A DNA stretch of 64,000 nucleotides from Clostridia bacterium (GTDB lineage Bacteria > Bacillota > Clostridia > Christensenellales > Borkfalkiaceae), in assembly GCA_017501885.1 (NCBI GenBank), contig JAFVWA010000224.1:21226-85225 (forward strand). Reading direction: 5' to 3'. A program made the position numbers and the translations under genes. This document shows, in pieces, positions 1 through 64,000 of this stretch (positions within the stretch are counted from its first letter, which is position 1; each line of letters opens with the position of its first letter). The notes under the pieces were generated by a model. It saw only the letters and a list, made by a program, of their open reading frames with translations. It was not told where the DNA came from and did no database searches.

Positions 1-7194: not shown

Positions 7195-8346
7195 CTATTT
7201 TTTATAAACAACGTTGCCGTCTCTAATGGTTAGTAAAACGTTAAACTCTCCGTCAAGCACGGTAAGGTCTGCGTTCTTGCCTTGTTTTATAGAGCCAACC
7301 TTGTCGTCAATTTTAAGATTTTTAGCAGGGTTTATCGTTGCATAGTCGATTGCATCGGTAAATGGAACGTCAAGTTTTAGAACTAAGTTCTTGATTGCTT
7401 GGTTCATCTTTAATATGCTTCCTGCCAAAGCGCCGTTTCTAAGTCTTGCTTCGCCGTCCTTAACGATAACTTCTTGACCACCGAGTTCGCTTAAACCGTC
7501 GGGCAAGTGTTTTGCACGCATACTGTCGGTAATAAGTGTGAACTTATCGTGAGGTTTGTTTTTAATAAGAAGTTTAATTGCAGGTGCGGATAAATGCACT
7601 AAGTCGCAAATAGCTTCGCAGTTAAGACTGTCAAAAAGCATTGCGCTACCAACAACGCCAACGTCTCTGTGGTGTAAACCCTTTTGAGCGTTATACGTAT
7701 GCGTTACGTTGGAAAGACCGCTTTCGATTGCCTTTTCAATATCCTTGTAACCTGCGTCGGTGTGCCCAGAACTTGCAACAACGCCCTTTGCGGTCATGTG
7801 TTTGATAAGTTCGTCAGCACCTTCTACTTCGGGAGCAAGGCTAACGATTTTGATAGCGTTTCCACTCTTTTCGTTATAATCGTCAAAAACTTCAATGCTT
7901 GGAGCAGCAACGTATTCTAAAGGTTGCGCGCCAATATGTTTAACTGAAATAAACGGACCTTCTAAGTGAATACCCAAAACTTTTGCGCCCTCTTTAACGT
8001 CTGCTGAAATATATTCCTTAACAGCATTCATAGCCTTAGAAATATTTTCGGGGCTTTGAGTCATTGTGGTTGCTAAAAAGCCTGTTGTTCCTTCGCTTGC
8101 AACGGCGTTCGCGATAGTGGAGAGCGCTTCTACGCTTGCGTCCATAGCGTCAGCACCTGCCGCACCGTGAATATGTTGGTCGATAAACCCTGGGACTAAC
8201 ACGCAGTCGCCACAAAGTTTAATTTCTTCGCTAATTTTACTTGCATCGTCGCCAACGTAGGCGATTTTGCTGTCTTCTATACCGACGTTAGTTGTTATAA
8301 CGCCTTTTCCTTCAACGTATGCCTTTATGTTTTTAAAGCCTTTCAT
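7195..8346 (-). CDS. nagA: N-acetylglucosamine-6-phosphate deacetylase
   Basis: PGFIDQHIHG metal motif and full-length NagA-like sequence. Start trimmed to ATG 8346 (MKGFKNIKAY). Confidence 0.9.
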   Translation of the reverse strand: MKGFKNIKAYVEGKGVITTNVGIEDSKIAYVGDDASKISEEIKLCGDCVLVPGFIDQHIHGAAGADAMDASVEALSTIANAVASEGTTGFLATTMTQSPENISKAMNAVKEYISADVKEGAKVLGIHLEGPFISVKHIGAQPLEYVAAPSIEVFDDYNEKSGNAIKIVSLAPEVEGADELIKHMTAKGVVASSGHTDAGYKDIEKAIESGLSNVTHTYNAQKGLHHRDVGVVGSAMLFDSLNCEAICDLVHLSAPAIKLLIKNKPHDKFTLITDSMRAKHLPDGLSELGGQEVIVKDGEARLRNGALAGSILKMNQAIKNLVLKLDVPFTDAIDYATINPAKNLKIDDKVGSIKQGKNADLTVLDGEFNVLLTIRDGNVVYKK

Positions 8347-8377
8347 AGTATAAAATCTCCAAAATTTAATCAAGTAA

Positions 8378-8406
8378 ATTTTAACACTATAAAGGTGCGT
8401 TGTCAA
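8378..8406 (-). promoter_or_regulatory. sigma-A promoter for nagA
   Basis: Minus strand: TTGACA (8406-8401), 17 nt spacer, TAAAAT (8383-8378) with an upstream TG. Confidence 0.7.
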
Positions 8407-8425
8407 TGGAAAAAGTTTTTTATTG

Positions 8426-8803
8426 TTAGAAAATATTAGAAAATCTTATCTTAAAAGTTTGTGGAATTTGTTCGGAAAGTTCTATCAATACTTCCATTTT
8501 AGAAATGGCGTCTTCCCATTGCTTGTCGCGAACGAGCGTAACCGCTTCGGCTATCCATAAATCTACTTCTTTTATCTCGGTATGTGGAATAAGCGCGTGA
8601 AGCGTTTGCTTTTTATCAAGCCAACACTTTTGCACCGAATACACGTCGTCTATCGTTGCCGTTTGGTCGTCTATTTTTTCGTAGACGACGTTTAGCACGC
8701 CGCTAAATTCGTCAAATTGCTTGTCTACTACGTGGCATTCCCAAATAGAGCCTACAAGAAGCAAAACCCCAACGCAGATTGTGGAAATAATCGTCTTTAC
8801 CAT
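8426..8803 (-). CDS. DUF4363-like small membrane-anchored protein
   Basis: 125 aa with an N-terminal TM. It overlaps the end of the DUF421 gene, the usual partner of that family (from memory). Confidence 0.55.
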   Translation of the reverse strand: MVKTIISTICVGVLLLVGSIWECHVVDKQFDEFSGVLNVVYEKIDDQTATIDDVYSVQKCWLDKKQTLHALIPHTEIKEVDLWIAEAVTLVRDKQWEDAISKMEVLIELSEQIPQTFKIRFSNIF

Positions 8804-9480
8804 TGCACCCCCTGTGGAAGAGGAAACTCAGAGATTTCAAAGGGCGAGTTTTTCATTTTTAAGTAAGCCTTTCCCTTGCCGTCAACCGTTAAGACTTCCG
8901 TGTTCTTTAATGATTTTCCCTTACTTTTAAGAAAGTCGGTAACACGGCTTTTGTCCAAGTTAACAAGTTTTAAGTTGCTGTTGTGAATATTGCCGTCGTT
9001 AACTATTAAAAGGGGAACTGACTGCGACTCTTGACTGTTTTGACTTTTTAAGGCGGACAACTTGCCGTTTGATTCAAAAATGGCGTAGTCAAGCTCGTCA
9101 AAGGCAAAATAGCCTGCGCTTCGCATAGATTCAATAAGGTCTTCAACCCCCATATTGTTGCGTTTAAGCTCGTAAAGGTCCACGCCGTTTTTGTTGATAA
9201 CAACGCTTGGTTTTCCAGAAATGACTTTCTTAGCAAAACCGCCCATTTGCTCTATTAAAGAGAGTAGTTGGTGAAGCCCAAACAGGGTAACGACTGCAAC
9301 TATTCCGTAGATAAGCGGAATGGAAACGTCTGCCATGGGCACGCACGCAAGGTCTGCTATAATTAGGGTAACTATAAATTCAAAAGGTTGCATTTCACCT
9401 ATTTGACGCTTACCCATAAGCCTTATAAGTATCAATAATACAGAAAAAATTATGGTTGTTCTAATAAACGTTATAGCCAT
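8797..9480 (-). CDS. DUF421 (YetF/YrbG-like) membrane protein
   Basis: N-terminal TM helices with the RLMGKRQIGEMQPFEF motif and a soluble C-terminal domain. Confidence 0.75.
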   Translation of the reverse strand: MAITFIRTTIIFSVLLILIRLMGKRQIGEMQPFEFIVTLIIADLACVPMADVSIPLIYGIVAVVTLFGLHQLLSLIEQMGGFAKKVISGKPSVVINKNGVDLYELKRNNMGVEDLIESMRSAGYFAFDELDYAIFESNGKLSALKSQNSQESQSVPLLIVNDGNIHNSNLKLVNLDKSRVTDFLKSKGKSLKNTEVLTVDGKGKAYLKMKNSPFEISEFPLPQGVQW

Positions 9481-9521
9481 AAAAAAAGTATGTGGGAACG
9501 GCTAAATTTTATGCTTAATCG

Positions 9522-9550
9522 TTGACTTTTTATGTAAACTTTGGTATTAT
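9522..9550 (+). promoter_or_regulatory. sigma-A promoter (extended -10) driving the THF riboswitch-folT transcript
   Basis: TTGACT (9522-9527), 17 nt spacer, TGgTATTAT (9542-9550). The predicted TSS coincides with the start of the aptamer. Confidence 0.75.
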
Positions 9551-9556
9551 AAACGC

Positions 9557-9648
9557 ATAGAGTAGTAAAGACGCGTCAAGTGTTGCAAAATGGGATGTCG
9601 TTTGCAAACGAAAGACAAAAGTCTGCGGTGTCTTTACGCGTCCGCTAT
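9557..9648 (+). promoter_or_regulatory. THF (tetrahydrofolate, folT-motif) riboswitch aptamer
   Basis: AGAGUAG, CGCGUCAAGUGU, AAUGGGAUGUCGU, AACGAA, GCGGUG and CGUCCGCU blocks match the remembered E. siraeum THF aptamer. Compensatory changes occur in P2 (UAAAGA/UCUUUA) and P3 (UGCAA/UUGCA). Confidence 0.85.
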
Positions 9649-9714
9649 TATTTTTATGCGTTTTTACGCGAAAATTTTATCGGTCTCTCTAAATGTATTT
9701 TGGGAGATTTTTTT

Positions 9715-10323
9715 ATGGAAAAAAGTTGTAAAAGCACAGGTAGATTTAAGCGCGTTTTGTTTTCTGAAATGATGCAAAACTGCACGCCCACTCAAAAGAT
9801 AGCCTACATTGCTATAATGACGGCGCTCACCGTAATATGCAATATGTTTTTTGAATTTAAACTTGCCGACACGCAGTTTTCGTTAACGTTATTCTTCTCG
9901 GCATTAACGGGTATTATCATCGGACCGATATTTGGTTTTGTGGCAAGTTTTTTGGGCGACTTGGTTGGTTTTTTATATAACTCGGGCGGATTTATGTATA
10001 TGCCTTGGATAGGTTTAAGCATGGGTTTGGTTTCGCTTATCGCAGGCTTTATCGTAAACGGTTTTACGTTTGGTTTTAAGGGCGAAAAATACGTTAAACT
10101 TGCGTTGGTTAGCCTTTTGACGTTTTTGTGTTGCACCGTCGCTGTAAATACCACCGCCTTTTGGATAATTTATAACGATAGAAAAGTTTCTTATTTTACC
10201 TATCTTGTGGCAAGACTATTTGTTCAAGGTCAAATTTGGAACAGTTTAGTTAATTATTTACTTTTGTTTTTGTTGTATCCTTTGATTTTAAGGATAAAAA
10301 CCTTATTAGAAAAAAGAAGATAA
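9715..10323 (+). CDS. folT: ECF-transporter S component, folate family
   Basis: Polytopic membrane protein directly behind the THF riboswitch. Start moved from track 9580 to ATG 9715, behind a GGGAG SD. Confidence 0.75.
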   Translation: MEKSCKSTGRFKRVLFSEMMQNCTPTQKIAYIAIMTALTVICNMFFEFKLADTQFSLTLFFSALTGIIIGPIFGFVASFLGDLVGFLYNSGGFMYMPWIGLSMGLVSLIAGFIVNGFTFGFKGEKYVKLALVSLLTFLCCTVAVNTTAFWIIYNDRKVSYFTYLVARLFVQGQIWNSLVNYLLLFLLYPLILRIKTLLEKRR

Positions 10324-10349
10324 TGCCTTACCTTAAGGAAAAGTGAGAG

Positions 10350-10381
10350 AAAAAACGGCTTAAAATTAAGCCGTTTTTTTC
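10350..10381. terminator. bidirectional terminator (folT / flippase gene)
   Basis: Stem ACGGCTTA / TAAGCCGT with an A-run before and a T-run after. It overlaps the stop codon of the minus-strand gene. Confidence 0.75.
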
Positions 10382-11901
10382 TTTGCGAAAATAGTTTTTA
10401 GTTTTTCTTTTGCCCCATTAAAGGTAATAAGTCCAAAGCCGAAATACATTAATATATTAAATAGCGCGGTAAGGGTAGCGCAAGCAAACAAGGTTAGCAC
10501 CGTTCCTAAAATGGAAAGCAATAGCTTTTCTAAAAGAACGCCAAACAGTATTGACGGCAAGGTGGTGAAAAATGCCACGAGCAAAAATTTTAGGTATTTG
10601 GGTTTTTCTTTGCAGTTTTTATTAAGAAGCCAAAGGTTTAGCACGGTGGTTAAACCAAATACGAAAGCAAAACCTATAAGTAGTGAATATATTCCTATAA
10701 AAGGCGGTAAAAACCATATAGATAAAAGCATAAGCCCACCGCTTACTATGTAGAATACAAGCGTTTTAGTTTCTAACCCCATAGAATTAAGGATAGAAGT
10801 CGATAGACTTGAAAGGCTCATAAATATCATTAAAAAGGACGTGGCTTTTATGTATTTACCGCACTCGTATTCGCCGAAGATAACCATGCCTATTTCTTCA
10901 CCGCAAACGAAGAAGACGGGAATGAAGATAAGCGTTAGAATTGACGTAAACTTGATAGACTTTTCCACGTCGCGTTTAAGGTAGTAGTGTCTGCCATTAT
11001 AAAAACTTTCGGAAATTTCAGGGATAAGAACTAAGGTAAACGAGCCTATAAGCGTTGTCGGTATAGATAGAATGGGTAGTGCTTGCCCCATAGCCGCACC
11101 AAAAGAGCGCATTGCTTCGGCTTCCGAAAAGCCTGCTGATATTAAGCGCATGGGTAGAAGAATAGACACTAACGACACCGCAAACGAGTTTGCAGAGCGC
11201 ATGGCTGTTATGGGCATTGCCGAGCGAATGAGTGGCTTAAACTCAGAAGTAGGGTTACGTAAGCGATTTTTTCTTATAAAGAAAACGAATAGCGCAAGCG
11301 CGAAAGAGAATACGTAAGAGATAAGCACGGCAACGCCTGCTCTAAAAGCGCCTTGATAAACTGTCTGAGAAAAACTTATCAAGATTATTCCCATGATTAT
11401 CATAACGATTTCTTCTAACAGTTCAATGACGCTGTAAGGCAAAAAGTCTTTGTTTCCCCAAAACACTCCGCGAAGAACTGAGTATACGCAAGTAAAAACT
11501 AAGCCGGGAAGAATAACTAAGAATACGTTAAAAGAGCGTTTGTCTGCAAAAAGAAAGGAAAAAGTGCTTCCCGAAAAGTAGAATATTAAGCAAACGGGCA
11601 CAGCAAAAATTAGTGGTAGACATATCCCTGCAGTAATGATTTTAGCAACCTTGTCTTTTTTGTTTTCGGCTTTGTATTTAGTCATTAGCCGAGAAACGGT
11701 TATAGGAATACCAGAGCAACAAAGCGTATAAAAAAGCCCGAATATAGATAGGGCGACAGAGTAAATGCCAATACCTTCCGCGCCGATAGAGTGCGAAAGG
11801 TAAATGCGATATAAAAAGCCAAGCACTTTTTCACTTACCGAAAAAACCGAAACGAAAGCCACCGTTTGAAAAAAGCGTTTCAACTCATTGCCCCCATACA
11901 A
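10366..11901 (-). CDS. MOP-superfamily polysaccharide/lipid-II flippase (SpoVB/MurJ/Wzx-like)
   Basis: 511 aa with about 14 TM helices and a GAEGIGIYSVALSIF-type N-terminal region. TTG start at 11901. Confidence 0.75.
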   Translation of the reverse strand: MYGGNELKRFFQTVAFVSVFSVSEKVLGFLYRIYLSHSIGAEGIGIYSVALSIFGLFYTLCCSGIPITVSRLMTKYKAENKKDKVAKIITAGICLPLIFAVPVCLIFYFSGSTFSFLFADKRSFNVFLVILPGLVFTCVYSVLRGVFWGNKDFLPYSVIELLEEIVMIIMGIILISFSQTVYQGAFRAGVAVLISYVFSFALALFVFFIRKNRLRNPTSEFKPLIRSAMPITAMRSANSFAVSLVSILLPMRLISAGFSEAEAMRSFGAAMGQALPILSIPTTLIGSFTLVLIPEISESFYNGRHYYLKRDVEKSIKFTSILTLIFIPVFFVCGEEIGMVIFGEYECGKYIKATSFLMIFMSLSSLSTSILNSMGLETKTLVFYIVSGGLMLLSIWFLPPFIGIYSLLIGFAFVFGLTTVLNLWLLNKNCKEKPKYLKFLLVAFFTTLPSILFGVLLEKLLLSILGTVLTLFACATLTALFNILMYFGFGLITFNGAKEKLKTIFAKKKTA

Positions 11902-11960
11902 AGTGATATATAATTTTATTCAATTTAACGGGGAAATATTAGTTGAATTGTCAAATATTG

Positions 11961-12215
11961 TTAATCATTTTTGTCATAAAAAGCTTGACTTGTAATTCTA
12001 ATGCCAATATTAAAGCCATTTTGAAAAATAGTTTTTGATACGGAATAGGAAATTCCTTTTAATAAATTATCAAAATTTTCTTTTGCTGAATATGGCAGGA
12101 CTTCTAATAAGTTTTTTATTAATTCAATATGATTTTTCTTGCTTTGTTCAAAACTTTGTTCAAACAATTTTTCTCCACCTAACGCTATAAATAGTTCATC
12201 AAAATTTTTTTGCAT
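11961..12215 (-). CDS. hypothetical small helical protein
   Basis: 84 aa. AGGAG SD 8 nt upstream. Own promoter TTGACA-17-TAATAT (12262-12234). No family recognised. Confidence 0.6.
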   Translation of the reverse strand: MQKNFDELFIALGGEKLFEQSFEQSKKNHIELIKNLLEVLPYSAKENFDNLLKGISYSVSKTIFQNGFNIGIRITSQAFYDKND

Positions 12216-12233
12216 ATTTATTCTCCTAATATA

Positions 12234-12262
12234 ATATTATCGGCAATGCACATTATTGTCAA
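12234..12262 (-). promoter_or_regulatory. sigma-A promoter of the 84-aa gene
   Basis: Minus strand: TTGACA (12262-12257), 17 nt spacer, TAATAT (12239-12234). Confidence 0.65.
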
Positions 12263-12276
12263 TAGGCATTGCACAT
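12242..12276. promoter_or_regulatory. two direct copies of GGCAWTGCACAT (candidate XRE operator)
   Basis: 12242-12253 and 12265-12276, spaced 23 nt start to start. One lies in the spacer of the minus promoter, the other just upstream of its -35. Confidence 0.5.
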
Positions 12277-12294
12277 ATTATGTAAAATAAAATT

Positions 12295-12498
12295 ATGAAA
12301 TTTGGTGATAATTTTAAGAAAATAAGAAATCAATGTGGTTTTTCTCAACAATATGTTGCTAAACAACTTGGCATTAGCCAATCAAATATAAGTGATTGGG
12401 AAAACGACGTTTCTCGCCCAGAGTATGAAAAACTTATACAACTATCTAAAATTTACGACGTTAGTTTATATGACCTTTTGGGAATAGACGAAAATTAG
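12295..12498 (+). CDS. XRE-family helix-turn-helix transcriptional regulator
   Basis: 67 aa. FSQQYVAKQLGISQSNISDWEND HTH. No SD. TAAAAT (12283-12288) ends 6 nt before the ATG, a leaderless geometry. Confidence 0.85.
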   Translation: MKFGDNFKKIRNQCGFSQQYVAKQLGISQSNISDWENDVSRPEYEKLIQLSKIYDVSLYDLLGIDEN

Positions 12499-12532
12499 TA
12501 ACGTTCAAAAACTTTTTATAAAAGCACGTAAG

Positions 12533-12572
12533 AAAACGGCTCTCTTTTTGGAGAGCCGTTTTTGTTTTTTTT
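12533..12572. terminator. bidirectional terminator
   Basis: Stem CGGCTCTC / GAGAGCCG followed by a long T-run, with an A-run upstream. Confidence 0.8.
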
Positions 12573-12576
12573 GGTT

Positions 12577-13740
12577 TTACTGTTTTTCCAAAATTTCCTT
12601 TAAGGCTGGGGCGAATGCTTTTGCCATTAAATAAAAGCCCAAATCGTTGGGGTGGCAACAGTCAACCGTGCAGTCGCCTTCGATTTCTTTGGGGAAGACG
12701 GTAGAGCCGTCTATAAAATACACGTTGCTATCACCTTGTTTTTTTGCCTTTTCAACCGTTCCGTTAATGATATCAATTCTTTCTTTATAATCATTATAGT
12801 AGAACGCGCCAATCCTTGAAGCAAACACGATAGGTGTGTTTGGGTGAACATTTCTTATGGCTTGGTAAATAGAGTAGTGCGTTTGAGATAAATGTTCGGG
12901 TGAGGGGGAGTTATGGTCGTAGTCGATAAAATAAATGCAAGGGTTAAGTTTTGCAAGGTATTCTTCTGCGTCTTTTCCGCCCTTAGCAGAACCCGTTACG
13001 CCCATATTATAAACGTCGCAATCAAGCATTTGAGAAAGCAAGCTAACGTAGTCTAATCCCGGTCTTGAAGCGCATCCACCGTGGGTAACGCTTGAACCGT
13101 AAAATGCGATATATCCGTTATGCTTATACTCAGTAGGTGCAAAAATCTCTGAGTTTGGCTTAATGCCGATTAGCACTTCTTTAACGCCGTTATATAAGGG
13201 CAAGAAAAGGGTTATATCGTAAAAATCTTTTTTGCCTATCTTTTGCTCTAAATTAAATTCGCCCGAATACTTAACGGGATATTTGCCGTCACGAAAATCT
13301 GCAATTCTTTGCTCTGCCGTGTCTGCGCCTGCAAAGAAAGAAAAGTCTTGGTCGCCAACGCCCTTTAGCACGTCCTTTGCTTCTGCCGAGAACTTGCCGA
13401 CAAACCTTTTGCCGTCGTAAACGGAAACACCGTAACAGTTAGTGAGCGCAGATGCCGAAGAAATAACACCGTCAGCAACCCTTGCCGTTACGTGGAAAGC
13501 AACGTTAGGGGAGTTGGTGCGAAAACGTATTCTACCACCCGTGGTGCTATCAGCATAAACTTTATATCCTAAGCCGATTTTACCTGCATCGTCTAACGGA
13601 AAGCGCATATACGCTTTGTCTTTTTCCGAATAAAATACACCGTAAGTTTTTGCTTTGGTATCTAAGGCGTTTGCCCAAATAAGGTCGGTGGAAGAAACGC
13701 CACTCGGCTTAAAATTTTTATCAATTTGTTCAATTCCCAT
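12577..13740 (-). CDS. SGNH/GDSL-family hydrolase with N-terminal beta-rich domain (putative carbohydrate esterase)
   Basis: Block I FYGSSVTHGG, block V DCCHPNDLGF (DxxH). Paralog of the next gene. Confidence 0.75.
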   Translation of the reverse strand: MGIEQIDKNFKPSGVSSTDLIWANALDTKAKTYGVFYSEKDKAYMRFPLDDAGKIGLGYKVYADSTTGGRIRFRTNSPNVAFHVTARVADGVISSASALTNCYGVSVYDGKRFVGKFSAEAKDVLKGVGDQDFSFFAGADTAEQRIADFRDGKYPVKYSGEFNLEQKIGKKDFYDITLFLPLYNGVKEVLIGIKPNSEIFAPTEYKHNGYIAFYGSSVTHGGCASRPGLDYVSLLSQMLDCDVYNMGVTGSAKGGKDAEEYLAKLNPCIYFIDYDHNSPSPEHLSQTHYSIYQAIRNVHPNTPIVFASRIGAFYYNDYKERIDIINGTVEKAKKQGDSNVYFIDGSTVFPKEIEGDCTVDCCHPNDLGFYLMAKAFAPALKEILEKQ

Positions 13741-13741
13741 A

Positions 13742-14833
13742 TTAGTTTTCCTTGTTTAGTAATTTATTAAGTATTGGGTAAAGCCTTTTTGCCATTTTAT
13801 AAAAGCCAAAATCGTTGGGGTGAGTGGTGTCTACAAAACAATAGAAATAATCTTTGCCCATAAGCGTTCTTCCGTCAACGTAGTATACGTTTTTGTCCCC
13901 TTCTGCCAATGCTTTAACATACGTTTGCTTTACAACCCTTCTGTGTTTATCACATATTTTGGGGTTTTTGTTATAGTCGGGTTTGCTAATGAAAATAATA
14001 GGCGTATCTTTACATACTTCTCTATACTTTTTATAAAAAGCATAGTGGGTATCTTTAAGATGCTGTAGGGTTGGGGCATTATGGTCGTAGTCAAGCACGA
14101 AAACCGAGTGTGGAAGACTTGATATGTATTCTGCCATAAGTTGTTCGCCTCTACAACTTCCCGAAAAACCAAGGTTTAACACTTTGGCATCAAGCATTCT
14201 TGCTAAAATGTTAGTGTAGCCGTTTCCCGGTTGGGTTGCGCAACCCCCTTGTGTTATAGAAGAACCATAAAAAATAATTTGGTCTTGGTGGGTGAGTGGC
14301 TTTGGCTTAGATAATTCACAACCTTTTTGTAAACCTATATACACGTCATGAACGTTGTAGTAAAGTGGGAAAAACAATTCGCAATCTAACGTTTGGTTAA
14401 GATGCTTTGGAAAGTTTTCAAAAAGTCCTTCGTAAAAAACAGGCTCTTGTGCTTTTTTTGCGTAAAGGTTAGTGGAAAGAAGTGGGGCGAAGCATTTAAC
14501 AAATTCGCCGTTTACGTATAAACTAAAACCTGCCGAGCCCATCAAAGTCATGTTGGTCATAACACCATCATATCTTTGTTCAACTCTTAACGCAAAAAAA
14601 GGCGAATTTGTTCTAAATCTCAATCTTCCACCAGAAGTGTGTGTGCATAGATGAGATACACCTTCGTTAACGTTATCTGCTATTTCTTTTGGCAGGCGTA
14701 AATACTGACCGTCTTTTTCGGAATAATAAACGCCTGTAAGCTCGAAAGCATCTTGGTTTATTTGATGCCATTCTATATCGCTTCTTGTAATTTCACTGTT
14801 TGCAAAATTCTTATCAATTTTAGTAATGTCCAT
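13742..14833 (-). CDS. SGNH/GDSL-family hydrolase, tandem paralog
   Basis: FYGSSITQGG and DTTHPNDFGF blocks. Start trimmed to ATG 14833 (MDITKIDKNF), matching the paralog's N-terminus. Confidence 0.75.
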   Translation of the reverse strand: MDITKIDKNFANSEITRSDIEWHQINQDAFELTGVYYSEKDGQYLRLPKEIADNVNEGVSHLCTHTSGGRLRFRTNSPFFALRVEQRYDGVMTNMTLMGSAGFSLYVNGEFVKCFAPLLSTNLYAKKAQEPVFYEGLFENFPKHLNQTLDCELFFPLYYNVHDVYIGLQKGCELSKPKPLTHQDQIIFYGSSITQGGCATQPGNGYTNILARMLDAKVLNLGFSGSCRGEQLMAEYISSLPHSVFVLDYDHNAPTLQHLKDTHYAFYKKYREVCKDTPIIFISKPDYNKNPKICDKHRRVVKQTYVKALAEGDKNVYYVDGRTLMGKDYFYCFVDTTHPNDFGFYKMAKRLYPILNKLLNKEN

Positions 14834-14864
14834 AGTATTATCCCTATTTTTATTTCTTAAAAAA

Positions 14865-14893
14865 ATTCTAACAAAAAAGCCATACAAAGTCAA
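14865..14893 (-). promoter_or_regulatory. sigma-A promoter for the SGNH pair
   Basis: Minus strand: TTGACT (14893-14888), 17 nt spacer, TGtTAGAAT (-10 at 14870-14865). Confidence 0.7.
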
Positions 14894-14903
14894 TACGTAA
14901 AAA

Positions 14904-14931
14904 CAAAAAAACCCACTGAAATTCAGTGGGT
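14904..14931 (-). terminator. terminator of fba
   Basis: Minus strand: stem CCCACTG / CAGTGGG followed by a T-run. Confidence 0.75.
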
Positions 14932-14957
14932 TAAAAGGTTTTTAATCAAACTTTTTA

Positions 14958-15944
14958 TTATTTGCATTCGTCAGCTTTGCCAGCGCAACCTAAAACGTTG
15001 ATGAGCTTGTGTCTAACGATTTCTTTAATGTTAGCACGAGCAGGTTTTAAGTATTCTCTTGGGTCGAACTTGTCAGGATGTTCGTTGTAGAACTTTCTGA
15101 TAGTTCCGGTCATTGCTAAACGAAGGTCAGAGTCGATGTTGATTTTGCAAACTGAAAGTTTTGCAGCTTCACGAAGTTGTTCTTCTGGAACACCGATAGC
15201 GTTTGGCATTTTACCGCCGTTTTCGTTAACCATTTTAACGTATTCTTGTGGAACTGAAGAAGAACCGTGTAATACGATTGGGAAGTCGCCAAGTTTTTCA
15301 GCAACTGCCTTTAAGATATCAAAACGAAGTGGAGGGGGAACTAATACGCCGTCTGCATTTCTGGTGCATTGTTCGGGAGTGAACTTGTATGCGCCGTGTG
15401 AAGTTCCGATAGCGATTGCAAGGCTATCAACGCCTGTTCTTTCAACGAATTCGATAACTTCTTCTGGTCTGGTGTAAGATTCGTGGCCAGCTTCTACTTT
15501 AACTTCGTCTTCGATACCTGCTAAGGTTCCGAGTTCACCTTCAACGGTAACGTATGGGTTGTATGCGTGTGCGTATTCAACAACCTTTTTGGTAAGAGCT
15601 ACGTTTTCTTCGAAAGGAAGGTGTGAGCCGTCGATCATAACAGAAGTGAATCCGCCGTCGATACATGCTTTACAAGTTTCGAAGTCAGGACCGTGGTCTA
15701 AGTGAAGCGCAATTGGAATTTCAGGACATTCTGCAACTGCTGCTTCTACGAGTTTAACAAGGTAAGTGTGGTTAGCGTATGCTCTTGCACCCTTACTAAC
15801 TTGTAAGATAACTGGAGCGTTTTCTTCTTTACAAGCTTCGGTAATACCTTGAACGATTTCCATGTTGTTTACGTTGAACGCGCCGATAGCGTATCCGCCC
15901 TTAGCAGCTTGTTCAAACATTTTTTTGGTGTTTACTAATGACAT
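14958..15944 (-). CDS. fba: class II fructose-1,6-bisphosphate aldolase
   Basis: Full-length match to the FbaA pattern (GYAIGAFNVNNME, LHLDHG, HGSSS). Confidence 0.95.
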   Translation of the reverse strand: MSLVNTKKMFEQAAKGGYAIGAFNVNNMEIVQGITEACKEENAPVILQVSKGARAYANHTYLVKLVEAAVAECPEIPIALHLDHGPDFETCKACIDGGFTSVMIDGSHLPFEENVALTKKVVEYAHAYNPYVTVEGELGTLAGIEDEVKVEAGHESYTRPEEVIEFVERTGVDSLAIAIGTSHGAYKFTPEQCTRNADGVLVPPPLRFDILKAVAEKLGDFPIVLHGSSSVPQEYVKMVNENGGKMPNAIGVPEEQLREAAKLSVCKINIDSDLRLAMTGTIRKFYNEHPDKFDPREYLKPARANIKEIVRHKLINVLGCAGKADECK

Positions 15945-15995
15945 TTGTGTAATCCTCCAATAAGTTTTACAATTATTTTTAATTTTAACGCTTCA

Positions 15996-16024
15996 ATTAT
16001 ACTACGAAAAATTTTAAATGGCAA
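15996..16024 (-). promoter_or_regulatory. sigma-A promoter for fba
   Basis: Minus strand: TTGCCA (16024-16019), 17 nt spacer, TATAAT (16001-15996). Confidence 0.7.
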
Positions 16025-16110
16025 ATATTTTTACTAATTGGTGCGAAATACTTTATATTTTTATAAAAAAAGTCTATAATGTAAGGGAATTAAATTTAAG
16101 GTAGGTTGCT

Positions 16111-17226
16111 ATGCAAGACCAAAGAGTTAACAAATTAGCCCACGGGCTTATAAATTATTCGTGTCAGCTTAAAAAGGGCGAAAAGGTTTTAATCGAAGCG
16201 AAGGGCATTGACTACATGCTCGTTACGGCGCTCGTTAAGGAAGCGTATAAGGTTGGCGCTTATCCTTTCGTGGAAATTTACGATAACCGCGTTACGAGAG
16301 AACTTCTTTTAGGCGAAACTGAAGAACTTGCAAAACTTCGCGCTAAGTTCGACGGCGCAAGAATGTCTGAAATGGACGCATATATCGGTATTCGTGATGG
16401 GGAAAACAGCAACGAACTTTGCGACGTTCCCGAAGATAAAATGCAAATAGAAAGTAAATTCTATTCTCAACCCGTTCACCACGAACGCAGGGTTAAAAAT
16501 ACCAAGTGGGTAGTTTTAAGATACCCAAACCAAGGCATGGCTCAACAAGCCAACATGAGCACTGACGCCTTTGAAGAATTCTATTTTAACGTTTGCAATT
16601 TAGATTACTCTAAAATGGACAAGGCAATGGACGCTTTGGAAAAACGCTTAAATAACGCAGACAAGGTTAGAATAGTAGGACCTGGAACAGACCTTTCTTT
16701 TTCTATTAAGGGAATAGGCAGCAAAAAGTGCGCGGGAAGATGCAATATCCCCGACGGCGAAATTTACACCGCACCCGTAAAGGACAGCGTTAACGGTGTT
16801 ATAACGTATAACACTCCGTCAATAGAAAACGGCTTTAAGTTTGAAAACGTTTGCCTAACCTTTAAGGACGGCAAGATAATCAATGCCACCGCTAACGATA
16901 ACGATAAAGTAAACGCGCTATTTGATACTGACGAAGGCGCAAGATACGTTGGCGAGTTCGCTTTTGGCGTTAACCCATACATTACTAAGCCTATGGGCGA
17001 CATTCTTTTTGACGAAAAGATTTCAGGCTCTATCCACTTTACCCCCGGCAGTTGTTACGACGACGCGTATAACGGAAACGAATCTGCAATTCATTGGGAC
17101 TTGGTTTTAATTCAAACTCCCGAATACGGCGGCGGAGAGATTTATCTCGACGGCGAACTCATTCGCAAAGACGGATTGTTTGTGGTTGACGATTTGAAAT
17201 GTTTAAACCCCGAAAATTTAAAATAG
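16111..17226 (+). CDS. M29-family aminopeptidase (AmpS/PepS-like)
   Basis: 371 aa with typical M29 N-terminus and length. TAG stop at 17224-17226. Confidence 0.85.
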   Translation: MQDQRVNKLAHGLINYSCQLKKGEKVLIEAKGIDYMLVTALVKEAYKVGAYPFVEIYDNRVTRELLLGETEELAKLRAKFDGARMSEMDAYIGIRDGENSNELCDVPEDKMQIESKFYSQPVHHERRVKNTKWVVLRYPNQGMAQQANMSTDAFEEFYFNVCNLDYSKMDKAMDALEKRLNNADKVRIVGPGTDLSFSIKGIGSKKCAGRCNIPDGEIYTAPVKDSVNGVITYNTPSIENGFKFENVCLTFKDGKIINATANDNDKVNALFDTDEGARYVGEFAFGVNPYITKPMGDILFDEKISGSIHFTPGSCYDDAYNGNESAIHWDLVLIQTPEYGGGEIYLDGELIRKDGLFVVDDLKCLNPENLK

Positions 17227-17239
17227 CGGGTAAAATTGT

Positions 17240-17268
17240 TTGACTATTGCCAAAATATATTATAAAAT
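17240..17268 (+). promoter_or_regulatory. sigma-A promoter for gap
   Basis: TTGACT (17240-17245), 17 nt spacer, TAAAAT (17263-17268). Confidence 0.7.
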
Positions 17269-17310
17269 GTATACGAAAAATGAGAAAATCAAATTTGGAG
17301 GACATAAAAA

Positions 17311-18366
17311 ATGTCAAAAGTAACAAAAGTTGCAATTAACGGTTTCGGTCGTATCGGTCGTCTTGCTTTCCGTCAAATGTTCGGTGCTGAAGGCTACGAA
17401 GTTGTTGCTATCAACGACTTAACCAGCCCAAAAATGCTCGCTCACTTATTAAAGTATGACACAATGCAAGGTAACTACGCTCGTGATCATCAAGTAGACT
17501 TCGCAGAAGCTGTTCTTAACGAAGACGGTTCTGTTAAAGAAAACGGCTACATCGTAGTAGACGGCAAGAAAATCACCATCTACGCTATGGCTAAAGCTGC
17601 TGAACTTCCATGGGGCAAACTCGGTATCGACGTTGTTTTAGAATGTACCGGTTTCTACACCAGCAAGGCAAAGGCTCAAGCTCACATCGATGCTGGCGCT
17701 AAAAACGTTGTTATTTCTGCTCCTGCAGGTAACGACCTCCCAACTATCGTTTACAACGTAAACCACAAGACCTTAACTAAGGACGATCACATCATTTCTG
17801 CTGCATCTTGCACCACCAACTGTCTCGCTCCTATGGCTAAGGCTCTCAACGACCTCGCTCCTATCGAAGCTGGTATCATGACCACCGTTCACGCTTACAC
17901 CGGTGACCAAATGATCCTCGACGGTCCACAAAGAAAGGGTGACCTCCGTCGTTCAAGAGCAGGCGCTATGAACATCGTTCCTAACAGCACCGGCGCTGCA
18001 AAAGCTATCGGTCTTGTTATCCCTGAACTCAACGGCAAACTCATCGGTTCTGCTCAACGTGTTCCTACCGCAACCGGTTCTACCACCATCTTAGTTGCTG
18101 TAGTTAACAAGGCTGTTACCAAAGACGAAGTTAACGCTGCTATGAAGGCTGCTGCTAACGAATCTTTCGGTTACAATACCGACGAAATCGTTTCTTCTGA
18201 CGTTATCGGCATGAGATTCGGTTCATTATTTGATGCTACTCAAACCATGGTTATCCCAATGGCAGACGGCAAGACTCAAGTTCAAGTTGTTTCTTGGTAT
18301 GATAACGAAAACTCTTACACCAGCCAAATGGTTAGAACCATCAAATACTTCAGCGAAATTAAGTAA
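17311..18366 (+). CDS. gap: type I glyceraldehyde-3-phosphate dehydrogenase
   Basis: INGFGRIGR and SCTTNCLAP active-site motifs. Codon usage looks biased toward a highly expressed gene. Confidence 0.95.
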
Positions 18367-18386
18367 TTTATTTCAAGAAAAGTATA

Positions 18387-18416
18387 AATCCGCCGTTTCA
18401 TAACGGCGGATTTTTT
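18387..18416 (+). terminator. terminator of gap
   Basis: Stem AATCCGCCGTT / AACGGCGGATT followed by a T-run. Confidence 0.85.
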
Positions 18417-18460
18417 ATTGCTTTACAAATGCTTTCAAATGTGCTAAAATAGTTTGCGTT

Positions 18461-19192
18461 ATGAATAATTTTTTAAAGATTAATCACAGGGTAAACTTTG
18501 CAGAAGTGGACCATAAAAGCAATATGCGACTTGACTACGTTATCTCTAATATTCAAAAGGTAACGGGCTTTCACTCTACCGAAATGGGTGTTGACGGGCA
18601 TACCACGGCAGAAAAATGCAATGCCTATTGGGTGGTAAGTAAAATTAAACTTAAAATTTTCTCTCTCCCACAAGACGGGGAAGAAGTGGAAATAGAAACG
18701 TGGCCAACCACCGTAACCCCTTTAAGATTTTTAAGGGATTATAAAATCAGTTTAGACGGCAAAGAGTGTATAGTTGCCACAAGTGAATGGTGCACTTTGG
18801 ATATAGACACTATGCGCCCAAGAAGAACGGATTCTATTTGCTATCCATTCGATATGGAACATAGAAAAGATAGAAGCGGGGCAGGTGAGTTTTCTAAACC
18901 CATTGAAAACGTTACAGAAGAACACTTTAACCACGAACATAAGTCTTTATTTATTGATATAGATTCTAATGGGCACACCAACAACGTAGTTTACGCAAGA
19001 ATGACCTTAAACTGCTTTACTCCCGAAGAATTTGATAATATTAACTTAGACGAGTTTGAAATTTATTTTCTATCTCAAACCTTTTATGGCGACGCCGTTA
19101 GGGTATACAAAAAGAAAACCGACTACGGCTACTACATAGAAGGCAAAAAAGAGGGCAAAACAACCTTTAGTTGCGTGCTTAAAACAAAATAA
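18461..19192 (+). CDS. acyl-ACP thioesterase
   Basis: 243 aa with a double hot-dog pattern, NHRVNFAEVD N-terminus and GHTNNVVY motif. Confidence 0.8.
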   Translation: MNNFLKINHRVNFAEVDHKSNMRLDYVISNIQKVTGFHSTEMGVDGHTTAEKCNAYWVVSKIKLKIFSLPQDGEEVEIETWPTTVTPLRFLRDYKISLDGKECIVATSEWCTLDIDTMRPRRTDSICYPFDMEHRKDRSGAGEFSKPIENVTEEHFNHEHKSLFIDIDSNGHTNNVVYARMTLNCFTPEEFDNINLDEFEIYFLSQTFYGDAVRVYKKKTDYGYYIEGKKEGKTTFSCVLKTK

Positions 19193-19196
19193 AAAC

Positions 19197-19230
19197 AGAA
19201 AAAAGACTGCGAATTTTCGCAGTCTTTTTA
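19197..19230. terminator. bidirectional terminator
   Basis: Stem GACTGCGA / TCGCAGTC flanked by A-run and T-run. Confidence 0.8.
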
Positions 19231-19258
19231 ATTCTTATTCGATTTTTGCCTTGGTAAA

Positions 19259-19414
19259 TTAGGTTGTAGCGTTTGAACAGTTGTCTGAGCAAAAGTTAGA
19301 ACAACACCCAGAGGTTAGCAATGCTAAAAGTAAAAATAGTTGAGTGTAGTTAATGGTGTTGTTGCTAACGAGCAGTAATAAAAGAGCAATCAAAACTATA
19401 TTGTTGCCGTTCAT
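19259..19414 (-). CDS. unannotated 51-aa hydrophobic peptide with Cys/Ser/Asn-rich C-terminus
   Basis: My own translation: MNGNNIVLIALLLLLVSNNTINYTQLFLLLALLTSGCCSNFCSDNCSNATT. GGAGG SD (19426-19422) lies 7 nt before the ATG. A TATAAT sits at 19457-19452 and a terminator lies downstream. It falls below the track's size cut-off. Confidence 0.5.
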   Translation of the reverse strand: MNGNNIVLIALLLLLVSNNTINYTQLFLLLALLTSGCCSNFCSDNCSNATT

Positions 19415-19532
19415 TAAAAAACCTCCTTTTGGCAAAAAACGCTATTTTTGTATTATATGCGAGTGCTTTTTCAAAGATTACCCAAAAGCTTTATGATACA
19501 ATATATGCACAATTATTAAAGGAGGTTTTACT

Positions 19533-19865
19533 ATGGATATTTTGGTTGATAAAAAAACTCAAGGATTAATAGAAGATTTTGTTCCGCAAGGAGAAATTTT
19601 AGACGAACTCGTTTGCTTTTTCTCTATTTTTTCCGATTACACAAGGCTTCGCATGATTTCAGCTTTAGCCATTAGCGAGATGTGTGTAAGTGATTTGTCT
19701 ACCCTTCTCGGTCTTAACCAAACGACTGTTTCCCACCAACTAAGACTTCTTAAAAATCTTAATGCGGTAACCACCAAGCGTCAGGGCAAAGTGGTGTTTT
19801 ATTCACTTCGCAACGATACCTTAAACGAAGTGCTTTTAAAAGGTGTGGAATTTTTGGGCTATTAA
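19533..19865 (+). CDS. ArsR/SmtB-family metalloregulator
   Basis: FSDYTRLRMISAL...CVSDLS...LNQTTVSHQLRLLK winged-HTH pattern. Confidence 0.85.
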   Translation: MDILVDKKTQGLIEDFVPQGEILDELVCFFSIFSDYTRLRMISALAISEMCVSDLSTLLGLNQTTVSHQLRLLKNLNAVTTKRQGKVVFYSLRNDTLNEVLLKGVEFLGY

Positions 19866-19869
19866 CCGC

Positions 19870-19898
19870 TTGTATTTAAATAAAAAATAGGTTATAAT
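19870..19898 (+). promoter_or_regulatory. sigma-A promoter abutting the uvrC start codon (leaderless geometry)
   Basis: TTGTAT (19870-19875), 17 nt spacer, TATAAT (19893-19898). The ATG A lies 7 nt after the -10, and there is no SD. Confidence 0.55.
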
Positions 19899-19904
19899 AC
19901 TCTA

Positions 19905-21728
19905 ATGGACAACTTATCGGAAAAGTTAAAACATTTGCCAGAAAATCCCGGCGTTTACGTTATGCTGGATAAGAACGGCGTTATAATTTACGTTGGCAAG
20001 GCGAAAAATCTTAAAAATAGAGTTCGTCAATACTTTTTCAATTCGGTAAAAACCCAAAAAGTTATGGCGATGGTAGCAAACGTTGCTGACTTTTACTACA
20101 TAATCGTTCCTACCGAGATTGACGCGTTGTCCTTAGAAAACAACCTGATTAAAAAACATAAACCGAGATATAATATATTATTAAAGGACGATAAAACTTA
20201 CCCCTATATTAGGGTGGACTTAAAAGAAGATTTCCCCGCCTTTACGGTTACGAGAAAAATAAAAAAAGACGGTGCAAAATACTTCGGCCCTTTTATGGGC
20301 GGAATAAACGTTCGCTCGGTTTTAGAAACGCTTAACCTTGCTTTTGGCGTTCGCCCTTGTGATAAAAAGTTAAATAGCGATAAACCCTTAAAACCCTGCC
20401 TTAACTATCACATAAATCGTTGTCCGTCGCCATGTTCGCTCGCTATTTCAAAAGAGCAATATCGTGAGAGTGTTTTAGATGCCATTGCCTTTTTATCGGG
20501 CGACACTGATAAAACCGAGAGCATGCTTAAACAAAAAATGCTCCTTGCAAGCGAAAACGAAGAATTTGAACTCGCTCTTAAATATAAAGAAACGTTAAAC
20601 GGTTTGGAAAAACTTACTCAAAAGCGTTTGACTGCATTAAATAAGTTTATCAGTTCGGACGTTATTGCATACTCGTCAAACGGCATATACTCTGCGGTTA
20701 GCCTTTTAATTGTCAGAAGCGGTAGAATGGTCGGTGGTAAAAACTTTGCTTTTGAAAGCGGGGCAATAGACGGGGACGAAACGCTTAGCGAATTTATATT
20801 AAGATACTATAAAGAGGGTGCGGAAATTCCCGACGAGATTATTTTAAGTGAAGAAATATCCTCTTCAGAACTTCTGACCGAGTATTTTAAGAAAAACTTT
20901 GAAAAAGCACCCCCATTTACCGTTGCAAAGCAAGGGGTTAGAAAACAACTTACCGAGATGGCAAAGGTCAATGCCGAAGAACATCTTGAAACCAACGTCG
21001 ATAAGATTAAGCACAAGGAAGATATGACCATAAGCGCTTGCAAGTCTTTGCAAGAAAAGTTAAACCTTGAAAACTTCCCCCACCGAATGGAATGTTACGA
21101 TATCTCTAACGTAAGCGGTGTAGACAAGGTGGGAAGCATGGTCGTGTTTATTGACGGCGAACCCGATAAGGACAGTTATAGAAGATTTAAGATAAAGACT
21201 TTTGAAGGTGCGGACGATTATAGGGCGCACCAAGAAATGATGCAAAGGCGCTTAGAACGCTTAAATTCAGATGCGGAAAAATTCCCAAAACCCGACTTGA
21301 TTATAATCGACGGTGGAAAGGGGCAACTTTCTGCGGTTAAAGAAGTGTTCGACAAACACCAAATCAGCGATATAGACCTTATATCTCTTGCGGAAAAAAA
21401 CGAAGAAATTTATACACTCTTTAATGATGAACCTATCGTTTTACCCAAAAGAGATTACTGTTTAAGAATGCTACAACGAATTCGTGACGAAGCACACCGC
21501 TTTGCTATAACCTATCACAGAACGCTTCGTGGCAAACGCGCGCTATCGTCCGTGCTTGACGACGTTAAAGGACTTGGCAAGGTTAAAAAACGCGCTCTGC
21601 TTGAACGTTTTAAGGACGTGGGTGGAATTGCGCTCGCTTCAAAAGAACAACTGATGGAAGTTGACGGCATTGGCGAAAAACAAGCTGTGCTTATTATAGA
21701 AAAACTTACTAAAGAGGGACTTAAATGA
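19905..21728 (+). CDS. uvrC: excinuclease ABC subunit C
   Basis: GIY-YIG N-terminus (PGVYVMLD...IYVGKAKNLKNRV), UVR domain, C-terminal HhH2. Confidence 0.95.
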   Translation: MDNLSEKLKHLPENPGVYVMLDKNGVIIYVGKAKNLKNRVRQYFFNSVKTQKVMAMVANVADFYYIIVPTEIDALSLENNLIKKHKPRYNILLKDDKTYPYIRVDLKEDFPAFTVTRKIKKDGAKYFGPFMGGINVRSVLETLNLAFGVRPCDKKLNSDKPLKPCLNYHINRCPSPCSLAISKEQYRESVLDAIAFLSGDTDKTESMLKQKMLLASENEEFELALKYKETLNGLEKLTQKRLTALNKFISSDVIAYSSNGIYSAVSLLIVRSGRMVGGKNFAFESGAIDGDETLSEFILRYYKEGAEIPDEIILSEEISSSELLTEYFKKNFEKAPPFTVAKQGVRKQLTEMAKVNAEEHLETNVDKIKHKEDMTISACKSLQEKLNLENFPHRMECYDISNVSGVDKVGSMVVFIDGEPDKDSYRRFKIKTFEGADDYRAHQEMMQRRLERLNSDAEKFPKPDLIIIDGGKGQLSAVKEVFDKHQISDIDLISLAEKNEEIYTLFNDEPIVLPKRDYCLRMLQRIRDEAHRFAITYHRTLRGKRALSSVLDDVKGLGKVKKRALLERFKDVGGIALASKEQLMEVDGIGEKQAVLIIEKLTKEGLK

Positions 21729-22522
21729 AGTATAAACTAATTGTATCTGACTTTGATGGAACACTGGGCGAAGCACCTGCTGAAATTCAGCCTTCCACAG
21801 TGGAAGTGGTAAAAGAATACGTTAACCGTGGTGGGAAGTTTGTTATATGCACTGGGCGAATGTTTGCAGGCATAAAACCCATTTGCGATAAATATGGCAT
21901 AAAGGGTATAGTGATAAGCTATCAGGGTGCCACCATAGACGATTTATCGACGGGAAAACGTATTTTAGAAGGCGGTATCGACTACGAGCTTGCCGCAAAA
22001 GTTACCGCAGACCTTATGGCAGACGGAATGCCCGTTTGTGTAGACGTTGAAGACGTTATGTATTGCGAAAAAGAGTCGGAATACACTGAATATCACAAAG
22101 GCTTTACCGACGTTAAAATAGTAAACGATTTAGTTGGGTTAGTTAAAGCAAAGCAAAAGCCTGTAATGAAGGTTGTAACCGCAGGCGAGCCAGACGTTAT
22201 CTATCATTTAGTTGAAAAGTATAGCGAAAAATACAAAGGTCAGCTTATTGCAAACGGCGGTTCGGATAGACTTATAGAAATCGTTTCGCCAGATTTTACA
22301 AAGGGTAAATCCGTTAGATTTTTGCAAAAATATTTTAATATTCCATTTGAAGAAATTATGGCGGTGGGCGATTCTACTAATGACATAGAGCTTCTAAACG
22401 GGCCGTGGCACGGCGTTGCCGTTGGCGATTGCAGACAAGAACTTAAACCTTTTGCAAAAGAAATTACCGTACCTTTCAAAGAAAAGCCGATAGAACACTT
22501 AATTAAGAAATATTGTTTATAA
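21725..22522 (+). CDS. Cof-type HAD-IIB phosphatase
   Basis: LIVSDFDGTL motif I and GDSTNDIELL motif III. ATGA overlap with uvrC. Confidence 0.85.
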   Translation: MKYKLIVSDFDGTLGEAPAEIQPSTVEVVKEYVNRGGKFVICTGRMFAGIKPICDKYGIKGIVISYQGATIDDLSTGKRILEGGIDYELAAKVTADLMADGMPVCVDVEDVMYCEKESEYTEYHKGFTDVKIVNDLVGLVKAKQKPVMKVVTAGEPDVIYHLVEKYSEKYKGQLIANGGSDRLIEIVSPDFTKGKSVRFLQKYFNIPFEEIMAVGDSTNDIELLNGPWHGVAVGDCRQELKPFAKEITVPFKEKPIEHLIKKYCL

Positions 22523-22536
22523 TACATAGGTAAAAA

Positions 22537-24867
22537 ATGGACGAAAGAAACACTAATTTAGCAAAAAACACAATTATATTACCTGTAATTGCATTGAGGG
22601 GAAGGGTGTTGCTTCCCAAAAACTTCATCAACTTTGACGTAGGCAGACCAATGAGTGTAAAAGCCGTTCAAACGGCGTCAAACACGGGCTCTTTGGTATT
22701 TATCGCTGCGCAAAAAAACGTTGCTATCGACGCGCCAAAACAAGGCGATATTTATACGGTGGGCGTAATAGCAAAGATTAAACAGGTTATCAAAGTTCCA
22801 AGCGGAAGCATGAAAGTTAACGTGGAAGCGCTAACTCGTGCAAGAGTGGTAGAGTTTAAGAATAACCCCGATTATTTTGTTGCTGAAGTAGAAGAATTTC
22901 CTTACGTAGCGCCAAAGTCGGCTACTGAACTCGAAGCGTATTTTAGAATGGCTAAAAACGCTTTCTACGAGTATACTCTTTACGATAAGCGCATCACAAA
23001 AGAGATCATTTCTTCAATAACCGACGTGAGCGAAGAAAACCATTTTATAGACAGCGCGCTTTCTATAACTCATTTTAAGGAAGCCGACGTTTATAAAATT
23101 TTAGAAGAATCTAAGACGCTAAAAAGACTTAGACTTTTTGAAGGGCTTTTTAAGCGCGAATTAGAAATAGCAAAGATTGAAAAGAAAATTTCTACAAAGG
23201 TGCGTCAAAGCATTGATAAAAGCCAAAAGGAATTCTATTTAAGAGAGCAGTTAAAGGCTATTCACGAAGAACTTGGCGACAGCGCTGACGAACGTCAGGA
23301 ATTAGTAGACCAAATTAAGGCTAAAAAACTTCCACAAGACATTGAAGATAAAATGATGAAGGAGATTGCTCGTCTTGATAAAATCAATCCGTCTTCTCCC
23401 GACTATTCAATTATTTTAAATTATCTTGACTGGATAAAGGAACTTCCCTTTACCACAAGCACAGTTGATACCGACGATTTAGAGAAAGCAAAACAAATTC
23501 TCGATGCCGACCATTTTGGCTTAGAAAAGGTTAAGCAAAGAATTTTAGAATACCTTGCCGTGTTGCATTTAACTAAGCAAATTAAAGGACCTATCCTTTG
23601 TTTCGTTGGTCCACCCGGGGTAGGTAAAACTTCGGTTGCAACCTCCATTGCTCGTGCGCTTAATCGAAAGTTTGTTAGAATGAGCCTTGGCGGTGTTAAA
23701 GATGAAGCGGAAATCCGTGGACATAGAAAAACCTACGTGGGCGCAATGCCTGGTAGAATTATAAACAGCTTAAAGACGGCTGGAAGCAATAACCCCGTGT
23801 TCTTGCTTGACGAAATCGATAAACTTTCGTCAGATATTCACGGTGATCCTGCGAGCGCGCTTTTGGAAGTTTTAGACCCCGAACAAAACACATCATTCCG
23901 CGATAGATACTTGGAAGTGCCTTTCGACCTTTCGAAGGTTATGTTTATAACTACCGCAAACTCGGTTGACACTATCCCTTATCCATTACTTGACAGAATG
24001 GAACTTATCGAACTTACGGGATACACGGGCGAAGAAAAACTTCAAATAGCAAAGCAGTATTTAATACCTAAACAGTTAAAGCAAAACGGTTTGACCGATA
24101 AAAAGGCGGAGATAACCGACGGCGCTATTAAAGAGATTATCGAATGCTACACTATGGAAGCGGGCGTTCGTAATTTGGAACGTGAAATAGGTAGTGTTAT
24201 AAGAAAAATAGCCACCAAGGTAGCGCAAAACCCAAGGGCAAGAAAGACGACGGTAAAAGAAAAAGACGTGTTTAGTTATCTTGGAGTTAAAAAACATTTA
24301 AGGGACGCTAAACTTGAAAACGACGAGATAGGCGCTTGCACGGGACTTGCTTGGACGAGCGTTGGCGGAACTACTTTAACCATTGAAGTAAGTTTAATGC
24401 GCGGTAAAGGTGAAATCCTTTTGACGGGTAAACTTGGCGACGTTATGAAGGAATCTGCAAGGGCGGCTATAAGCTATATACGTTCAAATGCGGACAAGTT
24501 CGGAATCTCTGACGATAGGTTTGAAAATACCGATATTCACATTCACGTTCCCGAAGGCGCAACCCCAAAAGACGGACCGAGCGCGGGTATAACCATGGCT
24601 ACGGCTATTCTTTCGGCATTCGTTAAAAAGACTGTTAAAAAGAGCGTTGCCATGACGGGCGAAATCACCCTTCGTGGTAAGGTTTTAGCAATTGGCGGAC
24701 TTAAAGAAAAGGCGCTTGCGGCATTCCGTCAGGGCATTAAGACGGTTATTATCCCTAAGGCTAACTTAAAGGATTTAACCGATATTCCACAAGACGTTAA
24801 GAAGGAAATGGATTTTATTACCGTTGATAGCATTGAACAAGTTTTCAAAAAAGCAATCAACTTTTAG
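22537..24867 (+). CDS. lon: ATP-dependent Lon protease (endopeptidase La)
   Basis: GPPGVGKTS Walker A and the [12 protein letters not shown] catalytic Ser motif. TAG stop at 24865-24867. Confidence 0.95.
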
Positions 24868-24875
24868 GAGTTAAA

Positions 24876-25475
24876 ATGAAAATCACCAAAGCTGAATTTA
24901 TCACAAGCGTTGCAAGTGCTGATAAGTTTTACAAAACCGATAAGCCGATAATAGCGGTGGCGGGCAAGTCTAACGTGGGCAAAAGTTCACTTATTAACAT
25001 GCTTGCAAATCAAAAAAAACTTGCTAAAACTTCGGTTACCCCTGGTAGAACAAGGCTTATAAACTACTTTGATTTTGGCGAATTCGTTTTGGCAGACTTG
25101 CCTGGTTACGGCTATGCTAAGGTAAGCAAAGCCGAAAAGGAAAAGTGGGGCGCGCTCTTAGAAACTTTTTTGCAGTCGCAAAAAATACGTTTGCTTGTTT
25201 CATTAGTGGACATTCGTCACGATCCAACGAGCGATGATAAGATGATGATAAACTACTTGTATCACTATCAAATTCCTTTCGTGCTTGTAGCAACTAAGGC
25301 AGATAAACTTGGCAAAACAAAAATAAAACCCCGCCTAAAAGAAATTTCTGCGGAGCTTAGGGTAGGTATTGGCGATATAACGGCAAGTTCGTCAGAAAAC
25401 GGACTTGGCAAACAAGAAATTTTATCACTTATAGAAAAGGCTATTTCAGAACAAGAAGAAAGCCAACAAGAATAA
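24876..25475 (+). CDS. engB: ribosome-biogenesis GTPase YsxC/EngB
   Basis: GKSNVGKSSLIN G1 and DLPGYGY G3 motifs. Conserved position after lon. Confidence 0.9.
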   Translation: MKITKAEFITSVASADKFYKTDKPIIAVAGKSNVGKSSLINMLANQKKLAKTSVTPGRTRLINYFDFGEFVLADLPGYGYAKVSKAEKEKWGALLETFLQSQKIRLLVSLVDIRHDPTSDDKMMINYLYHYQIPFVLVATKADKLGKTKIKPRLKEISAELRVGIGDITASSSENGLGKQEILSLIEKAISEQEESQQE

Positions 25476-25480
25476 ACTAA

Positions 25481-25513
25481 AACCCCCACCGAGTAGGTGG
25501 GGGTAATTTTTTA
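25481..25513. terminator. bidirectional terminator
   Basis: Stem CCCCCACC / GGTGGGGG followed by a T-run. Confidence 0.8.
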
Positions 25514-26932
25514 TTTGCAAAGTATGGTCGGTTTGAACTTTGTGTTCGGGTTTGAGTTGTCAAACTCGGTTATTAATATAAGTAGCGTTAAACTAATCAT
25601 AATTGGGATAGTGGAAAATTCCGTCGTGTCAATAAAACCGTAGCAAGCACACAAGGTAAACGAGAAAAAAGCGAACTGGTTAAAGCAAGTGTTCTTTTTG
25701 CAAAGAATTGCATAGCGGTGATAATAATAATAAACGTAAGCCACGAAACCTAAAATTCCCATGCTTCCTAAAACTTGGAAAAGGGTGGAGTGAGAATTGT
25801 ATCCACGTAGCGCACCATTGCCCGTTACAGGTGAATAGAATTGATGGTTGTGATATCCAAATCCCGCGCCGAACAAGGGGTTTTCCTTAAAAATTCTCCA
25901 AGCGTCTAAATAAAGTTCGGTTCTTCCCGAGTCGCCCGAAGACGCCTTGTCTATTATATCGGTTATAATATGGAATTTGTCAAGAGCAGTTAATAGTATT
26001 AGTCCAAACAAAACGCCTGCTATTGCTAAAAATATGATAAAGTTGAAAATCTTTTTGTTTAAGCCTTGTAGGTTTTTGTAAACGAAGAAAGCAAGGAAGG
26101 GTAGGAACGCCACTGAAATTCCCAAACACCCGTCGCTACCCGTCATGTAAACGACAAAGTAGAAAAACAACACCGTTACAAGGCAAGGCAAAATATTTTT
26201 GCTCTTTGTCAAAAGATAGCACGCGGCAGGGATTGCAAACATCAGCACCGAAGCCGTAACGTTTACGTTGCCCCAACCCATTTCGTTAACTCTGAAAACT
26301 TTATTTTTCAAAACCTTAAGGTTTAAGTAATAATATCCGAAAGTAATGGAAGCAATAAAGCCTGAGAGCATTAATAAAAGCATAAAATACTTTTTAAGGT
26401 TAAAAGCTTCGGGGTATTCAATATAGTTGGCAAAGTATAGGTATACTATTAAAATAACAGGCCCTAACGGAATGGAATAAAGCAACCCGCTTGCGTATTC
26501 CGACAGGTAAGGCGAGAGTATTCCGCCAAGGAAAAGCGCCACCGTAACTAAGCATAAAGGCAAGAACATTCTGCCCACCTTAAAATGCTTTATAGGAAAC
26601 TTTATGAAGTGAATTACTAAACATATAGCGGGGGGAACGACCATTATATAGAAGACAATGCTTCCCGTAAACGACATATCCCTTATCAAAAAGATAAAGA
26701 ACAAAAGTAGGGGAAGAAGTGGGGTTGCGTCCCTTTTTGTAGCCAAAAGGTAAGAACCGAGTATAAAGGTCAGCGCGATTCCGCCCGACTGCATTTTTAA
26801 CACGTAGCAAAAAACGGTAACGAACGCCATTATAACGGGATAGGAATAACTGTAAAAGAAGTCATCGATAAAATCTTTGACTTTTTGTTTTGTTAGTATT
26901 CTCTTTTCACTCGTTAAAAGTTTGCTACTCAT
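25511..26932 (-). CDS. O-antigen ligase/polymerase-like (Wzy_C family) membrane protein
   Basis: 473 aa, polytopic. A large loop carries GAGFGYHN...YNSHSTLFQVLGSMGILG, typical of the Wzy_C domain. Confidence 0.7.
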   Translation of the reverse strand: MSSKLLTSEKRILTKQKVKDFIDDFFYSYSYPVIMAFVTVFCYVLKMQSGGIALTFILGSYLLATKRDATPLLPLLLFFIFLIRDMSFTGSIVFYIMVVPPAICLVIHFIKFPIKHFKVGRMFLPLCLVTVALFLGGILSPYLSEYASGLLYSIPLGPVILIVYLYFANYIEYPEAFNLKKYFMLLLMLSGFIASITFGYYYLNLKVLKNKVFRVNEMGWGNVNVTASVLMFAIPAACYLLTKSKNILPCLVTVLFFYFVVYMTGSDGCLGISVAFLPFLAFFVYKNLQGLNKKIFNFIIFLAIAGVLFGLILLTALDKFHIITDIIDKASSGDSGRTELYLDAWRIFKENPLFGAGFGYHNHQFYSPVTGNGALRGYNSHSTLFQVLGSMGILGFVAYVYYYYHRYAILCKKNTCFNQFAFFSFTLCACYGFIDTTEFSTIPIMISLTLLILITEFDNSNPNTKFKPTILCK

Positions 26933-26944
26933 AATCTAACGTAT

Positions 26945-26973
26945 ATTATATATCATCGTAGCAAAAAATTCAA
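26945..26973 (-). promoter_or_regulatory. sigma-A promoter for the ligase-like gene
   Basis: Minus strand: TTGAAT (26973-26968), 17 nt spacer, TATAAT (26950-26945). Confidence 0.6.
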
Positions 26974-26999
26974 GGAAAATTTCCTTTTTAAAATATATC

Positions 27000-27028
27000 T
27001 TTACAGTTTAAAGAAAATGTGATACAAT
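27000..27028 (+). promoter_or_regulatory. sigma-A promoter (extended -10) for the ABC exporter
   Basis: TTTACA (27000-27005), 17 nt spacer, TGaTACAAT (-10 at 27023-27028). Confidence 0.65.
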
Positions 27029-27081
27029 ATTAAAACGCCAACGGGCAAAAAGATTGGCAAAACTACGAGAAGGTGCATATC

Positions 27082-28737
27082 TTGAAAGTGAGCGCGGTTA
27101 AATGGTTATACAAAAACACAAAGGGGCAGAAACTTAACCTATTCTGGCTCATTTTGTCCAACGCTTTTTTTGCCGTTATGACCGTTGCATTTGCATACGT
27201 TATAAAAGTTATTATAGACGGTGCGGTTTCAGGGGATAAAAATAAACTTATTGCAGGTGCAATTGCCATTGTGGTTATGGTTGCCTTGCAGTTTATTTTC
27301 CGACTTATCATAAACGGGCTTACCGAACATATTCGCGCAAAACTCGAGATTATTTATAAGTCTTTATTGTTTGGGCAAATTCTCAAAAAGCGTTATAAAG
27401 ACGTAACGGCGTATCATAGCGGAGAACTGCTTAACCGTTTGACGTCTGACGTAAACGTTATAGCGGAAGGTATATCGAGCATTGTTCCAACAGCCGTTGC
27501 CTCAATCGTGCGTTTGATTTCGGCAGTTGTGGTGCTGTGCTTTATAGACTGGGTGTTTGCTCTTGCATTCGTTTTGGCAGGACTTTTGGTGTTTGCAACC
27601 TTAGGGTTATTGCGTGGAAAACTAAAATTCCTTCATAAAAAGGCGCAAGAGACCGAAGGTAAAACGCGCGCGTTTATGCAAGAGAGTTTAGAGAACTCAC
27701 TTGCAATTAAAGTGTTTTCCGTTTCCGATAAAATAAACAGGATTTCAGACGACCTTCAAGGACAAAACTTTAAGGTTAAAATGAAACGTAGAAATTACAA
27801 CGTTTTAGGAAACGCAACCTATAACTTTATTTTTAGCGCAGGCTATATTTTTGCGCTCATATTCGGCGCGGTAAAACTTTTCCAAGGCACCGTTGGGTTT
27901 GGGTATGGCGACCTTTCTGCGATTTTACAATTAGTAAACAGCGTTCAAGTGCCTATTGCCAACCTTTCGGGACTTTTACCAAAGTATTACGGCACGCTTG
28001 CTTCTGCAGAAAGACTTATAGAGATAGAGAGTTTACCCGATGATGGAGTAGACCGTTTGGTTGACGCAAGTGCGCTATACGGCGACTTAGAGAGCATTGA
28101 AGTTAAAAACATTACCTTTGGTTACGACGATAGAGAAGACGTTTATAAGAACGCAAGCCTAACCATAAAGAAGGGCAGTTCGGTTGCCGTAACGGGGCTT
28201 TCGGGAATTGGCAAAAGCACCATTATGAAACTATTCTTAGGGGTATATCCCGTTAGCGAAGGTGAGATTTTCTTCAACTGCAACGACAAAAAAGTGCCTG
28301 TAAGCGATGTAACAAGGTCAATGTTTGCATACGTTCCGCAAGGTAATATGTTGTTTTCTGGAACGGTTAGAGATAACGTTACATTTATAAACGATAACGT
28401 AACCGAACAAGAGATAGACCGCGCGCTTAAAATAAGTGGCGCAGACGCGTTTGTTAGCGAACTTCCCGACAAAATAAACACTAAGGTCGGGGAAAACGGC
28501 ATGGGGCTTTCGGAAGGTCAAGTCCAAAGAATAGCCATTGCAAGGGCGGTGCTCTCAAAAGCGCCCATTCTACTACTTGACGAAGCGACGGGCTCGCTTG
28601 ACGAAGCCACCGAAAAAGCAGTTATTCAAAACCTTTTGGCTATGGAAGACAAGACGATTATACTCGTTTCCCATCGCCATTCGGCTGCCGATATGTGTGA
28701 GCAAACGATAAACGTTAAGGACAAAAAATTTAATTAA
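27082..28737 (+). CDS. ABC exporter, fused permease/ATPase (type I exporter family)
   Basis: Six-TM domain followed by an NBD with GLSGIGKST Walker A, LSEGQVQR signature and LLLDEATG Walker B. Start is ambiguous (GTG 27073, TTG 27082 or GTG 27088). Confidence 0.85.
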   Translation: MKVSAVKWLYKNTKGQKLNLFWLILSNAFFAVMTVAFAYVIKVIIDGAVSGDKNKLIAGAIAIVVMVALQFIFRLIINGLTEHIRAKLEIIYKSLLFGQILKKRYKDVTAYHSGELLNRLTSDVNVIAEGISSIVPTAVASIVRLISAVVVLCFIDWVFALAFVLAGLLVFATLGLLRGKLKFLHKKAQETEGKTRAFMQESLENSLAIKVFSVSDKINRISDDLQGQNFKVKMKRRNYNVLGNATYNFIFSAGYIFALIFGAVKLFQGTVGFGYGDLSAILQLVNSVQVPIANLSGLLPKYYGTLASAERLIEIESLPDDGVDRLVDASALYGDLESIEVKNITFGYDDREDVYKNASLTIKKGSSVAVTGLSGIGKSTIMKLFLGVYPVSEGEIFFNCNDKKVPVSDVTRSMFAYVPQGNMLFSGTVRDNVTFINDNVTEQEIDRALKISGADAFVSELPDKINTKVGENGMGLSEGQVQRIAIARAVLSKAPILLLDEATGSLDEATEKAVIQNLLAMEDKTIILVSHRHSAADMCEQTINVKDKKFN

Positions 28738-28783
28738 AAATGCGTTTTTTACTTAAAATAAGTATAAACACGGGTTTTTAGTA

Positions 28784-28811
28784 TTGATTTTTTTAAAAAT
28801 TATGGTATGAT
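28784..28811 (+). promoter_or_regulatory. sigma-A promoter (extended -10) for the nahK-like operon
   Basis: TTGATT (28784-28789), 16 nt spacer, TGgTATGAT (-10 at 28806-28811). This leaves a leader of roughly 95 nt. Confidence 0.6.
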
Positions 28812-28914
28812 ATAACTAAGAGTCGTGCGTCTTTTGATAAAGACGGATGACATTCGTAGTTTTTACCTAATTCAAAAACCAAGTTATAACCGCGTGTTAT
28901 ATTCAGGGGGAAAA

Positions 28915-30009
28915 GTGACAATTCAAGAAATTTGCTCGTTTTTTGATATTGGTGGTAAATACGTCGGGTGTAAGGAACTTTCTACCGGCATAATAAATTC
29001 TACCTATCACGTGGAGTATATCCGCGATGGCGAGAGAAAAGATTATATAGTCCAAAAGATAAATAAGACGGTTTTTAAGAACCCTAAAAAACTTATGGAC
29101 AATATCGTTAGGGTTACCGAATACATCCGTGGCAACGTTATTTTAAATGAACTTTCTACCAAAAGGTTTGTTTTAAGAGCGTTCGTTACAAAAAAGGATA
29201 GAAAACCCTATTGGAAAGATGATACGGGTGAGTATTGGCGCGTTTACCGTTATATTAAAAACTCCATTACCTACGACGCTACCGATAATTTAAGAATTAT
29301 CCAAAGAGTAGGTCAGGCGTTCGGGAGATTCCAAGACTTCTTAGACGGATTTAACGCAAAAACTCTTTACGTTACTATCCCCGATTTCCACAACACGCCA
29401 AAAAGATACAAAGCTTTCCGCGCTGCCATAAAAAAGGACCCAAAGAAAAGGGTTAAGTGGGTGGCAAAGGAAATAGAAGACTTAAATTTCTACGAAGAAC
29501 GCGCTTCGCTTCTTCAAAGATACTTAGACGAAGGTAGGCTACCACTTAGAGTTACGCACAACGATACAAAGTGTAACAACGTTACCTTCGATAAAGATAC
29601 CGACGAAGCGCTTGCAGTTTTAGACCTAGATACCGTTATGCCGGGTGCAGTTGCTTACGACTTTGGTGACGCTATTAGATTTATTGCAAATAACGCCTTA
29701 GAAGACGACCCTGATACTGAAAAGGTTTCCTTAAACCTTAAAAAATATGAAGCTTTTACCAAAGGCTTTATAACCGAATTAAAAGAAGACTTAACGTCGT
29801 TTGAAAAGAAGACTATGAATTTAGGCGTGTTTACCATGACGGTAGAACTTGCCGTTCGCTTTTTGACAGACTATATTAATGGCGATAAGTATTTTAAGAC
29901 TAAGTATCCTGGACATAATCTTGACAGAGCGAGAAACCAAATTGCTTTGGCAAAAGATATTTTAAGAAAAACAGACGATATTGATAAGATTTTAGCAAAA
30001 TATATTTAA
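28915..30009 (+). CDS. N-acetylhexosamine 1-kinase-like phosphotransferase (NahK/LnpB family, APH fold)
   Basis: WRVYRYI, FHNTPKRY, LRVTHNDTKCNN and LDLDTVMPG blocks align with my memory of Bifidobacterium NahK. Start moved to GTG 28915 behind GGGGGA, giving 364 aa. Confidence 0.7.
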   Translation: MTIQEICSFFDIGGKYVGCKELSTGIINSTYHVEYIRDGERKDYIVQKINKTVFKNPKKLMDNIVRVTEYIRGNVILNELSTKRFVLRAFVTKKDRKPYWKDDTGEYWRVYRYIKNSITYDATDNLRIIQRVGQAFGRFQDFLDGFNAKTLYVTIPDFHNTPKRYKAFRAAIKKDPKKRVKWVAKEIEDLNFYEERASLLQRYLDEGRLPLRVTHNDTKCNNVTFDKDTDEALAVLDLDTVMPGAVAYDFGDAIRFIANNALEDDPDTEKVSLNLKKYEAFTKGFITELKEDLTSFEKKTMNLGVFTMTVELAVRFLTDYINGDKYFKTKYPGHNLDRARNQIALAKDILRKTDDIDKILAKYI

Positions 30010-30019
30010 GGGGATACAG

Positions 30020-31510
30020 ATGGAACAGCAAACCGTTGAAAACAGAACGGGCGGGAAACACCTTTTAAGGGAAATTCTTTTCGTTCTTAAAAAGAACTTA
30101 ATACTGCTTCTTGTAATCACCATTGTTGCAACTGCAATCGGTGGGGTTTACGCGTTCTTAAGAAAACCTAAATACATAGCGACTGAACAGTTATTGTTTA
30201 GTATGGGTGACCGCGCGTATATTGCAGACGACATCAATACCATGAACGCATATAAAGCGACCATTCAGTCGTTTGCTAACCAAGGAGTTGTGTTAGACAG
30301 AGCAAACCACTACGCTAAACTTTATTATACCGAAATGCCCACCGAAGAAGAGTATAACGCTATCTTAGAAAAAGACGGGCAGATGAATCAAGACGGAAGT
30401 GTTAACGTATCTCCATATCCCAAGTCTTTAACTTATGCCGGCTTTGAAGAAATCAGTTTAGACTTACTTGTTTTACAAGTTGAAATGATGGAATCAATGA
30501 TGCTAAGTTATAATGATGAAATTGCCGTATGGGAAAAGGTTATTGAAAAATTGGAAAACTATGCCGATATGAGTCAAGGTATAGCAGATTCAATTATGAT
30601 AAAAGAAAACGACCAAGCAAGAAAAGTTTTACACCAACAAGCAGTCGTTATAGGTGAAGAAAGAATACTTTCATCAATCATATCTTCTTACGACTTAGAT
30701 GTTTTACTTTTAAGACAAGCTATCAAGTGCGGAACTTCTCAAGAACAAATTGAAAAGGATAAAGCGAAACTTGCCCAAGTAATAGCCGTTCGAGAAAACT
30801 TAAAAGCCATTTTAAAAGAATCGCAAGAGAATTTGCAAACGCTATTAGAAATAGGCGCAGCGCCTATCGAAGGTATTCCTTACAGGTTTGACGAAGCGGA
30901 CGTATTTGAAAAAATATATACGGCAATGGGACAACCACCCGTTGCGACGGTAGACGATTCGCAAAGCTCTAACAAATTCAAAATGTATGAAACCATTTCC
31001 GAAGCGCAGGAAGTTAGAGACGACGTTAAGGAAGAAAAACAAAACTTTGGCGAAGATGCAGGTGATTTATTATACGATGCTGAATCTGAAGAAGGCAAGG
31101 CAAACGCAGGCAAAGGCACTTATATAACGAGTGGTAACGTTGGAATTTTACCAACCGATACCGAAGAAAAATCTTTCGTGTTTGGCATTAGTTATACTGA
31201 CGGTAACGAAAAATTAGCAAAAGAAAAGGTTAAAATTTTAGCCCTTGCTTACAATATAGAAAGTTCATACTTCTTTACTAACATGAAAGCGAGCATTGAC
31301 GATTTAGGTTTAAGGTCTTGCACGATTGATATGTCAAAATCAACCATAATTTTGCTTGCTTTCTGTATAGGTATTGTGCTTGCGCTTATAGTAGTTTATC
31401 TTCTTTACGTGCTTGACAAAACCATTAAGAGCAGAGAAGATGCAGAAAAGGTTGCGGGCTGTCCCGTGCTTGCTTGCATAGAGCCACAGGAGGTTAAAGC
31501 AAATGGATAA
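30020..31510 (+). CDS. Wzz/CpsC-type polysaccharide co-polymerase with greatly enlarged extracytoplasmic domain
   Basis: N-terminal TM plus a Wzz-like start (PKYIATEQL). C-terminal TM followed by the DKTIKSREDAEKVAGCPVLACI tail. 496 aa versus 246 aa for the neighbouring paralog. Confidence 0.65.
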   Translation: MEQQTVENRTGGKHLLREILFVLKKNLILLLVITIVATAIGGVYAFLRKPKYIATEQLLFSMGDRAYIADDINTMNAYKATIQSFANQGVVLDRANHYAKLYYTEMPTEEEYNAILEKDGQMNQDGSVNVSPYPKSLTYAGFEEISLDLLVLQVEMMESMMLSYNDEIAVWEKVIEKLENYADMSQGIADSIMIKENDQARKVLHQQAVVIGEERILSSIISSYDLDVLLLRQAIKCGTSQEQIEKDKAKLAQVIAVRENLKAILKESQENLQTLLEIGAAPIEGIPYRFDEADVFEKIYTAMGQPPVATVDDSQSSNKFKMYETISEAQEVRDDVKEEKQNFGEDAGDLLYDAESEEGKANAGKGTYITSGNVGILPTDTEEKSFVFGISYTDGNEKLAKEKVKILALAYNIESSYFFTNMKASIDDLGLRSCTIDMSKSTIILLAFCIGIVLALIVVYLLYVLDKTIKSREDAEKVAGCPVLACIEPQEVKANG

Positions 31511-32243
31511 CAACGTAAAAACTTCCGGTTCTAAAAAATCAATATTTGCAGTTTTATATAAAAACTTGTTGCTGATTATTCTCGCGGCAGTTTTAGGCGC
31601 TTTGGCAGGTTTTGGTCTTGGTATTCTCTCGGTTGAACCCGTTTACAGACAAGGCATATCAGTAATGCTTATTGCCGAAGTTGATTCGAGTAACGAAAAC
31701 GCGTCTAACTCTCAAGACATGGCGCTTTCTCAATATTGGCTTGGCGACGTTAACGAAATTCTCACCAGCCCAAGTTTTGTAAAAGTTGCTAACGATTACT
31801 ATAAGGATAACGGCGGAGAAGGCGAAATCGTTGCGGGTGGCATCTCAATATCTTATAACAGCGAGCAAAGTCTTATTTTCTCAATAACGTATACTGACGT
31901 TTCTGACGAACTCGCAGGCAAAAAACTCAGCGCCGTTGTAGAAAAGGCTAAAGTGCATTTGCAGGATAAGTTGGTTGCCGATAACGTTGAACTTAAAGAA
32001 ACGAGCAACATTAACTTCAAAAGCATGGACTACGACTATACTTCTTATATAATTATAGGCTTGCTAATTGGTCTTCTTATATCAGTTGGCTACGTTGTGT
32101 TAAGATTCTTGCTCGACAACACCGTTAAGGATAAACACGAATTAGAAGAACTTACGGGCGTGAACGTTCTCGCTTGTATCGATTCTTTTGATAACCGTGA
32201 TAAAAAGCACAACAAAAAAGTTGAAGAAGTTGTAATTAAATAA
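31503..32243 (+). CDS. Wzz/CpsC/YwqC-type polysaccharide co-polymerase (BY-kinase modulator family)
   Basis: Two-TM topology and a C-terminal DNTVKDKHELEELTGVNVLACI tail. 8-nt overlap with the upstream gene. Confidence 0.7.
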   Translation: MDNNVKTSGSKKSIFAVLYKNLLLIILAAVLGALAGFGLGILSVEPVYRQGISVMLIAEVDSSNENASNSQDMALSQYWLGDVNEILTSPSFVKVANDYYKDNGGEGEIVAGGISISYNSEQSLIFSITYTDVSDELAGKKLSAVVEKAKVHLQDKLVADNVELKETSNINFKSMDYDYTSYIIIGLLIGLLISVGYVVLRFLLDNTVKDKHELEELTGVNVLACIDSFDNRDKKHNKKVEEVVIK

Positions 32244-32259
32244 TTAAGTAAATCAAAAA

Positions 32260-32289
32260 GCGGATACGCATGGCGTATCCGCTTTTTTT
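32260..32289 (+). terminator. terminator of the Wzz operon
   Basis: Stem GCGGATACGC / GCGTATCCGC followed by 7 T. Confidence 0.85.
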
Positions 32290-32308
32290 GTTTTGATAAA
32301 AATTTTTT

Positions 32309-32338
32309 AAAAAAACGAAGGCGGAAATTACTTCCGCC
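32309..32338 (-). terminator. minus-strand intrinsic terminator with no upstream gene
   Basis: Minus strand: GGCGGAA GTAAT TTCCGCC followed by TTCGTTTTTTT. Confidence 0.7.
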
Positions 32339-32372
32339 AACGCTAAACAGATTGGAGTGATCAAATTTGGAT
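32309..32372 (-). ncRNA. candidate small RNA (~65 nt) defined by an orphan promoter and terminator
   Basis: Predicted transcript: AUUAUCCAAAUUUGAUCACUCCAAUCUGUUUAGCGUUGGCGGAAGUAAUUUCCGCCUUCGUUUUUUU. It contains no start codon. Confidence 0.45.
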
Positions 32373-32378
32373 AATTTG

Positions 32379-32408
32379 ATTTTAACACCAACTAATATAA
32401 ATAGTCAA
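32379..32408 (-). promoter_or_regulatory. near-consensus sigma-A promoter (extended -10) for the candidate sRNA
   Basis: Minus strand: TTGACT (32408-32403), 18 nt spacer, TGtTAAAAT (-10 at 32384-32379). An AT-rich UP-like tract lies upstream. Confidence 0.6.
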
Positions 32409-32544
32409 TTATTAAAAAAATAAAAATAATTTTCTTATAATTATAAAAAAATAGCGTTGTCATTTTAATAAAATTAAAAATTTTGCTTGTAATTTTTATA
32501 AAAATAAAGTATCATATAAACACAAGGTATTTAGGAGAATACGT

Positions 32545-32991
32545 ATGAAGTATAATAATATTGACGAAACAGATTTAAAAATTTTAAGACTTTTGCAAAA
32601 CGACGCAAGAATGCCCGTCAAAGCTATTGCCGAACAGATTTTTGCTTCCGCACCTACCGTGTCGGCAAGAATTGAAAGCCTTACCCAAAAGGGAATAATC
32701 AAAGGGTATTATACCGAGATAGACGTTTCTGCTATTGATAACGTCATTAAAAGTTATATCGATATAGAAGTTTCTCCCGAAAGAAAGGAAGAACTTTACG
32801 ACTTTTTACGTTCATCTCCGCAAGTGGTGGAAGCAAATCGCGTTACGGGGGAATATTCATTACTAATAAAGGTGATAGTTAAAAACACCTTGGAAATGGA
32901 TAAGTTTATAAACGCTTTGCAAAGATATGGCAGAACTAAAACTCAAATAGTATTCTCGTCTATTATAGAACGCCGTGGTGTAAGCATATAA
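32545..32991 (+). CDS. Lrp/AsnC-family transcriptional regulator
   Basis: DETDLKILRLLQNDARMPVKAIAEQI HTH plus a C-terminal RAM domain. Confidence 0.9.
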   Translation: MKYNNIDETDLKILRLLQNDARMPVKAIAEQIFASAPTVSARIESLTQKGIIKGYYTEIDVSAIDNVIKSYIDIEVSPERKEELYDFLRSSPQVVEANRVTGEYSLLIKVIVKNTLEMDKFINALQRYGRTKTQIVFSSIIERRGVSI

Positions 32992-33023
32992 ATAAAGACT
33001 CTATGCCATAGCTTAAACAAATG

Positions 33024-33050
33024 AAAAAATTGCCCGGTTCTTCGGGCAAT
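33024..33050 (-). terminator. terminator of ttcA (possibly bidirectional)
   Basis: Stem ATTGCCCG / CGGGCAAT, with the T-run on the minus strand. Confidence 0.65.
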
Positions 33051-33056
33051 TAGTTG

Positions 33057-33806
33057 TTAAAATAAGTCTATTTGGCTTTCGTATTTGTCAAATAGCGAAT
33101 ACCTTTCGGGGTGAATGAGCGCGGTAAACATCATTTCTCTTACGTTTGGAATTTGCTTGCCAATATCAGCAATTATCTCTTTAACGTATTCGCGTTTGGT
33201 GTTTTTATTTGCAGGGCAGTTGCTTTCGACTATCGGAAGCGTTTTTGCGTAAGCGGATACGTCCATTTCTTCAAGCATAATCATTGGGCGAATAAGCGTT
33301 AGGTCGGTGCGGTCAAGATAACTCTTTGGCGCAAAGGTGGAAAGTCTGCCTTCGTAAAACAGAGAAAGCAAAAGGGTATCTATCAAATCGTCGCTATGAT
33401 GACCGAGCGCTATTTTATTACAACCCCTTTCTTTAACTACCGAGTAAAGCGCGCCCTTTCGCATTTTAGAGCAAAGCGCACAAGGGTTGGTTTCCTTTCT
33501 AACGTCAAAAACCACTTGGGCTATCTCAGTTTTTTCAATAACGTATTCAACGCCCAACTCGTCGCATAAACTTTGAATGGGCGAATAGTCGGCGGTGGCG
33601 TTTGAAAAACCTAAGTCTACGGTAACGGCAATTAGGTCAAACTTTTCGGGGGAAAAACGTTTGTATTCGGCAAGAAGTTTAAGTAAGGTTACCGAGTCCT
33701 TTCCACCTGAAACGCCCACGGCAATTTTATCGCCGTCTTTAATCATTTTATATTTAGTTATTGCTTTTCGAAGTTTTGAAAGCATTTGTTGGGTTGTCAT
33801 ATTCAA
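33057..33806 (-). CDS. ttcA: PP-loop ATPase, tRNA 2-thiocytidine biosynthesis TtcA family
   Basis: VGVSGGKDS PP-loop, CALCSKMRKG and HHSDD motifs. Confidence 0.8.
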   Translation of the reverse strand: MNMTTQQMLSKLRKAITKYKMIKDGDKIAVGVSGGKDSVTLLKLLAEYKRFSPEKFDLIAVTVDLGFSNATADYSPIQSLCDELGVEYVIEKTEIAQVVFDVRKETNPCALCSKMRKGALYSVVKERGCNKIALGHHSDDLIDTLLLSLFYEGRLSTFAPKSYLDRTDLTLIRPMIMLEEMDVSAYAKTLPIVESNCPANKNTKREYVKEIIADIGKQIPNVREMMFTALIHPERYSLFDKYESQIDLF

Positions 33807-33878
33807 ATTCCCTTGCTTTTTTATCGTGATTACATTATACTGTAATTATAAAAAAATACAAAGTATTTTTGGTGAAAT

Positions 33879-34523
33879 ATGGTAGAATTTATTCAAAATC
33901 TAATAAATAACGACCTAATTTCGGTCATCGTGGTATCTTTGATACCCATGATTGAACTTAAAGGTGGTATAGTTTTTGCGCGTGGCGTAGGCTTTGACTT
34001 TTTCCAAGCCTTAGGGCTTGCCTACCTTGGCTCTACGATAGTGTTTATACCTATTTTCTTCTTGCTCATTCCACTTCTTAACCTTTTCAAAAAGATTAAG
34101 TTTGTAAACAAAATTGCAACTAAGGCTGAAAGTTACGTTCAAAGCAAAGCGCGAGAAGCTTTGGAAAAACAAAACCAAAAACAAGGCAAGCGCGCCATGA
34201 GTGAAAGGTTTATCAAACAACTTGCCGTGTTTATTTTCGTCGCCATTCCATTGCCTATGACGGGCGTTTGGATGGGCACGGCTATCGCGGTATTTGTTAA
34301 CCTTAAATTTAAGGATGCGGTTTTGCCTATAATCTTAGGTAACTTACTCGCAGGCATTATAATCTCAGCGCTTGCTTCATTGTGTTTGGCGTTGTGGACT
34401 ATTGCTGTTCTCGATTATATTTTATACACATTATTTGGCTTGGCGGTTATACTTTTAGTCGTTATGATAATAAAGATAGTAAAGCAAAAACCTGATTCAG
34501 ACGTTCAAAAGGGGAATGATTAA
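33879..34523 (+). CDS. small multidrug-export-like membrane protein (COG2426)
   Basis: The PMIELKGGI N-terminal motif is typical of this family. Polytopic. Confidence 0.65.
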   Translation: MVEFIQNLINNDLISVIVVSLIPMIELKGGIVFARGVGFDFFQALGLAYLGSTIVFIPIFFLLIPLLNLFKKIKFVNKIATKAESYVQSKAREALEKQNQKQGKRAMSERFIKQLAVFIFVAIPLPMTGVWMGTAIAVFVNLKFKDAVLPIILGNLLAGIIISALASLCLALWTIAVLDYILYTLFGLAVILLVVMIIKIVKQKPDSDVQKGND

Positions 34524-35336
34524 ATGGGATTTTTTAGTTGGCTTTTTCGTAAAAAACCAAAAAAACTAACACTTGGTTTGGCGCTTGGCTCGGGCGGAGC
34601 AAAAGGCTTTGCGGAAATAGGAGCGCTTCGCGCGTTTGAAGAAAACGGCATAGAGTTCGATATTGTAGCAGGCACGAGTATAGGTAGCATTGTCGGTGCG
34701 TTTTATGCAAACGGCTATTCGTCTAACGATATGTTCGAGCTTCTTAAAAAAATGGATTTTACGCAGTTTTTCAGTTTGTCTAAAATCATCAATATTGACA
34801 CTTCGGTAATTCACGACGTAGTTGACGATGCCATAGGTTCTCTCAACATTGAAGAACTTAAAAAGCCGTATAAATGCGTAGCCACCGTTGTTGAAACGGG
34901 TGATGAATACGTGTTCGACAAGGGTAGCGTTGCAACTGCCGTTTGCGCTTCAAGTTGCATACCGCCATTCTTTAAGCCAGTTGTCATTGACGACGTTAGA
35001 TACGTTGACGGTGCTTTTTCTAACTCCATTCCAGCCGACCTTGTTAAGCAAATGGGCGCCGACTATATCGTCGGTATAGACCTAAAAGATTACGAGCCAA
35101 AACAAAGCGGTATACTTGGCAAACTGTTCCCGACTTATAAGGGAAAAGTAGCAGAGCCTTGGGCGAAAGGTTACGAGTATAGCAACGTCGTGTTGCACCC
35201 CGATTTAAGGGGGTATAGTTCGGTATCATTCAATTCGGGAAGCGAAATGTATGACATCGGATATAAAACGGCAATCGAACACATGCCACAGATAAAAGAA
35301 CAAATTAACACACTTATGAAAAATAGCAAAAGATAG
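34524..35336 (+). CDS. patatin-like phospholipase
   Basis: GLALGSGGAKG oxyanion motif, GTSIGS nucleophile, DGA(F) catalytic Asp. TAG stop at 35334-35336. Confidence 0.85.
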   Translation: MGFFSWLFRKKPKKLTLGLALGSGGAKGFAEIGALRAFEENGIEFDIVAGTSIGSIVGAFYANGYSSNDMFELLKKMDFTQFFSLSKIINIDTSVIHDVVDDAIGSLNIEELKKPYKCVATVVETGDEYVFDKGSVATAVCASSCIPPFFKPVVIDDVRYVDGAFSNSIPADLVKQMGADYIVGIDLKDYEPKQSGILGKLFPTYKGKVAEPWAKGYEYSNVVLHPDLRGYSSVSFNSGSEMYDIGYKTAIEHMPQIKEQINTLMKNSKR

Positions 35337-35338
35337 CG

Positions 35339-36310
35339 ATGAATTTAAGTAAAAAATTATTAAGGGTGGTTAGCGCGTTGCTTTTAACCGCCCTTTCTTT
35401 TATGTTTATATATGGATGCGACAATACGGAAAGTGAAGAAATTCCCGTTACCGTAGGCTTTTCCGTTCATTTTATAGACGTGGGCAATGGCGATAGCATA
35501 TTCGTAAGGCTTCCCGACGGTAAAAACATGCTTATCGACTGCGGAGTAAACCAAAACGATAACTTGCAAAATATAAAGCGCGTGCTCGATACTTATTCGG
35601 TTAAAACCATTGATTATCTCGTGCTAACTCACCCCGATATCGACCACGTTGGCAATGCCGAAAGTGTAATAAAAAGCTATCAAGTAAAGAGAGCGTATAT
35701 TCCAAACGTATATAATATTGAAGAATATCCTCGCTTTGACAAAGCCGTTGATGCGCTTAGAGAAAGCTCAGCTGAAATTAAATATTCAAGTCTTGGCGAC
35801 GGCGTGTTGCAAGATGATTACGTAATAGCCTTTTTATCGCCTTGTTCAAGTAGTTTGGGCGATCCTTACGGAGATTTTAATAAAACTTCTACGCCAACCG
35901 ACTCGGAAATAAACGACCTTTCACCTATTATTTATCTTGAATACGCTAACGTAAAGTTCTTGTTTACGGGCGATGCTGGTGTAAATCAAGAAAGGCTCGT
36001 TTTAACCAACTACGAAGTAGGGCTATACACTCAGGCTTTTCACGGTAGAGTAATCCTTAGCAATATAGACTTTCTAAAAGTCGCACACCACGGCGCAAAT
36101 GGAAGCACTTCCAAAGACTTGTTAGATGAGATTATGCCTACAAACGCGATTATTAGCGTTGGTGGAGACAACGTTTACGGGCATCCGTCTTCCGTAATTT
36201 TGAATAGACTTTACGAAAACAATGAAAACATGAACGTTTTAAGAACTGACGTTTACGGAAATATCAGCGTTTCGGTAGATGAAGACGGACAGTATCAAAT
36301 AAGCAAGTAA
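35339..36310 (+). CDS. MBL-fold lipoprotein, ComEC/Rec2 C-terminal-domain-like
   Basis: Lipobox FIYGC. HFIDVGNGDS and LTHPDIDHVGN metallo-beta-lactamase motifs. Confidence 0.75.
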   Translation: MNLSKKLLRVVSALLLTALSFMFIYGCDNTESEEIPVTVGFSVHFIDVGNGDSIFVRLPDGKNMLIDCGVNQNDNLQNIKRVLDTYSVKTIDYLVLTHPDIDHVGNAESVIKSYQVKRAYIPNVYNIEEYPRFDKAVDALRESSAEIKYSSLGDGVLQDDYVIAFLSPCSSSLGDPYGDFNKTSTPTDSEINDLSPIIYLEYANVKFLFTGDAGVNQERLVLTNYEVGLYTQAFHGRVILSNIDFLKVAHHGANGSTSKDLLDEIMPTNAIISVGGDNVYGHPSSVILNRLYENNENMNVLRTDVYGNISVSVDEDGQYQISK

Positions 36311-36337
36311 AAAAGAGCGTTATAGAACGCTCTTTTT
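36310..36337. terminator. bidirectional terminator
   Basis: Stem AGAGCGTT / AACGCTCT flanked by A-run and T-run. Confidence 0.8.
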
Positions 36338-36343
36338 AATATT

Positions 36344-37054
36344 TTAAGCCGTTTTGAGAACGGTTAATGAAGCACCTGACAAGGTTAAAGCTTCTGCTGA
36401 CGTGTTGTAAAGTGATAAACTTCCGCCGTCAGTAGTTGTTAATAGTATAGTTTTACTTGAAGAATCAAGTCCGCCTGTCGTTCCGTCTATTGTAATCGTT
36501 TCGTTTGCGACGGGGGCTCCGTCAAGATATAAACTAACCGACAACGCGTCCGTTGGCACAGAGCCGTTTACAAAATAGGAAACAAGGTAAGTTCCTGCTT
36601 CGGGCAAAGTTACCGCTCCGCCTGCTACGCTTAAAGTCGTTCCCGTGGTCGCTGCAAACTGAGTTAGGGGTATAATGGTGTCCGCCGTTACTGTGACTGT
36701 GTTTACGCCTGCATAAATAGCATCGTTAGTTCCCGCGGGACCTTGCGGACCGGTAGCACCTGTTGCACCCGTAGCACCAACAGGGCTGACAGGACCTTGT
36801 GGACCAACTGCACCCGTAGCGCCTGTTGCACCAACGGGACCGACAGGCCCGATTGGACCTTGTGGGCCGGTAGCACCCGTAGCACCTGTTGCGCCCGTTG
36901 CACCCGTAGGACCTTGCGGGCCTATGGGGCCTTGTGGACCTTGTGGGCCACGCGCGCCCGACGGACCTGATGGACCTTGCGGACCGCGTATATAACGAAT
37001 ATTAGAACAATTGTTGCAACAATTTCTTCCGTTGCAACCGAATAAACTGCACAT
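36344..37054 (-). CDS. collagen-like (G-X-Y)n protein with Cys-rich N-terminus and globular C-terminal domain (BclA-like exosporium/surface glycoprotein type)
   Basis: About 28 G-X-Y triplets (GPQ, GPS, GAT and others) at aa 24-109, then a 127-aa Thr/Val/Ser-rich beta-type domain. GGAGG SD at 37070-37066. Confidence 0.85.
36728..36985 (-). repeat. collagen triplet-repeat coding region (GAT/GPQ units)
   Basis: In-frame 9-bp and 3-bp periodicity. One triplet has Ser instead of Gly (GPV-SPV-GAT). Confidence 0.85.
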
Positions 37055-37229
37055 TACAAATAAATCCTCCTTGGAAATATCTATATATACTATGCTAAAC
37101 TATAAATAAAAAGTTACTTTGGGCTTTACAAGTGTTTTTCAAAGCCTTGCGTTTTTTTGCATAATAAGTTAAACTATAATAGTAAAAGTATCTTATACTT
37201 TGTAAAAGGGCATAATACAAAGGGTAAAA

Positions 37230-39200
37230 ATGGAAAAAAGGCAATTTAAGTTACGTTCTAAATATAAGCCGACGGGCGATCAGCCACAGGCAATAGAAAA
37301 ACTTGTTGAAGGTATTAACGACGGACTAAGAACTCAAGTTCTTTTAGGCGTTACAGGTTCTGGCAAGACCTTTACCATGGCTAACGTCATTGAAAAGGTT
37401 CAACGTCCTGCGCTCATTATTGCCCACAACAAAACGCTTGCCGCCCAACTTTGCAACGAGTTCCGCGAATTTTTCCCCGAAAACCGCGTGGAATTTTTCG
37501 TTTCGTATTACGATTACTATCAGCCCGAAGCATATATTGCAAGCACGGATACTTATATTGAAAAAGATCTTTCTATAAACGACGAAATAGATAAACTTCG
37601 CCACTCTGCAACATGCTCTTTGGCAGAGCGTGAAGACACTATCGTGGTTGCTTCCGTTTCGTGTATTTACGGCTTAGGCGCGCCACAAGAATACTATGAC
37701 TTAGCCATTTCACTTCGACCGAACGACCAAATGGATAGAGATGAGTTGATGAGAAAACTCGTTTCCATTCAGTATACGAGAAAGGACGTTGACTTTTCGC
37801 GTTCTTCTTTTAGAGTGCATGGGGACACGGTGGATATTTTTCCCTCTTCAAACACCGAGATTTTTATTCGCGTAGAGTTTTTTGGCGACACCATCGATAG
37901 AATTTGCGAAGCAGAACTTATTACAGGCAAGGTTATTTCCGAACTAAAACACGCGGTAATTTTTCCTGCAAGCCACTATGCGGTAGAACAAGAAAAACTT
38001 AAACTTGCCGTTTGCGCTATCGAGCGCGACAAGGACGAAGAAGTTCGATTTTTTAAAGAAGATGGCAAACTTTTGGAAGCGCAACGTTTACAACAACGCA
38101 CCGATTACGACGTGGAAATGATAAAAGAAATAGGCTTTTGTCGTGGTATAGAAAATTACAGTAGGTATTTTGACGGCAGAAGCATTGGCGAGCCACCATT
38201 TACCTTGCTCGACTACTTTCCCAAAGACTTTATTGTGTTTATCGACGAGTCACATATGACTATTCCACAAATAGGCGCAATGTTTAACGGAGACAGGTCG
38301 AGAAAGACAAGCCTTGTAGAATACGGATTTAGATTAAAATCTGCTTTCGATAACCGTCCGCTCACTTTTGAAGAATTTGACGCAAGAGTTGGGCAAATGG
38401 TTTGCGTTTCGGCAACGCCTGCAAAATATGAATTATCACAGGCGGGACAAGTGGTTGAGCAAATAATTCGTCCGACAGGACTTTTAGACCCTGAAATTAC
38501 CGTTAGACCGACCAAAAACCAAATAGACGATTTATTAAAAGAGATAAACGGTGTAGTTAAAGAAGGCGGTAGAGTTTTAATAACCACCTTAACAAAAAGA
38601 ATGGCGGAAAGCCTTACCGAATATCTAAAAGAGAACAAGATAAAAGTTCGCTATATGCACAGCGACATAGACACTATGGAGCGAATAGACATAGTGACGG
38701 GGCTTCGCACGGGCGAGTTTGACGTGCTTTGCGGTATCAACCTTTTAAGAGAAGGTTTAGACCTTCCCGAAGTAAAACTCGTTGCTATCTTAGACGCTGA
38801 TAAGGAAGGCTTTTTGCGTAGTGAAACTTCGCTTATCCAAACGGTGGGTAGAGCGGCGAGAAACTCTGAAGGTAGGGTTATTATGTATGCCGACACTATC
38901 ACGGGAAGTATGAAACGCGCGATAGACGAAACCGAGCGCAGAAGAAACATTCAAAACGAGTATAATAAACAGAATGGTATTGTTCCTAAAACCATTATCA
39001 AAGAAGTGGTTAACACCTTAGAAATAACCAAAAAGACCGACCACACCAAGGATATCAAAATGAAGGACATCCCCGAAGAAATAGAAAAACTTAAAGCACT
39101 TATGAAAATCGCTTCGCAAAATCTCGACTTTGAAAAGTGCATAGAGATACGCGACACTATTTCTAAACTTAAAGTAAAGATGAGAAAGGCAGAAAAATAA
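37230..39200 (+). CDS. uvrB: excinuclease ABC subunit B
   Basis: Full-length UvrB ([11 protein letters not shown]alker A, C-terminal UVR motif). Confidence 0.97.
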
Positions 39201-42037
39201 TGAAAGATAATCTTATTATAAAAGGCGCAAGGGAAAACAACCTTAAAAATATAGACGTAAGTATTCCGAGAGATAAACTCGTAGTGTTCACGGGGTTATC
39301 TGGCTCGGGAAAGTCTACGCTCGCCTTTGAAACCATTTACGCAGAAGGTCAACGCAGATACGTTGAAAGCCTTTCGAGTTACGCGAGAATGTTTTTGGGA
39401 CAAATGGAAAAACCCGACGTCGATAGCATAGACGGACTTTCGCCTGCCATTTCTATCGACCAAAAAACCACTTCGCACAATCCACGTTCTACCGTTGGAA
39501 CGGTTACCGAGATTTACGATTATTTCCGTCTTCTTTTTGCAAGAGCGGGCACACCACATTGCCCCGAATGCGGTAAAAAGATAGAACGCCAAACGGTTGA
39601 CCAAATTTGCGACCAAGTTATGGCTTATCCCGAAGGTAGTAAAATCTTGATAAACGCACCCGTTATTAGGGGAAAGAAAGGCGAGTATTCCAAAAATTTT
39701 GAAGGGTATAAAAAGAGCGGATATTCAAGAGTGGAAGTAGACGGAGTAGTTTACGACCTTGACGAGGAAATTAAACTCGATAAAAACAAAAAACATAATA
39801 TAAGCGTTGTAGTTGATAGGCTTGTTGTAAAAGACGGCATTGAAAAGCGCTTGTCGGATAGTTTAGAAACGGCTATAAAACTTGCAAACGGTTTGGTTAG
39901 CGTAGAAATCGTTGGGGGAGAGACTCAACTCTTTTCTACCAAGTATTCTTGTCCCGACTGTGGTATAAGTATTGAAGAAATAGAGCCAAGACTTTTTTCA
40001 TTCAATAACCCGTTTGGAGCGTGCCCCGAATGTCACGGCTTAGGGTTTAATAAAAGGGTGGATCCCGACTTGGTTGTAAAGGATAAAAACAAAACGTTAC
40101 GAGAAGGCGCGATGACTGTTACCGGTTGGAACTTAGACAGCGGTAAAATGGCGGAGATGAACTTTAATTCACTCGCTCGCCACTACGGGTTTAGTTTAGA
40201 CGTGCCTGTTAAGGACTTGCCACAAGAAATTTACGATATGCTTCTTTACGGAAACGGCGGTGAAAAGATAAAAATGGAGTATTCCACAAGAACGTTTAGC
40301 GGAAGCTTTAATTCTTCGTGGGAAGGCATTATTCCTAACTTAGAACGTCGTTTTAGAGAAACTACGAGCGATTACACTAAGAGCGAAATAGAAAGATATA
40401 TGTCGGTAACACCGTGTTCTACTTGCCAAGGCAAAAGGCTTAAAAAGGAAGCGCTTGCCGTTTTAGTTGGCGGTAAAAATATAAGCGAACTTACCGATAT
40501 GTCGGTTGCTAAACTCAAAGAGTTTATGCAAAACCTTTCTTTAACGACTACCCAAGAATTAATCGCAAAACCCATTGTTAAAGAAATCAACGCAAGACTT
40601 GACTTTTTGATAAACGTGGGACTTTCCTATTTAACCCTTTCAAGAAGTGCAGTTACGTTATCTGGTGGCGAAGCGCAGAGAATAAGACTTGCAACCCAAA
40701 TAGGAAGCGGTCTTACAGGTGTGCTTTATATCTTAGATGAGCCGAGCATTGGGCTTCACCAAAGGGATAATAGCAAACTCATCGGTGCGCTTAAAGGTTT
40801 AAGAGATTTAGGCAATACCTTAATAGTCGTAGAACACGACGAAGAAACTATGCTTGAAGCCGACTATATCGTAGACATTGGACCTAAGGCGGGTGTTCAC
40901 GGTGGGGAAGTTGTTGCGTGTGGAAGCATTGACGACATCATGGCAGAGCCACGCTCTATTACAGGCGACTATCTTGCAGGAAGAAGAAAAATAGAAATTC
41001 CTTTGGAAAGAAAAGTTCCCGACGGCAGATGGATAGAAATTCAAGGCGCAACACAAAACAACCTTAAAAACGTAACGGCAAAATTCCCCGTCGGCTTGAT
41101 AACGGCAGTAACGGGTGTTTCGGGCTCGGGCAAGAGTTCTTTGGTTAACGAAATATTGTATCCATACCTTGCTTCGCGCTTAAATAAGGCAAAGGTAAGG
41201 GACGGCAATGCAACGGCAGTCTTAGGCGAAGAATACTTTGATAAGGTTATTCAAATAGACCAGTCGCCCATTGGCAGAACGCCAAGGAGCAACCCCGTTA
41301 CGTATACGGGCGTGTTCTCTGCAATAAGGGACTTGTTTGCTTCTACCCCCGACGCAAAAGAGCGTGGATATAAGTCGGGTAGATTTTCGTTTAACGTTGC
41401 AGGCGGTAGATGTGAAAACTGTGAAGGTGACGGCGTTATCAAGATAGAAATGCACTTCCTTCCCGATATGTATGTTCCTTGCGAAGTTTGTAAGGGCAAA
41501 CGCTATAACAGGGAAACCTTGCAAGTTAAATATAAAGGCAAAAATATCAACGACGTTTTGGAAATGACAGTTGACGAAGCGTGCGAGTTCTTTAAGGCAA
41601 TTCCGTCTGTGTTTAATAAGATAAAAACCTTACAAGACGTAGGGTTAGGATATATCAAACTCGGTCAGTCTTCAACCACGCTTTCGGGTGGCGAAGCGCA
41701 AAGGGTTAAGCTTGCAACCGAACTTTCAAAAAGGGCAACGGGCAGAACGCTTTATATCTTAGACGAGCCTACCACAGGGCTTCATAGTTACGATATAGAT
41801 AAACTTTGCACGGTGTTGCAACGTCTTCAACAGGGCGGAAACACTATCGTTATAATTGAGCATAATTTAGACGTTATTAAACTTGCCGATTACATTGTAG
41901 ATTTAGGCCCCGAAGGTGGCGACGGCGGCGGAACGATTATCGCACAAGGCTCCCCAGAGCAAGTTGCAAACTGTTCTAACAGTTGGACAGGTCAATACCT
42001 TAAAAAAGTTTTCGACAAAGCAAATCATAAATATTAA
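39200..42037 (+). CDS. uvrA: excinuclease ABC subunit A
   Basis: Full-length UvrA (two ABC modules, zinc-finger Cys clusters). ATGA overlap with uvrB. Confidence 0.97.
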
Positions 42038-42041
42038 ATAA

Positions 42042-42080
42042 AACCGCTCGAATGCGAAAAGCATTCGAGCGGTTAGTTTT
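42042..42080 (+). terminator. terminator of uvrBA
   Basis: 14-bp stem AACCGCTCGAATGC / GCATTCGAGCGGTT followed by AGTTTT. Confidence 0.85.
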
Positions 42081-42093
42081 CATCCTATCTATA

Positions 42094-42122
42094 TTGACTG
42101 TAACTTCACTTGATGATATAAT
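42094..42122 (+). promoter_or_regulatory. consensus sigma-A promoter (extended -10) for the LRR lipoprotein gene
   Basis: TTGACT (42094-42099), 17 nt spacer, TGaTATAAT (-10 at 42117-42122). Confidence 0.75.
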
Positions 42123-42211
42123 AAAGAAAAAACCACAAGAAGGTAAATTTATAAGATAAGGAATTTAAGGAGATAACTTAAATAATTTACGGGCATTTGG
42201 AGGTAAGACCA

Positions 42212-42238
42212 ATGAATAGTTTAGTATACACGGCATAA
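42212..42238 (+). CDS. candidate 8-codon leader peptide MNSLVYTA
   Basis: GGAGGT SD (42199-42204) lies 7 nt before the ATG. The stop codon sits inside the 5' arm of the leader terminator. Confidence 0.3.
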   Translation: MNSLVYTA

Positions 42239-42275
42239 CGATATTTAGATAAAATATTGGTATGCCTTTTTGTTT
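42232..42275 (+). terminator. intrinsic terminator inside the 5' leader (attenuator)
   Basis: Stem of about 14 bp, 42232-42246 / 42252-42266 (GGCATA.CGATATTT / AAATATTG.TATGCC, one mismatch), then TTTTTGTTT. It ends 18 nt before the LRR gene ATG. Confidence 0.6.
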
Positions 42276-42292
42276 ATTAGGAGGAAAACAAA

Positions 42293-44092
42293 ATGATTAA
42301 AATAAGAAAAAAAAGAATTATAATCCCATTTTTTTCTTTATTGCTTATGGCAATTTTAACTTTATGTGCATTTACCCTAACGGCTTGTGATGAAGATGAG
42401 CCAATACATACGGGGAATAGCCAAATAAGTTTTACAACCCTTACTGTTGATGGTAAAAACGTTTATGGTAAAGTTGCAAATTCAGTTAACACTTTTTCTT
42501 TTGCTAATGAAATACAATTAAGTGGCAAATCAGATTTTGTCGTAAGTCTTGATGAAGATGGTTTGCAAACCTATACTACTAAAAGCACACCTTTAGTAGA
42601 GGGTGATAACACCTTTTACATTTTAGAAACCATAAATAGTATTCACAAGCATACCTATATTGTTACAATACATCGTAACTATATGTATACTGTTGATTTT
42701 GATACAGTTGGTGGGACAAAGGTCCCAAAACAAAAAATAGAAGAAGACATTTGTGTGCATGCAACAGAGCCAGACTCTCCCACTCGTGAAGGCTACACGT
42801 TTGATGGTTGGGATTATGACTTTAATATACCTATTACTAAAAACACAACAATTAAAGCAAAGTGGAAAATTAACCAATATACTTTAAGACTTGTGTATAA
42901 TAACGGGCAAGAAGATTTAGTTTTAACACAAGACTATGATACCACAATACAAGGTATTGCTAATCCTCAAAGGGTAGGGTATACGTTTGATGGTTGGGAT
43001 AATATTATTCCAAGTAAAATGCCAGCGGAAGATTTAACCATAACGGCAAATTGGCTTGCTATATTTAATGTTTCAAATGGCAAAATTATGGGAATAACAG
43101 AGCATGGTGAAACTCTTGAAGAAATAGTAATACCTAATATTATAGACGGTGTTGAAATAACAAGTATAAGTGGTACTGCGTTCTATGGTTGCACTTCATT
43201 AAAAAGTATTATTGTAGAAAATGGTAATGCTAATTATAAATCGATAGACGGAAATTTGTATAGTAAAGATGGAAAAACCCTAATAAAGTATGCTATGGGC
43301 AAGGCAGAAAGAGTTTTTGTAATACCTAAAAGTGTAATAAGTATAGGTGAAGATGCATTTGAATATTGCACGTCATTAACAAGTATAGTAATTCCAGAGA
43401 GTGTAGCAAGCATAGGAAGAGCTTCGTTGAATAATTGTTCTTCATTAACAAGTATAGTAATTCCAGAGAGTATAACAAGTATAGGAATAGATGCTTTCAG
43501 TTTTTGCACATCGTTAAGCAAAGTAAACTATTTAGGCACAATAGACCAATGGGCGCAAATAAGTTTTGCTAATGAAGTGGCTAACCCAACATATTATGCT
43601 AAAAACTTATATATAAAAGATGAGTTAGTAAAAGAAGTTGTTTTAACATCTGCAACCAAAATTTCTGCTTGTGCGTTCACTAATTGTAATTCGTTAACAA
43701 GTGTAGTAATCCCAACCAATGTAAAAAGTATAGGGGATTTGGCGTTCAGTAATTGTAATTCATTAACAAGTGTAGAAATACTTGATGGTGTAACAAGTAT
43801 AGGCGAAGTTGCGTTCAGTTGTTGCAGCTCATTAAAAAATTTAATAATTGGTAATAGTGTAGCAAGCATAGGTGGTTTAGCATTTTTTATGTGCAAATCG
43901 TTAACAAGTGTAACAATAGGTAATAGCGTAACGAGTATAGGGGGTGGTTCTTTTTTTGATTGTTCTTCATTAACAAGTATTGAATTTAAAGGGACTGTTC
44001 AGCAATGGGAAAGCATAGAAAAAGACAATGATTGGAACACTTATGTTCCAGCAACAAAAGTAATCTGCTCTGACGGAGAAGTTGATATATAG
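42293..44092 (+). CDS. surface lipoprotein with Listeria-Bacteroides (Flg_new) repeats and BspA-type leucine-rich repeats
   Basis: Lipobox LTAC. Two EGYTFDGWD-type repeats. About 12 LRR_5 units (SLTSIVIPESVxSIGxxAFxxC). Confidence 0.8.
   Translation: MIKIRKKRIIIPFFSLLLMAILTLCAFTLTACDEDEPIHTGNSQISFTTLTVDGKNVYGKVANSVNTFSFANEIQLSGKSDFVVSLDEDGLQTYTTKSTPLVEGDNTFYILETINSIHKHTYIVTIHRNYMYTVDFDTVGGTKVPKQKIEEDICVHATEPDSPTREGYTFDGWDYDFNIPITKNTTIKAKWKINQYTLRLVYNNGQEDLVLTQDYDTTIQGIANPQRVGYTFDGWDNIIPSKMPAEDLTITANWLAIFNVSNGKIMGITEHGETLEEIVIPNIIDGVEITSISGTAFYGCTSLKSIIVENGNANYKSIDGNLYSKDGKTLIKYAMGKAERVFVIPKSVISIGEDAFEYCTSLTSIVIPESVASIGRASLNNCSSLTSIVIPESITSIGIDAFSFCTSLSKVNYLGTIDQWAQISFANEVANPTYYAKNLYIKDELVKEVVLTSATKISACAFTNCNSLTSVVIPTNVKSIGDLAFSNCNSLTSVEILDGVTSIGEVAFSCCSSLKNLIIGNSVASIGGLAFFMCKSLTSVTIGNSVTSIGGGSFFDCSSLTSIEFKGTVQQWESIEKDNDWNTYVPATKVICSDGEVDI
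43115..43990 (+). repeat. tandem 69-bp (23-codon) LRR coding repeats
   Basis: The identical 30-mer TCATTAACAAGTATAGTAATTCCAGAGAGT occurs at 43373-43402 and 43442-43471. There are many diverged copies. Confidence 0.8.
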
Positions 44093-44118
44093 TAGATAAT
44101 AAAAACAACAAAAAGAGA

Positions 44119-44153
44119 AACCCTTCTATGGCATATTTTCGTAGAAGGGTTTT
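44119..44153 (+). terminator. terminator of the LRR gene
   Basis: Stem AACCCTTCTA / TAGAAGGGTT followed by TTTGG. Confidence 0.7.
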
Positions 44154-44268
44154 GGTATAAAAAATTTTCTTTGGAATATAATATATATTTAAATTATTTT
44201 TAAATAAAAAAAGGAAATTTTGTAAAAAGTGGGTATTGTTATTAGATAGAGATTTTGGGGGACGACAA

Positions 44269-45267
44269 GTGAAAGATAAAACCCTTCTTATTGAAGATAA
44301 ATTTTTATCGCCTTTTGCAACCAAGTCTAAAGACACGGTTGGTAGGCTTCGCGAAGAAACGCCTTGCCCTATGAGAACTGACTTTCAAAGGGATAGGGAT
44401 AGGATTATTCATTGTAAATCGTTTAGGCGATTAAAGAATAAAACGCAAGTATTTTTCTCTCCCGAAGGCGACCATTACAGAACTCGTTTAACGCACACTC
44501 TAACCGTTTCGCAAGTGGCAAGGGCTATTGCCCGTGCGCTTTCGCTTAACGAAGACTTAACCGAGGCAATCGCGCTCGGCCACGATTTGGGACATACCCC
44601 TTTCGGGCATTCGGGCGAAAGAATTCTAAACCGTCTTAATAAAGAACACGGCTTTTCGCACAATATTCAGTCGGGCAGAGTGGTTGACTTTTTGGAAGGG
44701 GACGGCAAAGGACTTAATCTAACTCGCGAAGTGGTTGACGGTATTATCAATCATAAAATGAGTTGCACACCTAAAACTATGGAAGGCAAAGCCGTTAACA
44801 TTGCAGACCGCATCGCATACATAAACCACGATATAGACGACGCGATTGAGAGCGGTTTTATAACGCAAGACGACCTTCCTAAAAACGCTATAAAAACACT
44901 TGGCAAAACGTCGAGTGAAAGAATAAATACTATGGTGCATTCCATATTCGTTGAGAGCGACGGCAAACCTATCGTCGAAATGCAAAAGCACGTTGCCGAC
45001 GCGACGAGTGAACTTAGACAGTTTTTATTCGACAGAGTTTACAGCGACAAGACTTTCCGTGACGAAGAAGAACGCGCAGATAAAATGATTTCGGCACTCT
45101 ACGGCTATTACAAAGAACGCCCCGAACGAATGCCCGAGTTTTACTTAAACGCGCTAAACAACACGGATATTGACACCGTTTTATGCGACTACATATCTTC
45201 TATGTCGGACACGTTTGCGGTAAAAGAATTTACAAGAATTTTCGTTCCTAAAAAGTGGGAATTATAA
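44269..45267 (+). CDS. dGTPase-like HD-domain triphosphohydrolase
   Basis: FQRDRDRIIHC and HDLGHTPFGH motifs. Start moved to GTG 44269 behind GGGGGA. Confidence 0.85.
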   Translation: MKDKTLLIEDKFLSPFATKSKDTVGRLREETPCPMRTDFQRDRDRIIHCKSFRRLKNKTQVFFSPEGDHYRTRLTHTLTVSQVARAIARALSLNEDLTEAIALGHDLGHTPFGHSGERILNRLNKEHGFSHNIQSGRVVDFLEGDGKGLNLTREVVDGIINHKMSCTPKTMEGKAVNIADRIAYINHDIDDAIESGFITQDDLPKNAIKTLGKTSSERINTMVHSIFVESDGKPIVEMQKHVADATSELRQFLFDRVYSDKTFRDEEERADKMISALYGYYKERPERMPEFYLNALNNTDIDTVLCDYISSMSDTFAVKEFTRIFVPKKWEL

Positions 45268-45287
45268 TTAAAGGATAAAGGTAACTA

Positions 45288-47060
45288 ATGAAAGGTTTTG
45301 ACGCTAAGTTCATGGACGAACTTAAAAGCAAAAACGACCTTGTTGACGTGGTGAGTCAATACGTTAAGTTAGAGCAACGCGGTTCTAACTTTTGGGGGAG
45401 ATGCCCATTCCACCACGAAAAGACGGCGTCTTTTTGCGTTAATTCCATAGACCAGTTTTACTACTGCTTCGGCTGTCACACCAGCGGAGACGTGGTTACT
45501 TTTATCATGCACGTAGAATCGCTTGACTTTTTAGATGCCGTTAAGTTTTTGGCAGAACGCGCCAAAATGCAACTTCCACAAGTAAACTACGACGACGAAA
45601 AGGTTAAAGAACAGAAAAAACTAAAACAACGTCTTTTAGACTTGCTTAGGGAAACGGCGCTCTTTTACGTGGGGAATTTGCGTTCGGCAAAAGGGGATAA
45701 CCACTACGCGTATATTCGCAAAAGGGGTTTTACCGAACAGACGGTTTTGGCTTTTGGCATGGGTGCTTCGTTTAACTATAACGATCTTCCTAACCATTTA
45801 AGGTCGAAAGGTTACACAAGACAAGAAATGCTTTTAGCAGGCGTTGTCGGTGGGGACGAAAACAGGTGTTACGATCCACTTGCAGGTAGACTCATTATCC
45901 CTATGATAGACCAGTTTAACAACGTTGTGGCGTTCGACGGTAGACGAATTGACAATATAAAAGAACAAAAATACATCAACACCAAAGAAACGCAAATATT
46001 TATAAAGGGAAAAACGCTATTTAATATAAACAACCTAAAAAAGGTTAAAAACGAGCAGGGAATAGACTCTGTCATTATCGTTGAAGGACACTTAGACGTA
46101 GTTTCTCTTTATCAAGCAGGGTTTAGAAACGTCGTTGCGAGCATGGGCACGGCACTTACCAAAGACCAAGCGAGAATATTAAAGAGATATTCGGAAAAAA
46201 TAATTATAAGCTACGACGGTGATTCGGCAGGACAAAAGGCGATTATGCGTGGGCTTGATATTTTGAGCGAAGAAGGTTTAGACGTAAAAGTTGCCGTTAT
46301 GCCCGAAGGCAAAGATCCCGACGACGTTATTAGAGAACGCGGTGCGGAAGGGTATAGAGAAATCTTGCTTAACGCCAAACCGCTCGTTGACTTTAAGATA
46401 GACGTTTTGAAAAAGACTTACGATATAAAAACGGTTGACGGAAAGCGTAAGTTTATAATTTCCGCAGTAAACGTTATTCGAGAAAGCACTTCTCCCGCAG
46501 AGCAAGAAGATTTACTTAAAATCGTCCGCGACGCGACGGGCACTACGTTAGAAGCCTTAAAGAGAGAACTTTACAAAGAACCCGAAAAAAATCAAAACAC
46601 ACAACCGCAAGTAACCACCGAAGTAGGTGACACCACGGGTGGCAAAAACGTTTTAGCGGCAAGGTTTATATTGTATTCGTATCTCTTTAACAAACCCTAC
46701 GCGTGGGAGTATGACGTAAACAAACTCAACTTGCAACTTGCCGAGCATAAATACATTCAAAAGTATCTTGCTTCCAAGCAAGAAAAGGGCGAGCGCGCTA
46801 AGTTTAACGAACTTTACGAAGAACAGTTTGACGGCGGAGAACAAGAACTTTCACGTATCGCAGGCTTAGAAACTAACGAGAAAAAGTTTGACCAAGCAAC
46901 TTATTTTTACGATTGTTTAAGGACGTTAAAAAATGCTTATCTATCCACCGAGATAGAAAGTTTAAACAAGATGTTCGCGAGCGAAACGGACACCGAAAAA
47001 CGCAAGGAAATTGCTAAGAGATTGGCAGAACTTCTTGCAGAAAAGAATAAAAGGATATAA
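45288..47060 (+). CDS. dnaG: DNA primase
   Basis: [11 protein letters not shown]...CFGCH zinc finger and EGHLDV Toprim motif. Confidence 0.95.
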
Positions 47061-47089
47061 TGCGGAAAATTCCGCAGGAGGAACAGTTC

Positions 47090-48205
47090 ATGGATGAAAT
47101 CAGCGATTTATTAAAAAGTGGTAAATACGAAGAAAAGACGTCTAACGCGCCCGTTACTTTATCAGAAGAATTAGTTGGGGTTGTTGGCGACATCGTATTG
47201 GAATTTAAAAAGGTTGGCAGTATTACCAGCACTCAACTTTTCGACAAGCTTGAAAAGTTGCAAGTTACCCCCGAAGAATTAGAAGAAGTTTATAAAATCT
47301 TTGATAACTCGGGCATTCAAATTATCAATGAATACGAAAAAGACAAGGACCTTTACGATCTTCTTTTCAAAGAAGACAGAATGGCTGACCCTGTTAAGAT
47401 GTATCTTAAAGACATCGGTAAAGTTCCACTTCTTCAACCAGACGAAGAAACCGAACTTGCTAAGCGCATGATGGAAGGCGACGAAGCCGCTAAAAAATTG
47501 CTTTCTGAAGCAAACCTTCGTTTAGTTGTTTCTATCGCAAAAAGATACATGGGTAGGGGCATGCAATTCCTTGATTTAATTCAAGAGGGCAACTTAGGTC
47601 TTATGAAGGCGGTTGAAAAGTTCGACTACCAAAAAGGCTTTAAGTTCTCAACCTACGCAACGTGGTGGATTCGTCAAGCTATCACGAGAGCTATTGCCGA
47701 CCAAGCAAGAACGATAAGAATCCCCGTTCACATGGTCGAAACTATCAATAAACTCATCCGTGTTTCAAGAAAACTCTTACAAGAACTCGGCAGAGAACCC
47801 AACCCTTCTGAAATCGCTGCGGAAATGGGCATTACCGAAGAAAGAGTTATGGAAATTCAAAAAATTGCGCAAGACCCCGTTTCTTTGGAAACGCCTATCG
47901 GTGAAGAAGAAGATAGCCACCTTTCCGACTTTATTGAAGACGAAGGTAGCGTTTCTCCAACCGAAGCAGTTGCTTTCACCATGCTTAAAGAACAACTTTT
48001 GGGCGTGTTAGATACGCTTACCCCAAGAGAAGAAAAAGTTTTGCGTTTGCGCTATGGCTTAGACGACAGCAGACCAAGAACTTTAGAAGAAGTTGGTAAA
48101 GAATTTAACGTTACTCGTGAAAGAATTCGTCAAATAGAGGCAAAAGCGCTTAGAAAACTTCGTCACCCAAGCCGTTCAAAAAGGCTTAAAGACTTTTTAG
48201 ACTAA
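47090..48205 (+). CDS. sigA: primary RNA polymerase sigma factor (SigA/RpoD)
   Basis: Regions 1.2-4.2 are intact ([27 protein letters not shown]). Start set at ATG 47090, 8 nt after AGGAGG. Confidence 0.95.
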
Positions 48206-48206
48206 T

Positions 48207-48854
48207 ATGACCAAGCGTTTAGAACAAATTTTTTCGCTTATTCCCACTTGCGATACCTTCGCGGATATCGGCTGTGACCACGGCTACATCGCAAAGAAAA
48301 TGATAGAAAGTGGAAAGTGTAAAAAGGTAGTTATCTCTGACGTCAGCGCTAAGTGTTTGGCAAAAGCCCAAGACCTTTTAAGCGATGAAATTAGCGACGG
48401 TAGAGCGGTGGCGGTTGTTTCCGACGGTTTTGACAATCTTCCGCCCGTTGACCTTGCTCTTATTGCAGGTATGGGTGGAGAAGAAATTTGTGCAATTCTT
48501 AGTAAGGCAAATACTTTGCCCCAAAGCCTTGTTTTGCAACCCATGAAAAACACCCAAAAGGTGCGTTTAATGGCGGTAAAACTTGGCTACTGCATAAAAA
48601 AAGATTTTACCTTTTTATGTGGAAAAATCTTCTACGACCTTATTTTAGCAGAACGAGGAGTAGATTCGCTCAGCGATGAAGAAGCCGAGTTCGGTAGAAC
48701 TAACCTAAGCGAAAAACCCGTTGCGTTTATAAAAAAGTTAAAAAACAAAATTGCTTCGCTTAAAAAATTTGCAAGTGGTAAAGGCGTTAAGATAGACACT
48801 AAAGAGCAAATGGAAAATGAAGCAAAAAGGCTACAAAATTATGTTGACGATTGA
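48207..48854 (+). CDS. trmK: tRNA (adenine22-N1)-methyltransferase
   Basis: ADIGCDHGY SAM motif. Conserved position after sigA. Confidence 0.85.
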   Translation: MTKRLEQIFSLIPTCDTFADIGCDHGYIAKKMIESGKCKKVVISDVSAKCLAKAQDLLSDEISDGRAVAVVSDGFDNLPPVDLALIAGMGGEEICAILSKANTLPQSLVLQPMKNTQKVRLMAVKLGYCIKKDFTFLCGKIFYDLILAERGVDSLSDEEAEFGRTNLSEKPVAFIKKLKNKIASLKKFASGKGVKIDTKEQMENEAKRLQNYVDD

Positions 48855-49635
48855 TAAACTTTATACCATTTTAGACGGTGTTGCGCCCTTTGATATAAGC
48901 AAAGAAATTATTAAAAACGGTGGACACGATAACAGCGGTATAATACTTAATTTACATAAAAACGTTGAAAAAATTGCTTTTTCTTTAGATTTTTCTGAAA
49001 AAGCCGTTGATTTTGCTGTAAGGAATAAGTGCGACACGCTTATAACCCACCACCCTGCGATTTACTATCCCATTAGTGAGATAGACCATAGCGAGCCTTT
49101 ATCTTCGGCTCTTGTTAAAGCCATAAAAAAGGGTATAAACGTAATATCTATGCACTTAAATTTAGACGAAGCCCAAAAGGGCATTGACCACTACTTAGCA
49201 AAAGCATTAGGCGCAACTAATACCAAAATCATTGAAAAAGATTATCTTGACTATGGCTACGGCAGAGAATTTTGCCTAAACGCTACCACCTTAAAAGACT
49301 TGGTTTCAAGTCTTAAAAAGGCGCTTAATTCAAACAAAATCACCGTTTACGGAAGCCAAAACTTTACCTTTAACAAGGTCGCTTCTTTTTGCGGTGGGGG
49401 TAGTTCGCACGCGCTAAAAGCCGTGTGCGATAATAAAACTGACGCGTGTGTTATTGTTACTTCGGACGCACCGCATCACGTTATTAAAGAACTTGTCGAA
49501 AGGGGCAAAGCCGTCGTGCTTCCTACCCACTATTCGGCGGAAAATTACGGATTTAAGAAATTCTACGGCGATATTTCCCAAACCATTTTGGGAAGCGCGC
49601 AAACGTATTATTTTGAAGATAAAAGATTTTTATAA
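48841..49635 (+). CDS. Nif3-like dinuclear metal-centre protein (YqfO family)
   Basis: LITHHP motif and conserved synteny. Start trimmed to ATG 48841. Confidence 0.85.
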   Translation: MLTIDKLYTILDGVAPFDISKEIIKNGGHDNSGIILNLHKNVEKIAFSLDFSEKAVDFAVRNKCDTLITHHPAIYYPISEIDHSEPLSSALVKAIKKGINVISMHLNLDEAQKGIDHYLAKALGATNTKIIEKDYLDYGYGREFCLNATTLKDLVSSLKKALNSNKITVYGSQNFTFNKVASFCGGGSSHALKAVCDNKTDACVIVTSDAPHHVIKELVERGKAVVLPTHYSAENYGFKKFYGDISQTILGSAQTYYFEDKRFL

Positions 49636-49652
49636 GAGTAGGAGAAAAGGAT

Positions 49653-50348
49653 ATGATTAAAGATTTACTCAACTACCAACAAGCGGACGCTAAACTTCGC
49701 AAAATAGAAGTGGAACTCAGTTCAAGCACGGCAAGAAAAAAAGCCGCTTCTGCAAGAGTTTACATTGAAGGGGTTAACGAAAACGTTAACAAATTAGACG
49801 ATAAGGCAGGGCACCTTGCTCAAGAATCTCAAAACATTGCAGACCAATGCAAAAATTTAAGTGAACAACTTAGCGAATTAGAAAGGGCCATCGCTGGTGC
49901 TGATGACGTTAACCAAATAAATTTCTACATTAAAAAGGCAGAAGACCTTATTGCGCAAATTAAGTCTTTAAGTGCAAGCCTTAACAAGAACGGGGATGAA
50001 TCCCAAAAGGTTGTTAAGGAATATTCAACAATTAAAGCACAGACCAAAAACGCGCAAGCACAATACGCTGAATCTAAAGAAGAATACGATAAATTAAAGG
50101 CTTCTTTTAAGCAAGAAATGGACGATATAAACAAGGAACTTGAAAGTCTTAAAAAGTCGGTTGACGCTACGCTTATGGAAAAATACCAAAAAAAGCGCGC
50201 CAACAAGATTTTCCCAATCGTTTATCCTGTAACTTCGGGCGTTTGTGGATATTGCCGTATGGAACTTTCTATGTTAGAACTTAACAAACTCAAAAACGGC
50301 GAGATTATCGAATGCGATCAATGTGGAAGTATACTTTATCAAGAATAA
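49653..50348 (+). CDS. coiled-coil protein with C-terminal C4 zinc ribbon (COG1579)
   Basis: CGYC...CDQCG ribbon and long coiled coil. Conserved partner of nif3. Confidence 0.75.
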   Translation: MIKDLLNYQQADAKLRKIEVELSSSTARKKAASARVYIEGVNENVNKLDDKAGHLAQESQNIADQCKNLSEQLSELERAIAGADDVNQINFYIKKAEDLIAQIKSLSASLNKNGDESQKVVKEYSTIKAQTKNAQAQYAESKEEYDKLKASFKQEMDDINKELESLKKSVDATLMEKYQKKRANKIFPIVYPVTSGVCGYCRMELSMLELNKLKNGEIIECDQCGSILYQE

Positions 50349-50361
50349 TAATCGACAAATT

Positions 50362-50396
50362 AAACGCTCCGCTTTATGCGGAGCGTTTTTGCTTTT
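50362..50396 (+). terminator. rho-independent terminator
   Basis: Stem AAACGCTCCGC / GCGGAGCGTTT followed by a T-run. Confidence 0.85.
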
Positions 50397-50437
50397 AAAT
50401 AATATTTAAATTATATTAAAATATTTTATTTAAAGCA

Positions 50438-50466
50438 TTGTAAAAAAGCCGTTTTTTTGTTATAAT
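50438..50466 (+). promoter_or_regulatory. sigma-A promoter for ftsK
   Basis: TTGTAA (50438-50443), 17 nt spacer, TGtTATAAT (-10 at 50461-50466). Confidence 0.7.
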
Positions 50467-50495
50467 TTATGGTAGTAATTAAAAAGGACTTCAAA

Positions 50496-53400
50496 ATGAG
50501 CAATATGGACAACAACCCTAACCCAAACGGTAGGGGAAAAAGCGAAAAACAGAGTATTTGGACAAAAGAAACTTTAGGGGTGGTTTTGATTTTATTTTCC
50601 ACCTTGGTTTTAGTTTGCCTTATAACAAGGGGAAGTGTGTTTTCTAAGCCCGGCGAATGGGTTAACACTTTCTTTTTTGGCTGTTTTGGGTATTTTGCTT
50701 ACCTTGTTTTAGGGCTTACCGTTTACTACGGCTTAGTTTGTATAACTGGTAAACGCATTTCTCTTTCTAAAAAAATTAAGATTTACGCTTGGTTAAGCGT
50801 TATAGCGCTTGCATTTTTATTGCACGTTATCACCATGCGTAACCATGTTGGCGGATACGGTAGTTATATCGTGGAATCATACGTTAAAGCTCGCGCAGGC
50901 GGAATGACCACTTGTTCTGGCGGTGGCTTCTTTGTGGGAATGTTTGCCTATCTTTTCCCAGCCATTTTAAAGAACGTGGGAAGCTACGTAGTGTTATCTA
51001 TTCTTCTTGCCCTTTGCATCTTCTTAATCGTAAAAACCGTTAGGGAAGAAAAGCAAGGCTTAGTAAACTCATCTCGTCAAGTGGTTAGTTCTACTTTCGT
51101 GCCTAACCCACAAACCGTTCAAAATTCTTTGCCAAACGGCGTTGAATTACAAGGCGAAAAAGATTATCCCGTAGATTTTGCCGTTCCCGAACAACCTTCG
51201 GGCAGACAAAAGCTTTTTGTAGCAGGCGCTCGTAAGGATGATTTTAGGGCGCGTCCAAAAACCAAAGACGGCGCGCAAACGTCTATTAAAGTGGATTACA
51301 CTTCGGGTGGCTTAGGAGTAGTAAGTTCTGCAAAACCTTATTCTCAGTCTTATACCGACGATATGCAGAGTAAGATTGACTACATTAAAACGCCAAGTCC
51401 TATTAACGTAGAAAAAACCGATTATCAAAAACCGGTGGAAACGCCTACGAGAGTTTCCGACTATATTAAACCGCAAGCGCCTATTTCTAACAGCGCGCCC
51501 GCGGTAGAAGATACCGACAAAAACTCGGTTAACGAAATTCCGCTTTTTGAACACGACCAACCTTCGATTATCAAAAACGATGCCGAAAGTCACGCGATGC
51601 GTTTTAGTAGGTTTGCCGACATGGAAGAAACGGTTTTAGATTCTTCTGACGTTACTCCTGCCGAAATCGTTCGCCCACTTCCACAAGACCAAGTAGAGGA
51701 CGATAACCCCGAAGAAGTTATCGATAGCGTTCCTTTCGTTGACGAGTCGGTTTTTGAAAATCAAGAACAAGTGGTGGAAGACGATTATATCGAAAACGTG
51801 GTAGAACAACCACCCGTTTCTTCGGTAACGAGAGAACGTGCAAGAAGCATTTTCGATATTTCCGAAACAAAAGCTGAAGAAGAAACTGAAACTGAACCCG
51901 AAAAGCCCACGACTTCGTTTGGTGGGGAAGATTTAGGTAGCGCATCTACGCGTAGAAGAACTTATAGTTTTCAAGATTCCGAGCCAGAACCCGAGCCACA
52001 GCCCGAACCTGAGCCTGAAAAACCTGCAAAACCTGCTCCACCTATAAACAGAGAATATTTCCGTCCACCGTTTGATTTATTGCAAAAATACGAAAAGGTT
52101 CCCGTTGGCGAAAGTGAAGACCATAACGCCAACATGGAAACTATAAAGCAAACGCTTTCGGAATTTAACATTAACGCCGAACCCCAAGACTTTATACAAG
52201 GTCCGTCTATAACCCGTTACGAGATTATGATGCCCGCGGGCGTATCCGTTCGCAAGGTGTTAAACTATTCGGACAACTTGCAAATGCGTTTAGAAAGCAA
52301 AGAAGGCGTTCGTATTCAAGCGCCTATCCCAGGTAAAAACCTTGTAGGTATTGAAATAGCAAACAAAAACCCCGAAATGGTAGGACTTCGCGAAGTTATG
52401 GAACTTGCCGCAAGCCAAGGTAAGTCTAAACCTGGTTCACTCATGTTTGCTTTGGGAAAAGACGTAGTTGGTAAACCCGTTACCGACAACCTTGCAAAAG
52501 GTCCACACTATCTTATTGCAGGTTCAACCGGTTCTGGTAAATCAGTTTGTCTTAACGCTATGCTCGTAAGCTTAATAATGCGTTATAGCCCCGAAGAACT
52601 TAAACTATTCTTAGTAGACCCTAAAACGGTTGAATTTTCGGCATACAAGCATTTGCCACACCTTATGATAGATGAAATCATTACTTCACCTAAAAAGGCG
52701 ATAGAAATGCTTAAATGGGCACACGGAGAAATGGAAAGGCGCTTTAAAGTGCTTAACGACTGCGGTGCATTCGTAGTTGACATAAACGGCTACAACGAAC
52801 GCGTTGCGAGTGACACCGTGCCTAAGATGCCAAGAATAGTCATTGTTATCGACGAACTTGCCGACCTTATGCAAGAAGGCAAGAAGGAAATTGAAAGGGA
52901 AATTTGCGCTATCGCACAAAAAGCGCGTGCCGTTGGTATTCACCTTGTAATTGCTACTCAGCGTCCGTCAGTTGACGTTATTACGGGAACTATTAAGGCA
53001 AACTTGCCTTCTCGTATCGCGTTTAAGGTTATGAGCTTTATCGACTCTCAAACCATACTTAGCGAAGCGGGTGCAGAAAAACTTTTGGGTAACGGCGACA
53101 TGCTTTATAAGAACGCGCAAATGCCGGGAACTGAAAGATATCAAGGCGCTTATATCACAAGCGTAGAAGTAAACAACGTCGTTCAATATATCATTCAAAA
53201 CAACGAAGCGTATTTTGACGACGAACTTAAAGAATACTTAGAAAAGGCAGCAAATCCCCAACCCGAACCCGAGCCTACACAAGGACACGTTAGTGGGGAC
53301 AACACCGAAGCCAACGACGTTTTCTTAAAGGCTTTATGGTTTGCGGTTAACTCGGGCAACATTTCTATCTCGTCTATGCAACGCCGTTTTGGAATGGGCT

Positions 53401-53558
53401 TTTCAAAGGCAGGCGGTATCATGGACAAAATGGATAGAATGGGCTTCGTTTCGCCAAGCGAAGGAAGCAATAAACCGAGAAAGGTTTTATTGTCAAGAGA
53501 AGAATTTGTAGAAAGGTTTGGCGAAGTTCCGCCTGAAAACCCATCTGATTTGTTTTAA
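50496..53558 (+). CDS. ftsK: DNA translocase FtsK/SpoIIIE
   Basis: N-terminal TM helices, a long acidic Pro/Glu linker, the motor domain GSTGSGKS, and a C-terminal gamma (winged-helix) domain. Confidence 0.93.
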   Translation: MSNMDNNPNPNGRGKSEKQSIWTKETLGVVLILFSTLVLVCLITRGSVFSKPGEWVNTFFFGCFGYFAYLVLGLTVYYGLVCITGKRISLSKKIKIYAWLSVIALAFLLHVITMRNHVGGYGSYIVESYVKARAGGMTTCSGGGFFVGMFAYLFPAILKNVGSYVVLSILLALCIFLIVKTVREEKQGLVNSSRQVVSSTFVPNPQTVQNSLPNGVELQGEKDYPVDFAVPEQPSGRQKLFVAGARKDDFRARPKTKDGAQTSIKVDYTSGGLGVVSSAKPYSQSYTDDMQSKIDYIKTPSPINVEKTDYQKPVETPTRVSDYIKPQAPISNSAPAVEDTDKNSVNEIPLFEHDQPSIIKNDAESHAMRFSRFADMEETVLDSSDVTPAEIVRPLPQDQVEDDNPEEVIDSVPFVDESVFENQEQVVEDDYIENVVEQPPVSSVTRERARSIFDISETKAEEETETEPEKPTTSFGGEDLGSASTRRRTYSFQDSEPEPEPQPEPEPEKPAKPAPPINREYFRPPFDLLQKYEKVPVGESEDHNANMETIKQTLSEFNINAEPQDFIQGPSITRYEIMMPAGVSVRKVLNYSDNLQMRLESKEGVRIQAPIPGKNLVGIEIANKNPEMVGLREVMELAASQGKSKPGSLMFALGKDVVGKPVTDNLAKGPHYLIAGSTGSGKSVCLNAMLVSLIMRYSPEELKLFLVDPKTVEFSAYKHLPHLMIDEIITSPKKAIEMLKWAHGEMERRFKVLNDCGAFVVDINGYNERVASDTVPKMPRIVIVIDELADLMQEGKKEIEREICAIAQKARAVGIHLVIATQRPSVDVITGTIKANLPSRIAFKVMSFIDSQTILSEAGAEKLLGNGDMLYKNAQMPGTERYQGAYITSVEVNNVVQYIIQNNEAYFDDELKEYLEKAANPQPEPEPTQGHVSGDNTEANDVFLKALWFAVNSGNISISSMQRRFGMGFSKAGGIMDKMDRMGFVSPSEGSNKPRKVLLSREEFVERFGEVPPENPSDLF

Positions 53559-53566
53559 GGACTGAT

Positions 53567-54880
53567 ATGGAAAAAATAAGAGTGGGTGTTATATCTCTCG
53601 GTTGTGATAAGAATCGAGTGGATACCGAAAAGATGCTCGGCATATTATCAGACGAATTTTTAATCGTGGATAACCCCGAAAGTGCCGACGTGATTATAAT
53701 CAACACGTGCGCATTTTTGGAAAGTGCAAGAAAGGAAGCCATAGAAGAAATTCTTTGGGCAAGCGCATTAAAAGGGTATAACCCCAATCTAAAACTCATA
53801 GTTACGGGGTGTTTACCACAAAAGTTCGTGGGAGATATTTTTGAAGAACTTCCAGAAGTGGACGCATTTTTGGGCGTTTCCGATTACGCTGATATTAAAG
53901 AGGTTATTCATAAAACTCTAAAAGGTCAAAGGGTAAATTCAGTTGGCGAGCCAAGGGGCGAGTGCGGAACGCACCGCATTCTTACCACAAACGGTTATGC
54001 TTATCTAAAAATAGCCGACGGTTGCTCTAACCATTGCACCTATTGTCTTATCCCTTCGATAAGGGGAAAATACCGTTCGGTGCAAATGAACGACTTATTA
54101 TTAGAAGCAAAATCACTCGGCAAGACTAATGAACTAATTTTGGTTGCGCAAGACGTAACTAAATACGGCTTAGATTTAACACCAAAAACAAGCATTGTTG
54201 AACTGATAAAAGAACTTTCTAAACTTGACAATATCTGTCACATAAGACTGTTATATTGTTATCCAGAAAGCGTTTCAGACGAACTTATTGAAGAAATTAG
54301 AAATAACCCAAAGGTTATAAAATACATAGACATGCCCTTGCAACACGCGGACGATACTATTCTTAAACTCATGAACAGAAAGGGCTCTTTCGACGGGTAT
54401 CTAGCGCTCGTTAACAAACTTAAAGAGCGCGTTCCAACCATTGCAATTCGCTCGACTTTTATAACGGGATTCCCAGGGGAAACCGAGCAAGCGCACGAGC
54501 GACTTATTGAGTTTTTGCAAAAGGCTAAACTGTTTAACGCAGGCTTTTTCGCGTATAGTAGAGAACAAGGAACGCCTGCTTATAAACTTCCCGACCAAAT
54601 TGACGGAAAAACCAAAAACAAAAGACTTCGCGCGCTGTATTCGGCGCAAAAAAAGGTGGTTAAGCAAAACCTTAAAGAGTATTTGGGTAAAACTATTAGC
54701 GTCGTTTGTGAAGGTTTTGACCAAAATGCGTTGGTTTACTATGGAAGGGCGTATTTTAACGCTCCCGATATCGACGGGAAAATTTACTTTTTCTCTGCCG
54801 ACGAGATAGAATACGGAAAGTATTACGATATTAAAATACAAAAGGTTGACGGTTACGACCTTTACGGAGATAGATTATGA
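53567..54880 (+). CDS. rimO: ribosomal protein S12 methylthiotransferase
   Basis: SLGCDKNRVD N-terminus, radical-SAM CSNHCTYC and a C-terminal TRAM domain. Confidence 0.9.
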   Translation: MEKIRVGVISLGCDKNRVDTEKMLGILSDEFLIVDNPESADVIIINTCAFLESARKEAIEEILWASALKGYNPNLKLIVTGCLPQKFVGDIFEELPEVDAFLGVSDYADIKEVIHKTLKGQRVNSVGEPRGECGTHRILTTNGYAYLKIADGCSNHCTYCLIPSIRGKYRSVQMNDLLLEAKSLGKTNELILVAQDVTKYGLDLTPKTSIVELIKELSKLDNICHIRLLYCYPESVSDELIEEIRNNPKVIKYIDMPLQHADDTILKLMNRKGSFDGYLALVNKLKERVPTIAIRSTFITGFPGETEQAHERLIEFLQKAKLFNAGFFAYSREQGTPAYKLPDQIDGKTKNKRLRALYSAQKKVVKQNLKEYLGKTISVVCEGFDQNALVYYGRAYFNAPDIDGKIYFFSADEIEYGKYYDIKIQKVDGYDLYGDRL

Positions 54881-55449
54881 ATTTACCAAACAAGTTAACA
54901 CTTCTTAGAATTTTTATGATTCCCGTTTTCGTTGCGCTTTTTTATCTAAGCGTAATTCCCTTTAATTTCATAATCGCGTGCGGTGTTTTCGCTCTCGCTG
55001 CGTTTACTGATTTTTTGGACGGACATATTGCAAGAAAGTATAATTTGGTTACCGACTTTGGTAAGTTTTTAGATCCTATTGCAGATAAAGTTTTAGTTTC
55101 TACCGCGCTTATCATCATGATAGTTCCGCCAGCAGGAACGTTCATTCTTCCTTGGTATGCAAGCATTTGCGTTGCGGTAATTTTAGCAAGAGAACTTATA
55201 ATTAGCGGTTTCCGTCTTATTGCAGCAGGAAAAGGCATGGTTATCGCTGCTGATAAATCGGGCAAGATTAAAACCTTTTTAACGGATATCGCAATCGTTG
55301 TGTTGCTCGTTTCTGCAAACCTTACGGGCAAGGGCGGTGAAGTCGTTAATATTATAGGACAAGTTCTTTTCTACCTTTCAACCGCGCTCACCGTTTACTC
55401 GGGCATTGAGTGTATGATTAAAAACAAAGGAGTAATATCCAGCAAATAA
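54877..55449 (+). CDS. pgsA: CDP-diacylglycerol-glycerol-3-phosphate 3-phosphatidyltransferase
   Basis: DFLDGHIARKYNLVTDFGKFLDPIADK CDP-alcohol transferase motif. Confidence 0.93.
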   Translation: MNLPNKLTLLRIFMIPVFVALFYLSVIPFNFIIACGVFALAAFTDFLDGHIARKYNLVTDFGKFLDPIADKVLVSTALIIMIVPPAGTFILPWYASICVAVILARELIISGFRLIAAGKGMVIAADKSGKIKTFLTDIAIVVLLVSANLTGKGGEVVNIIGQVLFYLSTALTVYSGIECMIKNKGVISSK

Positions 55450-55450
55450 C

Positions 55451-56647
55451 ATGAAGACGGCGCTTATTCTTTTTAAGTCTTCGCTCGCGCCATTAGACGC
55501 TAAGCATTTAGACGGTGTTATGCAATCGTTAAGTCAAAACGGTTTTCCCGTAAGCACGGTGAAAATACTTTCTTTAAGCGATGATTTCGGCTTTAAGGCA
55601 AGTGTCAAAGAGTTTAAGGACACCGTTGATAACTTAATTATTGCTTATCACCCACAAGTGGACTTTGACGTAAAAAAGATTATTGCCGATTTAACGGACA
55701 CCACGCTTATTGAAAACGAAAATGCCGTTCATTTTGTAAAGGCCGTTTCCAATGCTCACGGCAGGGAATACCCACTTTCAAACGCGCTTATTCCCATGGA
55801 AGCAACGCTTATTCCCAACGAGACGGGGGCTTTCCAAGGCTTCGTGCTTGACGATAACGAGTTTACTTTGGCGCTCTTATCAAACGAGCAAAATGAATTT
55901 TCCGAAGCGTGTGAAAAGTATTTAGTTCCATACTGCCAAAGTAAGTTAAAGAGTAAAAATAAGATTTTAATTTTTAAGTATTTTGGCGGGGAAACACCCT
56001 TAAAAAACACCATAGATAAAGTAATCGAACAAGCAAAGAATCAAGTTCAAACGTCGCTAGAGTGTGAAAACGGCGACTGGACGATAAGAATTGCGTGTTC
56101 GGAAGAAGACGAAAAGGTCATTGCGAGAACGATTATTTCAGAACTTAAAGAAGACGTTTACGCAGAGTGCCAAACAGACCTTGGCGAAAGACTTTTCGAC
56201 TTGTTGAGACTGAGAAAATTAAAGCTTGCAACCGCCGAATCGTTTACGGGTGGCAGAGTTGTTTCAAGCGTTATTAAAAACCCAGGGGCTTCGAGTTTTG
56301 TGCATGAAGGCATAGTTGCATATAGCAACCAAAGTAAAGCGCACCGTTTAAACATAAACGAAGCCGATATATTAAAAGACGGTGCAGTAAGTTCGATGAC
56401 CGCTTATCGAATGGCGGCAGGCTTATTAAAAACGGGCAAGGCGGATATAGCCATTTCCACAACGGGTTTTGCAGGTCCTAAGACACAAGACTCAACCGAG
56501 CCTGTGGGACTATGCTTTATAGGAATAGGTATGATGGACGGCGTTCATACGTATAGACTAAACTTGCACGGTAGTAGAGAAGAAATAACCGAAACGGCAA
56601 AAAATACTGCGCTGTTTCTGGCAATAAAAAAACTTAAAAGTAAATAA
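55451..56647 (+). CDS. cinA: CinA-family protein (C-terminal nicotinamide-nucleotide amidohydrolase domain; divergent N-terminal domain)
   Basis: TAESFTGGR...ISTTGFAGP PncC-type C-terminal domain. Conserved position before recA. Confidence 0.8.
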
Positions 56648-56660
56648 AGAGGATAGAAAA

Positions 56661-57659
56661 ATGGATGAAAAAAAGATAAAAGCGTTAGACTCGATGATGG
56701 CGCAAATAGAAAAGCAATACGGCAAGGGCGCAATTATGCGTTTAGGTCAAACGGCTGGCGACACTAATATAGAAGTTTTGCCAACAGGCTGTTTATCTCT
56801 CGACCTTGCAATAGGCGTTGGCGGTCTTCCACGCGGAAGAATTATTGAAATTTACGGACCTGAATCTTCGGGTAAAACCACCGTTGCTTTGCACGTTATT
56901 GCAGAAACTCAAAAGGCAGGCGGTATTGCCGCTTTCGTCGACGCAGAACACGCGTTAGACCCCGTTTATGCTAAGAACTTAGGCGTTAACCTTGACGAAC
57001 TTTACGTTTCTCAACCAGACACTGGCGAACAAGCGCTTGATATAACCGCCTCACTCGTTAACAGCCAAGCGGTAGACATTATCGTAGTTGACTCTGTTGC
57101 AGCGCTCACTCCTAAGGCTGAAATTGAAGGGGATATGGGCGATTCTCACGTAGGTTTGCAAGCAAGACTTATGAGCCAAGCGCTTAGAAAACTTACCGCA
57201 ATCACTAACAAGAGCAAAACTTGTATTATCTTTATCAACCAACTTCGTGAAAAGGTTGGCGTTATGTTTGGCAACCCCGAAGTTACCGCGGGTGGCAAGG
57301 CGCTTAAATTCTACGCAAGCGTTCGTATAGACGTTCGTAAAGCCGACGCGTTAAAGGATAGCAACGGCGCTTACGGTAACCACACTAAGGCTAAAATCGT
57401 TAAAAATAAGGTTGCTCCACCTTTCAAAACTGCTGAATTTGACATTATTTTCGGTAAAGGTATTTCTAAGGGCAGTTGTTTAATCGACCTTGGTTTACAA
57501 TACGAAATTTTGGAAAAGAGTGGTTCTTGGTTCTCTTATAATGGGGAGAAAATCGCTCAAGGTAGGGAAAAGTGCATAGATTATCTCGAAAGCAAACCCG
57601 AAGTGGCAGACGAAATTCAAAATAAAATTTTAGAAGCATTCAAAAACCGCAATAATTAA
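56661..57659 (+). CDS. recA: recombinase A
   Basis: GPESSGKTT Walker A and full-length RecA core. Confidence 0.97.
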
Positions 57660-57682
57660 GCGGTTTTTCGCTTTTATAAATA

Positions 57683-57711
57683 TTGACATTTAGTTTAAAT
57701 TATAGTAAAAT
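57683..57711 (+). promoter_or_regulatory. consensus sigma-A promoter for rny
   Basis: TTGACA (57683-57688), 17 nt spacer, TAAAAT (57706-57711). Confidence 0.75.
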
Positions 57712-57772
57712 ATTATATAAGGAAAATATGGGCGTGATTTTCACGCTTAAAAATAACAGGAGGGCATAATTT

Positions 57773-59380
57773 ATGCAGAATTTTAATTTCAGCTCCCTGT
57801 TCTTAGCCGGAATGGAAATTGGCTGGGTGATAGCAATATTTGCCGCACTTTTAGCATTGGGACTTGGTGTCTATCTCGGCATGGTATTAAAGAATAAGTC
57901 TTTTATTAAAAAACAAGGTGATATTCAAAAAGTTACCGAAAAAATGCTCGACGACGCAAGAGAAGAGAGCAAAACCATAAAAAGAGAGGCTATTTTAGAA
58001 GCTAAAGAACAGGAACACAAACTACGCACGGAGTTTGAACGCGAATCTAAGGAAAAGCGTGCAGAACTCAAACAAATGGAAAACAGGCTTAACCAAAAAG
58101 AAGAATCGCTTGACAGAAAGGAAGACAGTTTAAATAAAAGAAACGAAGAAACCACTCGTCAGCAAAACGCTTTAAGGGACAAGCAACAAGAACTTGAAAA
58201 GAAATTGAGCGATATTTCCGATCAACACGACAAGATGATTGCCGAGTTTGAAAAGATTTCGCAAATGACCAAAGAGGAAGCTAAACAGCAACTTATAGAT
58301 TCGATTACAGACGAAGCTAAAAGAGATGCTGTTGCTATCGTAAAGAACATAGAAGGTCAAGCTAAGGAAGAAGGCGAAAGAAAAGCCAAAGAAATCGTTA
58401 GCCTTGCTATCCAAAAGTGTAGCACCGAACAAGCTACCGAAATTACCGTTTCAGTTGTTCCACTACCAAGTGACGACATGAAAGCAAGAATTATCGGTAG
58501 AGAAGGTAGAAACATAAGAACGTTAGAAAACGCAACGGGTATCGAACTTATTATCGACGATACTCCCGAAGTTGTTATCGTTTCAGGTTTTGATCCCGTT
58601 AGAAGGGAAGTAGCGCGTATTGCGTTAGAAAAGCTTATTCAAGACGGCAGAATTCACCCTGCTCGTATTGAAGAAACTGTTGAAAAGGTTAAGAAAGACC
58701 TTGACCAACAAATTAAAGAAGCAGGCGAATCTGCTTGCTACGAATGTGGAGTATTCGGACTTCACCCCGAACTCGTTAAAACTCTCGGTAGATTAAAGTT
58801 TAGAACGAGTTACGGTCAAAACGTTCTCCGTCACTCTATCGAAGTTTCGCATCTTGCTGGCGTTATGGCTACCGAACTCGGTGTAGACGCTGCTCTTGCA
58901 AAACGTGCAGGTCTTCTTCACGACCTTGGTAAAGCAGTTGACTTTGAAATTGAAGGCACCCACATGCAAATTGGTGGCGACCTTGCTAAGAAGTATAGAG
59001 AAAATCACACGGTTGTTAACGCTATCGTTGCTCACCACGGCGACGTGGAACAAAAGAGCATTGAAGCCGTTTTAGTTGCCGCTGCCGACGCTATTTCAGG
59101 CGCTCGCCCCGGTGCAAGACGTGAAACCACGACCAACTACATCAAACGTTTACAAAAGCTCGAAGAAATTTCATCAAGCTTTAAGGGCGTTGAAAAGTGC
59201 TACGCTATTCAAGCAGGTAGAGAAGTGCGCGTTATGGTTAAACCCGAACAGGTTAACGATGCTCAAACACTTTTCCTTGCAAAAGACATTGCTAAAAAGA
59301 TTGAACAGGAAATGGAATATCCCGGTCAAATCAAAGTTAACGTTATTAGAGAGTGGCGTGCAACTGAATTTGCAAAATAA
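57773..59380 (+). CDS. rny: ribonuclease Y
   Basis: N-terminal TM, coiled coil, KH domain ([10 protein letters not shown]) and HD domain (LLHDLGKA). Confidence 0.95.
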
Positions 59381-59387
59381 AACATTT

Positions 59388-59415
59388 TCGGCGGGGTATA
59401 TCCCCGCCGATTTTT
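59388..59415 (+). terminator. terminator of rny
   Basis: Stem TCGGCGGGG / CCCCGCCGA followed by TTTTT. Confidence 0.85.
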
Positions 59416-59427
59416 ATGGGGAAAATT

Positions 59428-60555
59428 ATGGATAAATTTATTCTTATACCCGATTCGTTTAAGGGTACTTTATCATCAAACACAGTTTGCGATATAATGG
59501 CAACCCAAATTAAAAAGCACTATCCTAACAGCGATATTTACGCTATTCCCGTTGCTGATGGTGGAGAAGGTAGTGTAAATTGTTTTCTAACCGCTCTTGG
59601 TGGTAGAGAAGTTAATCTCGTTGTAAACGGACCTTATCTAACCCCTATTGATAGTTTTTACGGTATACTTGCAGATGGGAAAACTGCTGTTATAGAGATG
59701 TCAGCAGCGGCGGGACTTCCAATGGTTGAAGATAATAAAAACCCTGCGTTAACTTCTACTTACGGTGTTGGCGAACTTATAATGCACGCGCTAAACAAGG
59801 GCGTAAAAAAGATAATTATGGGGCTTGGTGGCTCATGCACGAACGACTTTGGGTGTGGGTGTGCAAGTGCTTGTGGCGTTAAGTTTTTTGATAATTCAGG
59901 CAAAGAGTTTATCCCCACGGGCGGAACGCTTAAAGATATAGCAAAGATAGATTTATCTAATTTAGATAGCCGTTTAGAGAGCGTTGAAATAATTACTATG
60001 TGCGATATAGACAATCCCCCATTTGGCGAGCGTGGTGCTGCAAGGGTTTTTGCTCCGCAAAAGGGCGCGGACGAGCAAATGGTAGAAATGCTTGACCAAG
60101 GCGTTAAGCACGTATGTTCAATCGTTAAAGACCAACTTGGTGTTAACCTCGACCAAGTAAAAGGTGGTGGTGCAGCAGGTGCTATGGGCGCTGGAATGGT
60201 GGCATTCTTTAACTCTAAACTAAAAATGGGAATAGAAGTTGTTTTAGATACCGTTAAGTTCGACTATATAGCAAAAGATGCAAAAGCCGTGTTTACAGGC
60301 GAAGGAAAGTTAGATTCGCAAAGCCTTGGCGGAAAGGTTGTTATAGGCGTTTCAAGAAGGGCAAAAGCTCTTGAAGTTCCTGTTATAGCCGTTGTTGGCG
60401 GTGCCGACGCAGAACTTGAAAAGGCTTACGAACAAGGGGTATCCGCTGTGTTTACTATAAACCGTTTACCACAAGACCTATCTATTAGTAAAAGCCAAAG
60501 CGACGTTAACTTGGCTTTCACGATGGATAATATTTTAAGAACATTAAAGTTATAA
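59428..60555 (+). CDS. glycerate kinase
   Basis: IPDSFKG and PVADGGEG motifs. Start set at ATG 59428, behind GGGGA and clear of the terminator. Confidence 0.9.
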   Translation: MDKFILIPDSFKGTLSSNTVCDIMATQIKKHYPNSDIYAIPVADGGEGSVNCFLTALGGREVNLVVNGPYLTPIDSFYGILADGKTAVIEMSAAAGLPMVEDNKNPALTSTYGVGELIMHALNKGVKKIIMGLGGSCTNDFGCGCASACGVKFFDNSGKEFIPTGGTLKDIAKIDLSNLDSRLESVEIITMCDIDNPPFGERGAARVFAPQKGADEQMVEMLDQGVKHVCSIVKDQLGVNLDQVKGGGAAGAMGAGMVAFFNSKLKMGIEVVLDTVKFDYIAKDAKAVFTGEGKLDSQSLGGKVVIGVSRRAKALEVPVIAVVGGADAELEKAYEQGVSAVFTINRLPQDLSISKSQSDVNLAFTMDNILRTLKL

Positions 60556-61568
60556 TGAAAAAGGTAAAAGAATATTTAGAAAAGGTTTTTAACCAAAATA
60601 ATATCGCTGGAATGAGCGTTGCGGTTACCGATAAAAAAGGGACTTTGGGCATATTCAATTTTGGCGTTCAAAATTCTATAACAGGTGAGCCTATTACTAA
60701 CGACTCTCGCTTTAGAATAGCGTCAATTACTAAGGTAATTTTAGGGCTTACCGCTATGCGATTAGTAGAACAAAATAAACTTAGTTTAAGCGATAAGGTA
60801 GGTAAATTCGTAGAGTGGCTAAACCCCACGCTTTCCAATTTAACAATAGAGAGTTTACTTTCTCACACGGCAGGGCTTCCGGTAGAATACACACCAGACG
60901 GTCCGAGAGATGAAGGTCTTTTAGAAAACAGTTTAAAAGACGAACTTTCAAAAGTTGACTTATCAAAGGTCGGGAACGGAAGTGGCTACCTATATTCAAA
61001 CTTAGGGATAAGACTTGTTTCGCTCGTCATAGAAAAGATAACGGGTAAAAGATTTTCGCGTGCGTCAAACGAACTCGTTATTAAGCCACTAAAAATGGAT
61101 AAAACTTTCTATCCGTTAAAAGAGGCACTTAAACTTCCATTAAGTCTTCCACACGCTCAAACGGAGAATGGTTTTAAGCCTGTTGAAATGTGGGAAAACG
61201 CCGTTAGATACGGCGCAGGCGGACTTTTTTCTACTACCGAGGATTTATGTAAACTTGCAAGGTTTATACTTAATTACGGTGTTAATGATAATGGAGAGCG
61301 TTTATTAAAGAGACAAACAATAGAAAAAATGGTTTCCCCAAGAACACCTAACGGAAAGGGCGACTTTTATGGAATTACTCAAATGCTACACACGTATAAA
61401 GGAAGGCTTTTAGGCGGGCATTTGGGAAGCGCTCCACCATATTGCGCTAACCTTGTTACCGACTTTGAAAGCGGGTATGGCGTTGCGGTAGTTATAAATA
61501 CTGAAAACAACGAACATTTACGTTATGAAATTACCGACGCGGTTTTGGACGCGTTAACAAATAGATAA
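60555..61568 (+). CDS. serine hydrolase of the beta-lactamase/PBP4* (class C-like) family
   Basis: The SITK (SxxK) motif is present. The YSN motif is present as LYSNLG. Confidence 0.8.
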   Translation: MKKVKEYLEKVFNQNNIAGMSVAVTDKKGTLGIFNFGVQNSITGEPITNDSRFRIASITKVILGLTAMRLVEQNKLSLSDKVGKFVEWLNPTLSNLTIESLLSHTAGLPVEYTPDGPRDEGLLENSLKDELSKVDLSKVGNGSGYLYSNLGIRLVSLVIEKITGKRFSRASNELVIKPLKMDKTFYPLKEALKLPLSLPHAQTENGFKPVEMWENAVRYGAGGLFSTTEDLCKLARFILNYGVNDNGERLLKRQTIEKMVSPRTPNGKGDFYGITQMLHTYKGRLLGGHLGSAPPYCANLVTDFESGYGVAVVINTENNEHLRYEITDAVLDALTNR

Positions 61569-61578
61569 GGAGAATTTT

Positions 61579-61953
61579 ATGCAAAAGAAAAGAGTTGCAC
61601 TTATTGCTCACGATAGCAAAAAAGCAGAAATAGTAGAATGGTGCTTAAACAATAAAAACATTTTAGAAAAATTTGAACTTTGTGGAACGGGAACTACGGC
61701 AAAACGCATTAGTGAAGCAACAGGACTAAAAGTAAAAGGGTATCTTTCAGGTCCGCTCGGTGGCGACCAACAAATAGGCGCGCTCGTTGCAGAAGGAAAA
61801 ATCGACTTCGTTCTATTCCTTTGTGATCCATTGACCGCTCAACCACACGACCCAGACGTTAAAGCACTACTTAGAATAGCCAACGTATACAACGTAGCGA
61901 TAGCAACAAACGTTGCCACTGCAGACTTGATAATTAAAAAGGATATGATTTAA
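61579..61953 (+). CDS. mgsA: methylglyoxal synthase
   Basis: ALIAHDSKK, GTGTT and PHDPDV motifs. Confidence 0.93.
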   Translation: MQKKRVALIAHDSKKAEIVEWCLNNKNILEKFELCGTGTTAKRISEATGLKVKGYLSGPLGGDQQIGALVAEGKIDFVLFLCDPLTAQPHDPDVKALLRIANVYNVAIATNVATADLIIKKDMI

Positions 61954-62027
61954 TCTTTAGTATATTTTTTTGAAAATAGTCCTATAAAAGTTTCTTTTGT
62001 GCAAGTTTATGTTTAAATATTAAAAGA

Positions 62028-62076
62028 ATTCTTGTTTCTAGTATTATATAATGGAAACAAGAATACCTTTTTATTT
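62028..62076 (+). terminator. perfect 11-bp inverted repeat plus T-run (probable mgsA terminator, possibly also an operator)
   Basis: ATTCTTGTTTC (62028-62038) / GAAACAAGAAT (62054-62064), a 15-nt AT-rich loop containing TATAAT, then ACCTTTTTATTT. Confidence 0.5.
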
Positions 62077-62088
62077 AAAGGAGAAATT

Positions 62089-64000
62089 ATGAAAAAAAAC
62101 GCACTTAAAGTTGCACTTCCCATACCTTTCGTTGAAAAGGAAGAAAACCTTAATGAGTTTATACAAAATGCCATAAGGCAAGCAAAAAGATACCACGCAA
62201 GCGAAGTTACTGCATTTTTGCCTAGTAAAGGATTTCGTGCAGTTGGTTACCCTACGAACGAATATATTACGCATTGTGCAAAAATGTTCAAAACGGCAAG
62301 AGAAGAGCTTGCAAAGCACGGCATAGATTTAGCAGGCTTTTATACCCTTACAGTAAAGTCTGGTAGGCGTGAAGATTTAGAGCCTATTATCCGTGCAGAT
62401 GGTAGCGAAGCGCCATTTTCTTCTTGTGTGTTAGGCGAAAACTTTAAAAAAGCGTTGTCGCAAACGATAGCACTTTTCGTAAGTATCGCAAAGCCTAAAT
62501 ACTTGCTTTTAGAAGACGATTTTTCCCTTTCGGCATCAAGTATAAAGGGGTGTTTCTGTCCCTAGCACTTAAAGGAATTTAGCAAGAGAGTTGGCAAGGA
62601 ATACGATAGAGAAACACTTTTGAAATTGTTTGAAAGCAACACGAAAGAAGGCTTAAAGCTTCTTAAAAAGTGGCGTGAATTTATGGGCGATAGCCTTGTT
62701 GAACTAGCAAAGGCTATAAGGCGAGAAGTTGATATTCTCTCCCCAGAAATTCCTATGGGTTGCAACCAAACGGGTGCAGACGAACTTGATGGATATTCTA
62801 TGCCCAAGATTGCAAAAGCACTTGCAGGGGGTAGGCATAAGCCTATTTGTAGACCAAGAGGCACTTTCTACTGTGGTGGGGATAGCAAAGATTTGCCTGC
62901 CGTTATGTTTAACGCAATGAAAGTTGCCCAAACTCATAAGGGCAAAATCACCCTACTTCACGAAAGCGATGCTTATCCACATAACCGCTTCTTTACTGGT
63001 GCACGTCAATTAGACGTTATTACAAGCGTAGCCGTAACTTATGGCGAAGATGGTGTGTTGCTCTTTGCCGAAGGCTTTGGTGGTGGAATAGCGGGAGAGG
63101 AAAGTTCTTACGGGAAGAACTTCGCAAAACAATATAATCGCCTTAACACGGTGCGAAAATTAGTCAAAAATTGCTCGTTAGATGGTGTTGAAATTGGTTA
63201 CGATTGGTTTTATAATAAACTTAAAAACGGCAATCCATTGTGGGCAAGACCTTTGGGCTTGTTTGGAATACCCACAACATCTAAAAAATCCAAAGTGGCT
63301 TTTTGGGATAGCGCACAAGCCCGTAGCTCAAGCGATAAGACTATAAAAGAATATCTCTCTAAGGTATTGTTCCTTGACGGAGATGCTGCTAAAATTTTGC
63401 AAGAGCGTGGCTATGGCGAATACCTTGGCGTAACGCTTGGCGAATGCGTAGACAAGCCACCTCTAATTTACGATTTGAGCGTTAAAGAAGTAATCTCTGC
63501 GGAATTTACACTATCTGGCACAGAAGAAAAAATGCCTTGTGGACACGCTTTTTGCCCGTCTGGAAGTGGCAAAACGTATCTACTAACCGTTGATAATAGC
63601 GATTGTAAGGTTATTTCATCTTATTTTGATAGGTTAGGAAATAAAATTTGCGACACTTCGAGTATTTTTGAAAACTCGCTTGGTGGAAAGGTAATCGTGT
63701 TTGCGCAAACGCTTTTTGGAAACCTATCGCAATCAATTTATAATTATCCACGCCAACGCCTTATTCAAAGGCTTATTCAACTTACGGCAGATGAGTTTGT
63801 AACTTGTGGGGGAGAGCCTAACCTTTGGACCATAGTTAATAAACCTAATAAGTCAAAATCTTATAAGCGTTTAATTACCGTAAGTAATTTGGGCATTGAC
63901 GGAATTGAAAAGTTTTCGTTACATATTCCAAAATCGCTTGGTAAAGTAAACGGCGTTCAAATTTTGGCTGAAAACGGACGCTTCAAAAAAGCAAAATGCA
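62089..64000 (+). pseudogene. large uncharacterised gene (at least 637 codons, runs off the window) interrupted by one in-frame TAG at 62563-62565
   Basis: AAAGGAG SD and ATG at 62089. I checked codon by codon that the same frame stays open from 62566 to 64000 (478 codons). The downstream part is not listed in the ORF track. A Cys/His motif GCFCP-TAG-HLKEF spans the stop. Confidence 0.55.

Follow-up and report, generated by a model that had tools for sequence, protein, structure and literature searches.

The in-frame TAG that interrupts a conserved gene at the end of the window (by which we mean the whole 64,000-nucleotide stretch analysed here) is a single T-to-A difference that turns a leucine codon, TTG, into TAG, and it is private to this assembly. 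We infer that it represents an error or a minor variant rather than a fixed allele. The organism's own copy would then be a single ordinary gene of 661 codons, encoding a cytoplasmic glycosidase whose fold resembles that of GH42.

Results

An interrupted frame with intact homologues

The window corresponds to C220:21226-85225, C220 being its own contig of 109 kb. The first-pass annotation had described a gene starting at ATG 62089 behind a good Shine-Dalgarno sequence, interrupted by a single in-frame TAG and thereafter open to the window end. Direct reading of the letters bears this out: AAAGGAG stands at 62077-62083, the TAG at 62563-62565 is codon 159 in the context GCFCP-TAG-HLKEF, and no further stop follows up to position 64000, which gives 158 + 1 + 478 = 637 codon positions. 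On the full contig a TAA closes the gene 74 nt beyond the window. The gene thus spans 661 codon positions, which apart from the TAG hold no further stop or frameshift. The features of the interrupted gene are as follows.

62077..62083, + strand: Shine-Dalgarno sequence AAAGGAG, 5 nt upstream of the ATG, read from the sequence
62089..62562, + strand: codons 1-158 of the GH42-like gene, predicted barrel strands 1-4, with invariant Cys113, Glu142-Asp143-Asp144, Gly154, Cys155 and Cys157
62425-62427, + strand: Cys113, would-be fourth metal ligand, aligned with the GH42 cluster
62551..62568, + strand: putative metal-binding motif C155-F-C157-P-[TAG159]-H160, in invariant columns and in the hhalign alignment with GH42
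62563..62565, + strand: in-frame TAG, codon 159, middle base 62564 being A here
62566..64000, + strand: codons 160-637 of the GH42-like gene, with invariant His160-Leu161 and Glu292
62962-62964, + strand: Glu292, putative nucleophile, in the part downstream of the TAG

For this region the NCBI annotation has two products: P0048, with 158 aa, and P0051, which begins at TTG 62620 and has 484 aa. When open ends are allowed, the listing of open reading frames shows the downstream part solely as 62620..63999 with an open 3' end, overlapped by several short shadow ORFs. No SD-like sequence with a start codon occurs within 100 codons after the TAG, and a promoter and terminator scan around the gene start returned nothing above shuffled expectation.

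A search with the joined product against 5.8 billion proteins recovered 46 uninterrupted full-length homologues of 641-690 aa that cover both parts, at identities of up to 89% in that search. They stem from metagenomes and MAGs, the few named ones being entries for a 'hypothetical protein' from Clostridia or Ruminococcaceae MAGs, and no Pfam domain was found in any of the 46. Given these uninterrupted homologues spanning both parts, the interrupted frame is one gene and not a product of chance. The first-pass annotation had proposed to align orthologues and read off the residue at the TAG position. Among 18 aligned homologues the column holds a sense residue in 18 of 18, namely Leu in the six closest (57-89% identity) and H, R, C, G, Y, N or K in the more distant ones, and it sits within an invariant G-C-x-C-x-x-H-L motif. 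Against relatives, the gene as a whole has a dN/dS of 0.12, with 0.13-0.16 for the part before the TAG and 0.11 for the part after it, and a value of about 0.12 points to purifying selection on both halves of the gene. Because dN/dS is low and no other decay is present, the lesion is either very young or not real.

A private base change

The 90% cluster of the best match contains P0055, a protein of 661 aa that is 100% identical to the window product and carries Leu at codon 159. Two contigs encode it, L028 (the 160-kb ENA scaffold_60 of SAMN15830010) and L029 (a Logan contig of SRR12529304); they come from independent assemblies, possibly of one biological sample. Compared with the window's contig, L028 has 1 mismatch in 19,566 bp and L029 has 1 mismatch in 5,702 bp; the sole mismatch in both is window position 62564, A here and T there. 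The codon is likewise TTG in L030, from another MAG of the species, which is 97-98% identical. In the four contigs L011-L014, whose proteins are 85-89% identical, the window's CCC TAG CAC appears as CCC TTG CAC. All seven contigs compared at the DNA level carry T at 62564 (TTG, Leu). The TAG is one base from the sense codon of otherwise identical alleles, and the remaining frame is intact. The strain is present in more than one sample of one study (SAMN15830010 and SAMN15830035). A UvrA match was obtained only on scaffold_60.

In a collection of 15 billion proteins, the truncated products of 158 and 484 aa occur only on the window's own contig. P0049, a second cluster member of 158 aa, was considered as an independent sighting of the truncation and rejected: the 1443-bp contig that encodes it (L027) shares only 91% identity and passes into unrelated sequence from about codon 150 onwards. 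The match in length is a coincidence or reflects a chimeric contig end.

Stop codon usage and decoding machinery

The MAG comprises 2.1 Mb on 264 contigs, is 92.5% complete and has a G+C content of 37.5%. Its long frames terminate with TAA in 676 cases, TAG in 78 and TGA in 62. The first-pass annotation had named genuine TAG terminators at window positions 2226, 17224, 24865 and 35334 and had excluded a global reassignment of TAG; all four are TAG, and the exclusion was right, with TAG ending 78 of 816 long frames across the genome. It had also noted no pyl genes in the window and proposed a genome-wide search, in which pylT, pylS and pylB were not found. ARAGORN detected 36 tRNAs on the 264 contigs of this 92.5% complete MAG, and neither a tRNA-Pyl nor any CUA-anticodon or suppressor tRNA was among them; the tRNA set is partial, with none for Trp, His, Ile, Val or Cys. 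The PylS model (TIGR02367), whose cut-off is 178 bits, reached at most 32.3 bits in the genome, and the PylB model (TIGR03910), whose cut-off is 348 bits, at most 15.8.

Further in-frame stops and private differences in the MAG

We screened all frame pairs in the genome that are separated by one stop. This coarse screen returned 104 pairs parted by TAA, 16 by TAG and 13 by TGA, mirroring stop usage, and most of them are ordinary adjacent genes in which a start lies a few codons past the stop. After the screen, at least three further single in-frame stops in conserved genes of the MAG were identified.

C187:20108-20110: TAG in a 333-aa NagB/6-phosphogluconolactonase-like gene, at a position that is Trp in 119 of 119 homologues listed
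C48, about 5540: TGA within a DUF5685 domain, at a position that is Gly in 119 of 120 homologues
C33, about 3269: TAA that separates the AAA_11 half of an SF1 helicase from its AAA_12 half

The change at C187:20109 turns TGG into TAG, and the isogenic scaffold L047 reads TGG, with 2 mismatches in 13.2 kb. On C48 the MAG has Val (GTA) two codons before the TGA, where the best five homologues have Gly; the TGA site lies about 400 bp from the contig end.

Over about 60 kb compared with the isogenic assemblies, the MAG shows six differences of its own, or 1e-4 per base: two nonsense, two missense and two synonymous, both nonsense sites having been deliberately sought. The missense changes convert Gly to Ser in a collagen-like Gly-X-Y repeat (window 36787) and His to Gln (C187:23274), and the synonymous ones are transitions at window 39322 and C187:21525. 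No other record of the exact collagen-like protein with the Ser allele was found. With the codon usage of this genome, 4.8% of random substitutions create a stop, and such random stops are expected to split into 50% TAA, 27% TAG and 23% TGA. At 1e-4 per base, roughly 9 nonsense sites per genome are predicted; the coarse screen found 4, split 1:2:1. These counts fit selection-blind, random private substitution and not TAG suppression.

Family and predicted fold of the encoded protein

The first-pass annotation had likened the cysteine cluster around the TAG to the zinc motif of GH42 glycosidases and had proposed HMM and structure searches on the joined protein. In Pfam and NCBIfam, both halves and the joined protein matched nothing at the curated cut-off and gave only sub-threshold noise (YfiO, MlrC_C). 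Even with E values of up to 1 allowed, the GH42 model itself (PF02449, Glyco_hydro_42) was absent, and searching the PDB with a profile brought no match at E up to 10. Judged by these searches, the protein lies outside GH42 at the sequence level. An AlphaFold (AF2) model was available for an intact, 89%-identical homologue (pLDDT 94.7, pTM 0.92), and its best full-length matches in a Foldseek search of the PDB were the GH42 beta-galactosidases 5E9A, 3TTS, 4OIF and 4UZS (E 7e-21 to 1e-18, TM 0.60-0.65). The model thus predicts a GH42-like fold over the whole chain. Equally good full-length matches were the GH164 beta-mannosidase Bs164 (6T7G) and GH35-type enzymes (E 1e-18 to 1e-16, TM 0.56-0.62), and identity to all Foldseek matches was only 10-12%.

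A profile-profile alignment (hhalign) with eight GH42 sequences from the same order was weak, with an E value of 8.6e-4 and a probability of 24%. It places Cys113 on the first zinc Cys and C155-x-C157-x-x-H160 on C-x-C-x-x-C, with the TAG at the second variable position. The proposed likeness is supported: the top Foldseek matches are GH42 enzymes, and GCFCP[TAG]H falls on G-x-C-x-C-x-x-C with the TAG at a variable position, as had been suggested. In GH42 the zinc ligands are Cys113/153/155/158 and the catalytic residues Glu148/Glu305, the zinc being structural (PMC8573354), and the Cys cluster, made up of a Cys after strand 3 and C-x-C-x-x-C after strand 4, is not universal in that family (PMC8573354). 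The conserved residues here probably form a Cys3-His structural metal site. In the same alignment, at its probability of 24%, Glu292 aligns with the 'ME' nucleophile of GH42, and Glu142 stands four columns off the N-E acid/base. Both glutamates are invariant in 47 sequences and lie at strand ends of the model; in clan GH-A the acid/base Glu follows strand 4 and the nucleophile strand 7. The protein may be a cytoplasmic retaining glycosidase of clan GH-A.

Gene neighbourhood and distribution

Genes for RNase Y, a glycerate kinase, a beta-lactamase-fold protein and MGS lie upstream, and those for a metallophosphatase, fucI, an AraC regulator and a 685-aa Pfam-less protein follow downstream on the full contig; on both sides the order is conserved in relatives. 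The 685-aa protein (C220:89725-91782) was considered as a relative of the GH42-like family or of GH42 itself and rejected, the hhalign probability being below 8%. An intact, distant paralogue with the same GCxCPLH motif is present at C137:4809-6773 (hhalign E 1e-43), and a close copy of the gene occurs in only 1 of 24 genomes of the genus. Because the paralogue is intact and the genus carries the family only patchily, the cell can probably do without this gene.

Discussion

Competing explanations of the in-frame TAG

The first-pass annotation had offered four options for the TAG, of which a recent nonsense mutation and a sequencing or assembly error still stand, and programmed read-through and pyrrolysine insertion are effectively excluded, as the same strain reads TTG (Leu) in two other assemblies with no other nearby difference. 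Had the codon been decoded, whether as pyrrolysine, by an amber suppressor tRNA or through programmed or leaky read-through, a full-length enzyme would still be made. Such decoding is very unlikely in our estimation. No relative keeps the stop, and because the isogenic strain has a Leu codon (TTG) at this TAG site and a Trp codon (TGG) at the one on C187, the stop at these sites is not conserved or programmed. No CUA-anticodon tRNA was detected, the PylS and PylB matches are far below their cut-offs, and TAG ends long frames as normal. In-frame TGA and TAA lesions occur as well, and the share of TAG among them fits random substitution. What speaks for decoding is the presence of an in-frame TAG in two conserved genes of the MAG (window 62563 and C187:20108), the C directly after the stop, and the partial tRNA set of a 92.5% complete MAG, in which a suppressor tRNA could sit on unbinned DNA. 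That particular version, in which an amber suppressor tRNA on unbinned DNA lets the strain tolerate TAG at a Leu codon here and at an invariant Trp codon in the NagB-like gene on C187, strikes us as more improbable still; if it were true, both enzymes would be full-length, and a lineage of gut Clostridia would have begun, naturally and very recently, to suppress TAG. We give least credence to two separate genes, that is, a 158-aa product and a separately started product of about 480 aa, either from a naturally split family or as fragments that reassemble. Each of the 46 homologues is one continuous chain, 641-690 aa long, which rules out a naturally separate downstream gene; the break falls inside an invariant motif in the middle of a TIM barrel, the 100 codons after the TAG offer no SD-like start, and the isogenic strain has one uninterrupted gene. 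What speaks for two genes is the NCBI listing of two products, P0048 and P0051.

The two options that stand are harder to separate. A genuine, very recent nonsense mutation carried as the majority allele would mean an incipient pseudogene in a single clone of the strain; its product would end at the TAG as an inactive 158-residue fragment, with the distant intact paralogue on C137 remaining. We regard this as a serious possibility, at somewhat under even probability. Missense and nonsense mutations that selection has not yet purged are known from natural strains that are very close relatives, and given this, a young allele explains the data about equally well. The rate of difference from the isogenic assemblies is low but real, as expected between sister clones, and the two synonymous transitions (window 39322 and C187:21525) resemble real polymorphism. 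The strain is seen in more than one sample (SAMN15830010 and SAMN15830035), and if a clone had about 200 substitutions of its own and few of them were purged, several would be stops. The intact paralogue and patchy presence in the genus fit a gene that can be lost, and a consensus error near 1e-4 per base would be high for a short-read assembly that yielded a 109-kb contig. However, stops in at least four conserved genes, one of them at a Trp found in 119 of 119 homologues, are a large number for a lineage that differs from its sister by about 1e-4; the C48 TGA, two codons after a second departure and near a contig end, looks technical; and the truncated products appear in no Logan or ENA assembly. 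The explanation that we favour, and to which we assign about even probability, is that the TAG does not represent the population and is either an error in the consensus or in base calling, or else a minority variant picked up by the assembler.

Under this favoured explanation of an error or minority variant, the change at 62564 would belong to a set of several single-base differences that are private to the MAG and blind to selection, and the codon would be read as an ordinary stop with nothing recoded. If the allele were real in some cells, they would make a 158-residue fragment without the nucleophile Glu292 and half of the barrel, and this fragment would be inactive. Either way, as an error or as a young nonsense allele, the TAG is an ordinary feature.

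Implications

The TAG is not a recoding signal, and there is no pyrrolysine or read-through candidate to carry forward. In-frame stops in this MAG should not be taken at face value without read support, and odd single residues, such as the Gly-to-Ser change in the collagen-like gene, likewise need it. The family of the interrupted gene is uncharacterised, having neither a Pfam or NCBIfam model nor a solved relative, and, with the intact allele (P0055) as the starting point, could reasonably be chosen for the discovery of glycosidases.

Comparison with known systems

The GH42 enzymes from Bacillus circulans (Bca-beta-gal, 3TTS), Rahnella (5E9A) and Geobacillus (Gan42B, 4OIF) are of similar length, at about 660-690 aa. 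In contrast to GH42, where the last ligand of C-x-C-x-x-C is Cys, the present family has His, and the acid/base region reads L-E-D-D rather than N-E-Y, in an alignment shifted by 4 residues. GH42 enzymes are cytoplasmic, and the protein described here, with no obvious N-terminal signal peptide by eye, would fit that location. The likeness to GH164 Bs164 (6T7G), the Ignavibacterium beta-1,2-glucosyltransferase 7VKW and the Pyrococcus exo-beta-D-glucosaminidase 8OUG lies in the shared fold alone, with no detectable sequence similarity; 7VKW and 8OUG are GH35-type enzymes with a GH42-like architecture and, together with 6T7G and GH42, all are retaining glycosidases of clan GH-A.

With pyrrolysine-encoding genes, in which a methylamine methyltransferase is read through UAG, the interrupted gene shares a single in-frame TAG in a conserved and otherwise open gene. 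It differs from them in that pylT, pylS and pylB were not found in the MAG, the TAG occurs in no homologue, and the family is unrelated to the methylamine methyltransferases. With ordinary point-nonsense pseudogenes and consensus errors in MAGs it shares a stop that is one base from a sense codon, a frame that is otherwise intact, and other unselected lesions scattered in the same MAG. Nothing separates this TAG from that known class.

Further interrupted and possibly interrupted genes in the genome

The TAG in the GH42-like gene is one of several single in-frame stops in this metagenome-assembled genome (G000). Three others, and a fourth candidate on C4, are:

C187:20108-20110, + strand, second in-frame TAG of the genome, outside the window (context FAMDE-TAG-ADQDG)
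C48, about 5534-5542, + strand, in-frame TGA within a DUF5685 domain, ~400 bp from the contig end
C33, about 3269-3271, + strand, in-frame TAA in the gene of an Upf1-like SF1 helicase, separating its AAA_11 half from its AAA_12 half
C4, about 6562-6564, + strand, TGA separating two long open stretches of the same frame (203 and 284 codons)

The TAG on C187 interrupts a strongly conserved gene for a 333-aa NagB/6-phosphogluconolactonase-like protein, in which all homologues compared (119/119) carry Trp at the position of the stop. The isogenic ENA scaffold (L047) reads TGG at this site and differs from the assembled genome by just 2 bases over 13.2 kb. At the TGA on C48, Gly is found in 119 of 120 homologues, and two codons upstream the genome encodes Val (GTA) vs. 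Gly in the five closest homologues among those listed. Assuming GGA as the ancestral codon at both sites, two G-to-T changes would lie within 9 nt of each other, a pattern resembling a technical artefact, either oxidative or due to low coverage. The helicase gene on C33 represents a further single-stop interruption. The segments flanking the TGA on C4, which may form one interrupted gene, are Asn-, Ser- and Thr-rich and devoid of Pfam domains, and would encode possibly a phage or surface protein.

Differences between assemblies

Three further features concern differences between assemblies and a contig end:

window 36344-37054, - strand, collagen-like gene with Gly-X-Y repeats
window 32374-32655, hypervariable intergenic stretch between Wzz genes and an AsnC/Lrp-type regulator
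L027 (ENA ERZ28633616 scaffold_71841), 1340-1443, transition from gene to unrelated sequence

In the collagen-like gene, a Gly-to-Ser break in the repeats at window position 36787 is a private one-base difference of this genome (AGC, Ser, in the window vs. GGC, Gly, in the isogenic scaffold_60), and no other record of the exact Ser-allele protein was found. The intergenic stretch is hypervariable between assemblies that are identical elsewhere: a Logan contig (L042) shows 74 differences within it, and another assembly (L043) one SNP and a 19-bp deletion (32522-32540). A junction between strains could account for this variability, as could an artefact at a contig end. L027, which is 1443 bp long and comes from a relative with 91% identity, encodes the second 158-aa member of the cluster; its gene enters unrelated sequence past about codon 150, probably at a chimeric contig end, and the agreement in length is coincidental.

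Relatives and neighbours of the GH42-like gene

Two other genes of the same genome were compared with the GH42-like family:

C220:89725-91782, - strand, 685-aa protein, about 4.4 kb downstream of the GH42-like gene
C137:4809-6773, - strand, intact paralogue (642 aa) of the GH42-like gene

The 685-aa protein has no Pfam match, and hhalign detected kinship neither with GH42 nor with the GH42-like family. It adjoins an AraC regulator and fucI, a synteny kept in the isogenic scaffold_60 (L028) and in a contig of a same-species genome (L030). The paralogue on C137 shares 28% identity with the interrupted gene (hhalign E 1e-43), and the G-C-x-C-P-L-H motif is common to both.
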